Assembly (NCBI RefSeq): GCF_006345805.1
Contig: NC_043005.1
Coordinates: 14,384,001-14,448,000 of the forward strand
DNA length: 64,000 bases
Direction: 5' to 3'
DNA from: Octopus sinensis
Lineage: Eukaryota
Shown: positions 1 through 64,000 of the stretch, piece by piece
Layout of the letters: each line of letters starts with the position of its first letter
How positions within the stretch are numbered: the stretch's first letter is position 1
The notes under the pieces: generated by a model
What the model was told of the DNA's origin: nothing
What the model saw: only the letters and a program-made list of their open reading frames with translations
Database searches by the model: none
Translations under genes and position numbers: made by a program

Positions 1-29
1 CTGTTTGTGTGTGTGTGTGTGTGTGTGTG

Positions 30-265
30 TCTCCTTGTCCTGACATTGATAACATAAACAAGCATCACTGTTATACAACTTGTGTGTTGCTCATTTTCAG
101 CCTTTCATAAAAAAATATATCTAACCATGGAGATATATTACCTTGCTTGGAAAGACGTAAAGTCAGTGACAAGAAGGACATCTAGCCATAAAAAATCTGC
201 TTCAATGAATTCTGGTCGACCCATGCAAGCATGAAAAAGTAGCTGATAAAATGATGATAACGATG
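30..265 (+). mobile_element. 3' half of a SINE-like element with an RTE-type tail (second copy about 23745-23990)
   Basis: Shares ccatgg..atattaccttgcttggaaa..gtcagtgaca.gaa and the CCATGC.AGCATG hairpin plus (TGA)n-like end with 23745-23990. Confidence 0.55.
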
Positions 266-394
266 GCAATGGTAGCTATTTACAGCCTGTCCATAACTCA
301 GTCTTCTGTCCTCCTGTCAATATTAGAATCCAAATTCAGCTCAGCTTCCTGTGACTGTAAATTTATTTAATTTTAAATGTTAGGACACTTTTAA

Positions 395-592
395 CCCTTT
401 ACATCAGATCTGGCCATATCCAGCCAAAATATTCTACATATTTTATGTTCAAACTGGCCAGATTTGGCCCCTCACATCTACTCTACAATGTCATTCTGAA
501 AAATAAGTGGTCGCATAATCAAAATCTCAACACTATGAGATAATGCATGATAAATTAAAAAACAATGTGGATAAATAAGTATTACTCTTGAC
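395..592. mobile_element. piggyBac-type MITE fragment
   Basis: TTAA followed by CCCTTT terminus; the other end was not found. Confidence 0.4.
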
Positions 593-761
593 ACTTTGTA
601 TTATACTTTGTATTCAAAGAATTCCATAATAGTCTCCAAAACACTATGAAAGCAACTCAAGCGACATCAGTCAATAATCAAACTTTAGTGAGGAAACTGA
701 TTAAATCATTTATTACTTTGTTCATATGTCTGTCCAAATAATGTCATTCCCAGACTAGATA

Positions 762-1157
762 TCTTTATATATAAAAGAGGTTGTGTGCTGTCTGTCTCCT
801 ACAATTTAGATTCCTAACTACTCCCACATTTTGCGGTGCAGTTTAACCAAAACCGGGTATCTTATAGTCGTGATTCATATCGAGCCCTTCTGGGTATTAG
901 CGCGCGTCTACGATGAGTCTACGATTTAAAAAAAAATTTACCATCAATTTTTCCCATTTTTAATGCATTTTTGGCATATATAAGGGAAGTAACTCTCTAA
1001 AAATTTTTTATTAAAGCTCAGAACGTAAAAAGCTACAGTAACATCCCCCCCCTTTGTGGTTAGCCATATTGAGATGGCTATTATACTTTACATCTCTAAA
1101 AATGCTTATATAGTTATTTCCCTTACAAATCCGAGCAACGCCAGGCGATACTGCTAG
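762..1157 (+). mobile_element. Non-autonomous Helitron
   Basis: A|TC 5' end, subterminal GC-rich ccgagcaacgccagg, CTAG|T 3' end; homologous to 46650-47116 and 57075-57467. Confidence 0.85.
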
Positions 1158-1189
1158 TGTTTGATAAAAAAATAATTTATTTACTTAAG

Positions 1190-1535
1190 TTTTAACATTC
1201 TTCCACTTTTGGAATCTCGCCTGGAAGTTGTTTTCTGAGAGTGAGTAGAAGACCTTCTGCAATACACTGTTGATCTTGACAACAGTGTTAAAACACCAAC
1301 TTTTGAGCTGCTTTTTTCATCTTGAAGAAGAGGTGGAAGTCCGCAGGGGTAAAATGTGGTGAATAGGGCAGTTGCAGAAGTGATACCATGTTGTTTTTGA
1401 TGAGAAATTCACAAGTGAGGAGAGCTAGGTGATAGGTGCATTCTCATCGTGAAGAATGCAATTCTTCGGTTTCCACAGATCTGATCACTTTCACCCTCAA
1501 ATATTCTCCCTCAAATGCTTCAAAATGTTGTTGTT
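1190..1535 (-). mobile_element. Mariner transposase relic, C-terminal part
   Basis: Minus-strand translation gives LKHLRENI..LWKPKNCILHDENAP, resembling the mariner LHHDNAP..H motif, followed by a frameshifted PYSPDLAP.DF-like region. Confidence 0.7.
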
Positions 1536-2005
1536 CTCCGATGATCTTCGCATACAAACTTGAAATCTTCAAAGCCACAGTCGAACCAATTCTACTATAT
1601 GGCTCAGAAACCTGGACGTTATCAAAGAAGCTTGAGAGGCGGTTGGATGGAACCTACACTCGCCTCCTTATGAGAGCTCAAAATCTCTCGTGGAAGCGCC
1701 ATCCAACCAAAATGCAAATATATAGGAAACTACCACCGGTGTCATCTCTTGTGAAAGGTAAGAGAGTCCAGTTAGCTGGACATTGTTGTAGAGCTGAAAA
1801 AGAGGTAATTTCTACTCTTCTCCTCTGGAAGCCATCTACTCGCAATACCAGAGGGCGCACACTCTCCTACCCTGATGTAATCTCCAGGGATACAGGCATC
1901 CAGCAACAGGACCTCCATAATGCCATGATGGACCGTGAAGTCTGGCGTAGCATGGTAAATTCCATTGTCTCGACCATGGTCGAACAATGATGATGATGAT
2001 GATGA
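1536..2005 (+). mobile_element. 5'-truncated RTE-group LINE (C-terminal end of ORF plus (TGA)n tail)
   Basis: EIFKATVEPILLYGSETWTL..RRLDGTYTRLL within ORF 1436-1990; tail tgatgatgatga at 1988-2005. Confidence 0.85.
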
Positions 2006-2376
2006 ATTTTCTCTTGTGGCAGGTCTTCCAGTTTTTGAAGCACCCATGACACTCAAAGCATTGTGTATGACACATTGCTTCATCATTGTAAGCTTGCCAA
2101 AGCATGCTCAATGCCTCTGTAGTAGACTTCCCAAGTTTAACACAAAATTTCATGTTGGCTTTTTGTTCCAACTTCCTGTCCATGACAAAAATCACAGACT
2201 ACAGCATACATATGATCACAAAAACACAAATTTCACAGCTTCTGAAGTAAACACTGCAATGTCACTCTGCACACTGCCTAATGAAGGTCACTGCTAGCTC
2301 TCACTGCACAGGCTACCGTGTGTTGCCATCTGATGGCATGCCACAAAACTAGTACAGGAATTTTTTGATGCCACTA
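2006..2376 (-). mobile_element. Mariner relic, N-terminal HTH part and putative TIR
   Basis: MDRKLEQKANMKFCVKLGKSTTEALSMLWQAY (mariner HTH); TIR-like gtggcatcaaaaaattcc near 2357-2374. Confidence 0.8.
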
Positions 2377-2699
2377 TTTCTAATTTTCTTAAGCTGATGA
2401 ATCACACAATACACTCAGCATTGGTATTTTTAAGCACACAATGAGTTGATGATGGTAGCTTCCATCGATGGAACTCTTTCAGTTGCAGCTGTTATTATTT
2501 TTGCAACAGGAATCGACTTTTCTTTAACAAAACCTCTTTCACAGTAAGAAATATTGACTCTTCTTTTAGTATCTGTTGCCAAACATCTAACAAAGAATTC
2601 TTGTGCTATTTTTTCTTCTTTTATAAACTGACCATTAGCTAGCTGTGTGGCTTCATTCCCAGGTATTGTTAGGTGATTCATCCATCATCATCATTGCCA

Positions 2700-3105
2700 T
2701 CATCATCATCATCATCATCGTCATCATTTAACGTCTGTTTTCCATGGTGGCATAGGTTGGATGGCTTGACAGGAACTGGTTAGTTAAAGACCTGCTCAGG
2801 TTCCATGTTTGTTTTGGCATGGTTTCTGTGGCTGAATACCCTTCCTAATGCCAACACCTTTGTACTGGGTGTTCTTACATAACACCAGCATGAGTGCTCT
2901 CATGTGGCACTGGCACCTATGAGCCCACAAGATTAAGAATGTTCAGCTGAAGAGGGATGCAGGGGACATGCCTGTATGCAAGGACAACCACATATTTACT
3001 TAACTTGATGTGTCTTCTCAAGCACAGCAAACCACCAGAACTCTCGGTCTCCTGTCATCCCCTCTGTGAGGCCCAATGTCTGAAGATCCTTTCTCACCAC
3101 TGTTT
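2700..3105 (-). mobile_element. Degenerate RTE 3' end
   Basis: (CAT)n followed by ttaacgtc..ccatg..catagg, the reverse complement of the RTE tail found throughout the window. Confidence 0.7.
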
Positions 3106-3454
3106 CTAATGAAAACTGGACAATCATCCAAACATTTTTAACGGTGTCTTCCTCATAATTGTCCATTTCTTCAAATCATTGTTGTGTTATTGTATTCTAA
3201 GGAATTTTATTTTGTCTCTTCCTGGCTTGTGTAACACAGAACCTTACTAATGACTAGTAGACCCAATTCCTTGCCTATAGTATGTGGCTATGTTGCTTTC
3301 AGGATTTGACAATCAATAATTTTTGTAAGAGGCATGTAACACAATATTTTCTTGCTTTGATACAGACAGAAACATACATGACAATGTTGGCTGTTTATAA
3401 AAGAGGTCTCAAAGTGATTTAATTTAAAATAATCTGTATTTGTTTTACTCTCTC

Positions 3455-3858
3455 TCTTTTACTCTTTTACTTGTTTCAGTCAGTTGACTGCGGCCATGCT
3501 GGAGCACCACCTTTAGTCGAGCAAATCGACCCCGGGACTTATTCTTTGTAAGCCTGGTACTTATTCTATCGGTCTCTTTTGCCGAACCGCTAAGTGACGG
3601 GGACGTAAACACACCAGCATCAGTTGTCAAGCAATGCTAGAGGGACAAACACAGACACACAAACATATACACACACATGCATATATACATATATACATAT
3701 ATACGACAGGCTTCTTTCAGTTTCCGTCTACCAAATCCACTCACAAGGCTTTGGTTGGCCTGAGGCTATAGCAGAAGACACTTGCCCAAGATGCCACATA
3801 GTGGGACTGAACTCGGAACCATGTGGTTAGTTAGCAAGTTACTTACCACACAGCCACT
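3455..3858 (-). mobile_element. tRNA-derived SINE family 1 (internal TA/CA microsatellite, AAAAGAGT tail)
   Basis: Head AGTGGCTGTGTGGTAAG (box A), GTTCAGTCCC-like box B, CTTGGGCAAGTG; about 15 copies in the window. Confidence 0.9.
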
Positions 3859-4394
3859 GATGAGCATGAATTTTTTTTTCCAGTGCTCTTCTTATCCTTT
3901 CTTTTTTTGAGTCCTCTAGAGAAATTTGGCTGTTATTTCTAATGGATTGACCAACCATATTGAGAACCTGTGATTAGCATGTATTCTCTCTCATTGGCTT
4001 GCTTCGATGTAATTAAAAATGATAATGAATGACTTAGCAACACATGGCAACCTTTGACTCTTTAGGATATATATATTTTTAATCACCAAAAGATGTGATA
4101 AAGTTATTTCAGTGTTATCACATGTCATTTATCTTCTTTGACTTTAATTAATGAGGAAAAGAAAGTTGATAACTGAGACACTAGACTTCTGACTAAACCT
4201 ATGACAGCATTCATATTTTTTCCTCCAAGGTCTTTGTAGATCAAATCTATTCAAAACGGACTTTGCTTTTCCTTTGTTCAACATGCTTGTGTGTGTGTTG
4301 TGTGCGTTAGTGCCTAAGTTGTGTGTACTGGAGAATGTGTCAGTGCATACATTAGGTGTGTGTATTTGTGAGAATAAAATAGTATGTGTGGTGC

Positions 4395-4660
4395 AAGCAT
4401 GGCTGAGTGGTTAAACAGTTTTTATTACAATCATGAGGTCTTTGGCTCAATCTCACTGCATAGCACCTTGAACAAGTGTTGTTAACCTAGATCCTGTCAA
4501 TGAAATTTTGTAGATGGAAACACCATGCAATTCTTCAAATGGACTTCAAATGGAACTTAAAGTCAACTCAGCCATTTATTCTTCTGGGTTTCATAATATA
4601 AATAAAGCATCGGTCAAGTAGTAGGGTTGCTGGAATTGACTAAACCCCACCTTTTTCTAA
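4395..4660 (+). mobile_element. Old degenerate tRNA-derived SINE
   Basis: catggctgagtggttaa head, gcaccttgaacaagtg, gtcaactcagcc. Confidence 0.55.
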
Positions 4661-4699
4661 ATTTCTATCTTTTTGGCCGTTGTTGTTGTTGTTGTTGTT

Positions 4700-5040
4700 A
4701 CTGTGGGCAGTGAATGCTAGAACCATTAAATTTATTATTTATGCACTCTTTTCAAGCCTAGCCAGGCTCATGGGCTCGGTTTCCCAGTTTCTATGGAGTA
4801 TGTGTTACCCCCAGCTGGACTGGACACCAGTCCATTGCAGCATTACTCAAGAAACAGGAAGAAAGAGTGAGAGAAAGTTGGGGCGAAAGAGTACAACAGG
4901 GGTCGCCACAACCCCCTACCGGAGCCTCGTGGAGCTTTAAGCGTTTTCACTCAATAAACACACACAACGCCCGGCTTGGGCATTGAAACCGTGATCCTCC
5001 GACCACGAGTCCGCTGTCCTAACCACTGCGCCATTGCAAA
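4700..5040 (-). mobile_element. tRNA-derived SINE family 5 (truncated second copy about 48058-48205, +)
   Basis: Minus strand GCAATGGCGCAGTGGTTAGG..GGTTTCAATGCC head; shares aaagctccacgaggctc with 48058-48205. Confidence 0.75.
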
Positions 5041-5339
5041 TCCACTAGAAACATTAAAACAAGTAACAAAATGTCTTGTGTTATTTGTTCTGATATTTGA
5101 TGTTCTGATTTCAAATTCTGCCAAAGTCTCACTTTATCTTTCATCCTTCTGGTCTTGCTAAAGTACCAGTTAAGTACTGGCTCAATATAATCAACTGTCC
5201 GCACTCCCGCAAAAAAAAATTTCTGTCTTTGTTAGAAACAATTGTTATTAATGTAATGGCTAAACGGTTTACTGCCGATAATTATATCAATGAGTTTGTA
5301 ACAGAAAAAAACTTACAAATGCTTCTTTCTCTTTTCCAG

Positions 5340-5491
5340 TAAGGTCGATGGCTATGGGTTTGAACGTTCAGATAGTTTTGACTATGGACTCAATAGTGAA
5401 TTTGTATCAACTTATAAACCCATCTTAGAGCGACGAAACAAGCGATGGAACGACTCAGTTCCCAACTCAAAAGTTCCCCACAACAGAAAAA
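5340..5491 (+). CDS. GRTP1: GRTP1-like exon A: (x)KVDGYGFERSDSFDYGLNSEFVSTYKPILERRNKRWNDSVPNSKVPHNRK
   Basis: Polypyrimidine tract ending ttttccag at 5339; donor gtaagg at 5492; phase 2 in, phase 1 out. Confidence 0.9.
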
Positions 5492-5521
5492 GTAAGGGTC
5501 ACCTTTTTGTTTTGTTGAACA

Positions 5522-5566
<45 letters not shown>

Positions 5567-5577
5567 GTCATTATTAC

Positions 5578-5790
5578 AGTAGTGAGCTGGTAGAATCGTT
5601 AACATGCCTGGCAAAATGCTAAATGGCATTTCATACGTCCTTATGTTCTGAGTTCAAATTCCACCAAGGTCAACTTTACCTTTCATCCTTTTGGGGTCAG
5701 TGAAATAAGTACCAGTTATGCACTGGGGTCTGTGTAATTGATTAGCCCTCTCTCCCAAAATTTCAGGCCTTGTGCCTTTAGTAGAAATGA
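5578..5790 (+). mobile_element. tRNA-derived SINE family 2 (partial second copy 5875-6010; fragment 5070-5205)
   Basis: gagctgg.agaatcgtta..aaatgct..ttctgagttcaaattcc..ggtcaactt..cctttcatcc..taagtaccag; flanked by (TTA)n tracts. Confidence 0.85.
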
Positions 5791-5841
5791 TTATTATTAT
5801 TATTATTATTGTTGTTATTATTATTATTATTATTATTATTG

Positions 5842-5873
<32 letters not shown>

Positions 5874-6789
5874 GAGGTGGCAAACTGGCAGAGTCATTAG
5901 CACACAAGGCATAATGTTTAGCGGTATTTCTCCCATCGCTACGTTCTGAGTTCAAATTCCGCCGAGGTCAACTTTGCCTTCCATTCTTTCAGGGTCAATA
6001 AATTAAGTTCTTTTTTTGGAATCTCTCTAGCAGGGGAGTAGTGTAAGAACCTCGCTTTGCCCTGCCTGAGATATGAAATCAAATCTACCCACTTGTTGCT
6101 TGTCAAAACAAGCAGGAAATCTTCTCCAGATCGAGAATACACGTCATTGATTGGTTCAAATTACCTAAATACGACAACTTTAACATGAGATAACTTTGAA
6201 AATACAAACTTTTCTCAAAAACGCTAAGAGTGAAAGATGTTTTATATGACACATTCTACCAGTGTCCGAAGTTTGAAAGTGTTTGGTTACAAAAAATTAA
6301 TTTCTCGATCTGCCATTCAAAGGGTAAAGATCCGATTGACCTTTTCTTGACCAGCACAGGTCTTTGGCAGTCAAGTGTTTCCCCATCAACCATCTTGTGT
6401 GGAGAGAATTTCCCCGCCTGTTTTGACAAACAACAAGTGGGTAGATTTGATTTCAAATCTCAAGCAGGGTGAAGCGAGGTCCCTACACTGTTGTTTACAA
6501 ATGTATTGACACAAGAAGCTGGAAAATATAGCAAGTGATACAGCAGCAAATAGCAAAGTGCCTCAGACCCACCTGGGACACCAAAACACATGATGCTAGA
6601 GGGAAAAAATATAGCATAGTAGAGGTGAGATTTCCAACAGAGAGTAAGACCATAAAGCACTCCACAATAATCCTAAAGTGTAATGAACTACTCTTCATAA
6701 CAATCTACCTTGACAATAGGGTAGTAAGAATTAAAATATAAAAAAAAACAAAAACATGACCACCCAGAAGTAAACATCTAATGGTTGTA

Positions 6790-7190
6790 AATAGTCATAA
6801 AAGCTAAGAGACAGGCTTGAAAAGAATGGAGGAAAGGAGGGTCAAGAGAACAGAACAGCTAGAGATGCTAGACATTTGTCCAGTATACATAGTAAAAAGG
6901 AGAGATGATTGGTTTGTGAAAGCTGTGCAAGTTATGTACAGGAATACTATTAGCAAACTGGGAGTTTACAATGAGTTCAGTAAAGAATTGAACTTGCTGG
7001 TTGGTGTGCAGCAGGGTTTCATTCTTGGCTTCCTCTTGTTTATTAGTTTTGCAGGCTATATCAGAAAAATTCAAAACTGGTTATCCATAGGAACTCCTGT
7101 ATGCCAGTGACCATAAATGAAAAACAGGATTTTGGTACAAATTTCCAAGAACATTATTGAGTAAAACAACCAAGATGAGGATACCAGTCT
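6790..7190 (+). mobile_element. Degenerate RTE reverse transcriptase fragment
   Basis: WFVKAVQVMYRN..VGVQQGFILGFLLFI resembles the RT motif GVHQGSVLSPLLF. Confidence 0.6.
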
Positions 7191-7203
7191 AAATATATTA
7201 AAG

Positions 7204-7523
7204 CAGTGGTTCCCAAACTTTTTAGAGTCGCAACCCACTATTTATCACACCAGTTTATGACAACCCACTTAACTCTACTGAGTAAAAACATTAATGAAAT
7301 TAACAAATTTATTTCAGATTACATCTTCAGTGAGGCCTGTGAGAAGGACGAGCCTGTTTCTTGTAAGCCTCAGAACAAATTCTTCGTCGCGCAAATATTT
7401 CGCAAAATCGCTTTTATCTTCTAAAAAATATAGCTAATGCGTAATTTTATAACTTTTTGCGACCCACTAAGATTCCGTTTGCGACCCATCTGTAGGTCGC
7501 GACTCATAGTTTGGGAACCACTG
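7204..7523. mobile_element. hAT-type MITE
   Basis: TIRs CAGTGGTTCCCAAACT / AGTTTGGGAACCACTG; 8-bp TSD tattaaag / tattaaaa. Confidence 0.9.
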
Positions 7524-8824
7524 TATTAAAATATAATAATGATAATTCCTCATCTCCAAAATTCATTTAAAAATACCTGGTCCATTCCATTGATGTTGGT
7601 GTCTGAAATAAACATATTTGGTCCATTCCACTAATGTTGGAATTTATGATGAAGCCTACTTGGTCCATTCCACTAATGCTGGTGTTGTGATGAATATACC
7701 AGGTTCTGGATTGGTGATATTATGGTATTCATGGTATTGTTGTTGATGATGTTGATGATTGGATTAGATCTTGGGGCTGTTGATTTACAACTATGATAAC
7801 TTCTGATATTGTTGATGCTGTTATTTAACCCTAGGCTAACCCTGTGTCATTATACCTGTGATTGAAAGCCTCCCATCTGTAACCACCTTGATTTTTACTC
7901 CAGCATAGCATGTCTAGGATTATATTATCCAAAATGCCCTGCTTTTTTTTTAAAGATGGTTGTGTGTGATTTGGGAGGCATTTGTTTGCTATTTCTACCA
8001 AGTTAAGTGGCTGCATCATGGGTCTCTCGTTGGTTTGAGGCATTGCCGATTTTGATGTTGATGGTGCTGGTTATGTCTTGGAGCTGTTGACTTCCTTCTA
8101 CAGTAACGACTGGTATTTGCAATATGATGACGATGATGATGTTACAGTTGATAAAGCCCCTAAGACTGTGTGTGTAACACTTAAAAGCATGTGTCTGTGT
8201 GTGTGATGGGGTAGGTTTCTAAACACAGCAAGTGACATGTTTGTTCTTTTCCCTTTGAAATCCTCAATCATGCATTCTTTATGGTTTCTTATCTGTCATG
8301 TAACACAAGTGCCAAACTTCCAAGTGGTTATTCTATTGTGATTGGCCCATAATCTTTTTCAAAGTAGGTCACAAACCCTCACCACCATTTTTGTTTGTTT
8401 GTTTTAATTTTTATTTCTTTTTTCTTCTTCTTTGTAATGGACAACAAACAATATTGCCACCACCACCACCACCACCACCACCACTATTACTGCTGCCACT
8501 GTTGTCATAGTTACTACTGTTACCATTGTTGTTGTTGTTAATATTAACTGCCACCACCACCATCACCACCACTAATTCCACTCCACTCTCTTCACCACTA
8601 TCCCCTTGAGCATTTCCATTAGCTGTAAATTAGCTGTAAATAGCTATCACTACTATCATCATCACCACAATCACCATTCATTCATAACACTGTCACCACC
8701 AACTCTCTTTCTTAGTCAAGACAGCCCAGCGGATAAATATATATAAATCTCCTTCTTTCTCTCTCTCTCTGTATGTGTGTATGAATGTATGTGTGTGTGT
8801 GTGTATGAATGTGTGTGTACATAT

Positions 8825-9057
8825 GTATATATTCTTTTACTTTTTTGCTTGTTTCAGTCATTTGACTGGCCATGCTGGAGCACCGCCTAGTCGAAGAAAT
8901 CAACCCCAGGACTTATTCTTTGTAAGCCTAGTGCTTATTCTATCGGTCTCTTTTTGCCAAACCACTAAGTTACGGGGATGTAAACACACCAACATTGGTT
9001 GTTAAGTGATGCTGGGGTGGGGTACAAACACAGACACACAGACATAAACATACATAC

Positions 9058-9108
<51 letters not shown>

Positions 9109-9117
9109 CATACTCAG
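8825..9117 (-). mobile_element. SINE family 1, 3' half, cut at its internal microsatellite
   Basis: Same body as 3455-3858; head missing; abuts the Gypsy relic. Confidence 0.85.
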
Positions 9118-11760
9118 CTTGTTGACAGGGGATGCAGGTCTTGGTCCACTCACCAATTTGTTTGGCCATACTGTGCCACATAAATTTGCTTGACAGCAAG
9201 TGCTGTGTGGCTCTAGTACCTGGGTTGGACGGTCTGTGAATGATGTCAAAACCTTCCTACGCCAGGATAATGGGATGATCGGTCATGGATTCCCAGGGAA
9301 TACATCATATAGTAGAGTTGTGCCATTGGAGCCAAAGTGCACATCCTGCAAGGAAAGTGACATGATGGTAGTGCGGTAAGCCCTGATCTCGTCATCTGTC
9401 TGTTGGGCTACAGTCATAGCCTTGTTATCCAGGCCTTCTGCTATTGGGGCTAGGTAGGTGTGAGAGCAGGTAAGGACACACGAGAGTGTGTCAGCGACTG
9501 GATTGCCTTTTCTGGCTATATGTTGGATGTACGAGGTGTACTCGGAAATGGCCGTGGTGTATTCAGATGTCCGTTGTGTACTCAGTTATCATTGCTGGCA
9601 TGCAGACCAAGGCTTTGAGAGCTCATAGGAAAGGTGAGTGATTTGTGGTCTGTGAACACTGTAAATTTGTGGCCTTCAAGAAAATGGCAACAGTGGCAGA
9701 CATCTAGCTGGACAACTAGCTGTTCCCTGTCAAAAGCACTGTACTTCTGTTCAGGAGGTCACTGTTGTTGACTGAAGAAAGCAAATAATCACCACTGACC
9801 ATTGATGTATTGTTCCAAAACACCCCCAATGGCTGTGTTGGAGGCATCATCTGTGAGTACAGTCCAAGATGCCATATGAGGATGGAACAGCATTGCTGCT
9901 TTAGCATGGTTGCTTGTTTTATGGATTTGAAGGCTGAGGTCATTGCACCATCCCACTCCACCTGTCTTTTTGAACCATCTTTTGATAGTGCCTTGTATAG
10001 GGGTCTCATCACTCTTGCTGCAGAAGAGATGATGCAATGGTAAAAGTTTATCATGCCCAGAAATTGGTGTAGAGCCTTGCTTGTGGTGGGAGTGTGGAAA
10101 GGATAAGATAGCTTTCGCTTTTTCTGGCAGGGGTGTAGCACCAACACCTGTGATTCAATGTCCCAGGAAGTTGATATCTGTGACACCAAAAACACGCTTT
10201 GTGGGGTTGATTACTAGGCCATACTGTTTCAGTCTATCAAAAAGAGTCACTAGGTGGTTCTTGTGTAGCTCTGCATTTTGGCTTGCAATAAGGATATTAT
10301 CTAAGAATGTAAAGACAAAATCAAGACCCCTGCAAATGGTGTCCATCAAACGTTGGAAGGATTGTGCTGCATTTTTCAGGCTAAAGGGTGTACATAGGAA
10401 TTCATACAGCCTGAAAGGAGTGATCACAGCAGTTTTCAGTACATCGTCGTCTTGTACTGGTATTTGGTGGTAACCTCAGATGCGGTTGACCTTTGAGAAA
10501 ACCAAGCACATGGCTAGCTGGGCAGAGAAGTCCTGTATGTGTGGAACGAGGTAGCAGTCGAGTATCATGTCTGCATTGAGACGGTGGTAATATCTGCATG
10601 ATTACCAACCTCCATTGAGTTTCGAGGCCACATGCAGGTGTGACAACCAGGGACTGCTTGGTCAGCAAACTATGCCCAAGGGCTCCATATTGTCAAACTT
10701 GGTCTTTGCAATAGCAAGTTTGTCTGGCAACAGACGATGTGTGTGGCTGTGAACTGGGGGGATGAGCAGTGATGGGCATGTGGTGTGTCGCTCTGTGGTG
10801 TGCTGTAGGTTTAGAGAATGTTGGAGTAATGAGATTGGGTGACTCACAAGGAGATTTGAGAATTCGTTTTCGGTCTGAGAGACGGTTGCTATGTGGCATG
10901 TGCAGATGTTTCCAGAGACATGGAAGCGTGTGTGCTGCTGTTGATGAGTTATCTCCCCTGCAAATCAATCAGTAGCAAGTGTGCTCGAAAACTGTCTGCC
11001 CCAAGAATCGGCTGATGGACATCGGCGATAGTGAATGTCCATGTGTATTTTTGTGAGTCGATGTTGAGAGAAAGAATGTGGTGACCATACACCTCAATTG
11101 TAGAACCATTGGCATCTGTTAAAGGTTGGCCCTGCTTTCCTTAACGGAGGTCTCTTACCAATGCTAGGATCACACTGACTTCTGTTCCTGTGTCAATGAA
11201 AAACCTACATCTGTAGCTCTGGCCATGGACATAGAGAAGCAGTTGATCGTGTCTGCCGACCACCAAGGTATTCAATGGTGGCCAGCCTTGGAGTTTCCTG
11301 GGCCTAATGGCCAAGGGATCCTGAAATTATATGGTTGTTTGCACTTCGTAGCCTTTCCCCCAAACTTGTGTAGAAGCACAGGTCATCTTGCTTAACTCTA
11401 CCATGATTCGGGGCTCACCCTATGATGTTGACCATAACACCATGGGATAAAAAATATTTGTTGGCTGCTTTTGCTAACTGCCGCAGGTCCTTGATCTCGG
11501 TCTGAGTTATGAGGGCTTGGACCTGGGGTGGTAACTTGTGGAGGAATATTTCCCTAAACAAAAAGGAAGGTAACTCACCAGGAGGAACTAATGCCAACAT
11601 CTTGCCCATCAACTCTGAAGGCTTAGAATCACCTAATTCTTCCTCCAGTATCTTGGCTGCCACTTCCCAGTTGCTCCACCAGAATGTATCCACCAGCTTG
11701 TCTTTTAACACGGTGTATGTATTTGTGTGTTGCTGGGGGGTTGGGTTAACATGTCTAGCA
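9118..11760 (-). mobile_element. Ty3/Gypsy LTR retrotransposon relic (gag-PR-RT-RNaseH-truncated INT), CsRn1-like by inference
   Basis: gag ELGDSKPSELMGKM; protease FFIDTGTEVSVI (about 11160-11210); RT TPF.LYEFL..PFSLKNAAQSFQRLMD..FLDNILI; RNase H TDDASNTAIGGVLEQ; integrase zinc finger FMWHSMAKQIGEWTKTCIPCQ. Many stops; LTRs not recognised. Confidence 0.9.
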
Positions 11761-12621
11761 CCCTCGTTGCTGTGTCCTCATCTAGTGCCACTACTACGTA
11801 TGAATATTTCGTTAGGTCAGAAGTTATTTTGCATATGTTAAATTGTGCTTCTGCCTGGGTGAATCATAACTCAGCCCACTTTGGCCAGAATTGTTGTAGC
11901 TTCAGTGTTGTTGCTGCTTGCTACGTTTCTTTGATTTTTTGTTTACTTCGATGTGCAAAGCAAAAGCTGTTGTTCTTCTGTGAGGTCACTAATTATAGCT
12001 TTAATTAAGCTATACACAAATAAATTATGGAGACCTAGAATGCATTAGTGAAAGATTTATGGAGTTAGATATATAAGGGCAACAGACATCAGTCCATGCC
12101 TGCTTTGTAGAAGGCTGCTTAACCAGAAGTCAACTTCACTGCAGACCATCTCCCTAGCTAGCTCGCAGTGAAGTTCCTGCCTACAGTTTGTCTGTTATAA
12201 ATCCTTGGGCAGTGTCCTACACATGCACACAAACACCCCACCCACATATATGTGTGTGTGTGTGTGTGTATTGATTGGTATTAGGAGGGTCATCCAGTTG
12301 AAACAATAACAAAAATAGCATGCATGTGAAAGAAATGTTCTCCTGATCCCCTGACCAATCTTGGAGGGCAGCAGATCCAAATGAGAATTCAGTAAAAATT
12401 GTACAACTCCTCCAAGCCATGGCATCATGGAGAGTGAATGTGAAATGATGTTTAATAATTGGGACAAAAATTCTCTTGATTATATAATGAAATGAGAGGT
12501 GGAAGTGAAACATAAAAAGTAGGCTAATTTAATTTTCTATTTTAGAATTTCATTTTTTTAGCAGCAACCTTTATGACTAATTTAATGTTTTGACTAATTT
12601 AATGTGTTTCACCTATTTCAG

Positions 12622-12668
12622 TGAAACGCTTCTGTCGGAAAGGAATACCAAATGAATATCGGGCAACA
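12622..12668 (+). CDS. GRTP1: GRTP1-like exon B (47 nt): (M)KRFCRKGIPNEYRAT
   Basis: Acceptor atttcag at 12621; donor gtaagt at 12669; conserved RKGIP motif; phases fit both neighbours. Confidence 0.92.
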
Positions 12669-12755
12669 GTAAGTATGAAGTTGTTAAACCAACAGTTCAA
12701 ATTCATTGCATAAATTTCCTTAGCTTTTTTTACATTTCAAAATGAAATACACAAA

Positions 12756-12954
12756 ACTCTTACTCTTTTACTTGTTTCAGTCATTTGACTGCGGCCATGC
12801 TGGGGCACCGCCTTTAGTCGAGCAAATCGACCCCAGGACTTATTCTTTGTAAGCCTAGTACCTATTATATCGGTCTCTTTTGCTGAACCACTAAATAATG
12901 AGGACGTAAACACACCAGCATCGGTTGTCAAGCAATGCTAGGGTACAAACACAG

Positions 12955-13009
<55 letters not shown>

Positions 13010-13157
13010 TACGACAGGCTTCTTTCAGTTTCCGTCTACCAGATCCACTCACAAGGCATTGGTCGGCCCGGGGCTATAGCAGAAGACACTTGCCCAAGAT
13101 GCCACACAGTGGAACTGAACCCGGAACCATGTGGTTGGTTAGCAAGCTACTTACCAC
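12756..13157 (-). mobile_element. SINE family 1
   Basis: Near full-length match to the family; about 90 nt downstream of exon B. Confidence 0.9.
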
Positions 13158-13849
13158 TTAATATGAAAAATTTTAATAGAGCAACAGTAATTCTATTATT
13201 AGGTACTGTGATAAACACACATGTGACACCTCGAGAGTTTCTTCTACCAAGCTTTGGTTTAACCAAATTCTTGTGAGTGAAATTTTGCAGATAGGAATTG
13301 TGTGAAAGCTCCTTGCTGGATATGTTCCAGCACATGGGTAGCAGACTTAATCCTTTACCTGGTTTAATAGCACCACCTAATGCTGGGGGTCTTTAAGTTG
13401 GCTTTGTTGCAAGCACTCAAGCCAAGCTTTGTGGATATTGTCCTTTCTTCCTCTACCAGTGACAGGGGTACTGAAAAAGGAGTTATAGATGCTGCCCTTT
13501 TTCTTTAATTTTATAGAAAGTAGAAGAAAAATCATATATGAAATGTCTTTTATAGTTCTTAACCTTTCCATAGCCATATTGCTAATTAAATGCACTGATC
13601 TTGTGTTCCAATTAATTTTGAAAATCAGGAATTTTAGAGGATTTAATAAAATAAATAACTTTTCTTATTAAGCTGGTGTTTGAAACATAAATGGTTTTTT
13701 GATAAAATTATGATGTGAGATTTTAATTTTATTATTATCAAGTTATAAAGAATGGGTTTTGTATCACAAAACTAGGAGCAGTCTTGTGTGGATTTATAAG
13801 AAATTTAATGATTTGGTATTGAGGAAGAGGCTGTATTCCTGACTTTCAT

Positions 13850-16600
13850 ATGTTCTCTGAGATCAGTGAAATCAGTGTGGTTGATGTTCTTTTTGAATAG
13901 CTATGAGCTGATGAGCATAGACGGCAGGAAAGAAATTCTAGAAGATAAGGTTGTTGGTGGAAGGCCCGCAAGTGGGCATTGGACAGGCTGATAAAAAGAG
14001 GAAATACAAATAGGTAAAGAAAGTCTGAGTGGAAGGGAAATGAGACCAGCCAGCTCTAAAGGAGCAGAGGCCACTGTAGTAGTGATAGAAGAGGCAGTAT
14101 TCCATCTGTAGAACAGAGGCTGGAGTGTTTTGAAGAATAACATCATGCTAATCAGTTGGGTGTCCCACCCCAAATTTTTTTTCCTTTGTGGTGTCTGATG
14201 TCTGTATGTATGTATGGGAGCAGCACTGTCTTAAATGTAAGAGCAGTACTCCATTGTTGGTTTGACCTTGTGTAGCATGAGTAAATAATTATGATCTCAA
14301 GTATTTTCTGGCTTTGAAAAGTTAGGTTAGACTTTGCTATGTTGAGGATGTGAGATCATCTGGAGAGAACATCATGGATGATGAGGCTGAGGATTTGCAG
14401 TGACTTTGAGGGTTTTAGATGAATGTTGTTCATATTTAAAATGTGTGTGGGATGGGGTATAGTATTGTTTTCTTTATGTGTGTAGTGATTGTGCTTTTGT
14501 ACTTTTGAAGGAAACATGACCCCCATGAGAGAAGGTTTGTGATCTTTGTTCATGGTATCAATACAGGCTTAGTGCTAGGCATCTTGGTTGTTTGTGGATA
14601 ATGCTTGGATATGGAAGGTTAGGGAAGAGAGGATAGTGGTGTCGTCAGCATAGGAGAGGGTGTTGATAAAGTGTCTCTCAGAGAGAGTTTCTTCAGCACA
14701 TGATGCAATGATGTGACTGACAAGAAGCCACTGATAGACCCTTTAGGCAGGTAATTTAGATCAGAGATTCATATTCCAGAAAATGGTTTTATACTTAGCT
14801 TTTCTCAAGTGCAACAATATTACTTCCTCTAAATTTCTGAAGGGCAAGGGTCACTGGGGAATAATGTAACAAAGTAAGCCTCCTGTTGATCTTGGCTTTA
14901 CATAACTTATGTACTGATGATCTTTAAAGGTTGTGAGGTATTCAGCTTGTCAAACAATGTGGTTGTCAATGAATGTCTTTTATTGGAACTTTTGCGGCTA
15001 TGGTCTTGTACCTGCTGCATAGTTTGTCAGCCTATGTGCAGGATACTTTTATGAGACACCACTTGTGTAGATGGCTATTGGCTTATAATGAGCTCAACTG
15101 TCCATTGCTAGGTCCTGTTTTTAGTCCTGTAGAGTCTTCCACAACACCTGGCAAACCAGATAGGGAAGCTGGTTTAGTCATCATGGGAATGTTAAAGTCT
15201 GGTAGTTAGACCTCTCATAACATATGTCCTTAAGAACCTATGTTGGACACAGGAATGTGCATTGTCTCAGAGTTCACACAGCCTGGAGGGAAATTTGCTC
15301 TTGAGTTGGAGTCAACATCCATGAGTGATATGTGTAGACTAAAGAAGAAAAATGAATGTCCATCTCTCCTCATATGCTGGAAGTAGGAGCAATAGAGTGT
15401 TGGTTGGTGAAGTCAAAGGAGTTTCCCTTCTTAGGAATGGGATACATTGTAGCATGTGTTGAAAGATTGAGATAGATCTCCACAGAAGGAGAAAGATTGA
15501 AAAGTTTGGTGAGAAAGATCTCTGGTGTACAGTATTTGAGGGTAATAACGAAAGGGGCATTGTCAGGGCTAGTGGTTTCATTGGCTTAAAGCAACTGGAA
15601 TTGCTACAGTGTTTGGTATCCCATCTTGGATGACTGGGTAGGATAGTTTTGGAGAAGATTTTCCCAGTCTGTGCAGTGAGGTGCAAATGTTGTGATTGCC
15701 TTGTGGGAGTACTTCTTACAGAACCTTCATGGTTGAGAAGGAAAGGAAAGAGGGGCTGAATAAAGTTAATATGCTTTTGTCATTGGTCTAAAAAGAACAT
15801 GGCTGCAGTTTGGGAAAGCAAGCTTGCAGACTATGCAATGTATGGAATCATTTGCATTTCAGTTGATAGCCTTGTAGAAGTTGCAGTGGTAGGTAAAAAC
15901 CATCCAATTTGCAGAACAGGTGATTCATAGATTATGTTGTTTGCCTGAAATGCTGCAGTGAAATTAGGAGAGTGAACTACTTGGTGTATATAGTGTTTTG
16001 AGTGTCTTGTGTGTATTGGATGCAAAAAGTCATGCCTAAGAAGATGGTTTCAATCACTTTCAGTGCCATCTCTGACAGATCAAAGGTGAAGTACATCTAC
16101 TGCTAGGGAGTTACCATAGAACTAGCAGAGCTCCAACCAGTCAGCTAACTCAGTGTTATAGGGTCCAGGAATAAGTGTTATGTAATTTGTGTGGATGGTT
16201 GAGTCAAGGCATTGATTGGATGACCTAATAATTGCAGAGAATCTGATGGACTGGCAGAGGCTAGATTTGGACATAAAAAGAGAGTGGTTTTATATTCGAT
16301 AGGGATTCATGTAGGAGAAGAGTGAATGTTTTCTGTAAAGAGTGAATGTTTTCAAAAGATTCAGTTTTTTCACTAGCAACATCAGTGTGGGAAGAGATTG
16401 AGAGTCAGAAAGTGTTGTGAGAATTGAAGTTACTGGGTATGATGGCTTCAGAGATGGCACAGCATAGATGGGTTGTAGGTAAAGTGTGAGAGATTTGTGC
16501 CTCTGAGTGGAACAAGACGTATGGTTTATTTGTTAGTGGAGGTAATGTGTAGAATCTAGTATTGTATCATAAGAGTTGATATTTGCGTACTAGTTGCATG
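13850..16600 (-). mobile_element. Degenerate APE-RT LINE (CR1/L2/Jockey group)
   Basis: Minus strand FINTLSYADDTTI (about 14640-14690), KPTMEYCSYI (about 14230-14270), endonuclease-like region at 16000-16500; related fragment about 34850-35220. Confidence 0.7.
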
Positions 16601-17529
16601 AAAAACTGCTGCTCCAGTTCAACTAATTTAAACTCTATTTGAATTTTTAATATTTTATATAAACTTATAATTTTATTGTTATAAAATTTTGACTTTTCCC
16701 TGATTTTTCATTGAACTTTCTCTCTTTTAATTCGAGTTTTCCCCCTTGCTAATATAAGAAAAACATTAAAAAAACAATTGTGAACAAAAGAATAAATACA
16801 ATGATTTTTATTCATTTATTTTTGATTATTTTGGAGATGTACTTGCATAGCAAGTGCTTTGATCTGAGATCGTGTGCTGAAACGAAAACAATTGCAGCGT
16901 GGAAGGTGTTTGTAAGCCATTTAAGAAACACACAACAGTTCGCGGTCTTAAAGCGCCGAAAATATTTTGACAAATTAAACTTAAGTGTTGATTATGTTGA
17001 TAAAATTGAAAACTGACCTGAAAGAATTATTTCCCTTTAATACTACATCATTATATATCTTTTTGCCAGAAGTTTACTCATGAGTCATGATTAAAACATA
17101 AAGAAAACAATAGTCTCAGTCTGTTCAACAAGAAGAAGAAGAACAACAACAGTTACCACTGAAAAGACATGATATATTAGACAATGTAGCCCTAAGTATA
17201 CTATGTTTTAAAAAACAAAACAAGAGAAAAAACCCACCAAATGTTCATGGTTGGAATGTTTTTGGTCATAAGCCATTGGTGATAGGTCTGCTTGATCAGT
17301 TCTGAACTTGGGCTAAACATTAACAACCGCGTAATCTCATTATCATTTTCCATTTGTCTTTACGTCCCCACATGTCAGTTGAATGTCCTCTCTGTATTCA
17401 GGCCTTGTGCCTATAATAAAGAGAAAAACCACGTAATCTCAAGTTATACTGTTTTCTATCGAGTCACTGCTATTTAACTTGGAATTAGTTAATGTATAAT
17501 AGCTGCCAGATACAGTAGGTTAATATATT

Positions 17530-17807
17530 ATAATAATAATAATAATAATGAAATTATTGTATACAGTGCTGAGGTGCACCACAACTTGTCAGAAAGTGCG
17601 TATAAAGTATATGCAGTAGTGTACAAATGTCTGGAAAGTGAACAGTGTATGAGTCAGATACATGCTTGTGTGTGTATGGAGGGGAGAAAATCAGGTGTAG
17701 TGTTGGCGAATCTCAGGAAGTTTTGAAGGATGCAGTGCTCCGACAACTAACAACTGATGCCGGCAGTTTGTTCCATGGTTTAGCAACTCTCAGCGTGAAA
17801 AAATGTT
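17530..17807 (-). mobile_element. CR1 LINE 3' end with (TTA)n tail
   Basis: Encodes HFFTLRVA..WNKLPASVVSCRSTASFK; closely similar to four other copies. Confidence 0.85.
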
Positions 17808-18277
17808 ACTTAGTTCAACCGTGTCTGATTTAAGCACATTGTTCATCTTACTTAGGAGTAAATTGGTCAGTACTAAGAAGGGCATTCTGTTGTAAAATTC
17901 TTTCACCAAAACCAAGAAGAGAAATCTGAGAGTGCTTTGTTCCTGCATAGAAAAATATATTTGTAAACAATAGAAATGTGAAAATCATAAAATCTTATTT
18001 TTCCTTGTTTATAATATTTACCTGTATTAGAAATTAGTTCTAGTTTAGAAGTTGGAATATTTGGGAGGCTAAGGAGATACGCTTCTGATCACATGATCTT
18101 AGAATCCTAGAACCCTTGTGTTATATGTGTTATGTTGTTCAGCAAGGTAGATTCCTTGAATAACAAAATGCCTACACTGTTTTAAAGTAGGGAGGTCATC
18201 TAGCTATGAAAACACTGCTCAAGCAAATAAATCTTAATAAAAAATGCTTTAAAAACAGTATATATGTGTGTGTGAGT

Positions 18278-18320
<43 letters not shown>

Positions 18321-18439
18321 TACATAAGTAGAATTTGTTTGTGGCAGATGTGAAGGAGCAATAAATAATGAGAGCACACAAGAAAGAGATGTTCCAAAAT
18401 GTCCAGAAGGCTCCCTAGAAGTAGTTTCAGTTATTTAGG

Positions 18440-18990
18440 TGACTTAATTAGCAGTGGAGGAGGATGATCTGAAAGTATAGTTGCTGGGATACGAATTGGT
18501 TGGAGAAAGTTCAAAAAAGTTTTACCTCTGTTGGTAACAAAATATGTCTCTCTCAGAATGAAAAGCAGATTGTATTGGTGCCTGTGTATGAAGAGCAATG
18601 CTACATGGCTGTGAAACTTGGGCTGTGAATGCAGAGGAAATGTGAAGACTTGAAAGAAATGAAGCAAGTACGCTCTGATGGATGTGTAATGTTAGTATTC
18701 ATATACAACGAAGTACAAATGTGCTGAGAAAAAAAAAATTGGGCGTTAGAGGCATCAGATGTGGTATGCAGGAGAAATGACTGTGCTGGAATGGTCCCAT
18801 GGTGTAGATGGATGAGGATAGCTCTGTATAGAAATGGGAGGAACCTGTGTAAGAAGTAGACCTAGGAAGAACTGAAACGAAATTGTGAAGACTGATCTCA
18901 AAATGCCGAGCTTCTCAGAGGAGATGATGAGGGACCAAGATGAATGGTGATATTCTGTGCTTGAGAAGACCCATCTGTCTCAGCAGAATT
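18440..18990 (+). mobile_element. Degenerate RTE ORF 3' fragment
   Basis: Homologous to 20500-21060 (RIGWRKFKKVLPLLVTK..). Confidence 0.75.
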
Positions 18991-19531
18991 GAAGCTCTGT
19001 GAAGCCTTCCTCCACACTTCATCTTCTGACTCCTAATCTTCTACGTTGCTCTATTTTCTTTCACTCGCCCCTACAATGAACTGATATCATCTACATATAA
19101 CTCATTCCCTATCTCTAATTATCTGCCACACTACATTTTACTCCATGCACTCACCTACACATTCATCTTTTCAGATTTACAGTCCTATTCTGTCTCATAT
19201 TCATGGTATACCTGGACTTCACATCTCTTTCTTTTCTGTCTTTCTCTCTCTCAATTTCCAGGTGGATAAGCCATGTATTCACTTCCTCAGCAAGACATCT
19301 GCTCCTCTCTATAATAGTTTCTTATTCCTCCAGTCTAGTCAGTTGAAGGGCCTTATCTTTCAGGTACTTGATAATCTCACTGGTACGAGTGCCACTAAAA
19401 AGCACCCAGTACACTTTGTTAACTGGAAAGGGCATCATGCTGTAGAAACCAAACCAAAACAGAGGGCTTGTGTGTTCTTATCAAACTATCCACTGCATGC
19501 CAGCATGAAAAACAAAGAACATCAAACGATT

Positions 19532-19929
19532 AGTGGCTGTGTGGTAAGTAGCTTGCTAACCAACCACATGGTTCTGGGTTCAGTTCCACTGCGTGACATC
19601 TTGGGCAAGTGTCTTCTGCTATAGCTCCGGGCCGACCAATGCCTTGTGAGTGGTTTTAGTAGACAGAAACTGAAAGAACCTGTCGTATATATGTGTATAT
19701 ATATAAGTGTGTGTGTATATGTTTGTGTGTCTGTGTTTGTCCCCCTAGCATTGCTTGACAACCGATGCTGGTGTGTTTACATCCCCGTCACTTAGCGGTT
19801 CGGCAAAAAAGACCGATAGAATAAGTACTGGGCTTACAAAGAATAAGTCCCGGGGTCGATTTGCTCGACTAAAGGCGGTGCTCCAGCATGGCTGCAGTCA
19901 AATGACTGAAACAAGTAAAACAGTAAAAC
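19532..19929 (+). mobile_element. SINE family 1
   Basis: Full head, body and tail. Confidence 0.9.
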
Positions 19930-19949
19930 ATATATATATATATAACATC

Positions 19950-20331
19950 ATCGTTTAACGTCCACTTTCCATGCTGGCATGGATTGGATGGTTTGACTGA
20001 GGACTGGTGAGCCAGAGGCTGCACCAGGCTCAATCTGATCTGGCAAAGTTTCTACAGCTTGATGCCCTTCCTAATGCCAACTACTCTGAGAGTGTAGTGG
20101 GTGTTGTTATGTGACACCGGCACGAGGGCTGGTCAGGCAGTTCTGGCAACGACCACGCTCAAAAGGTGTTTTTTATGTGCTACCTGCACGGGAGCCGTGC
20201 GGTGGCACTGGCAATGACCCCGCTTGAATGTTGTTTTCACATGCCACTGGCACAGGTGCTGGTAATGATCATGCTCAAGTGGTGCTTTTCACGTGCCACT
20301 GCATGGGAGCCAATCCGTGGCCCTGGCAACG

Positions 20332-20335
<4 letters not shown>
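19950..20335 (-). mobile_element. RTE 3'UTR-only copy
   Basis: (CAT)n-cgtttaacgtcc..ccatgctggcatgg plus degenerate repeat modules. Confidence 0.8.
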
Positions 20336-20385
<50 letters not shown>

Positions 20386-20391
<6 letters not shown>

Positions 20392-21680
20392 GTTTTTGTA
20401 TGTGGCAGATGCTCGGGAGCATTGACCTCCGAAGATCTGCAGAAAACAACTTCCGTCACTTTGCAAGGGGAAAAATTAGAAGTAGTTGATAGCTTCCGTT
20501 ATCTAGGTGACCAAGTCAGTAGTGGGGGTGGGTGCGCTGAGAGTGTAACTGCTAGAATAAGAATAGCCTGGGCAAAGTTTAGGGAGCTCTTACCTCTGCT
20601 GGTGACAAAAGGCCTCTCGCTCAGAGTAAAGGGCAGACTGTATGATGCATGTGTACGAACTGCCATGCTACATGGCAGTGAAACATGGGCCGTGACTGCT
20701 GAGGACATGCGTAAGCTCATGAGGAATGAAGCCAGTATGCTCCGATGGATGTGTAATGTCAGTGTACTTACTCGACAGAGCATTAGTTCCTTGAGAGAAA
20801 TGTTGTACCTAAGAAGCATCAGTTGTTGTGTGCAAGAGAGATGATTGCGCTGGTATGGTCATGTGGCGAGAATGGATGAAGATAGGTGTGTGAGAAAGTG
20901 CCAATCCCTAGCAGTTGAGGGAACCCGTGGAAGAGGTAGACCCAGGAAAACCTGGGACGAGGTGGTGAAGCACGACCTTCGAACGTTAGGTCTCACCATG
21001 GAAATGACTAGAGACCGAGACCTATGGAAGTATGCTGTGCGTGAGAAGACCCGGCAAGACTAGTGAAGCCATAACCCATGGCCACTACCTGGGACGTAGT
21101 CAGTCCACCTGTGCATACCTTCCTGCTTGTGATACTTGTGAAGACCTGTTGAGGCAAGTGAAAGTCAAGTCAAATCGAATCAAATCAAATAGATGAACAT
21201 CAATGGAATTTGTATCCTTGTGGTACCAGTGTCGGTGGCACATAAGAAAACCATCCGAACGAGACCGTAGCCAGTACCGCATTGACTGGCCCTGTGCTGT
21301 GGGCACGTAACAAACACCATCCGATCGTAGCCGTTCGCCAGCCTCGTCTGGCACCTGTGTCGGTGGCACATAAAAAACACCATCCGAGCGTGGCCGTCTG
21401 CCAGCCTCGTCTGGCACCTGTGTCTGTGGCACATAAAAAACACCATTCGAGCGTGACCGTCTGCCAGCCTCGTCTGGCACCTGTGTCGGTGGCACATAAA
21501 ATCACCCACTACACTCTCGGAGTGGTTGGCATTAGGGAGGGCATCCAGCTGTAGAAACACTGCCAGATCTGACTGGCCTAGTGCAGCCTTCGGGCTTGCC
21601 AGACCCCAGTTGAACCGTCCAACCCATGCTAGCATGGAAAGCGGACGTTAAACGATGATGATGATGATGATGATGATGAT
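20386..21680 (+). mobile_element. 5'-truncated RTE LINE: ORF end, 3'UTR with tandem modules, (GAT)n tail
   Basis: LEVVDSFRYLGDQV..ARIRIAWAKFRELLPLL..LHGSETW..RWYGHVARM..GRGRPRKTW; one internal stop at 20842-20844; UTR 21064-21680. Confidence 0.93.
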
Positions 21681-21699
21681 ATATATATATATCATCATC

Positions 21700-21860
21700 A
21701 TCATCATCATTGTTTAACGTCCATCTTCCATGCATGCATAGGTAGGATGGTTGACAGGAGGCAGCCAGGTAGAAAATACCCTGGGCTACTGTGTCTTTTT
21801 TGGCAGGGATTTTACAGCTGGATGCCTTTCCTAACATTAACCACTCTGCAGAGTGAACTT
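21700..21860 (-). mobile_element. RTE tail fragment, tail-to-tail with the previous element
   Basis: (ATC)n-gtttaacgtcc..catgcatg..ggatgcctttcctaac. Confidence 0.75.
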
Positions 21861-21865
21861 GGTGT

Positions 21866-22268
21866 TACTCTTACTCTTTTACTTGTTTCAGTCATTTGAC
21901 TGTGGCCATGCTGGAGCACAGCCTTTAGTCGAGCAAATCAATCCCAGGGCTTATTCTTTGTAAGCCTACTACTTATTATATCACTCTTTTGCCGAACCGC
22001 TAAGTTACGAGGACATAAACACACCAGCATCAGTTGTCAAGCGATGTTGTGGGAACAAACACAGACACAAACATATACACACACACATACATATATACAT
22101 ATATATGATGGGCTTCTTTCAGTTTCTGCATACCAAATCCACTCACAAGGCTTTGGTTGGCCCGAGGTTATAGTAGAAGACACTTGCCCAAGATGCCATG
22201 CAGTGGGACTGAACCCGGAACCATGTGGTTCATAAGGAAGCTACTTACCACACAGCCACTCCTACGCT
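21866..22268 (-). mobile_element. SINE family 1
   Basis: Full-length family match. Confidence 0.9.
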
Positions 22269-23499
22269 TATATGTTCTTTACTTCTCTACTATAGTCTCA
22301 TTCAGTTGAAAGGGATCTTAGTCTTTCTTACAAGCTATATGGTAACCTCACTGGTGCTGGTGCCATGAAAAACGTGTCCAGTATATTCTGTAAAATGGTT
22401 GGCATTAGGAAGGGCATTCAGATATAAAAGCTATTAAAACAGACATAGCATAATGCAATTATCTGATCTGTCAGATCCTGTTGAACTGTACAACTAATAT
22501 TGGTGTGGGGAGATGGACATTAAAAGATGATGATGATGATGAAAGCCTGGATCCATTGAACATTTGCCTTATACTTTCATCTACATCAAGAATTAGGCTT
22601 AGACAGGAATATTTGGAATAATATTAATAGCTCCATTATTTGGCTTGCCTGTAAAAGAAGATGTGTATATTTTCTTTTCCCTAAATTAAATGATATTCCC
22701 CTTTGCCAGAACAATGTAAAAATTGGCTTCAACAAGATGGGGAAAAATTATTGAAATGAATCCTTTCGAAGCAGCTGAATTAAGAGATGTAATCCAGATG
22801 AATAATTTCACAGGTTTCCTCACCTGACACCTCTTCATTTTTCTTGTGAAGAGATCGAAAGTCAAAACTATTGATGTATTCAAGAAGGTAATTTCCGCTT
22901 GAAATATCTCTACATATATTGTAAGAAAGGTTCAGAGTTCATGTTATCAAATCAATGTAAATGCTTAAAGCTGGAGAGCAGCCATTAGTTTTGTTGATTG
23001 TAGCTCTGTCTGAAGTCAACTAACATCTTATCTAAGCTGTTCCCACCCAGTATTAACATGATTTACATTATTATAAAACCGACATGATATAGGACCACCA
23101 CAAACTATCATACTTGTCCTGTGGACTAAACATTCCCTATTGTGGACTGTACTTACACACGTATGCTTACATGTGTACTCTCTCTTTCTCTCTTACTCTT
23201 TCTCTTGTATGCACACATGCACACAATCATATCAAATTTCTCATTATTTATTATTGCTAATTCTTAATTAAGTAAATCCTATTTAAACTGATAACCCTTG
23301 CTGTCATCCCTATACATCTCATCCCACCCCCACCCCGTCCCTTAGACCCCCACCCTTGCTTTCCCCACTCTTGCCTCCCCCACACCCCAACACCACCACA
23401 CCATCACACCACACACCACCACACCACACACCACCATATCACACCACACCACATCACATCACACCACCCTGCACACACTAGTATTGACCACTTCCAGCA

Positions 23500-23728
23500 C
23501 ACACTGTAACATGGTTGGCGTTTGGAAGGGCATCCTTCTGTAAAAATGTGCTTGTGTCATGTAAAAAGCATCGAGTCCACTCTGTGGAGTGGTTGGTGTT
23601 AGGAAGGCATCCAGCTGTAAAATCCCTATCAAAACAGCCTAGGGTATTCTCTACTTGGCCGCCTCCTGTCATCCATCCTACCCATGCATGCATGGAAGAT
23701 GGACGTTAAACGATGATGATGATGGTGA
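23500..23728 (+). mobile_element. RTE tail fragment(s)
   Basis: Two ggttgg..ggaagggcatcc motifs, cccatgcatgcatgg hairpin, (GAT)n. Confidence 0.75.
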
Positions 23729-23999
23729 TATACAGACATACATATATGTGTGTGTGTGTGTGTAGACATCACATGATGGTTGTAAATAAGCATCATCACC
23801 CACCATACATGTAAGATTGTTCATTTCTTGTTTTCCTTGAAAAGCATGTCCGTCCATGGGGAAAATATTACCTTGCTTGGAAACAGGTGAAATCAGTGAC
23901 AGGAAAAAGCATCCAGCTGTAGAAAATCTGCTTCAACAAATTCTATCTGACCTATGTAAGCATGGAAACGTCAATGTTAAATGATTCATCATCATCATC

Positions 24000-24358
24000 A
24001 TCATCATCATCGTTTAACGTCCGTTCTCCATGCTAGCATGGGTTGGACGGTTCGACCGGGGATCTGGGAAGCCAGAAGGCTGCACCAGGCTCCAGTCTTA
24101 TCTGGCAATGTTTCTACAGCTGGATGCCCTTCCTAATGCCAACGACTCCGTGAGTGTAGTGGGTGCTTTTTACGTGCCACCCGCACAGGTGCCAGACGGA
24201 GCTGGCAAACATCCACGGACGGATGGTGCTTTTTACGTGCCACTGCCACGGGGGCCAGGCGAGGCTGGCAACGGCCACGATCAGATGGTGCTTTTTACGT
24301 GCCACTGCCACGGGGGCCAGGCGAGGCTGGCAACGGCCACGAACAGATGGTGCTTTGT
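24000..24358 (-). mobile_element. RTE 3'UTR-only copy with three repeat modules
   Basis: Reverse complement of the RTE UTR, with GGTGCTTTTTACGTGCCAC repeated. Confidence 0.9.
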
Positions 24359-24420
24359 AGAGATCATTTGTAGAGATCATAAATCTAGAGAAGAAGCACA
24401 CTCTAAGATGTAGAGCATTG

Positions 24421-24638
24421 TATATTTTAATGGGGAAGGCCAGTTTATGAGATTGCCCTGGGTTTCCTGTCTATAAAGGGTTTAGCTTTATGGCATATCA
24501 TCGGACCCCAGAACCTGTTGGCTTAAGACCTTTTAGGCCAACAGTCTTTGGAGTCTGACAATACACCATAGAGCTAAACCCTTTATGGATGGGAAACCCA
24601 GGGAAATCCCATAAACTGGTCTTCCCCATTAAAATATA
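24421..24638. mobile_element. Foldback MITE-like element
   Basis: About 72-bp terminal inverted repeats (atattttaatggggaag.ccagtttatg..aaagggtttagct.tatgg) plus an inner 12-bp IR; TA context. Confidence 0.8.
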
Positions 24639-24647
24639 TATATATAT

Positions 24648-24757
24648 AAAGTTAATCCAAACAGAAAACAAAAAAGACAACAACGCAAGGAGGTGGAACA
24701 ATTAAAGTCCACCTCCTTGCGTTGTTGTCTTTTTTGTTTTCTGTTTGGATTAACTTT
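24648..24757. repeat. Perfect 50-bp inverted repeat with a 10-nt spacer, embedded in (TA)n
   Basis: 24648-24697 is the exact reverse complement of 24708-24757. Confidence 0.95.
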
Positions 24758-25627
24758 ATATATATATATATATATATATATACACCTTAAAAACCCATGT
24801 AATTTGCACATCTGTGTAATTTACACAGGTGATTTTCAGGAGGAAAATTGTCAACAAATGTTTCTACTTGTGTAAAATTTGCACCCAAAAGATTTCAGAA
24901 TTGTCGATATGACCAGGGGGAAAAGGTTTTCAATTTAGTTGTATTTAACATAATTTCACTTACTTATGATTAGATTTTATAAAATTTTCATTAAATTAGA
25001 ATAATTTCTGTTTAACAGGTATCACATTGAAAGCTATTAAATTACAAAATGTTTGTGTTGTTTATAGTAAACTTTATTTTACATTTCTTGCCCTCAAGAG
25101 ATTATGTCCCATCTTTAGCATTCTGATCATGCAGGCAAAGACTATGGTAACCGTTCTCTCTTATTTCTTTCATTAACCCACTGATACACTAAAGTGAATG
25201 AGGTAATGCAGCTGCAATCAGGACCCGAAACCACATTATGGACATAGTTATATCATTATGCATGTACTGAACTACAGCACTTAGCTGGATGATTATATCT
25301 GTTTTACATTGGTAAGGCTTTAGATAGTAAGATGATTATCATTTTGTTATATTACATGACATACCTAACCAGACAATCATGCCCATACAACACTGAAACA
25401 TTTATCAGGTTTAGCAACAGCAATGAAAAGACATTTGAAAGTTTACAGTTTAATGCTAAGGAGCACCTATGTTGCACATCATTTCAAGTGTTGTGACCAA
25501 TACTGAACAGCTGGACATTGAATGGAAACATTTCATGAAAGCTCTTCTTTGTTGTATTGATATATATATTTGCTTTGTTGTATGTGTTTTGTATAATTTT
25601 GTTTGTAATTGTATTTTTCTTTTGTAG

Positions 25628-25739
25628 GCCTGGATGTCACTGTCCAAAGCAGACAAATATATGAAGAATAACCCAAGCTTATATCAAGAACTTCAGTCAC
25701 AGACTCTGGATTTGAAAGTAGAAGAAAGCATCAAACTAG
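25628..25739 (+). CDS. GRTP1: GRTP1-like exon C: AWMSLSKADKYMKNNPSLYQELQSQTLDLKVEESIKL
   Basis: Acceptor tttgtag at 25627; donor gt at 25740; 112 nt, phase 0 to 1. Confidence 0.9.
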
Positions 25740-26468
25740 GTGGGAATAATTTTCAAATTAAGCTAATTAGTACTAATATTATCAACTTAAATTGAGTTTT
25801 ATTGATTATTCTTTCAGTTATATTTATAAAGGAATTTTGAGAATTTCATGTTTCTCGGAAAGAATAAAACTTTTAATCAATTTGGCCACTCTTAGAGAAG
25901 GTACAATAGTATTCAATGACTTTAAAAAGCTATTTATCAAGCCTGTCAAATTTAAAGTAGATTAATATGTGGTGTTTATTATCAAAACAAATGTTTCTTA
26001 GATCATTAGTGCTACTCTTAATCAATGTATAGGCCTGTAGTATTTCCTTTCTGGTATATCCTTTCTGGTATAAAATTCTGCAAAGGTAAGTGTGACTCAG
26101 TTATGCAAGAACTGAGTTAGCCAAAAAAAAAAAAAAAAAGACATCAGTTTATTTTAAACAAACGATTTTCCCAAGCCAATGATCCTGGAATCTGTAACTT
26201 ATAAGTTCAATTTAAAACAAAAAAAGTGAAATTAGAAATGAGAAAATATCATGCTGATGATTAAAATTCAGGCTGTTCTCTGAAGAAATCTTAGTCTCCT
26301 GGAACCCTTCATGGCTACAACAGATCCACTACTGCATGATTTTCTTTGTAATGCAGCTTCGCAGAATAACCTTTTAGAACTTCATAATTCTCCTTGCCAT
26401 CCTGGCATTATAAAGTTGATGTAGTCTGTTTGGATCTGAAATTTTCTACATTCAGTGTTTACTATTAA

Positions 26469-26690
26469 CCCTTTTGTTACTGTATTTATTTTGAGATGCT
26501 CTGTGTTTTTCTCAATTATTTTAGATATAACAAAGAATTTAGTAAAATAATAAAGTTATCATTAAGCTAGTGTCAGAGACCATTAATTTTGACTAAGGTT
26601 TGGTGGAAGATTTTAATTCAAAATTTATGAAAACAAGACATTTGTACTACAGAGCCAGAGCCGGTTTCAGCCAGGTTGGTAACAAAAGGG
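26469..26690. mobile_element. piggyBac-type MITE
   Basis: TTAA|CCCTTTTGTTAC...GTAACAAAAGGG|TTAA. Confidence 0.88.
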
Positions 26691-27690
26691 TTAAACCTGT
26701 TATTTTTAGATGCCATTGTTTGACAAAGTTAAGGATCTGTTTCTATCACCAAGAACAATAACTTATAAGATCCCTGCATCCATTTCACTGCAGAATAATG
26801 GATTTTTATGAATCCATTACTTTCATCATCAAATAATAAATGTTGTTTAATTGTTGTTGATTGGTCCTATTTTCCATTTGCTTTCCCTTCTTATGACTCT
26901 TTAATTGAAGAAATTTAACTATTGGAATCAAATCCCCAGTAGGCATGTAGGCATGCATTCACTTTCTCAGTGGTTAGCAATTAGAGACCATAGCAATTAG
27001 AGACTTGAGCCTGCCAAAAATTACCTTAGATATAACTAAGGTTAAGTATGATGAGAGCGCACCAACTGAAAGTATTGATATTCTTGAAAATCCCCTTGAC
27101 TTATCTACTTTGACTTCCGACGAAGTTCCTATATAACAACTCAATCAAACAACAAATTAATGAATTGCCTTTTTGGACTTTGTGCTGTATTGTTCTACTT
27201 ACAATAAAAGACTTATTCAAAGATATGGTTATACTTGAAGGTTTTCTCTTATTTGATATAAAAATATAGAACATTTGAAATACTGTGCTGAAAATATTTT
27301 ACATATATAGAAAGAAAAGAAAAAAAAACATAATTTTATATTTTTTGATGGGGAAAAAGGTAATAGTGCTATGTCAACATCTGTTGTTGTTGTCATGCTT
27401 GAGTGATCTTTGATAAAAAAAAGATGCACCAGCTGTGACTACCATTCCCCCCCCCTTACACACAGTACTCAAGGTGTTCTTTAATTTATAAAACAGGAGT
27501 GATTTTTAGGGGAATTTGGCTGCTAATTGTGGCAGATTTAGTAACCACATGGGGGTTCCCTTAGTGGGTCAAATGTTTGTATTATGAGAATGCAGCACAA
27601 TAAACAAGTGTATTGGAACTGTGTGAAATCACAACCATAGCATATTACATATCATATATATACACATACATATATATGTATATATATATA

Positions 27691-27930
27691 TGCTTTTTAT
27701 GTACCAGTGGCATGTAAAAAGCACCATCCAAACGTGGCCAATGTCAGCTCCTCTAGCCCTTGTGCCAGTGGCATGTAAAAAGCACCTACTACACTCTCAG
27801 ATTGGTTGGCATTAGGAAGAGCATCCAGCTGTAGAAACACTGCCAAATCAGATTGGGGCCTGGTGCAGCCTCCTGGCTTCCCGGACCCCAGTTGAACCGT
27901 CCGACCCATGCCAGCATGGAAAACAGATGT
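27691..27930 (+). mobile_element. RTE 3'UTR-only copy with a 5' foldback
   Basis: Two modules, the terminal domain and the ccatgccagcatgg hairpin. Confidence 0.85.
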
Positions 27931-27939
27931 AATAAGAAG

Positions 27940-29950
27940 AGAGAGAGAGAGAGAAATATTGCAAGACTGTGTGAGAGAGAATCGTGATGTCATAGGAGAG
28001 AAATGTGTCCGCATGGATGATGGCTCACTTACATTTAACGAGGCTGCAAAGAGAGAGACTTGGAGATGCCACTGTGAAAGGTTGCTAAACGAAGAGAATG
28101 AATGGGAGTAAGAGAGTTTGCCAAATGTCGACCCAACAGAGAGATCAACTATCCGAATTGACAGTACCTTGGTAGATAAAGCAATTAAAGGTATGAAGAC
28201 AGGGAAAGCCCCCAGCCCATCAGGAATCACTGCAGAGATGCTTAAAATATCTGGCAGTGTAGGCTATAGTCTAGTCACCTGTATAGTCAATCAGCTGATA
28301 CATGAAGGAGTCATACCCAATGACTAGCACAGCAGCACCCTAGTCAACTGCTACAAAGGTAAATGTGACGCATTAGGTATCAAGTTGTTGGATCATATGA
28401 TGAAAGTCATGGAGAGGGTCATAGCCCAACTAATTAAGAAGAGAGTTAGTTTAGATGAGATGCAGTTTGGGTTTGTGCTATATTTCTGGTAAGACAACTG
28501 CAGGAGAAATACTTAGCCAACGATAAACCTCTATACTTGGCTTTTGTTGACATGGAGACAGCTTTTGACAGGGTCCCCCGATCCCTTATCTGGTGGTCAA
28601 TGCAGAAGCTAGAGATAAATGAGTGATTAGTGAGAGCTTTACAAGCTATATACAGGGATGCTGTCAGTAAGGTGAGGGTTGACAATGAGTATAGTGAAGA
28701 ATTCTGGATAGGGGTCCACCAAAGATCAGTCCTCAGTCCCCTCTTATTCATCATAGTCCTCCAGGCAATAACAGAGGAATTCAAAACAGGATGCCCCCAG
28801 GAGCTCCTCTATACTGATGACCTTGCTCTAATAGCTGAGTCACTATCAGAACTAGAGGAGAAGTACTAGGTGTGAAAGCAAGGTCTAGAATCGAAGGGCC
28901 TTAGAGTCAATCTAACAAAAAACAAATCCCTTTAGGTTGATGGCCCTGTTTGATCTGTAGAGAAGGCATAGCTAGATGTACCTGGTATAAACTATGGACA
29001 CATAAGAGGTGCAGCAATATCCAAAGGGTTTAGAAAACAGCTTCCGTCACATACCAGGGGAAAAACTAGAAGTAGTTGATAGCTTCTGTTACCTAGGTGA
29101 CCAAGTCAGTAGTGTAGCTGCCAGAATAAGAATAGCCTGGGCAAAGTTCAGAGAGCTACTACTTCTACTGGTAACAAAGGGCCTCTCACTCAGAGTGAAA
29201 GGTAGACTACAATGCATGTGTGCAAACAGCCATGCTACACATCAGTGAAATATGGGTCGTGACTACTGAGGACATGCATAAGCTTGCAAGAAATGAAGCT
29301 TGTATGCTCTGCTGGATGTGTACTGTCAGTGTACATACACAATAGACTATAAGCACCCTGAGAGAAAAGTTGGACATAAGAAGCATCAGATGTGTGTGCA
29401 AGAGAGACAACTGCACTGGTATGGTCATGTGTTGCATGTGGATGAGGACAGCTGTATTAAAAAGTGTCACACCCTGACAGTGGAGGTAACCTGTGGAAGA
29501 GGTAGGCCCAGGAAGACCTGGGATGAGGTGGTGAAGCATGACCTTTGAACATTGGGCCTCATGGAAGCAACGGCAAGTAACCGAGTCCTTTGGAAATATG
29601 CTGTGCTTGAGAAGACTCGGCAAGCCAAGTGAGACCATAACTGGCCTATGCCTGTGTTGCATAACCGGCCCATTTAAAAGTAATCTTCAATCGTTGGGCA
29701 ATAAACTGTGTTTGAGAAGACCTGTTGAGTCAAGTGAAATCATTGTTGTGGCTGACGCCAGAACTGCCTGACTGGCACCCACTACACTCATGGAATGGTT
29801 GGCAGTAGAAAGGGCATCCAACTGTAGAAACCAAACCAGATCAGATTGGAGCTTGGTGTAGCTTTCTGGCTTGCCAGTCCTCAGTCAAACCATCTAACCC
29901 ATACCAACATGGAAAGCAGATGTTAAATGATGCTGATGATGATGATGATG
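27940..29950 (+). mobile_element. About 2-kb RTE LINE relic (RT domain to tail)
   Basis: KAIKGMKTGKAPSPSGITAEMLK; IGVHQRSVLSPLLFIIV; ELLYTDDLALIAES; WYGHV; tail. Multiple stops and frameshifts. Confidence 0.92.
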
Positions 29951-29954
29951 ATAC

Positions 29955-29986
<32 letters not shown>

Positions 29987-30328
29987 CTATGGTACCTGGT
30001 GATGATGATGGTGGTGGCAGATTCAACCATTTGAAATGTGTTTAACCAGAAACCCATAATGAAGTTGACACTTCTAAAAATATTTCCATATGATTTAAGT
30101 CTTAATTTACTTCTTATATCAAGTAAACCTTCTCATGAAAGGCAGAACTAATCAAATTGTTAGGTTATAGCATTGTCAGCAAAAGTTCTGTCCAGTTAAT
30201 TTCCTTTAAAGCTTGGTAGCCCAGATCATTGTGTGCATGTATGTGTGTGTATATGTGTGTGTGTGCGTGCGTGCGTGTTTGTACTTGCTTGCTTTTTTTA
30301 AAATATTGTTTAAATCTCTTCTTCACAG

Positions 30329-30459
30329 ATCTTCATCGAACATTTCCAGAGAATATTTATTTCAGTGACACAAATGATACAGAGAGTAGCTTACAAGTCC
30401 CTCTGTACAACGTTCTCAAAGCCTTAGCAATAAAGAATAATAAAATAGCATACTGCCAG
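30329..30459 (+). CDS. GRTP1: GRTP1-like exon D: (D)LHRTFPENIYFSDTNDTESSLQVPLYNVLKALAIKNNKIAYCQ
   Basis: Acceptor cttcacag at 30328; donor gtaaaa at 30460; carries the catalytic Arg and Gln fingers. Confidence 0.95.
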
Positions 30460-31052
30460 GTAAAAATTTTTCTTTTCAAATCTTTAATACTGATACCAAG
30501 AAAAAAAAAATCATTAAAATTTTACACCTTTTTTCCATACCTGCATAGATTGGACAGATCTACTGTTTCACTACCTGCTGCAGTACAGTATCTTGGCATT
30601 TCTTTTATGAGGTTCTGTACCTTGGAGTCAGCCTTCACCACTTCTTCCCATGTAGTTTTCGGTTTCTATTTTGATGGGTTCCTTCTACTTTGCTTTCTAG
30701 AAATTCTGTCCCCAACTGTCAAACTCCATGTTCCATCACATGTCTGTCCCCGTGCAGTCTCCTCTCTTGCATTCTACATGTGGTTCTTTTTTGTACCTAG
30801 ATTTTCTCTCAACACATCTGTCATCCATCGTCTACATAAACTAACATCATACAGCCAGTAGAGCATGTTTGCCTTTTTCCTATCCAGCCATGACACAACC
30901 TTCACATTCAGAGCCCATGTTTTTCAACCAAGCAAATCAATAAATATTAGAATAATCTGAAATATCTGAAGAAATCAAAAGTAAAGAAAGCCCCTGTGAT
31001 CCACTGGAGATTTGTGGTTGCTTCACATACAATGTAATGGAAACATATATTA

Positions 31053-31326
31053 GAGGGTAAAGACCCCCTTCAATCATGAATGACTGTGGGATTGCACCTA
31101 GAAAGTTCCCCTCCAAGGCACAAGTCCGGGCAAGGTAGTTTATGGAAGACCAGCAGTGGCCCATGCATACAAGCCTCTCCTCTCCACACCATTGACCAGT
31201 GACATTGTAACTCATCTCTACAGCTGAGTGAACTGGAGCAACATGAAGTAAAGTGTTTTGCTTAAGAACACAACACACAGCCTGGTCCAGGAATTGAACT
31301 CACTACCTCATGATAGTGAGCTCAAT
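31053..31326 (-). mobile_element. tRNA-derived SINE family 4
   Basis: Reverse complement of 52646-52941; head interrupted by the adjacent SINE1. Confidence 0.8.
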
Positions 31327-31330
31327 AATA

Positions 31331-31713
31331 AAGCTTGCTTACAAACCATATGGTTCCAGGTTCAGTCCCACTGCATGGCATCTTGGGCAAGTGTCTTCTA
31401 CTATAGCCTTGGGCCAACTAAAGCCTTGTGAGTGGATTTGGTAGACGGAAACTGAAAGAAGCCTGTCATATATATGTATATCTATGTGTGTGTCTATGTG
31501 TTTGTGTGTCTGTGTTTGTTCCCCCAACATCGCTTGACAACCGATGCTGGAGTGTTTACACCCCTGTAAGTTAGCGGTTTGGCAAAAGAGATCGATAGAA
31601 TAAGTACTAGGCTTACAAAGAATAAGTCCTGGGGTTGATTTGCTTGACTAAAGGCAGTGCTCCAGCATGGCCACTGTCAAAATTACTGAAACAATTAAAA
31701 GAGTAAAAGAGTA
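31331..31713 (+). mobile_element. SINE family 1
   Basis: Family match; first few nucleotides missing. Confidence 0.88.
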
Positions 31714-32284
31714 TTTGTTTTGTGAATTTTTTAATGATATCAAATAAACTGAACAAACCACATTTGGTTAAATAGTATCCAACTTTTCTGGAGTTAATTA
31801 ATTAATCATATTTTTCTTTGTCACAGTACATCAGAATTCGATAAGGACGGTCATTTTATAATCCACCTGCTGTTTGTGCAAATTTTTGTTTTTAACTTTT
31901 AGAGTTATACATTTATAAATGACCTGCTGCAATAATTATTTATACCTACTGTTGTTGATGTTGTTTTTCTTTAGCCCCAGTTTGGTCAAAGATGTTCAAG
32001 TTGTGATAATTTCATTTTTGTTTAAGATAATCAGATGACCTCATCGGTTTGTGCTTGCTGTTGTTATTGCTTGCTGGGCATCTTAAAATAAATCACAAGT
32101 AACTGACCAATCAAAACATTTGATCAGTTTTTTTTTCAGCTGTTGCTTTCCTGTTTCTTTCTTTTCTTTTTTTTTTCCATAAAGGTACATGGCCTAGTAG
32201 TTATGTCATTGGACTCGTGAGCATAAGGTCTAGGGTTCAATTTTCACACTGGTATTGGTTAGTATATATATCACTGTAGCTTAG

Positions 32285-32595
32285 TTTTTTTTTACGTGTC
32301 ACCTGCACACTTATGCCGGAGTGCAGGTGACGTGTTAAAAAAATTAAAAAACCACGATTTTTTTGTGGCTGTTGCCAGTACCGCTTGACTGGCCCTCGTG
32401 CTGGTGGCACGTAAAAGCATCCACTACACTCTTGGAGTGGTTGGCGTTAGGAAGGGCATCGAGCTGTAGAAACTCTGCCAGATCAAGATTGGAGCCTGGT
32501 GCAGCCATCTGGTTTGCCAGTCCTCAGTCAAATCGTCCAACCCATGCTAGCATGGAAAGCGGACATTAAACGATGATGATGATGATGATGATGAT
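32285..32595 (+). mobile_element. RTE 3'UTR-only copy with an inverted 5' duplication
   Basis: Module, terminal domain and (GAT)n tail. Confidence 0.85.
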
Positions 32596-32765
32596 ACCAA
32601 AGTAAGTACCAGACTTGGGTACTGTAGTTGATTTGACTAACTAAAACCTCCAAGTTGATGCTCCATTAGAGTCACAGTCTATTGATTGAAACAAGTAAGG
32701 GAGTAAAAGCAATCCTGCTGTGACCATTCCATCTATTTTTCAGACAGTTTATTTAGTACTTTTTT

Positions 32766-33155
32766 ATCAACCATCGTACAAACAATAACTCTGAGCACCT
32801 TTTTAAACTCCACCCATCTAACACCCGTGGACATATTTACAAAGTCAGAAAGCAGCACAGCTCCCATGACTTCAGGAAACATTTTTTCACGCTGAGAGTT
32901 GCTGAAGCATGGAACAAACTGCCGGCATCAGTTGTTAGTTGTCGGAGCACTGCATCCTTCAAAACTTCCATGCTTCCTGAGATTTGCCAACACTACACCT
33001 GATTTTCTCCCCTCCATACACACACAAGCATGTATCTGACTCATACACTGTTCGCTTTCCAGACATTTGTACATTACTGCATATACTTTATATGCACTTT
33101 TTGACAAGTTGTGGTGCACCGGAGCACTGTATACAATAATTTCATTATTATTATT
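32766..33155 (+). mobile_element. CR1 LINE 3' end
   Basis: ..FTKSESSTAPMTS-frame / RKHFFTLRVAEAWNKLP; (TTA)n tail. Confidence 0.88.
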
Positions 33156-33564
33156 TGTTTAAAGACATTTGAATGAAAATTTCAAGGTTTATATTTTTAA
33201 CTCACAAATGACCCTCATTATTCCATTCTTTTCTTAAATTTTACTTTATATTTATCCAATTCTCATCAAACAGTTTTATGAAGTGACCTAAATTGTTGAA
33301 ACCCTTTACATTAGAAACAGCTTAGATTTAGCATTTTATCTCATCTTCAGCAGGAACCAGAATGGTTAAGTAAGCCTAGTTTCTGTACTGCTTTACCCCC
33401 TCCCCATATCTCCCTTTCCCCCTCTTCTCTCTCCCTCTTGAAATGGAATGTAAATTCATCTGTTGACTGTATTCTATAATCTATTCCAACCCAGTTTATA
33501 AAGCAACCTGGAAAATAAATTGAAATATTTAAACAAATCTATTTAATTTATTTTCTTAAATATT

Positions 33565-33915
33565 TGTGGCTGTTGCCAGCCTCGCCTGGCCCCCGTGCCG
33601 GTGGCACCTAAAAAGCACCTGCTAATTGTGGCCGTTGCCAGCCTCGCCTGGCCCCCGTGCCGGTGGCACGTAAAAAGCACCATCCGTCCGTGGCCGTTTG
33701 CCAGCTCCGTCTGGCACCTGTGCGGGTGGCACGTAAAAAGCACCCACTACACTCACGGAGTGGTTGGCATTAGGAAGGGCATCCAGCCGTAGAAACACTG
33801 CCAGATCAGACTGGGCCTGATGCAGCCTTCTGGCTTCACAGACCCCAGTTGAACCATCCAATCCATGCTAGCATGGAAAACGGACACTAAATGATGATGA
33901 TGATGATAATGATGA
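33565..33915 (+). mobile_element. RTE 3'UTR-only copy with three modules
   Basis: GTGC.GGTGGCAC.TAAAAAGCACC at 33595, 33657 and 33720. A further tail fragment lies at 34020-34172. Confidence 0.9.
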
Positions 33916-34386
33916 TTCTCAGATAAACTACTTCATTTCTAATGGCAAAAACCGATTCTATTTTATCTTCTCTGTTTCTTTGATATAAATATAATGGAAT
34001 GTCTATCCAATCACCAACCTACTTGGCGTTAGGAAGGGCATCCAGCTGTAGAAACATTGCCAGATAAGACTGGAGCCTAGTGCAGCCTTCTGGCTTCCCA
34101 GATCCCCGGTCGAACCGTCCAACCCATGCTAGCATGGAGAACGGACGTTAAACGATGATGATGATGATGATGTCCCAAACTATCTACTTTACCATATTAT
34201 TAATATTTATAGAGCTAGAGTATGATCCACTGAGTTATCCCCCGTGCATTATTGATATATGAGAGCATAGATAGCCAAATTGATACAGAATCAGCCAATG
34301 AGTCAAGAGGTTGGCAATTCGTGCCTTGGGATCAACAAAGCTTGTGTCCAGTTTCTAGACCAAATTAACTTTTCTTCATTGTTTAA

Positions 34387-34604
34387 CCCTTTTGTTACCA
34401 ACCCGGATGAAACTGGCTCTGGCTCTGAGTACAAATGTCCTGTTTTCATAAATTTTGAATTAAAATCTACCAAACCGTACTCACAATTTATGTTACTAAC
34501 ACTAGCTGAATGATAACTAAGTTATTTTACTAAATTCTTTGTTATATTTAAAATTGATTGAAAGAAACACAGAGCATTTCAAAATAAATACAGTAACAAA
34601 AGGG
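34387..34604. mobile_element. piggyBac-type MITE, inverted relative to 26469-26690
   Basis: TTAA|CCCTTTTGTTAC...GTAACAAAAGGG|TTAA; internal sequence is the reverse complement of the first copy. Confidence 0.88.
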
Positions 34605-35235
34605 TTAAAGAGGACCAGTATCCATGAGTTTTCTCATGTACAAGCTTAAATATAAATTGATGTTAAGAGAGAGAATATAAGGGATTGCTGTTCTGAGAGA
34701 AAGGTGACTGGGAAATATTCAGGGTAGAGTTTGAGTGATAAGAGGAAGAGGGGTAGGTGTAATAGTTGGGTTTGAGTTAGGTGAGATATACAACTTGCTG
34801 CTTTATAGGAACAGGAACTGTTGTAGTTATATGTGAGAGAGAGAGAGAGAGAAGGTGGGGTATATGTAATAGTATGTCAGTAAGTGGAAGTTTGCCAGTC
34901 AGTTGGACAGGTCATTTTGGATGTAGTCCAGAATGTCCATGTTGTCTAATAGTTAAATTACTCCAGATGTATGATCAATATTCCAATGTAGGAATCGCAG
35001 TTATTATGATTCACCAATGTTAGCCATGCTAGCACTGTAGTTCACTGGTTTTCTGTGGCAAAGATTACCTGGTTACTATCCAGTCCCAGCAATAACACAC
35101 CTTTTCTTCATTTTATCCCAATCTCAGCAATATTCTCAGATTTACCCCTCTCCCTCCATCAACAATACCACCAAGAGTTACCTCATTGCCATAAATACTC
35201 TAGAACTAACTTGGTCTTATAATATGGACATTCCT

Positions 35236-35868
35236 AAGGCGGCAAGCTGGCAGAAAGGTTAGCATGCTGAGCGAAATGCTTAGCGGTATTTCGTCTGCTG
35301 TTACGTTCTGAGTTCAAATTCCACCGAGGTCGACTTTTCCTTTCATCCTTTTGGGGTCAATAAATTAAGTACCAGTTACACACTGGGGTCGATGTAATCG
35401 ATTTAATCCCTTTGTCTGACCTTGTTTGTCCACTCTATGTTTAGCCCCTTGTGGGCAATAAAGAAATAAGAAACGTTAGCATATTAGGCGAAATGCTTAG
35501 CAGTATTTCTGCCATTACATTCTGAGTTCAAATTCTGCTGAGGTCGACTTTGCCTTTCATCCTTTCAGGGTCGATGAATTAAGTACCAGTTGCATACTGG
35601 GGTCGATCTAATTGACTGGTCCCTTCCCCAAAGATTTTGGGCCTTATGCCTAGAGTAGAAAAAGAAAAAGAAACGTTAGCACGCTGGGTGAAATGCTTAG
35701 CGGCATTTTGTGTGTCTTTATGTTCTGAGTTCAAATTCTGCTGAGGTTGACTTTGCCTTTCATCCTTTTGGGGTCGATAAATTAAGTACCCTGTTGTGTA
35801 CTTTAAGTCGATCTAATCAACTGGCCCCCTTCCTCAAAATTTCAGGCCTTATGCCTCGAGTACAAAAG
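35236..35868 (+). mobile_element. SINE family 2 trimer flanked by a 15-bp TSD
   Basis: One head and three bodies; aatatggacattcct at 35221-35235 and 35869-35883. Confidence 0.9.
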
Positions 35869-36024
35869 AATATGGACATTCCTCCATCTTAATTACTATT
35901 TGACTGGATTACATGAAATGTTTGAATAAACTATAGTGTATTATTTGTATATAAACCTGTCATTTAACAAATTTATTTTGTTTTACTTTGCAAAATCTTA
36001 AAGTCATTTTCTTATTTCAAACAG

Positions 36025-36121
36025 GGTATGAATTTTGTAGCTGGTTTGTTGCTTATAACTGTGAAAAATCAAGAAAAAGTATTCTGGTTAATGGACACTT
36101 TAATGAATGAGATTTTACCAG
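36025..36121 (+). CDS. GRTP1: GRTP1-like exon E: GMNFVAGLLLITVKNQEKVFWLMDTLMNEILP
   Basis: Acceptor aaacag at 36024; donor gttagt at 36122; GMNF motif continues YCQ from exon D. Confidence 0.95.
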
Positions 36122-36684
36122 GTTAGTTCACATTTCTGAGATTTTTTTAACAACATAAAATGGTAACAATGATCTTATTTTTCTGTCAGAAATAGAGGAA
36201 TTCTAGATTAAATAAATGTTTAATAGTATTTTATCTCATTTCTGAAAGCTGCAGAGGCATAGCCATGTGTTTAAGCAGTTTTTTTCAAAACCATGTGGAC
36301 CGCAGTTTGGTTACACTATATGACATTTTTTGGGCAAAGGTTTTCAATGTAGCCTTAGGTTGAGCAGTACCTTGTGAATGGAATTTGGTTGACAAAAACT
36401 GTGCAGAAACTGCTTGTGTGTGTGAGTAAACAGCTGCTTCTATTTGACGTATTGTGGATGGTTGCTGGGATATGATTTTGTGATACAAAACCACATTGAC
36501 TAGATCACTTACACATGTTATCACAGATCAGTCCATGATAAGCATAACATGGTTCACAGTAGAGCGTATCATGTTATCCCAGATCAGTGATAAATGAATC
36601 AATGATAAACAAGGTTACATGTATAATTGAATAGTTGATTATATTGACATAATACTTGACTGGCATTAATTTCTGCGTCGCCTT

Positions 36685-36995
36685 ACTGGTACTTGTGCTG
36701 GTGGCACGTGAAAAAACATTCGAGCGAGGTCGTTGCAAGTTCCGCTGGACTGGCTCCTGTGCAGGTGGCACATAAAAAAAAACACCATTTGAGCATGACT
36801 GGCGCTCGTGCCGGTGGTACATAAAAGCACCCACTACACTCTCGGAGTGGTTGGTGTTAGGAAGGGCATCCAGCTGTAGAAACTCTGCCAGATCAGATTG
36901 GAGTCTGGTGCAGCCATCTAGTTCGCCAGACCTCAGTCAAATCATCCAACCCATGCTAGCATGGAACGCTTTCGTTAAACGATGATGATGATGAT
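36685..36995 (+). mobile_element. RTE 3'UTR-only copy
   Basis: Three modules, terminal domain and tail. Confidence 0.88.
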
Positions 36996-37093
36996 AATCA
37001 AATTCTAAGTTTTTTAACATAAAAATTGATGGAATATAGTTGTTCTGTTCTGTTTTAGTTTTTTGAAAATATTTCCTTTGTCTTCTGTTGCAG

Positions 37094-37157
37094 ATTTTTA
37101 CAATCCTGACATGAAAGCACTCAAAGCCGAGCAGGAGTTGTTGGGGCAAATTGTGAG
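37094..37157 (+). CDS. GRTP1: GRTP1-like exon F (64 nt): (D)FYNPDMKALKAEQELLGQIV
   Basis: Acceptor gttgcag at 37093; donor gttcgt at 37158; phase 1 to 2. Confidence 0.9.
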
Positions 37158-37199
37158 GTTCGTCTGTTTAACCTTTTACCATTGTTAATTACTTTAAAC

Positions 37200-37420
37200 A
37201 TGTCACACAAGCCAATGAGGGAGCGTCTGTATGGTTGCTTGGTAAGCTAGAAATAGTAGCCAAATCTCCTTCAGGTAACAGCGTATTGGTTTAAAACTGG
37301 AAGGACATATTGAATAAGGTAGTCCAGATATATTATGTTTCAAAATAAAAGACAGGATGGTCGTGGATGATATACATTCAATCATAGAACTGCTTAAGTG
37401 GGGCTGAACAATAACCCTTG
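37200..37420 (+). repeat. Old interspersed repeat family (GAAATAGCAGCCAAAT...GGGCTAAACAAC type), class uncertain
   Basis: Diverged relatives at about 3900-3970, 7810-8045, 17090-17330, 27470-27560, 40250-40450, 43850-44040 and 45260-45400. Confidence 0.5.
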
Positions 37421-37523
37421 ATAATAATGAAATTACAGAAGTAGAATTTGAATTTAGAATGCAGAGAACTTGAACTAACATTACCAGGCCTACTAGACAA
37501 CACTTAAGCAATTCTACTAGTTC

Positions 37524-37560
<37 letters not shown>

Positions 37561-38039
37561 GTCATTGACTTGTGACTCGTCTGCATTTAGAAAACTGATA
37601 GTATGCAAGCTCAATAGAAAAAACGATTCTGTAGCACGCTTTCGTGCATAGCTGTATCAAGGGAAATAACTCGTTCAGAAAAATAGCTTTTCTTTAGACA
37701 GCATGAAGAGTTAGTTAACGTAATTTATGCAGTGAAGATTAAAGAAAGTAAAAATAATGTGAATAGTTTATTTACATGAAGAATAAATTAATTCATTGAA
37801 TAATGTTAGTTCAGTTTTGCTTTTGGGAAACAAAAAGTTACCTATCTGTGGTTCAACGTTGAAAAACTATGGGAATGTCTTGACCTTTCAACTTAGAAAA
37901 TTATTGAAAACAGCAAATGAATGAAAGAATAAACTGAATTAAAAAAATACGGCAAGGAAAAATACTTCTCACTCAATTTCAGAATTTTGCTGAATGTTTT
38001 TATCGTATAACTAAATGGTGTAACGACTATATACGGGAT

Positions 38040-38592
38040 TCTTTCAGTTTCCGTCTACCAAATCCACTCACAAGGCATTGGTAGGCCCAAGGCTATAGTA
38101 GAAGACACTTGCCCAAGGTTCCACGCAGTGGGACTGAACCCGGAACCATGTGGTTCGACGTCTGGCAGCTGACTTGGCAGACACCCATAAAATTATCAAC
38201 CATCTTACAAACAATAACTCTGAGCACCTTTTCAAACTCCACCCATCTAACACCCGTGGACATATTTACAAAGTCAGAAAACAGCACAGCTCCCATGACT
38301 TCAGGAAACATTTTTTCACGCTAAGAGTTGCTGAAGCATGGAACAAACTGCCGGCATCAGTTGTTAGTTGTCAGAGCACTGCATCCTTCAAAACTTCCAT
38401 GCTTCCTGAGATTCGCCAACACTACACCTGATTTTCTCCCCTCCATACATACACAAGCATGTATCTGACTCATGCATTGTTTGCTTTCCAGACATTTGTA
38501 CATTACTGCATATACTTTATATGCACTGTCTGACAAGTTGTGGTGCACCTGAGCACTGTATACAATATTTTATTTATTATTATTATTATTAT
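38040..38592. mobile_element. SINE1 head fragment (-) joined to a CR1 3' end (+, about 38160-38592)
   Basis: ORF 38150-38431: HLFKLHPSNTRGHIYKVRKQHSSHDFRKHFFTLRVAEAWNKLP; (TTA)n tail. Confidence 0.85.
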
Positions 38593-38777
38593 AATTAGTT
38601 TTACACCGTTGTAAGCGAAGTAACAGTCGTAGAACGTTGCTACTGTTATATAACTGGCACAATAGCTACGCAGTTGGTGTTACATCTACAGTCATAGTGT
38701 GGTATATAAGTGGTGTAACAGTTAAATGCGTTATGTGATGGATGTATAACTTGTCTACTATATTCCTAAGTATATTG

Positions 38778-39181
38778 TAGGCGTAGGAGTGGCTGTGTGG
38801 TAAGTAGCTTGCTTACCAACCACATGGTTCCGGGTTCAGTCCCACTGCGTGGCACCTTGGGCAAGTGTCTTTTACTATAGCCTCTGGCCGACCAAAGCCT
38901 TGTGAGTGGATTTGGTAGATGGAAACTGAAAGAAGCCCATCGTATATATGTATATATATACGTGTGTGTGTGTGTATGTTTGTGTGTCTGTGTTTGTCCC
39001 TCAACATCGCTTGAGAACCGATGCTGGTGTGTTTACGTCCCCGTAACTTAGCAGTTTGGCAAAAGAGAACGATAGAATAAGTACTAAGCTTATAAAGAAT
39101 AAGTCTTGGGGTCGATTTGCTCGACTAAAGGCGGTGCTCCAGCATGGCCTCAGTCAAATGACTGAAACAAGTAAAAGAGTA
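38778..39181 (+). mobile_element. SINE family 1
   Basis: Full length. Confidence 0.92.
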
Positions 39182-39299
39182 TCCTATTTTGTAATAGGGT
39201 AAGTATTCAAAACTTATTGCTTCACGTCCATATTTTTTGAATAGATAAATAAAAATGAAAGCAGAGACACACTATTTTTCTCATGAAGTCAGTCTAATG

Positions 39300-39647
39300 C
39301 AGGAGTTCTCAGCCATTTTTTAATCTATGGACCCCTTTGATTACTAATTATTCTGGTGGACCCCCACAGCCATTCAATGTTTAAAAATTAGTTTTATAGA
39401 AACTTCATTCAAAATTCCTGTTTTGCTTTTCACACATTAACTTGTGTAGGTTGAACTATGTAAAATGTTAGAGAAAGAAACCTATCTGTTTCTTGCAATA
39501 TATACCAATATATACATCTAAAGCAAAATTTTTTCAAGGGCCCTTAAAATACTGTTGTGGATCCCCAGTTTACTATTTTGTTGCGTGGACTCCCAAAATC
39601 TTATATGGCCCCTGAGAGGCCATATGGACCCCAGTTGAGAACCACTG
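39300..39647. mobile_element. hAT-type MITE
   Basis: TIRs CAGGAGTTCTCA / TGAGAACCACTG; 8-bp TSD gtctaatg / atctaatg. Confidence 0.85.
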
Positions 39648-40536
39648 ATCTAATGCATTCCTGATACTTATTCTATAAATGACTGGGGAATGAAATGTAA
39701 AGTTGATCCTGGTAGTATTTGAATGCATGAGATAGAAGTACCCAACACAATAACTAAATATGGTAAAGCATTTAAATCTAGTGCATTACTCCTTTTTGCA
39801 ACCACTGTGTCTTTGGGATTTGAACTCAAAATGTAGAAGAATGAAAGCAAATATTGTAGGAGATTCTCGTTTGTCATTCCACGATTTCACTTCTCTACCA
39901 AATCAATCTCAGTATATTACTGGTATTTATTTAATTAATCCTAAGGAATACAAAATAAACTTTGTCCTGATATGATTTGAACTCTGAATGTAGAGATTAT
40001 AAGTAATACTGTAAGGTATTTTAGTTCATGATTCTGGTTTTTTTCTCATTCCTTCACCCTGTAATAATAATAGCTCGCTTAATTTACCACAAGGGATATA
40101 AAAATACTTTTTCTAGCATTTAGCATTTTTTTCCTAATTTTTTTTTTTAATTCTGTGGCAATAATTTTTTTAACATAAAGATAAAACTAGAAATTTCAGT
40201 AGAAGTCAGATTCAGTTTCATTGACTTATGTATTTGTCTGGCAAATAAAGGATTCTTGATGTGCTCCCTCTACCTGCAAGAAATAGAAGACAAATCTTCA
40301 CAGAATCACATCGTATTATTTAAAAAGAGAAAAGTCACTTTAGATAATGTGGACCTAGATACTCCGTTTGAAAAAGTGTGGTGATTACAGCTTGAACCTC
40401 ATTGGTCTGTTTTATCAGAACTGAATTGGGACTGAGTAACACTAAACATAGTAGCTACAACTCGCCTCCATATGACTAAATAACAATATTGATTTGTGTC
40501 ACTTTTCTTTTTCTTTTTCTTTTTTTTTTGTTCTAG

Positions 40537-40645
40537 TTGGAAATTACCAGAAGTTCACAGACATCTTGTATCATTGGGTGTTCCCTGGATGCTTATTGGA
40601 ACTAAGTGGTTCATTTGTATGTATGCAGATGTTGCTCCAGTTGAG
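40537..40645 (+). CDS. GRTP1: GRTP1-like exon G: (S)WKLPEVHRHLVSLGVPWMLIGTKWFICMYADVAPVE
   Basis: Long T-rich tract, then ttctag at 40536; donor gtgaga at 40646; KWFIC motif. Confidence 0.94.
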
Positions 40646-40886
40646 GTGAGAATATATTTTTAGGGGCTCCCCTCATCTTCCTATTTTTTCAATGTAAATA
40701 TGCAAACATTGAAATATTAGATGTGTGACCAGTCAAGTTCATCAAATGTTATCTCATCACCTGACTCAGGTACTCCTGCTCCTTGACAAACATACTCAAC
40801 TCTACATCCACGTCACCTTCCTGGCAAAACAGGATCTTTTAATTTTCTCCATATCATGCTTCTCTTAATTCAATTGAAACTATTAT

Positions 40887-41290
40887 GCTGGCTCTGTGCC
40901 GGTGGCACATAAAAAGCACAATCCGAACGTGGCTGATGCCAGCGCCGCCTCAACTGGTTTCTGTGCCGGTGGCACATAAAAGGCACCATCTGAACGTGGT
41001 CAATGCCAGCGCCACCTCGACTAGCTTCTGTGCCGGTGGCACATAAAAAGCACCATCCGAACGTGGCCGATGCCAGCGCCGCCTTGGCTGGCTTCCGTGC
41101 TGGTGGCACGTTAAAAGCACCCACAATACTCGCGGAGTGGTTGGCATTAGGAAGGGCATCTAGCTGTAGAAACACTGCCAGATCAGACTGGATCCTGGTG
41201 CAGCCTTTTGGCTTCCGAGACCCCGGTCGAACCGTCCAACCCGTGCTAGCGCAGAAAACAGACGTTAAACGATGATGATGATGATGATGC
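40887..41290 (+). mobile_element. RTE 3'UTR-only copy with four modules at exact 67-nt spacing
   Basis: GTGC at 40896, 40963, 41030 and 41097. Confidence 0.92.
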
Positions 41291-41505
41291 TATGTCACTA
41301 GAGATTGCCTTTTTGATTCACTTGAGTTACCTTTCTGCAAACAACAATAACTTGAGTTAATTTTTCTGTGGGTTTTCTTACTACTACAGTTGGGGTCTCA
41401 TAGATTTTTTTTTTTCACACCAAAATTTCAAAAAGTATTTAATGTGCGACTTATTCACCACCTCAGTTGAGCACATTAAGTCTATATAACTTTAAATAGG
41501 TACAA

Positions 41506-41850
41506 TAAATAATAATAATGAAATTATCGTATACAGTGCTCAGGTGCACTACAACTTGTCAAAAGTGCGTATAAAGCATATGCAGTAATGTACAAATGTC
41601 TGGAAAGTGAACAGTGTATGAGTCAGATACATGCTTGCGTGTGTATGGAGGGGAGAAAATCAGGTGTAGTGTTGGCGAATCTCAGGAAGCATGGAAGTTT
41701 TGAAGGATGCAGTGCTCCGACAACTAACAGTTTGTTCCATACTTCAGCAACTCTTAGCGTGAAAAAATGTTTCCGAAAGTCATGGGAGCTGTGCTGTTTT
41801 CTGACTTTGTAAACATGTTCACAGGTGTTAGACAGGTGGAGTTTGAAAAG
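41506..41850 (-). mobile_element. CR1 LINE 3' end
   Basis: Reverse complement of the 38160-38592 type. Confidence 0.88.
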
Positions 41851-42302
41851 TCAGTGATGAAGTGCAGTTCAGTGTTAGTTGTATAATTGACAACTGCTTT
41901 ATTGGCTTGTAGTAATGAATGGAAATCTTCCTATGGGCTTAGAAAAAACAGTATCATTTTTTTAATTATGAGGAACAGTTGATTAAATTAGTCTCTGTAA
42001 TTGACTGATACTTATTTAATGTCTCCAGAAGGATGAAAAGCAAAGTTGACATAGGTTGGGTTCAGTTTCAGTAAGTAAATACCACAAGGTATTCTGTCAA
42101 TCTACCATTCTAAAAATGGCAATATTGTGCCATTCTCATGCATCCTCTCTTGAGATATTCTATGGGAGTTGGCTCTTTATTGATATTCCCAACATCACAT
42201 TAGATTTCTGGATACCAGCGGTATAGTAATCTTGGGACAAATATAATAAGGTAATATGAGCCAGCAGGAGGTACTTCTACTCAACCATTTGACTGTGTAG
42301 AG

Positions 42303-42908
42303 CAGCATTTCTCAACCGGGGATCCCCAGAACCCTAGGGTTCCGCAAAAGGTTCCTTGGGATTCTGCGAGAAAGAGTGAGTTAAGCTAATGCTAATTTCA
42401 TGATCATGATATGACTATACATGCACAATGTATTATTGGTTATTGTAATATTATAATATAGACATTATCCTATCTAACCTATTATGTTATCAAAAAATAT
42501 AACAAATATATATAGATTTAGTCTAAGGTGTACCTGCTGAAGAAGGCTTCACCTAGCAAATTATTTTATTTGCTAAAAAAAGTCTGAAACCATTGGTCTA
42601 GGAGTTAGATGGTAAATGTTTTTATTTTTCATTCCCTTCAATTTTTATCTCTAATAGCAGTTTGGAATTTAACTGTCCTCTCTAGTGTGTAGGTAGTCCT
42701 CTTATGTGTTTAAATGTACACTGTATATCTATCTATCTATCTGTCTGTCTATATATTTATTTATTTATTTATTTATTTATTTACCACATGAATTACAATG
42801 AAAAAGATGTGAGTAAGATATGGTATATAATTTCTTTTGTGCAGGGGTTCCTTGAGACATGTAATTTATTTTAAGGGTTGTGTAAGGCTAAAAAGTCGAG
42901 AAACACTG
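42303..42908. mobile_element. hAT-type MITE carrying internal cargo
   Basis: TIRs CAGCATTTCTCAAC / GTCGAGAAACACTG; 8-bp TSD gtgtagag / atgtagag. Confidence 0.88.
42533..42602 (+). ncRNA. Candidate type I minimal hammerhead ribozyme
   Basis: CCUG + CUGAAGA + stem II AGGCUU/AAGUCU (enclosing UAGCAAAU/AUUUGCUA) + GAAA + stem III ACC-AUU-GGU + C17 + UAGG. Confidence 0.65.
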
Positions 42909-43198
42909 ATGTAGAGGTACATCAGTTTTTACTTAGAGTTACTGCCTTCTTAGATAGTTTGCTTGTGGTTCAACTTGTTCAGCCTGTATCTCCTTCATTT
43001 GTTTGTTTGTTTCTTTTTTTTTAAAATTTTATCTAGTTTCAGCTCACGAGCTGTGGCCATGCTGGGGCACCGCCATTCGATGGAACTTTTTCAGAATTGT
43101 GAACTTTATTATTATCCTTCGATTATTTTGTTGGGTGTTATCCTCTCACTCTCGCATTTATTCACTCCTTTCTTTACCATCCTTGTTTTTTTTTGCAG

Positions 43199-43384
43199 AC
43201 TGTTTTACGTATTTGGGATTCCTTATTTTATGAAGGTTCCAAGATCCTGCTGCGAGTTGCTTTCACTTTGATCTCAATGAACAGCGATAAAATTCTGGCC
43301 TGTAAAGATTTTCCTGAAGCTGTTCACATAATTCAGAGTTCGGTAAAACACCCTTTGGTGAAACATTGTCATAGTTTCATGGAG
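43199..43384 (+). CDS. GRTP1: GRTP1-like exon H: TVLRIWDSLFYEGSKILLRVAFTLISMNSDKILACKDFPEAVHIIQSSVKHPLVKHCHSFME
   Basis: Acceptor ttttgcag at 43198; donor gtaagc at 43385; 186 nt, phase 0 to 0; RIWD..F.EG motif. Confidence 0.95.
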
Positions 43385-43593
43385 GTAAGCATCTTCTCCC
43401 TCACTTTCACCCTTACACCCTTACACTTGCCATTGTCATGCTTATTGATGTCATTGTCATCATCACCATGCCGATATGAGATGGATGAGCTCACAATGTG
43501 ATTTACAACCTCTTCCACGTTACATGTCCAACGTCTTCTGTGATGTCCAGTGTTATCAGCCTTGCCCTGACTGCAGTTGGTATTCATTAGTGA

Positions 43594-43831
43594 TAAGGCG
43601 GCGAGCTGGCAGAGTCGTTAGCACGCCGGGCGAAATGCTTAGCCGTATTTCGTCTGCTATTACGTTCTGAGTTCAAATTCCGCCGAGGTCGACTTTGCCT
43701 TTCATTCTTTTAGGGTCGATTAAATAAGTACCAGTTACGCACTGGGGTCGATATAATCGACTTATTCCGTTTGTCTGTCCTTGTTTGTCCTCTCTGTGTT
43801 TAGCCCCTTGTGGGTGGGCAGTAAAGAAATA
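43594..43831 (+). mobile_element. SINE family 2 monomer with a 15-bp TSD
   Basis: ggtattcattagtga at 43579-43593 and 43832-43846. Confidence 0.93.
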
Positions 43832-44138
43832 GGTATTCATTAGTGACGTCATCCAGAAATGGTTGAGTGTGTCTTAGTAGCATTATAGAAGATAATTTTA
43901 AACATTTTAGAAGATATAAAAATAAATGGATTATGAAGGCCTGAGAACATTATGTTTCAAAAAAAAAACAAAAAAAAATGGTGATTGTCACAGCTGGAAT
44001 GTCTGTGATCAAAGATCTTTGACTAAACAACAACACCCACACCCACATACACACTCATACGTGCATGTACATACACACTCATATGTTTGGCTAGTTCTGT
44101 TTGGTGTATTACAATTTTATTTTTTTGCCCCAATTAGG

Positions 44139-44391
44139 ACGCTGAGAGTTGCTGAAGCATGAAACAAACTGTCGGCATCAGTTGTTAGTTGTCGGAGCAC
44201 TGCATCCTTCAAAACTTCCATGCTTTCTGAGATTCGCCAACACTACACCTGATTTCCTCCCCTCCATACACACACAAGCATGTATCTGACTCATACATTG
44301 TTCGCTTTCCAGACATTTTTACATTACTGCATATACTTTATATGCACTTTCTGACAAGTTGTGGTGCACCTGAGCACTGTATACAATAATT

Positions 44392-44426
<35 letters not shown>

Positions 44427-44427
44427 A
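44139..44427 (+). mobile_element. CR1 LINE 3' end
   Basis: Family match; (TTA)n tail ends about 65 nt before the last acceptor. Confidence 0.88.
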
Positions 44428-44491
44428 TTGTAAAAATATTTTTTTTCATCTTTACTTATGTTTTTTTTTTTTTTCTTTTCTTCATTTCCAG

Positions 44492-44572
44492 TTAATTTTC
44501 AAAGAAACAGGATCATTTCCTCGCAGTGAAATTACAAAGATGAGAAAAAGTTGTATTGAGAAAATAACATAG
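44492..44572 (+). CDS. GRTP1: GRTP1-like terminal coding exon I: LIFKETGSFPRSEITKMRKSCIEKIT*
   Basis: Acceptor atttccag at 44491 after a long T tract; in-frame TAG at 44570-44572; resembles the GRTP1 C-terminus. Confidence 0.88.
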   Translation, partial: LIFKETGSFPRSEITKMRKSCIEKIT

Positions 44573-44898
44573 CACAAAATCACAAATTCCATCTGGTCTA
44601 CAATGGTTTTTAAAAAAATATTTATCTGGTTCAGAGATCCTTGAAAAATATCGAGAGAATGCTAAGAGAGTATTCTCGACTCTTTATTTGTCACTCTTCC
44701 TAAATTTACTCTTTCCACAGAGTCCTTTTTCTCTAAACCAGTTTTGTTTTCTATTGGCAAAATTTGAAAAAAAAAAAACATTTAACACCTTCCTTGAAAA
44801 AAAAAAACTAAAAAACATAGAATGTATTATTTATTTTATTGTATTCCATCTTTATTTTTGTTATTCACCTCTTACCCAAAACAGTCTTTCCTTTTGAT

Positions 44899-44904
44899 AA
44901 TAAA
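44899..44904 (+). promoter_or_regulatory. Candidate polyadenylation signal (AATAAA)
   Basis: AATAAA about 330 nt after the stop codon. The context is AT-rich, so a chance match is plausible. Confidence 0.25.
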
Positions 44905-46198
44905 CCCAACCACAACCAGTGTCTTTATTTCTCACAAAAGAAAAGTTTGAGAGAGAGAGAGAAAGAGAGAGAGGGGGGGTGTTAGTGTTGTGTATGTGAG
45001 GGAGATTGTTTCTATAAAATATTTTGGTTTATTTAAACCTAAAATTTAAAGGGAACAAAACCAGAAATTTTCCTTCTTAATTTTTTTCTTGATAGTTGCA
45101 CAATTCAAAAGAAATATTTTTCCTTTTAATTATCTTGAGCAAGTTAATTAGTTGCTCTTAATACATATTGTCTTGGGGCTCATTTTACTTTGCAAAACTG
45201 TGAATATCTCTCACATTGAGGTATTCCTCACCGATGCCAGCAACAGGAGCATTCTATGTGAGAATGCAAACGATAGAAGCACTCACTGAAGAAGACTCTA
45301 CACAATCACTTCTTCTGCTAGAAATAGCAGCCAAATATTTTTCAAACACATCTTTTAAAAAAAAAGTGGACACACTGAATACAGGTACAACATTGATTTT
45401 CCAGAACCTTTGGTTCCAAAACCTTTCCAGATGACTGCTTTTTCCAAAGCAGGGGTGGTCACCTCTAAATTAAAAAAAGAATATTAAATTTACTTAAATG
45501 ATTAAATGAGATACTGCTACCTGTACGTTAGTATAAATGATACAAGTTTGTTAATACTGTGCTTGACAAGGTACTGTGAAACAGGAGCAATCAGTATACT
45601 AGTCTGGTGGCTGCAGGAATTTGAAGTTCCTGCTCAGAAATATGTGCGGGTTATGAGAGTTTCCGAATCATTGGTGTCCTGAAAGTCAGTGTTGTACCTC
45701 GAAACACTATTTTTGAAAACAAGACAAGACAGGGTATAGATGGAAAGCCTTTGAATATAGGTTTCTTCAGTCAAGGATGATATGGGGTTCTATAATTAAG
45801 GAATGTTTTATCAACTTACTATGGTGAGTTTGAAGCTTTCCTGCAGGTCTGGACCTTGACAGAAGTGCTTGTAATACAGCTTGGTTCAGCTAATTTGAGA
45901 TAAAAAAAAAACCGCACCTATTACTGAGTAACAGATTTTGATATAATGATTACAAGAAGTCATTGATTAAAGGTGTTCCTGAATTTGAAATGAAATATTA
46001 TAGCATGATGAATAATCAAATTTTTTCCCAAAAGTAAAAAGAATATTTGCCATTTATAAATTTATTGACATTTTCCTCTCAACTCTGTTATTTATTCGTC
46101 TATAAACTTTTTCTTTTCAAAACACTTCTTTTTGTATTCACTGTTTGTCAGCTTTTATCAGTTATTTATGAAAATGTTTACATACATGTATACATGTT

Positions 46199-46229
<31 letters not shown>

Positions 46230-46256
46230 CTTTGTGTGTCTACATGTGTACACGTA

Positions 46257-46630
46257 AAGCTTGCTTCCCAACCACATGGTTCCTGGTTCAGTCCCACTGT
46301 GTGGCACCTTGGGCAAGTGTTGTCTACTATAGCCTCAGGCTGAACAAGGCCTTGTGAGTGGATTTGGTAGATGGAAACTGAAAGAAGCCCATTGTATATG
46401 TATGTGTGTGTGTGTGTGTGTGTGCTTGTCCTTCCTACCACTTGAGAACAGCTGTTGGTGTGTTTACACCCCCATAACTTAGCAGTTTGGCAAAAGAGAC
46501 CAATAGAATAAATACCAAGCTTAAAAAAAATAAAAGTCACGGGGTCAATTCATTCAACTAACATTTTTCAAGGTGGGGCTCCTGCATAGCTGCAGTCTAA
46601 TGAATGAAATGAGTAAAAGAATAAAAGAAT
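46257..46630 (+). mobile_element. SINE family 1 (diverged)
   Basis: Family match. Confidence 0.85.
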
Positions 46631-46649
46631 ACACACACATATATATATA

Positions 46650-47116
46650 CTAGCAGTATCGCCCGGCGTTGCTCGGGTTTGTAAGGGAAATAACTATATA
46701 AGCATTTTTAGAGAGTTACTTCCCTTATAAATTCGGGCTTTCTTAGCCATTTTTGTTTTGGTGTCTTCAAGCCATGAAGTCGTTCTAAAAGAACGCTGGT
46801 TTCCTTCACAACGCATTACGACGTTGATTTCCTTACACTCCCTTCCCCACAGGTGCAGGTGTGAGCGTGGACGCCAACTCCGCCGCCATCGACACACGAA
46901 AAATTATGCATTAAAATGGAATAAAAAATGATGTTAAATTATTTTTAAAATCGTAGACTCATCGTTGACGCGCGCTAATAGTCAGACGGGCTCGATATGA
47001 ATCACGACTATAAGATACCCGAATTTGGTTAAACTGCACCGCAAAATGTGGGAGGAGTTAGGAATCTAAATCGAAGGGGACAGACACTCACACAACTAGA
47101 GTTTTATATATATAGA
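46650..47116 (-). mobile_element. Non-autonomous Helitron with a variant internal segment
   Basis: Minus strand A|TCTATATATATAAAAC ... CCCGAGCAACGCCGGGCGATACTGCTAG|T. Confidence 0.88.
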
Positions 47117-47164
47117 TTATACACGAACTCACAGGCACATGTGCATACAGACGTGTGCGCACAC

Positions 47165-47389
47165 ACAGAGGGTGTTCATAAATTATCATTACAACTTTTA
47201 CAATTTACTGTATCACCAGAGTGTGTTGCATGCAACAAATGGTGCGTGCATGGATTTGTTTTGATGTTTCTAAAAACAAAACTTTATTTGTTTTCCAATA
47301 AACTCTGTTGAGTTATCCTTATTTTCCTTCTTTTTTTTTTTTGTTTTCTGAATTGTTCGACTGTAAAGGTAAATCCTGGACACCCTGTG

Positions 47390-47392
<3 letters not shown>
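47165..47392. mobile_element. Possible Tc1/mariner-type MITE
   Basis: Imperfect TIRs acag(a)gggtgttca / tggacaccctgt. Confidence 0.45.
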
Positions 47393-47422
<30 letters not shown>

Positions 47423-47800
47423 CCATCGTTTAATGTCCGCTTTCCATGCTGGCATGGGTTGGACGGTTTGACTGGGGACTGGCAAACCAGATGGCTGCAC
47501 CAAGCTCCAATCTGATCTGGCAGAGTTTCTACAGCTGGATGCCCTTCCTAATGCCAACCACTCCGCGAGTGTAGTGGGTGCTTTTTGCGTGCCACCTGCA
47601 CAGGTGCCAGGGGGGTCCGGCATCGGTCACGATCAGTTGGTGCTTTTAACGTGCCACCGGCACGGAAGCCAACCAAGGCGATGCTGGCATCGGCCACGTT
47701 CGGATGGTGCTTTTTATGTGCCACCGGCACAGAAGCCAGTCGAGGTGGCGCTAGCATCGGCCACGTTCGGATGGTGCTTTTTATGTGCCACCAGCACTAC
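47392..47800 (-). mobile_element. RTE 3'UTR-only copy with four modules
   Basis: Modules at 47577, 47639, 47706 and 47773. Confidence 0.92.
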
Positions 47801-48207
47801 AGAAAGCAAGTGAATGTTATTTCAAAAATTTCATCAGACAAGTTTCAGTAATCTGTTACAGACCATATTTATCAGCTGAAACATGTCCAAATATGAAACT
47901 GATTGAAAATACTGCAAAGAATCAAGTGGAACAAAGCAGAAATAATTACAGAAGGAATAAGTAACAGATAAAAGTATCTGTAAAACACTGGTCAAAGAGA
48001 AGCCACAAAAAATATGTTGGTGAAAAAATAAAAATAAAATCAGTACAATCTGGTGGAAGTGCAATGGCCCAGTGGCTGGGGCAGCAATCCTATAACTCGC
48101 AGTCATAGGATTGCAGTTTCGATTCCCAGACCGGGCATATTGAGCAAAAACACCTAAAGCTCCACGAGGCTCAGGCAGTGGGTGGTGGTGAACTCTGCTG
48201 TATTCTT

Positions 48208-48400
48208 TAGGCACAAGAGTGGCTGTTTGGTAAGAAGCTTGCTTCCTAATCACATGGTTCTGGGTTCAGTCCCACTGCATAGCACTTTGGGCAAATGTCT
48301 TCTACTGTAGCCTTGGGCCGACCAGAACCTTGTGAGTGGATTTGGTAGACGGAAACTGAAAGAAGCCTGTATATATATATAATATATATATATATATATG
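48208..48400 (+). mobile_element. SINE1 head; a matching tail fragment lies at about 50312-50402
   Basis: The head ends in a TA tract; the body is replaced by the Penelope element. Confidence 0.75.
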
Positions 48401-48569
48401 TAATATATATCTATCTATCTATCTATCTAACTATCTATATATATTACAGTTCTGTATTTAGGAGATGAGAGATTATGTACATTATTTACATTTGAAGTAT
48501 ATTTGTCCTCATCTTGGGGAAATTTCAAACTTGGGTATTTTTCACATACCACCTAAGGTATTGTTCAAT

Positions 48570-48669
48570 TCTTCTTCTTATTATTATTATCATTCAGGTC
48601 ACTGCTTGGAATTGAACTTCGAATCTTGGGGTGAGTAGCCCACGCTCTTAACCACTACGCCATATGCCC
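48570..48669 (-). other. tRNA-like module with (AAT/AAG)n tail (not a functional tRNA)
   Basis: GGGCATATGGCGTAGTGGTTAAGAGC..GGG-CTACTCA-CCC..AGTTCAATTCC..GTGACC; acceptor and T stems are imperfect. Confidence 0.7.
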
Positions 48670-48707
48670 ATGGGCAATTATGGATTGAATTTATTGAATT
48701 TTAGGGC

Positions 48708-50220
48708 TTATAAATCTAATATTTTCCTATCCTTCCTTAATACCGGTTCCCATATGCTACTCATATCTGCACTAGGTTTGCTTAGGAGGTTATTATGTCC
48801 TAGCATATGTGCTGCTTCTTTTAGTTTTCGTATTTTCCAGTGGTGTTCTCTGTCTATTATTTTAACTTCATCCCACAGAGGGAGGTGGTCTCCATTTTCC
48901 CATACATGATCAGCTATACCCGATTTAGCAGTATCTCCTCATGTCACAACTTTGCAATGTTTGTCTACCCTTATTTTAAGGATGTGGCATGTTTCGCCTT
49001 TGTATGACCTACCCACAACTGCATGGGATGGAATACATGCAGTTTTTGGTCATATTCTCTTCTATTGGTGGTTTTACTCGAAGGAGATATTTGCGAAGTG
49101 TTGTATTACTCTTGAATACTGTCCTGATGTCATATCGGCCGCATGTCTTTTGTATCTTTTCGGAGAGGTCTTTCACATAGGGTAGACAGACTGATTGGTT
49201 TATTGGTGACATCCTCTCTTCATAATTGGAGTGGATAGTATGTTTTTGGGGTAGTTGTTGCTTAATAGATTGTTATTGAGCTTGATCATTTCTTCGTGGT
49301 ATGTATCATGATCGCTACTTATATTCTTTGCACGATGTTTTAGGCACTGAGCAATCCCTCTCTTTACAATGTATGGATGGTGGGACTTGAAGTTGTGGTA
49401 TCGTCCAGTGAAGGTCAGCTTGTGGTATACAGATGTCCTGAATCCATACTTGGTGCATGTTATTAATACGTCCAGGAATACTAGCTGATTGTCTTTTTCC
49501 TTTTCCATTGTGAACTGTATGGATGGCTTTGTTGAGTTCACATGATCCAACAGCACTTGAACATCTTCTTGGTGGGGCTAGAATATAAAGGTGTCATCAA
49601 CATATCACAGCCATAGTGTTGGTTTTAATGGTGTTGATCCTAAAGCCAAATTCTCAAAATAATCCATGTATATATTGGCTATTATCGATGATAATGGTGA
49701 ACCCATAGCTAAACCCTCTTCCTGTCGATATATATCAGTGTCCATACTGAAATAGGTAGTTTCTACACAGAAGGTCAACATTTCCATCAAGTTTTTTATT
49801 GGTATACTAGTGCATTCTTTTAGATGGGTGTCTGTCACAAGTTTTTCGTGAATCACCAATAGTCCTTCACCAGCTGGGACTTTGGTGAACAGAACACATC
49901 TAGACTCACCATCTGGTTGGATTCATTGGGGGGTTATCCTTGATCAATTCTGCGAAGTAGGTGGAATTCTTCATATACGATATTGACTTTCCTGCTAATG
50001 GACTGCTTATATCCACAAGGAAGCGGCTCAGTGGATGACATGCTGAACCTCTACAGCTCACTATAGGTCTTAATGGAATACCATCCTTGTGAATCTTAGG
50101 GAGACCGTACATGTGTGGTAGTTTACTGTGGTGTTGAGTCAGTTGTCTGTACTTCATTGGTGTAAAGTGATCCTTGTTCTTGATCAAGATCTGTGACAAC
50201 TTCCTCTCTGTTTTCAAGCA
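48708..50220 (-). mobile_element. Penelope-like element (RT + GIY-YIG), 5'-truncated and frameshifted
   Basis: MYGLPKIHKDGIPLRPIVS; GLAMGSPLSSIIANIYM; YVDDTF; VFLDV; CMYSIPCSCG..Y.GET..RV..H; ORF stop at 48708-48710. Confidence 0.93.
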
Positions 50221-50409
50221 ATGGTGAGGGGGATAAATACAGACACACAAATACATACATACATACATGCATACATATATATATGTATGTATGTATAATA
50301 TATATATATATATAGTCCTGGGGATAATTTGTTTGACTAAAGGAGGTGCTCCAGCATGGCCACAGTCAAATTACTGAAACAAGTAAATGAATAAAAGAAT
50401 ATATGTAAA

Positions 50410-50580
50410 ATCAGCCCAATCTGCAGAGTGGTTGGTGTTAGGAAGGGCATCCAGCTGTAAAAACCATGCCAAAACAGGTGCGGAGGAATGGCGCCGGGTC
50501 CCGTCTGGCCAACTGCTGTCAAACCGTCCAACCCATGCCAGCATGGAAGGAGGACGTTAAATGTTGATGACAGTGATGAT
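50410..50580 (+). mobile_element. RTE tail fragment
   Basis: ggttggtgttaggaagggcatccagctgta..cccatgccagcatgg..gacgttaaatg. Confidence 0.8.
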
Positions 50581-50754
50581 GAAAATACTGAAGGAACTAA
50601 AAGAAGACAAAAATAATTAGTGATAAGAGTGAAAATGAGAAGGTGATGAGGATAGAAGCCTGGAGAGAGGTAAAGTACCATATTTAAAATACGTACTGGG
50701 GTCAAATTGATGGGCTAAAGCACTTCAAGATGATATCCTAATATGGCTGCAGTC

Positions 50755-50912
50755 CAGGGGTGGACTGAGCCATTGGTCAGTCGGACACTGCCCAAGGTCC
50801 TGGAGCTCTGAGGGACCTGCACTCTACATGTTAACTCTACTAAAATACACATTCAAAGGGGCCTGGTAAACAGTTATGCCTGAGGGCCCTTAATACTCTC
50901 ACTCCGCCCCTG
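50755..50912. mobile_element. Small hAT-type MITE
   Basis: TIRs CAGGGGTGGA / TCCGCCCCTG; TSD ctgcagtc / ctgcagta. Confidence 0.8.
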
Positions 50913-51574
50913 CTGCAGTAAAAGAATAACTCATTTTATTTCTTTCATTTATCAGGTCTTAGAGATTTTTTTTTATTTATCTTTTTTTATCTGCTTTTTT
51001 TTCGTTTATTTTTTTGTTTTGTTTTTGTAATTTGTGGAAACTGACATTGACAAGTTGTGTTAGCTTCATGTGTTTTGTGTGCGTAAAAGGAGTTGTAATG
51101 ATTTGACAAGGAAGTATTAAAATGCATTATTTCCGGTTGCAGCAAAACTAGGATTTAGTTTTATTTCATATTTTAAAAAATTTAATTTACTTATTTTCTT
51201 TCTTTCTTTCATTTATTTATTTATTTGTTTTTATTCAATTAAAATTTCAAAAAAAAAATTTTTTTCGTTTCTGTGAAATTAATTCTCTTCGTTTAACATA
51301 TTGACTCATTTGTGTATTTTTGCATAAATAAGACGGGAAGAAGGGGTAGTGCCTATGACCATTATAGACTCTCACACCCAGACTAAGTGACAATCATATG
51401 GCTGATGCTTAATCTGATGTTTTACTGGTAAAATGTGAGTAGTTAAGGAACCAGAAATCTTGTCTGAAGGTTTATAATGGAGTGGGACATTATGAAAGAT
51501 ACACAAGAACCAAATGGTGGTATGAAATTGGGTGATGTTTTTGGCTTAGCACCAAAGGATCAGGTGCTGGTATT

Positions 51575-52446
51575 TTTGTTTCTACTCCAGGGTCAAAACC
51601 CGAAAATTTTTGGAGTAGTGGTGGTGGGGGGCAGTCAATTAGATCGACCCCAATATGCAACTGGTACTTAATTTACCGACCCTGAAAGGATGAAAGGCAA
51701 AGTCAACCCTGAAAGGATGAAAGGCAAAGTTGACCTCAACGAAATTTGAACTCAGAACATAAAGACAGACAAAATATTGCTAAGCATTTTACCCGGCGTG
51801 CTAACATTTCTGCCAGCTCACTGCTTTATTTTTTTCTACTCTAGGCACAAGGCCCTAAATTTTTGGGGAGGGAGCTAGTTGATTAGATCGACTCCAGTAT
51901 GCAACTGGTACTTAATTTATCAACCCCGAAAGGATGAAAGGCAAAATCGACCTCAGCGGAATTTGAACTCAGAACGTAAAGACAGATGAAATACCGCTAA
52001 GCATTTTGCCTGGCTTGCTAATGTTTGTTATTTCTTTATTACCCACAAGGAGCTAGACACAGAGGGGGCAAACAAAGACAGACAAAGGGATTAAGTTGAT
52101 TACATCGACCCCAGTGTGTAACTGGTACTTAATTTATCGACCCCGAAACGATGAAAGGCAAAGTCGACCTTGGCGGAATTTGAACTCAGAACGTAATGGC
52201 AGACGAAATACCTATTTCTTTACTACCCACAAGGGGCTAAACACAGAGGGGACAAACAAGGACAGACAAAGGGATTAAGTCGATTACATTGACCCCAGTG
52301 CATAACTGGTACTTAATTTATCGACCTGAAACAATGAAAGGCAAAGTCGACCTTGGCGGAATTTGAACTCAGAACGTAACAGCAGATGAAATACCATTAA
52401 GCATTTGAGCCGGCGTGCAAACGATTCTGCCAGCTCACTGCCTTGT
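51575..52446 (-). mobile_element. SINE family 2 tetramer flanked by a 16-bp TSD
   Basis: atcaggtgctgg(t/c)att at 51559-51574 and 52447-52462; four bodies and two heads. Confidence 0.88.
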
Positions 52447-52645
52447 ATCAGGTGCTGGCATTATATTGGACAGTTTGTTACACTTAGTATTAAAGATCAA
52501 GTAAGGTGCTAAACTGGGCAGTGGGTTATACCTAGCACCCAAGTTCCTGGTGGTTGTTTGGTGAAGTGTCCAATGCATGCCAGCATGGAAAGATGTAAAA
52601 CGATGATGATGGTCTCTCTCTCACACACACACACACATATAACAA

Positions 52646-52941
52646 AGGTGCATGGCTCAGTGGTTAGAGCATTGGGCTCACATTCACGAGGTAGTGAGTT
52701 CAATTCCCGGACTGGGCTATGTGTTATGTTCTTGAGCAAGACACTTTATTTCTCGTTCCAATACACTCAACTGTAGAAATAAGTTGCAACATCACTGGTG
52801 CCAAGCTGTATCAGGGAAGATTTGTATGCATGGGTGACTGCTGGTCTTCCATAAACAAACTTGCCCAGCCTTGTACTTTGGAGGGTAACTTTTTAGGTGT
52901 AATCCCATGGTCATTCATGACTGAAGGGGTTCTTTACCCTC
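52646..52941 (+). mobile_element. tRNA-derived SINE family 4
   Basis: GGTGCATGGCTCAGTGGTTAGAGC..GAGTTCAATTCCC head; cttgagcaagacact. Confidence 0.85.
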
Positions 52942-53046
52942 ATATATATATATATATATATATAATATATATATACATACACACCAAAATAAGCATAAAT
53001 GTAAAACAAGGTGGAAAAAGTAGTACTTGAATACTGGAGGTAGAGT

Positions 53047-53218
53047 AATATGCTTTTTTAAAAAAGCTGAAAAGACATTACAAATACTTACTAAGGTTCC
53101 CGTTTGTCGGACAGTTTTGGTGTAGATTCTAAATCAAAACTGTCCAACGAACAGGAATGTGAAACTCTGAGTAACAGTTTTTGTGATGTCTTTGCAGCTT
53201 TTTTAATGAAGTGTATTT
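53047..53218. repeat. Imperfect palindrome containing a degenerate hammerhead cassette (53136-53181)
   Basis: Arms aaaaaagctg.aaagacat.acaaa..ggacagttttg and its reverse complement. Cassette: AAAACUGU-CCAACGA-ACA/GGAA/UGU-GAAA-CUCUGAGUA-ACAGUUUU. Confidence 0.7.
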
Positions 53219-53229
53219 ATATATATATA

Positions 53230-53500
53230 TCTCTTATATAAAATCCATTCTGTCTGTGTGTGTGTGTGTGGCTTCTAGGATCTTGGGCATCCTCCATCCG
53301 ATTGCGCGCTCAAATTTGATATGTAGATGCCGATGATATCAGGGCGTGTATAAGTCTTGAAAAAATTACAAAAATCGATTCCAGGTGAGAATGTGATCGA
53401 TAAAGCCATGGGAAATCGTTTTTCTTTGGAATAGAAAAAAAAGTCTATCTTTTATTTCTTCTTTTGCTGGTGTCTCAAATTTAAGTTAAATCAGTGTTTC
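53230..53500 (+). mobile_element. Possible Helitron-type 5' end of a second family
   Basis: A|TCTCTTATATAAAA..ctgtctgtgtg..ccgattg..aaatttg; no CTAG 3' end found. Confidence 0.4.
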
Positions 53501-53839
53501 TCAAAGGGGAGGCCTATGGGACAGTCGGACAAGTTGTTTTGAGAAAATTTGGTTTAAATGTTTGACAACTCAGCACCGTCCATTGGATGGGGGGCGTTTT
53601 GTTCGTATATATATATATATATATGCTGAACTTCATTGAGGTAATGGCAATGGATTGGGATGTGTTGGGGATTTGAGATACTTGGAAAGACCTATCCACC
53701 TAAGTGAAACGCACATATTAACCATTCAGAAGCACACAAATACTGTTAACTTCACTAAAATATTTATTATTTGGTGGCATGATTTTTGTTCTGACCTGGT
53801 GACTGCTATGGTTCCCCTGCATATTCATAAAGTAAAATC

Positions 53840-54220
53840 AGGAGTGGCTGTGTGGTAAGAAGCTTGCTTACCAACCACATGGTTCCAGATTCAGTCCCAT
53901 TGCGTGGCACCTTGGGTAAGTATCTTCTACTATAGCATTGGGCCAACTAAAGCCTTGTGAGTGGATTTGGTAGACAGAAACTGAAAGAAGCCCGTCGTAC
54001 ATATATGTGTATGTGTGTGTTTGTGTGTCTGTGGTTGTCCCCCATCCTTGCTTGACAACCAATGCTGGTGTGTTTACATCCCCCTTAACTTAGCAGTTAG
54101 GCAAAAGAGACCGATAGAATAAGTACTAGGCTTACAAAGTATAAGTTCTGGGGTCGATTTGTTTGACTAAAGGCAGTACTCCAGTATGGGTGCAGTCAAA
54201 TGACTGAAATAAAAAAAAAA
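53840..54220 (+). mobile_element. SINE family 1
   Basis: Full length. Confidence 0.88.
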
Positions 54221-54379
54221 TATTAATGATAGTTCTTATTAAGAAAGGTAAGGGAGATAACCTTGCCACATATTCGCAACACCAGTAGCTTAATGTAAAG
54301 AACATCCTGCCAAGTGGTTGGTGTTAGGAAGGGCATCCAGCCATAGAACCCATATTGCATAATAGGAAGATTTAAGGAC

Positions 54380-54396
54380 AAACACACACAATGATA

Positions 54397-54427
<31 letters not shown>

Positions 54428-54764
54428 CAGGGCTGCAGTAGTGTTAATGATGTTGGTGGTGGTGGTGGTGGTCATGGTTGTGATGATGATGATAACGATA
54501 ATGATGATTGTTGTGCTGATGATGATGAGAATGGGGCTACAGCAGTGCTGGTACTGATGGTGGTGGTGGTGGTGTTGTTGGTGTTAGTGATGACGATGAT
54601 GACCATGATGATGATGATTGATGGTGATGATGGTGATGATGGTTGTGGTGATTGTGGTGATTGTGGTGATTGTGACAATGAGGCTGCAGTTGTGCTTATG
54701 ATGATGTTGCTGATAGCAATGCTGATGGGGTGGTGGTGGTGGTGGTGGTGGTTGTTGTTGTTGT

Positions 54765-54802
<38 letters not shown>

Positions 54803-54865
54803 ATGATTAATGTAGTGCTGATAACAGTGTTGCTATTATTGATGTTGGTGATATGCTTGAAGCAC

Positions 54866-54896
<31 letters not shown>

Positions 54897-55130
54897 GGTG
54901 ATGAATGGGTTGCTGTAGGGTCCAATAATGATAGTGGTGGTGATGATGATGCTGGTTACAGTTGGTCGTGTTTGAGATGACGATAGCAACATTGCTGCTG
55001 CTGCTGCTGCTGATAATGATGATGAGGGTGATGATGAGGGTGAAAAACGATGATAGCGCTAGCTGGGGGTACTGACTGACAGTGGTGGTGGTGGTGATGA
55101 TGAAGGGGATTATAATGCTGATGGCAGTGA
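54380..55130. repeat. Compound trinucleotide tract (TGA/TGG/TGT/TGC)n
   Basis: Direct inspection. Confidence 0.9.
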
Positions 55131-55439
55131 AGGAGATGACAGTTTAATATTAAGAACCCAAAATAAATGTTTAAGTTTTATGCCAAAAGTTGGTGAAGGG
55201 TGGTGGCGCAGAAAAAGAAACAGAAAAAATATGTGTGCATTTAGAGAGGGGGGAGAGTGAGGGAGGGTGGGAGTGAGTGAGCGGCAATGTGAATAAGTGA
55301 CGTCACTGTTTTTATGAAGGAAATGAAAGTCCATAAGCAAGCAGAAGTGGTGATGTTGGACAGGAAGATGAGAACATCAGTGTGGCAGAAGAGATTCTGG
55401 CAGGAAGTGTTTAAAGTGGTGGAAAGTATGATTCAGAGA

Positions 55440-55875
55440 TGATGACCAGTTTAGATGTTGCAGAGATTGAGAGGTAGATAGATTGAGAGATGGATTGAGA
55501 GACAGACAGACAGATAGATAGATAGATAGATAGGTAGATAGAAAGATAGACAGATAGATAGATAGATAGATAGATAGAAAGATAGATAGATAGATAAGCT
55601 GATGGATAGGTAGCAGATAGATAGGTAGATAGATGGATAGATAGAGAGATAGATAGGCAGATAGATAGGCAGATGGATGGATAGATAGATAGATAGATAG
55701 ATAGGCAGATAGATGGATAGATAGATAAGCAGATGGATAGATAGGCAGATAGATAGATAGATAGATACACAGATAGATTGATAGACAGACAGATAGGCAG
55801 ACTGATAGATAGGATAGGCAGATAGATAGGTAGATAGATAGATAGATAGATAGAAATAGATAGATTGATAGATCT
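55440..55875. repeat. (GATA/GACA/GGCA)n tetranucleotide tract
   Basis: Direct inspection. Confidence 0.95.
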
Positions 55876-56094
55876 GATGGACCTATCTAAATGACAGCTA
55901 ATTTAGGAAATAGCTAGATAGGTTAGTTAGCATTTGTGTGTGTGTGTGTGTGTGTGCACATGCAGACATATACATGTGTGTACACTTACACAAATACACA
56001 CATATATATAGCTGTTTATATTCAGAAAGGTTTTCTTTTTTCAGGTTTCTTCTGATTCTGCTACCCAGGACTATAATAATAGCTTCAGATTTTG

Positions 56095-56295
56095 ACACAA
56101 GGCCAGCAGTCTATGGGGAAGGAATTCAGTCAATTAAATTGACCCCCACTACTCAATTGGTATTTATTTCATCGACCCTCAAATGATGAAAGGCAAAGTC
56201 GACCCTGACAGAATTTGAAGTCAGATTATGAAGACAGATAAAATACTGCTAAATATTTTGCCTGCTATGCTAATGTTTCTGCTAGCTCTTTACCT
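56095..56295 (-). mobile_element. SINE family 2 (diverged)
   Basis: gaaaggcaaagtcgacc..gaatttgaa.tcaga. Confidence 0.75.
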
Positions 56296-56309
56296 TACCC
56301 AGGAAACAA

Positions 56310-56613
56310 GATTTTTCCTTGTAAACTGTTTTTAACATTTTCTTATTATTACGATGATGATGATGTATATATGTATTGTAACATTTTCTTATTATTATTA
56401 TCAAAGAATGTATATATGTATTGCAATATTTTGTGACAACCAGTACTTAACACAACAAAGCTTTTACTAAGCTTTTACATTTTACTTTTGACAATCATTT
56501 CCTAAAATATGTGAAGCCGGTCAAGTGAATAAACATCTTTTAAAATTGCATTTTCAAACCTTCTTTCATATATAATTCCACTTGTCCGGTACACTACAAC
56601 TTCACTTTGTTAC

Positions 56614-56615
<2 letters not shown>
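56310..56615. repeat. About 300-bp repeat in three copies (56310-56615 F, 60945-61200 R, 61205-61400 F)
   Basis: Shared ttatcaaagaatgtatatatg..atattttgtgacaac..ccggtcaagtg..aaaattgcatttt. Confidence 0.85.
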
Positions 56616-56650
<35 letters not shown>

Positions 56651-56652
<2 letters not shown>

Positions 56653-56853
56653 CTCTTTTACTTGTTTCAGTCATTTGACTGCGGCCATGCTGGAGCACCG
56701 CCTTTAGTCGAGCAAATCGACCCTGGGACTTATTATTTGTAAGCCCAGTACTTATTCTATCAGTCTCTTTTGCCGAACCGCTAAGTGACGGGGACGTAAA
56801 CACACCAGCATCAGCTGTCAAGCAATGCTAGGGGGACAAACACAGACACACAA

Positions 56854-56908
<55 letters not shown>

Positions 56909-57074
56909 TACGACAGGCTTCTTTCAGTTTCTGTCTACCAAATCCACTTACAAGGCATTGGTCGGCCCGGGGCTATAGCAGAAGACACTTGCCCAAGATG
57001 CCACGCAGTGGGACTTAACCTGGAACCATGTGGTTGGTTAGCAAGCTACTTACCACACAGCCACTCCTGCGCCT
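56651..57074 (-). mobile_element. SINE family 1
   Basis: Full length with an expanded internal (TA)n. Confidence 0.92.
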
Positions 57075-57467
57075 ATATATATATAAAAGTAAGGTTGTGT
57101 GTCTGTCTCCTACGATTTAGATTCCTAACTACTCTCACATTTTGCGGTGCAGTTTAACCAAAAGCGGGTATCTTATAGTCGTGATTCATATCAAGCCCTT
57201 CTGGGTATTAGCACGCGTCTACGATGAGTCTACGATTTAAAAAAAAATTTACCATCATTTTTTTCCATTTTAATGCATTTTTTTCGCTATTATATAAGGG
57301 AAGTAATTTTCTAAAAATGTCTACGATGAGTCAATGATTTAAAAAAAAAATTACCATAATTTTTTTCCATTTTAATGCATCTTTTGCTAGTTTTGGCTAT
57401 AACTCTCTAAAATGCTTATATAGTTATTTCCCTTACAAACCCGAGCAACGCCGGGCGATACTGCTAG
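57075..57467 (+). mobile_element. Non-autonomous Helitron with an internal duplication of about 100 bp
   Basis: Homologous to 762-1157; ends cccgagcaacgccgggcgatactgCTAG|T. Confidence 0.85.
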
Positions 57468-57469
57468 TA

Positions 57470-57560
57470 TATATATATATTATATATATATTATATACCT
57501 ACTGCTAGTATATATATATATATATATTTATTTATATATCTATTATATACATACTGCTAG

Positions 57561-57610
<50 letters not shown>

Positions 57611-59658
57611 TATATATATATTATAGATTAATAAATTGGGGTGTGTTGACCACACGTGGAGAAATGATAAGCAAGGAAAAATTGTAAAAATGCAGAATGC
57701 TAAATTGAAAGAAAATTTTAATGAAATGAGAAATTGATAAAATATATAAATATATATTTATTCAAACCGGTTTTCGTCATAATGTGACTTATCAAGAATA
57801 GTTAGGTGAAATTTTTTTTTAAAAGTGAGAAAGGGGAAAAAAGAAAGTTGCATTGTTTTTTGCAAAAGAATAATAATAAATATGTACAAAAATTAAAAAA
57901 TAAGTACATATATATATAAATAAGTACATATATATAAATAAGTACATATATATATATACTTATATATATATACTTATATATATATATATATATATATATC
58001 TATATATATATATATATTATATATATATAATATATATATATATATTTACTTATATATATATATATATATATATATACTTAAAATTTTTTTATATATTTAT
58101 TAATCATATAAGATTTTTAGAATATATTTAATAATTAGTGGTTTTTATCATTTAAATCATTAATTTATTTTGTATTAAGTATTATTTATCATAGTTATTT
58201 TATTAATAAATATTATAGTATAGAGAGATTTTATTCTTTATTTGTAACTTCATTCTATTTACAATGATAAACCAATAATTTTCCCATTCACAATCTCATT
58301 GATAAAGCGTAGGTTCCTCACGCGTAATGAATTCTTCAACAATTTATTCTTTCTTATTGCTAATAACGTAATTCCACGAGTATTCTTATAAACGCTGTAA
58401 AGACGTTTTCCGATTCAAAATTTTAGTTTATTGCTCAACCTCGCTAAGATAAGTATGTATTTATTTAAGATCTTCAAATTGTAAATTTTAATATTGTATA
58501 CGTCTTTGGAGTAATAATATTTTCCTTATGTAAATATCGTTGTTTATGTAATGATCTAATTATCGTAATTTTCTATATTGTTAGAAATTAAACTTAAGTT
58601 TATTCGTAAGATACTACTTAGCGATAGATTTGTTATTTGATAGCAAGCATACGAGGTGTATTAAGTTAGGCTTTTGTATATACATGTTTTAATAGTATCA
58701 ATTGTAGTTTTAAATTTTAATTAAATTAGATAAACTTTGATAAATTAGATAGATATGTTTCGACTAAAGATTGGTCCAGGCCATGTCTAATTTAATAGCA
58801 TAACTTAGTTATTTCTTTAAATTGATATTCGCTAGTATTCCCATTGATAATTATATTTATAGTATTTATTCGATACTATATTACTACGAATTGATTATTT
58901 CTATAAGTATTTTACATAAGATTTCCGAAAGTTCGTTTAAGTTTTGTTAATTTGTATTTTGAAATTAGCTATTTCATCTTTAAATTGAAAAATTAAATTT
59001 ATTAGGTTTTTATATTTATTTATAGAGATTATTTTAGATCTTAATTATAATATTTATATACATTCATATATTTTCATTGATAATTTATATTTATTAGTCA
59101 TTTTTAAATATTTATGTAATTAGATATAGAATAATACCGATATTAGATTATTGGTGGGGTTCCTACCTTATAAATTAAATTAATATTTAACATTATAGTC
59201 GATTTTGATATAATCATAATTGTTAAGTTTATGTTTCTAGTTTGATATAGAGTTTATTATAAGTAAAATTATTATATTATTTATATCTTAAAAATATTGT
59301 TTAAATATCTCTGATTATATTTTAGATATTTCAATTACCTGAAGATTGACTGTAACCATAACTCGAATTATTACGAATTGTACAGCCATGAAACGATCGT
59401 AGTGTTTTACTCTTTATCTTTTATTAAACTTTTAATACTTTTGATATATATTTAAAATAATATAAATTAATTAATTTTATGTATGGCTTATGTTTTTCAT
59501 TGTTTGATTTGCCTAATAGTGGTTTATCTCTAATTTAATATAATATACTATATATATATATAACTATAATATATATATATATGTATATTATATATATATA
59601 TATATATATATATTATGTATATATATATACTTATATATATATATATGTATATATATGA

Positions 59659-59690
<32 letters not shown>

Positions 59691-60555
59691 TATATATATG
59701 TATATATATGAATATATTATATATAAAATATATAATTTACTTTATATATATATATGAATATATATAATAAATATATATATTATTATATATATATATATGA
59801 ATATATATATATATATATAGAATATACTTATATATATATATATATCTATATATATATAATTACTATATATATATATATTCTATATATATATATACTTATA
59901 TATATACTTATATATATACTATATTATACTTATATATATATATACTTATATATATAATATATATATATATACTTATATATATAATATATATATATACTTA
60001 TATATATATATATATATATATACTTATATATCATATATATATCTATCATACTTATATATATATTATATATATATATATATAATATATATACTTATTATAT
60101 ATATATATGAATATATATATTCATATATATACGAACAAACAGCGTGTTCGACTGGGAACGAATCAAATTGAGCTGGCTTGTATGAAGTGAAAACCTAAAG
60201 GTAGAAACATAGGAGATGGACACAAGAGGCGCTGACGGTTGGTAGTCAGGCCAAGAAAGAAAGATCATGGCTGGCTGGACACTGGTCACATGGAAGGAAG
60301 AGGGAGGGGTAGGGGGCAGCGGGATTGAAGGATTAGAAAAAGAATCAGAAACAAAGAAAAATGTACATAGGTGATAAACCAGTGGGAAAGAAAGAGGGCC
60401 AAGAAATGTGAGAAGGAATGCGAGAAAAAGAAATAAAAATGTGAGGGTGAATATATATGTATATAATATATGTAATATATATATGTAGATATATATACAT
60501 ACTTTTTTAAGCGTTCTATATATGTACACATATATATTATGCATATGTGTATCTG

Positions 60556-60603
<48 letters not shown>

Positions 60604-60803
60604 TATATAATATATGTATGTATATGTTAGTATGTATTTGTATGTATGTATATATGTATGTATGTATAGTATGTATGTATGTATATATATATGTATGTAT
60701 GTATATATATGTATGTATGTATGTATATGTATATATATGTATGTATATATATATATATGTATGTATATATATATATATGTATATATATATGTATGTATAT
60801 ATG

Positions 60804-60840
<37 letters not shown>

Positions 60841-60950
60841 ATATATGTATATATATATCTATATATATTTATATATATGTATATATAAATATGTATATTT
60901 ATATGTATGTTTATATATGTATATATGTAAATGTATATATATACATATAG
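57470..60950. repeat. Interrupted (TA)n/(TATG)n tracts enclosing very AT-rich degenerate sequence
   Basis: Tracts at about 57470-57625, 57905-58080, 59520-60130 and 60450-60950. Confidence 0.9.
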
Positions 60951-61397
60951 GAAAGAATGTTTGAAAATGCAATTTTAAAAGATATTTCTACACTTGACCG
61001 GCTTCACATTTTTTAGGAAAAGATTGTCAAAAGTAAAATGTAAAAGCTTTGTAAAAGCTTTGTTGTGCTAAGTACTGGTTGTCACAAAATATTACAATAC
61101 ATATATACATTCTTATCAAAGAATGTATATATTACAATACATATACACATTCTTTGATAATAATAATAAGAAAATGTTAAAAACAGTTTACAAGGAAATA
61201 TCTTACATTTTCTTATTATTATCAAAGAATGTATATATGTGTTGTAATATTTTGTGACAACTAGTACTTAACACAACAAAACTTTTACATGGTACTTTTG
61301 ACAATCCGGTCAAGTGAATAAATATGTTAAAATTGCATTTTCCAACCTTCTTTCATATATATTTCCCCTTGTGCGGTACCTTTCAACTTCACTGTGC

Positions 61398-61502
<105 letters not shown>

Positions 61503-61549
61503 GAGAAAATAAAAAAAGAAAATATGCACACTTACATGGTTATAATATA

Positions 61550-62150
61550 ATTTTTAATATATCGACCGGTTTCGCAATCGCTATTCATGATATAATGTTT
61601 AATTTATATGAATATATATTTTTTCTTAAGAAGAAATTTGGTCCATGTTGTTTGTAATGGAATTCACGAGTGAATGATTTTACAAGTTGACAAGTAAAGG
61701 GAGGTAATTGGTTGTTATTATTGTTATTGTTGTGTGTAAGGGAGATAACTGTTTAGGTTTTAGGTGGGGAATAAATATGTGTACAGAAAGGAGACAGGTT
61801 TAAAAAAAAGGGACCTTGTTTAGTAGGGGATTTATGTACAGTGATGTAATATGTAAACATATAAAAGTTGGTTATGCATGCATATTAAGACGCGTTTTGT
61901 ATTTTTCAATGAAAAAAGTTTCTTTTTTTAAGCATTCTAGTTGAGAGATTGTGTCTTTGCACTGGTAGAAAAGGAAGACTGTAAAATTTGGTTTGATGTT
62001 ACCTGCACATTTTTCTAAGTGTTCACTAAGAGGAATTTGCCTGTATTGCGGGAATAAATGTTGCTTATTGCAAGTTATGGATGATTCTTTTATGACTTCA
62101 TTGTTTTCAGGATTAGCTTAAGGTATTTTCGTGCCCGACATCACAAAATG
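61550..62150 (-). mobile_element. Penelope-like element 3' remnant (GIY-YIG C-terminus plus pLTR)
   Basis: Minus strand KQHLFPQYRQIPLSEHLEKCAGNIKPNFTVFLFYQ; GAAACCGGTC hammerhead-like motif at about 61563-61573. Confidence 0.6.
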
Positions 62151-62304
62151 CGTCTGAATAAACATTGCTGGGCAGCAAATAGAGACTCGGACATTGCTCA
62201 GAAAATAATTTTCATTTTCAACATCGTATATAGCATGCACTAAGGATTTTGACCTTTAAATTTTTAGAAAAAAATGCGGATTATACTCGAGGATTTATGT
62301 TATA

Positions 62305-62635
62305 CAGTTGTAGCCAAAATGTTCGGAACGGCATTGTTTTCGTCAGAAAAGTAGGAATAAGTTTTTATCAAAGTTGTTTTATATTCCACAATTTTCACAG
62401 ACAATAAATACAATATTAATTGTTATTGTCTGAGATTTTGGTGTAATTTGAGAGGATAATACAAAAGTTATTGATGATTTAGTGATTTACTGCAAAACCC
62501 ATGGCGGCCAAAATGATCAAATAATATTGTATTTATTGTCTGTGAAAATTATGGAATATAAAATAACTTTGATAAAAAATTATATCTACTTTTCTGACGA
62601 AAACAATGCCGTTCTGAACATTTTGGCCGCAACTG
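62305..62635. mobile_element. Tc1-type MITE
   Basis: TA|CAGTTGTAGCCAAAATGTTC...GAACATTTTGGCCGCAACTG|TA; TIRs about 120 bp. Confidence 0.9.
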
Positions 62636-62803
62636 TATGTATATATGTATATATATGAATATATATATATGTATATATGTATATATGTATACATATGAAT
62701 GTATATATGAATATATATATATGTATATATATATTTATATATATATGTGTGTGTGTTTACATATATATATGTATATGTATATATATATATTTATAGATGT
62801 GTA

Positions 62804-62840
<37 letters not shown>

Positions 62841-62900
62841 TATATATATATATAATATATATATATATATATAATATATATATATCTATATATATATATA

Positions 62901-63240
62901 TACTATAGCCTCAGGCCCACCAAAGCCTTGTGAGTGGATTTTGTACATGGAAACTAAAAGATGACTGTTGTATATACCTGTATATTTGTGCGCGCGCGTG
63001 CGTGCCTGTGTGTTGTTCATTTGTATTTATGTGTGTGTCTCTGTTTTTCCCCCCCACCATTACTTGAAAACCGATTATGCTGTGTTTTCGTCCCCGTAAT
63101 CTAGCTGTTCAACTAAAGAAACCGATAGAATAAGTACTAGGCTTAAAAAAGAATAAATCCTGGGGTCGATTTCTTTGACTAAAGGAGGTGCTCCAGCTTG
63201 GCTGTAGCTACATTACTGAAACAAGTAAAACAATAAAAAA
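62901..63240 (+). mobile_element. SINE family 1, headless; a second head lies at 63400-63545
   Basis: Family match; both pieces border (TA)n tracts. Confidence 0.8.
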
Positions 63241-63585
63241 ATGATGCCATTTTAATCCCCGAACAATGCTGGTTATTTCTGCTAGTATGTAGCTTTTAAG
63301 CAACTAATCCCGAATGGGAAGATCTTCTAATAGATCTCTGACTTATTTTAGAGAATTTGTTGCAATTGCTTCCTCCAGTCATACCCCAAAGATGATCATA
63401 GGCACAGGAGTGGCTGTGTGGTAAATAGCTTGCTAACCAACCACATGGTTCCGGGTTCAGTCCCACTGCATGGCATCTTGGGCAAGTGTCTTCTGCTATA
63501 GCCCTGGGCCGACCAATGCCTTGTGAGTGGATTTGGTAGACGAAACTGAAAGAAGCCTGTCGTATATATGTATATATATATATAT

Positions 63586-63617
<32 letters not shown>

Positions 63618-63619
63618 AT

Positions 63620-63694
<75 letters not shown>

Positions 63695-63789
63695 GTGTGT
63701 CATTGAATAGTGAGAGATAGGGGTCAAAGTGTGACACACTGACACACATAAATTAGTTTTCGCATTTATTATATTAGACAATACAATAC

Positions 63790-64000
63790 AATATAATATA
63801 CTATGATATAGTGAAGGCATGTGGTTTGGTGGTTAGGGTAATCAGCTCGTGATCGTAAGGTTGTGAGTTCGATTCCCGGTAGTGCATTGTGTCCTTTAGC
63901 AAGGCACTTCCTTTCCCGCTGCTGCAGTCCACTTACCTGGCAAAAATGAGTTGTACCTGTATTTCAAATGGCGATCCTTGTCACATTCGGTGTCATGCTG
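63790..64000 (+). mobile_element. tRNA-derived SINE head running off the end of the window
   Basis: ggcatgtggtttggtggttaggg..gtgagttcgattcccgg..gtgtcctttagcaaggcact. Confidence 0.75.

What the first reader, a model, noticed from the sequence alone, without database searches (positions are those of the whole stretch)
40887..41121. Tandem arrays of a compact H-type pseudoknot module in RTE 3'UTRs
Seen: each 62-67 nt unit begins GUGC-N-GGUG-GCAC-RUAAAAAG-CACC. This folds as S1 GUGC/GCAC, a 1-nt L1, S2 GGUG/CACC, no L2, and an 8-nt A-rich L3. Across copies (21357, 24162-, 32398, 33595/33657/33720, 36759, 40963/41030/41097, 47577/47639/47706/47773-) N is C, G, U or A, which argues against a simple GUGCC/GGCAC hairpin. 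Most stem substitutions in well-preserved copies are G-U compatible (GUGU/GCAC, GGUG/CAUC, GUGC/GUAC), although some older units break a stem. Established: this short-L1 / A-rich-L3 layout resembles luteoviral frameshift and preQ1-I pseudoknots. Inference: the LINE 3'UTR carries a selected, repeated tertiary-structure module that could block exonucleases, bind the ORF protein or define RNA ends. I know of no description of it, but I could not search.
Basis: partly seen in the sequence, partly recalled or inferred. Interest (0 to 1): 0.8.

Follow-up and report, generated by a model that had tools for sequence, protein, structure and literature searches.

The report
Tandem hairpin repeats in octopus LINE
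The repeats are real: an octopus LINE retrotransposon carries a variable number of tandem 62-67-nt units in its 3'UTR, each with a short conserved hairpin. Sequence comparison does not support the proposed pseudoknot, so this looks like an ordinary variable repeat, not a new RNA fold.

Summary
Observation confirmed. Window 40888-41121 holds 3.5 tandem 67-nt units, and the 25-nt motif GTGC-N-GGTG-GCAC-RTAAAAAG-CACC occurs 20 times in the window against 0 expected. Each array lies between the stop codon of a LINE reverse-transcriptase ORF and a conserved ~165-nt tail that ends in (GAT)n. The host is an Octopus species.

The H-type pseudoknot is not supported. Across 76 units, S2 (GGUG/CACC) shows no compensatory change: 27 cells are unpaired and 3 are G-U. 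Propagated unit types have lost CACC (AACC, ACCC, or deleted) yet keep the hairpin. N is C or U in 86% of units and can pair with G9. RNAalifold returns only a 6-bp hairpin, Y-GUGYN / GGU / GGCAC-R. Two related LINE families (67-72% aa identity) carry a single longer version of this hairpin, with a C-G to U-A swap and with G6 inside the stem.

A third relative has no array at all. A few octopus copies, including two SINE-plus-tail composites, also lack the array or the hairpin. The array therefore looks like an accessory, copy-number-variable 3'UTR repeat. The shared 3' module is a terminal two-tier hairpin plus (GAU)n.

Nearest-neighbour energies and motif conservation do not exclude the pseudoknot. 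No Rfam family or paper matches. Interest is low to moderate.

The parts
40888..41121 (+). Tandem array, 3.5 units of 67 nt. This is copy c40, which is 5'-truncated inside the array.
   Evidence: TRF; sequence; self-BLAST (homology to other copies starts at about 40885).
40895..40909 (+). Hairpin B of unit 1 (U-GUGCC / GGU / GGCAC-A). Equivalent hairpins lie at 40962-40976, 41029-41043 and 41096-41110.
   Evidence: RNAalifold consensus; pair counts; single-unit fold.
40910..40920 (+). It is conserved but shows no pairing signal.
   Evidence: Conservation 0.90-0.95. S2 counts. In unit 1 of this array CACC is CACA.
40938..40958 (+). Hairpin A, GCCAG-(6-12 nt variable loop)-CUGGY. Further copies at 41005-41025 and 41072-41092.
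   Evidence: Arms 0.92-0.96 conserved and loop 0.65. 92.7% paired with no compensatory change. C>T and G>A are symmetric, so RNA-level selection is not shown.
41122..41270 (+). Conserved non-repeated 3' tail shared by all subfamilies and by the SINE-plus-tail composites.
   Evidence: BLAST; alignment and RNAalifold of 29 tails.
41241..41254 (+). Terminal hairpin, CCAUGC-UA-GCAUGG in the consensus and CCGUGC-UA-GCGCAG in this copy. It is closed by CGUCC/GGACG.
   Evidence: pairs 172-175 with 182-185; one G-C for A-U swap. The relative L012 keeps only this module (z=-2.2).
41271..41289 (+). (GAT)6 microsatellite at the 3' end of the element.
   Evidence: TRF; present at the end of nearly all copies.
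20401..21062 (+). RT C-terminal ORF of the LINE (copy c21). It has an in-frame TGA at about 20845 and its stop at about 21062.
   Evidence: 459 homologues at E<=1e-10, including Octopus bimaculoides proteins at 77-94% identity.
21063..21220 (+). Unique part of the 3'UTR between the stop codon and the array (copy c21).
   Evidence: Homologous stretches precede the arrays in L001, L003, L004, L008 and L010.
21221..21507 (+). Array of copy c21: 5 units of 63-65 nt of types 1, 2, 3, 3 and last.
47577..47797 (-). Array of copy c47: 4 motifs, 62-67-nt units.
33564..33744 (+). Array of copy c33: 3 motifs, 62-nt units.
24162..24356 (-). Array of copy c24: 3 motifs, 62-nt units. Two units read GTGGCAG.
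20099..20330 (-). Array of copy c20: 4 degenerate units. The second unit lacks a proper CACC.

Best explanation
The feature is an accessory, copy-number-variable tandem repeat in the 3'UTR of an Octopus LINE family. The family is RTE-like and ends in (GAU)n, not poly(A).

Shown. Each 62-67-nt unit carries a conserved 25-nt island. Its only comparatively supported structure is a local stem-loop of 5-6 bp, Y-GUGYN / GGU / GGCAC-R, followed by an A-rich tract and CACC. A second conserved inverted repeat, GCCAG-loop-CUGGC, lies upstream in each unit. Unit number ranges from fewer than one complete unit to 6 between copies and subfamilies. The 3' module shared by all related families is the terminal two-tier hairpin (CGUCC/GGACG around CCAUGC-NN-GCAUGG) plus GGACGUUAAAC(GAU)n.

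Inferred. (1) The terminal module, not the array, is what the reverse transcriptase recognises for target-primed reverse transcription. (2) The array grows and shrinks by slippage, unequal exchange or RT template switching between units. (3) Active lineages keep the hairpin because the sense-strand RNA stem matters, most plausibly as reiterated binding or packaging sites for the element's own protein, or as a structured spacer that stabilises a non-polyadenylated RNA. The GGUG/CACC complementarity is inherited sequence, not a selected second stem.
For: Context: ORF, stop, unique UTR, array, tail and (GAT)n run in that order in c21 and L001. The same upstream UTR lies before the arrays of other subfamilies.

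Hairpin:
- RNAalifold on 41 units predicts only the 6-bp hairpin.
- On 76 units aligned with a sequence-only model, the inner four pairs are 94.6% paired and the outer pair reads UA 21, UG 20, CG 16, other 13. Covariation exceeds all but 16 of 500 shuffles.
- In the S1 stem columns C>T is 31/226 and G>A is 7/220. In the tail the two are symmetric, 103/1235 and 88/1115.
- Propagated stem variants (GUGU in c21-type units, GCAU in the 3-unit family) are G-U compatible.
- Relatives L011 (GUGCCG-8 nt-CGGCAC) and L002 (GUGUCG-8 nt-CGACAC) keep the hairpin through a C-G to U-A double change.

Against S2:
- No double changes and 27 unpaired cells against 3 G-U; the counts equal the shuffles.
- C>T is 4, G>A is 15 and transversions are 16.
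- S2b is AACC in the first units of the c21 family, ACCC in L009 units, and deleted in the middle unit of the 3-unit family.

Accessory nature:
- L012 (69% aa identity) runs from the ORF straight into the terminal hairpin with no array.
- SINE-plus-tail composites lack the array.
- Three copies have the hairpin removed between TGGCAC/GCAC direct repeats.
- Unit number varies, and L009 shows a two-unit higher-order duplication.
Against: Support for the hairpin is modest.
- The shuffle statistic (12-16 of 500) falls in a range the tool itself says unstructured related sequences reach in 5-25% of trials.
- Both positions of the covarying outer pair are CpG sites.
- Much of the C>T excess is one inherited variant (C4>U), so independent events are few.
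- In whole-3'UTR partition functions the local hairpin usually has probability of about 0.3 or less (two units reach 0.5), because inter-unit pairings compete.
- The array folds no better than shuffles (z = -0.2 sense, -1.0 antisense).

A bare hairpin does not explain why the GGU loop (0.91), the A tract (0.90) and CACC (0.95) are as conserved as the stems. Nearest-neighbour energies put a 4+4-bp pseudoknot in about the same range as the 6-bp hairpin (plus pseudoknot penalties from my own knowledge). Any function for the array is inference only. The copies without an array are few and may have lost it after insertion.
Confidence: 0.6

Rival explanations
1. Each unit folds into a compact H-type pseudoknot: S1 GUGC/GCAC, 1-nt L1, S2 GGUG/CACC, A-rich L3 in the S1 minor groove. 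It is selected as an exonuclease block, a protein-binding module or an end-defining module.
For: The consensus allows it, and both stems are intact in 29 of 60 curated units, including nearly all of the least diverged ones. The GGU loop, the A tract and CACC are as conserved as the stems. S1-only and S2-only helices are each about -4.5 kcal/mol, so a pseudoknot could rival the hairpin energetically. L011 keeps AUCACC downstream of its hairpin.
Against: S2 has no compensatory change in 76 units and its paired fraction equals the shuffles. Its departures are 27 unpaired against 3 G-U. Propagated variants AACC, ACCC and a CACC deletion persist in multi-copy lineages. G6>A from CpG decay (10 cells) is about as frequent as N5 C>T (17 cells), so G6-C25 is not protected. 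N is C or U in 86-88% of units and pairs with G9, which S2 also needs. In L002 and L011, G6 is paired within a 6-8-bp hairpin, and L002 has AACC. No Rfam pseudoknot family matches, even at E<=10.
Confidence: 0.12
2. The array is a neutral tandem repeat with no RNA-level function. The hairpin is just an inherited near-palindrome (GTGCCGGTGGCAC), and its apparent G-U bias comes from a few inherited CpG-type transitions.
For: Array folding energy equals the shuffles. Hairpin A shows symmetric C>T and G>A. The covariation statistics are borderline and rest on CpG sites. Copies and relatives without the array exist. Copy number is variable.
Against: The hairpin persists, with a C-G to U-A swap, in LINE families only 67-72% identical in protein whose surrounding UTR has diverged. 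All unit types keep it while other segments, such as the hairpin-A loop and CACC, are replaced or lost. Unit order (type 1-2-3-last) is conserved among independent c21-family copies.
Confidence: 0.23
3. The near-palindromic units pair with each other, within one RNA or between two RNAs, to form long imperfect duplexes. Such duplexes could drive RNA dimerisation or packaging, or serve as dsRNA substrates such as ADAR targets.
For: The MFE and partition function of whole arrays prefer inter-unit pairing of GUGCCGGUGGCAC segments over local hairpins.
Against: The z-scores are about 0, so these duplexes are no better than expected for the composition. The single-copy relatives L002 and L011 keep the hairpin without any partner unit. 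No covariation test favours inter-unit pairs.
Confidence: 0.05

Closest known systems
Stringent-type LINE 3' ends: eel UnaL2 and zebrafish ZfL2 stem-loop plus short tandem-repeat tail (Kajikawa & Okada 2002; own knowledge, also cited in PMC4758252)
   Same: A LINE RNA without poly(A) that ends in a short tandem repeat, here (GAU)n, preceded by a conserved stem-loop. The tail is shared with SINE-like composites.
   Different: The counterpart of the UnaL2 stem-loop here is the terminal CCAUGC-NN-GCAUGG hairpin, not the repeated unit. The repeated hairpin lies 170-500 nt upstream, is reiterated from less than once to 6 times, and is absent from a related family and from the composites.
Internal variable tandem repeats of retrotransposons, such as the SVA VNTR and mouse L1 5' monomers (own knowledge)
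   Same: Tandem units of tens of nucleotides inside a retroelement's non-coding part. Copy number differs between copies and subfamilies. Gain and loss occur by slippage or recombination.
   Different: These units sit in the 3'UTR of an autonomous LINE, and each contains a conserved short stem-loop that is also present as a single copy in related families.
Luteoviral (BWYV-type) frameshift pseudoknots and preQ1-I riboswitch pseudoknots
   Same: On paper the layout matches: a short GC-rich S1, a 1-nt L1, a short S2 and an A-rich L3.
   Different: There is no Rfam match. S2 is not supported by comparison. The site is more than 160 nt downstream of the stop codon, so it is not a frameshift site. 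The host is an animal transposon, not a bacterial 5'UTR.
TMV upstream pseudoknot domain, three tandem pseudoknots in the 3'UTR of a non-polyadenylated RNA (own knowledge)
   Same: Reiterated small structured modules in the 3'UTR of an RNA that lacks poly(A). This would be the functional analogy if the modules bind a factor.
   Different: Pseudoknot formation is unsupported here. No tRNA-like end is present and no binding partner is known.
R2 element 3'UTR, the structured protein-binding RNA used for target-primed reverse transcription (own knowledge)
   Same: A LINE 3'UTR structure recognised by the element's protein.
   Different: R2 has a single complex fold next to the 3' end. Here the repeated unit is dispensable in relatives.

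Membership tests
H-type RNA pseudoknot (frameshift / preQ1-I-like layout) | Stem 1 supported by sequence comparison | tested here: met
   S1 is 96-97% paired. Its departures are mostly G-U (29 G-U plus 2 U-A against 9 unpaired). C-G changes to U-A in relatives. S1 is, however, equally part of a plain hairpin.
H-type RNA pseudoknot (frameshift / preQ1-I-like layout) | Stem 2, pairing of the hairpin loop with the downstream strand, supported by covariation or tolerated only with compatible changes | tested here: not met
   No double changes, and 27 unpaired against 3 G-U. All measures lie within the shuffles (243/500 and 133/500). Propagated variants AACC, ACCC and the CACC deletion break it.
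H-type RNA pseudoknot (frameshift / preQ1-I-like layout) | L1 nucleotide unconstrained and not pairing across the S1 loop | tested here: not met
   N is C 41, U 12, A 4, G 2 of 59. N-G9 forms C-G 47, U-G 17 and other 10.
H-type RNA pseudoknot (frameshift / preQ1-I-like layout) | Tertiary fold shown by probing, Mg2+ dependence or a solved structure | not testable with these tools
   Only nested-structure thermodynamics are available. Hairpin -8 to -9 kcal/mol; S1-only -4.5 and S2-only -4.6.
Rfam pseudoknot, ribozyme or xrRNA families | Covariance-model match | tested here: not met
   No hit at gathering score over the 64-kb window. At E<=10 over 40800-41320 the only hit is a spurious snoR43 match on the microsatellite.
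LINE (non-LTR retrotransposon) 3'UTR | Lies downstream of an RT ORF stop codon, on the same strand and within one contiguous repeat copy | tested here: met
   c21: ORF 20401-21062, array 21221-21507, tail, (GAT)n. The independent contig L001 has the same order.
LINE (non-LTR retrotransposon) 3'UTR | Copies variably 5'-truncated with a common 3' end | tested here: met
   All copies end at (GAT)n and start at different points in the array, tail or UTR.
RTE clade of LINEs | RT phylogeny groups with RTE; single ORF with an APE endonuclease | tested here: inconclusive
   Only the 220-aa C-terminus is present. It is 24% identical (E=1e-4) to the RTE-2_OV-like ORF at 1436-1990. The microsatellite tail is typical of RTE (PMC9115989), but L2-type LINEs have one too (own knowledge). 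No phylogeny was run.
Tandem repeat / VNTR | Head-to-tail units whose number varies between copies | tested here: met
   TRF. Fewer than one complete unit up to 6 units per copy.

The most novel reading that the evidence does not exclude
The conserved 25-nt island (hairpin, GGU loop, A tract and CACC) is a reiterated functional RNA module. It could be the proposed compact pseudoknot, or a sequence-specific protein-binding hairpin with a 3' A-rich extension. Multiplied in tandem, it would stabilise a non-polyadenylated LINE RNA or load it with protein, much as the tandem pseudoknots in some plant-virus 3'UTRs do.
Probability: 0.12. Interest if true: 0.6.

Novelty: new member of a known kind. 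Interest (0 to 1): 0.25.

Why it matters
If the hairpin units are functional, they would be a reiterated cis element in an abundant octopus LINE family. The octopus TE literature consulted here reports recent LINE and SINE activity (PMC9115989, PMC13282606). Such an element could help explain how RNAs that end in microsatellites, and not in poly(A), are stabilised or packaged.

As things stand, the practical value is mostly annotational:
- The 3'UTR architecture is defined as unique UTR, variable array, tail, terminal hairpin and (GAU)n.
- Several 'hypothetical proteins' of the Octopus vulgaris annotation turn out to be antisense translations of these arrays.
- An attractive pseudoknot drawn on a repeat consensus fails once propagated variants and related families are compared.

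Tried and rejected
1. Rfam: a gathering-score scan of the whole window and an E<=10 scan of 40800-41320 found nothing relevant.
2. JGI metagenome scans: the tail probe gave 0 hits, and the motif probe gave one chance match in a bacterial-looking contig (L006). The IMG/VR scan gave 0 hits.
3. L007 (P0068): its 3' flank is unrelated, so it is uninformative.
4. Whole-array thermodynamic folding: z is about 0 on both strands, so it gives no evidence either way.
5. Hairpin A (GCCAG/CUGGC) as a selected stem: the arms are conserved and the loop is variable, but there are no compensatory changes and C>T and G>A are symmetric. Left as unproven.
6. An inter-unit helix GGUGGC/GCCRCC is possible only in the 67-nt unit type, so it was rejected as a general feature (sequence reading).
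7. A GCUU/AAGC helix closing the hairpin appears in the MFE of the 67-nt type only and is not conserved in other types.
8. A tRNA-like origin of the unit: ARAGORN finds nothing in the window.
9. A poly(A)-signal reading of CAUAAA/AAAAAG in the A tract was considered but has no supporting data.
10. Literature searches for the motif and tail sequences, and for LINE 3'UTR pseudoknot arrays, found no description.

Full report
**1. What is at the coordinates**

Window 40888-41121 is a tandem array of 3.5 units of 67 nt (TRF: 85% matches, score 349). Each unit starts with GTGC-N-GGTG-GCAC-RTAAAAAG-CACC. With up to 3 mismatches this 25-mer occurs 20 times in the 64-kb window, against 0 in 100 dinucleotide shuffles.

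**2. Context**

Self-BLAST shows about a dozen copies of one repeat family in the window. All of them end at a (GAT)n microsatellite, and they begin at different points.

Copy c21 extends furthest upstream. In order it holds:
- a reverse-transcriptase C-terminal ORF at 20401-21062, with one in-frame TGA;
- about 160 nt of unique UTR;
- five repeat units;
- a conserved tail of about 165 nt;
- (GAT)n.

An independent ENA contig (L001, 92% aa identity) has the same order. Homologous unique-UTR sequence also precedes the arrays of other subfamilies in Octopus vulgaris loci.

The ORF has 459 homologues at E<=1e-10, including Octopus bimaculoides proteins at 77-94% identity. Antisense translations of the arrays are annotated as 'hypothetical proteins' in O. 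vulgaris. The host is therefore an Octopus species, and the arrays lie in a LINE 3'UTR.

The RTE-clade label is plausible, because microsatellite tails are typical of RTE (PMC9115989). It is not verified. The C-terminus is only 24% identical (E=1e-4) to the RTE-2_OV-like ORF at 1436-1990, whose stop abuts a microsatellite as that paper describes.

**3. More copies**

I used the O. vulgaris pseudo-proteins to fetch six 20-kb genomic loci. I curated 60 units by hand. I then built a sequence-only covariance model from 41 full units. That model recovered 76 units in 188 kb and aligned them without reference to any structure.

**4. Test of the pseudoknot**

In the 60 curated units S1 (GUGC/GCAC) is intact in 48, S2 (GGUG/CACC) in 33, and both in 29.

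| Measure on the 76-unit alignment | S1 | S2 |
|---|---|---|
| G-U cells | 29 | 3 |
| Compensated cells | 2 (U-A) | 0 |
| Unpaired cells | 9 | 27 |
| C>T | 31/226 | 4/198 |
| G>A | 7/220 | 15/221 |
| Transversions | 4 | 16 |

Pair counts are and the substitution spectrum. None of the whole-structure measures exceeds the column shuffles (243/500 and 133/500, and likewise). In the non-repeated tail C>T and G>A are symmetric, 103/1235 and 88/1115.

Variants that are shared by independent insertions must have propagated through active elements. For S2 they are all disruptive:
- The first unit of the c21 family has AACC, giving G-A (w21, L001, L003, L004).
- The L009 array has ACCC.
- The middle unit of a 3-unit family has lost CACC altogether but keeps GUGCYGGUGGCAU.

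G6>A, which is CpG decay, occurs in 10 cells. That is similar to N5 C>T, the other product of the same CpG, at 17 cells. G6-C25 is therefore not protected.

**5. What the comparison supports instead**

N is C in 41, U in 12, A in 4 and G in 2 of 59 units. N-G9 forms C-G or U-G in 64 of 74 units.

RNAalifold on the 41 full units returns a single helix, the 6-bp hairpin Y-GUGYN / GGU / GGCAC-R. Its outer pair alternates between U-A (13), C-G (12) and U-G (10), with 5 C-A. On 76 units this pair is UA 21, UG 20, CG 16, other 13. The covariation score exceeds all but 16 of 500 shuffles, and 12 of 500 on the 41-unit set. This is weak evidence, for two reasons. The tool warns that unstructured related sequences reach such values in 5-25% of trials. 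Both positions of the pair are also CpG sites.

Stronger support comes from two related LINE families (67% and 72% aa identity) found on ENA contigs. They carry one homologous unit each:
- L011: U-GUGCCG-GUGUGUCG-CGGCAC-A, followed by UAAAAAUCACC.
- L002: AU-GUGUCG-GUGUGUCA-CGACAC-AU, followed by UAAAAUAACC.

Between them the stem is kept through a C-G to U-A double change at position 4. G6 is paired inside the stem, and S2b is CACC in one and AACC in the other.

**6. Caveats on the hairpin**

- The GGU loop, the A tract and CACC are as conserved as the stems (0.90-0.95 against 0.92-0.94, compared with 0.62-0.71 for spacers and the hairpin-A loop). A bare hairpin does not explain this. It leaves room for sequence-specific recognition or for the pseudoknot.
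- The nested MFE of a unit is the 6-bp hairpin, at -8 to -9 kcal/mol. S1-only and S2-only helices are about -4.5 each. With typical pseudoknot penalties (my own knowledge) a pseudoknot would be of similar stability, so energies do not decide.
- In the whole 3'UTR the local hairpin mostly has predicted probability of about 0.3 or less, with two units near 0.5, because the near-palindromic units can pair with each other.
- The array folds no better than shuffles (z = -0.2 sense, -1.0 antisense).

**7. Is the array needed?**

- A third relative (L012, 69% aa identity) has no array and almost no UTR. Its ORF runs straight into CGUCC-AAC-CCAUGC-AC-GCAUGG-...-GGACG-UAAAAC-(GAU)n (z=-2.2).
- The same two-tier terminal hairpin closes every octopus tail. 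Its stem is invariant and its loop is variable.
- Two copies (window 21685-22260 minus strand and 50314-50582) join an abundant tRNA-derived SINE body directly to this tail, with no array.
- Three copies have lost the hairpin through deletions between TGGCAC or GCAC direct repeats (L010:380-425, L009:18703-18744, window near 29755).
- Unit number ranges from fewer than one complete unit to 6, and L009 shows a two-unit higher-order duplication.

I therefore infer that the terminal module is the reverse-transcription recognition element. The array is an accessory repeat that changes by slippage or template switching.

**8. Comparison with known systems**

No Rfam family matches. No paper in the library contains the motif or tail sequences or describes such arrays.

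The closest known things are:
- the stringent-type LINE 3' ends, a stem-loop plus a tandem-repeat tail as in UnaL2, for the terminal module;
- VNTR-like internal repeats of retroelements, for the array.

The resemblance to luteoviral or preQ1-I pseudoknots is limited to a layout drawn on the consensus, and the defining S2 test failed.

**9. Verdict**

The context is right: a LINE 3'UTR, with the RTE clade unverified. The pseudoknot is not supported, though no experiment has excluded it; I give it about 0.12. The best reading is a variable tandem repeat whose units carry a modestly supported short hairpin of unknown, probably accessory, function. It is a new member of a known kind, of low to moderate interest.

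Noticed in passing
window 1436-2005 (+): The C-terminal ORF of a different LINE (...LLYGSETW...MVEQ*) has its stop codon directly against an (ATG/GAT)n microsatellite. [quoted passage not shown] It is only 24% identical to the RT of the array-bearing family.
   Followed up: partly
window 21685-22260 (-) and 50314-50582 (+): Composite elements in which the body of an abundant tRNA-derived SINE of about 390 nt is joined to the LINE tail and (GAT)n, with no array. Two copies share the same junction.
   Followed up: partly
window 3456-3858, 12756-13157, 19532-19926, 31332-31709, 38788-39181, 53843-54218, 56651-57065 and others: At least 10 copies of the ~390-nt SINE lie in 64 kb. It contains the motif GGTGTGTTTACGTCCCCGTMAC, whose reverse complement gave weak spurious hits in my approximate motif scan. 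ARAGORN calls no tRNA in the window.
   Followed up: partly
window 41225-41270; L012:570-615; alignment A4 columns 160-195: The terminal module is a two-tier stem-loop, CGUCC/GGACG around CCAUGC-NN-GCAUGG, with a variable loop (UA, CA, AU, AC, AA). Copy c40 has an A-U to G-C swap in the inner stem. The copy at 29755 has CAUCU/AGAUG in place of CGUCC/GGACG, so both pairs are compensated, although both sites are CpG.
   Followed up: partly
L008:3812-4359 (-): Four head-to-tail copies (137-nt period) of the distal tail segment lie next to a normal element copy. This is a satellite-like expansion of the tail itself.
   Followed up: no
P0121-P0127 (O. vulgaris GCA_951406725.2); window 21180-21635 (-) and 27697-28230 (-): The antisense strand of array plus tail is open in one frame. 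It is annotated as 'hypothetical predicted protein' several times in the O. vulgaris genome. These are almost certainly annotation artefacts.
   Followed up: partly
window 2690-3250 (-); L004:17990-18760 (-); L008:600-700 (+): An older, related LINE family has its own RT C-terminus and a 3'UTR holding 1-3 shorter degenerate modules of about 25 nt (for example GCUGGUGCUGUGUUAUCGCACC and GCUGGUGUUAUGUAAGAACACC). In these GGUGY/RCACC can form a small hairpin without S1. It is the only hint in favour of GGUG/CACC pairing, and it rests on single copies.
   Followed up: partly
L010:380-425, L009:18703-18744, window 29740-29790: Recurrent deletions between the direct repeats TGGCAC...TGGCAC (or GCAC...GCAC) remove the hairpin, and in one case also the A tract and CACC, from the last unit.
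   Followed up: partly
window 9716-10195 (-): A 159-aa ORF (...LHQFLGMINFYHCIISSAARVMRPLYKAL...) looks like a fragment of an LTR-retrotransposon pol.
   Followed up: no
L002:1160-1230: The related family's 3'UTR holds a second GUGCC-7 nt-GGCAC hairpin and a perfect 12-bp palindrome, AAGAAUCACCAAGCUUGGUGAUUCUU, upstream of its (AUC)n tail.
   Followed up: no
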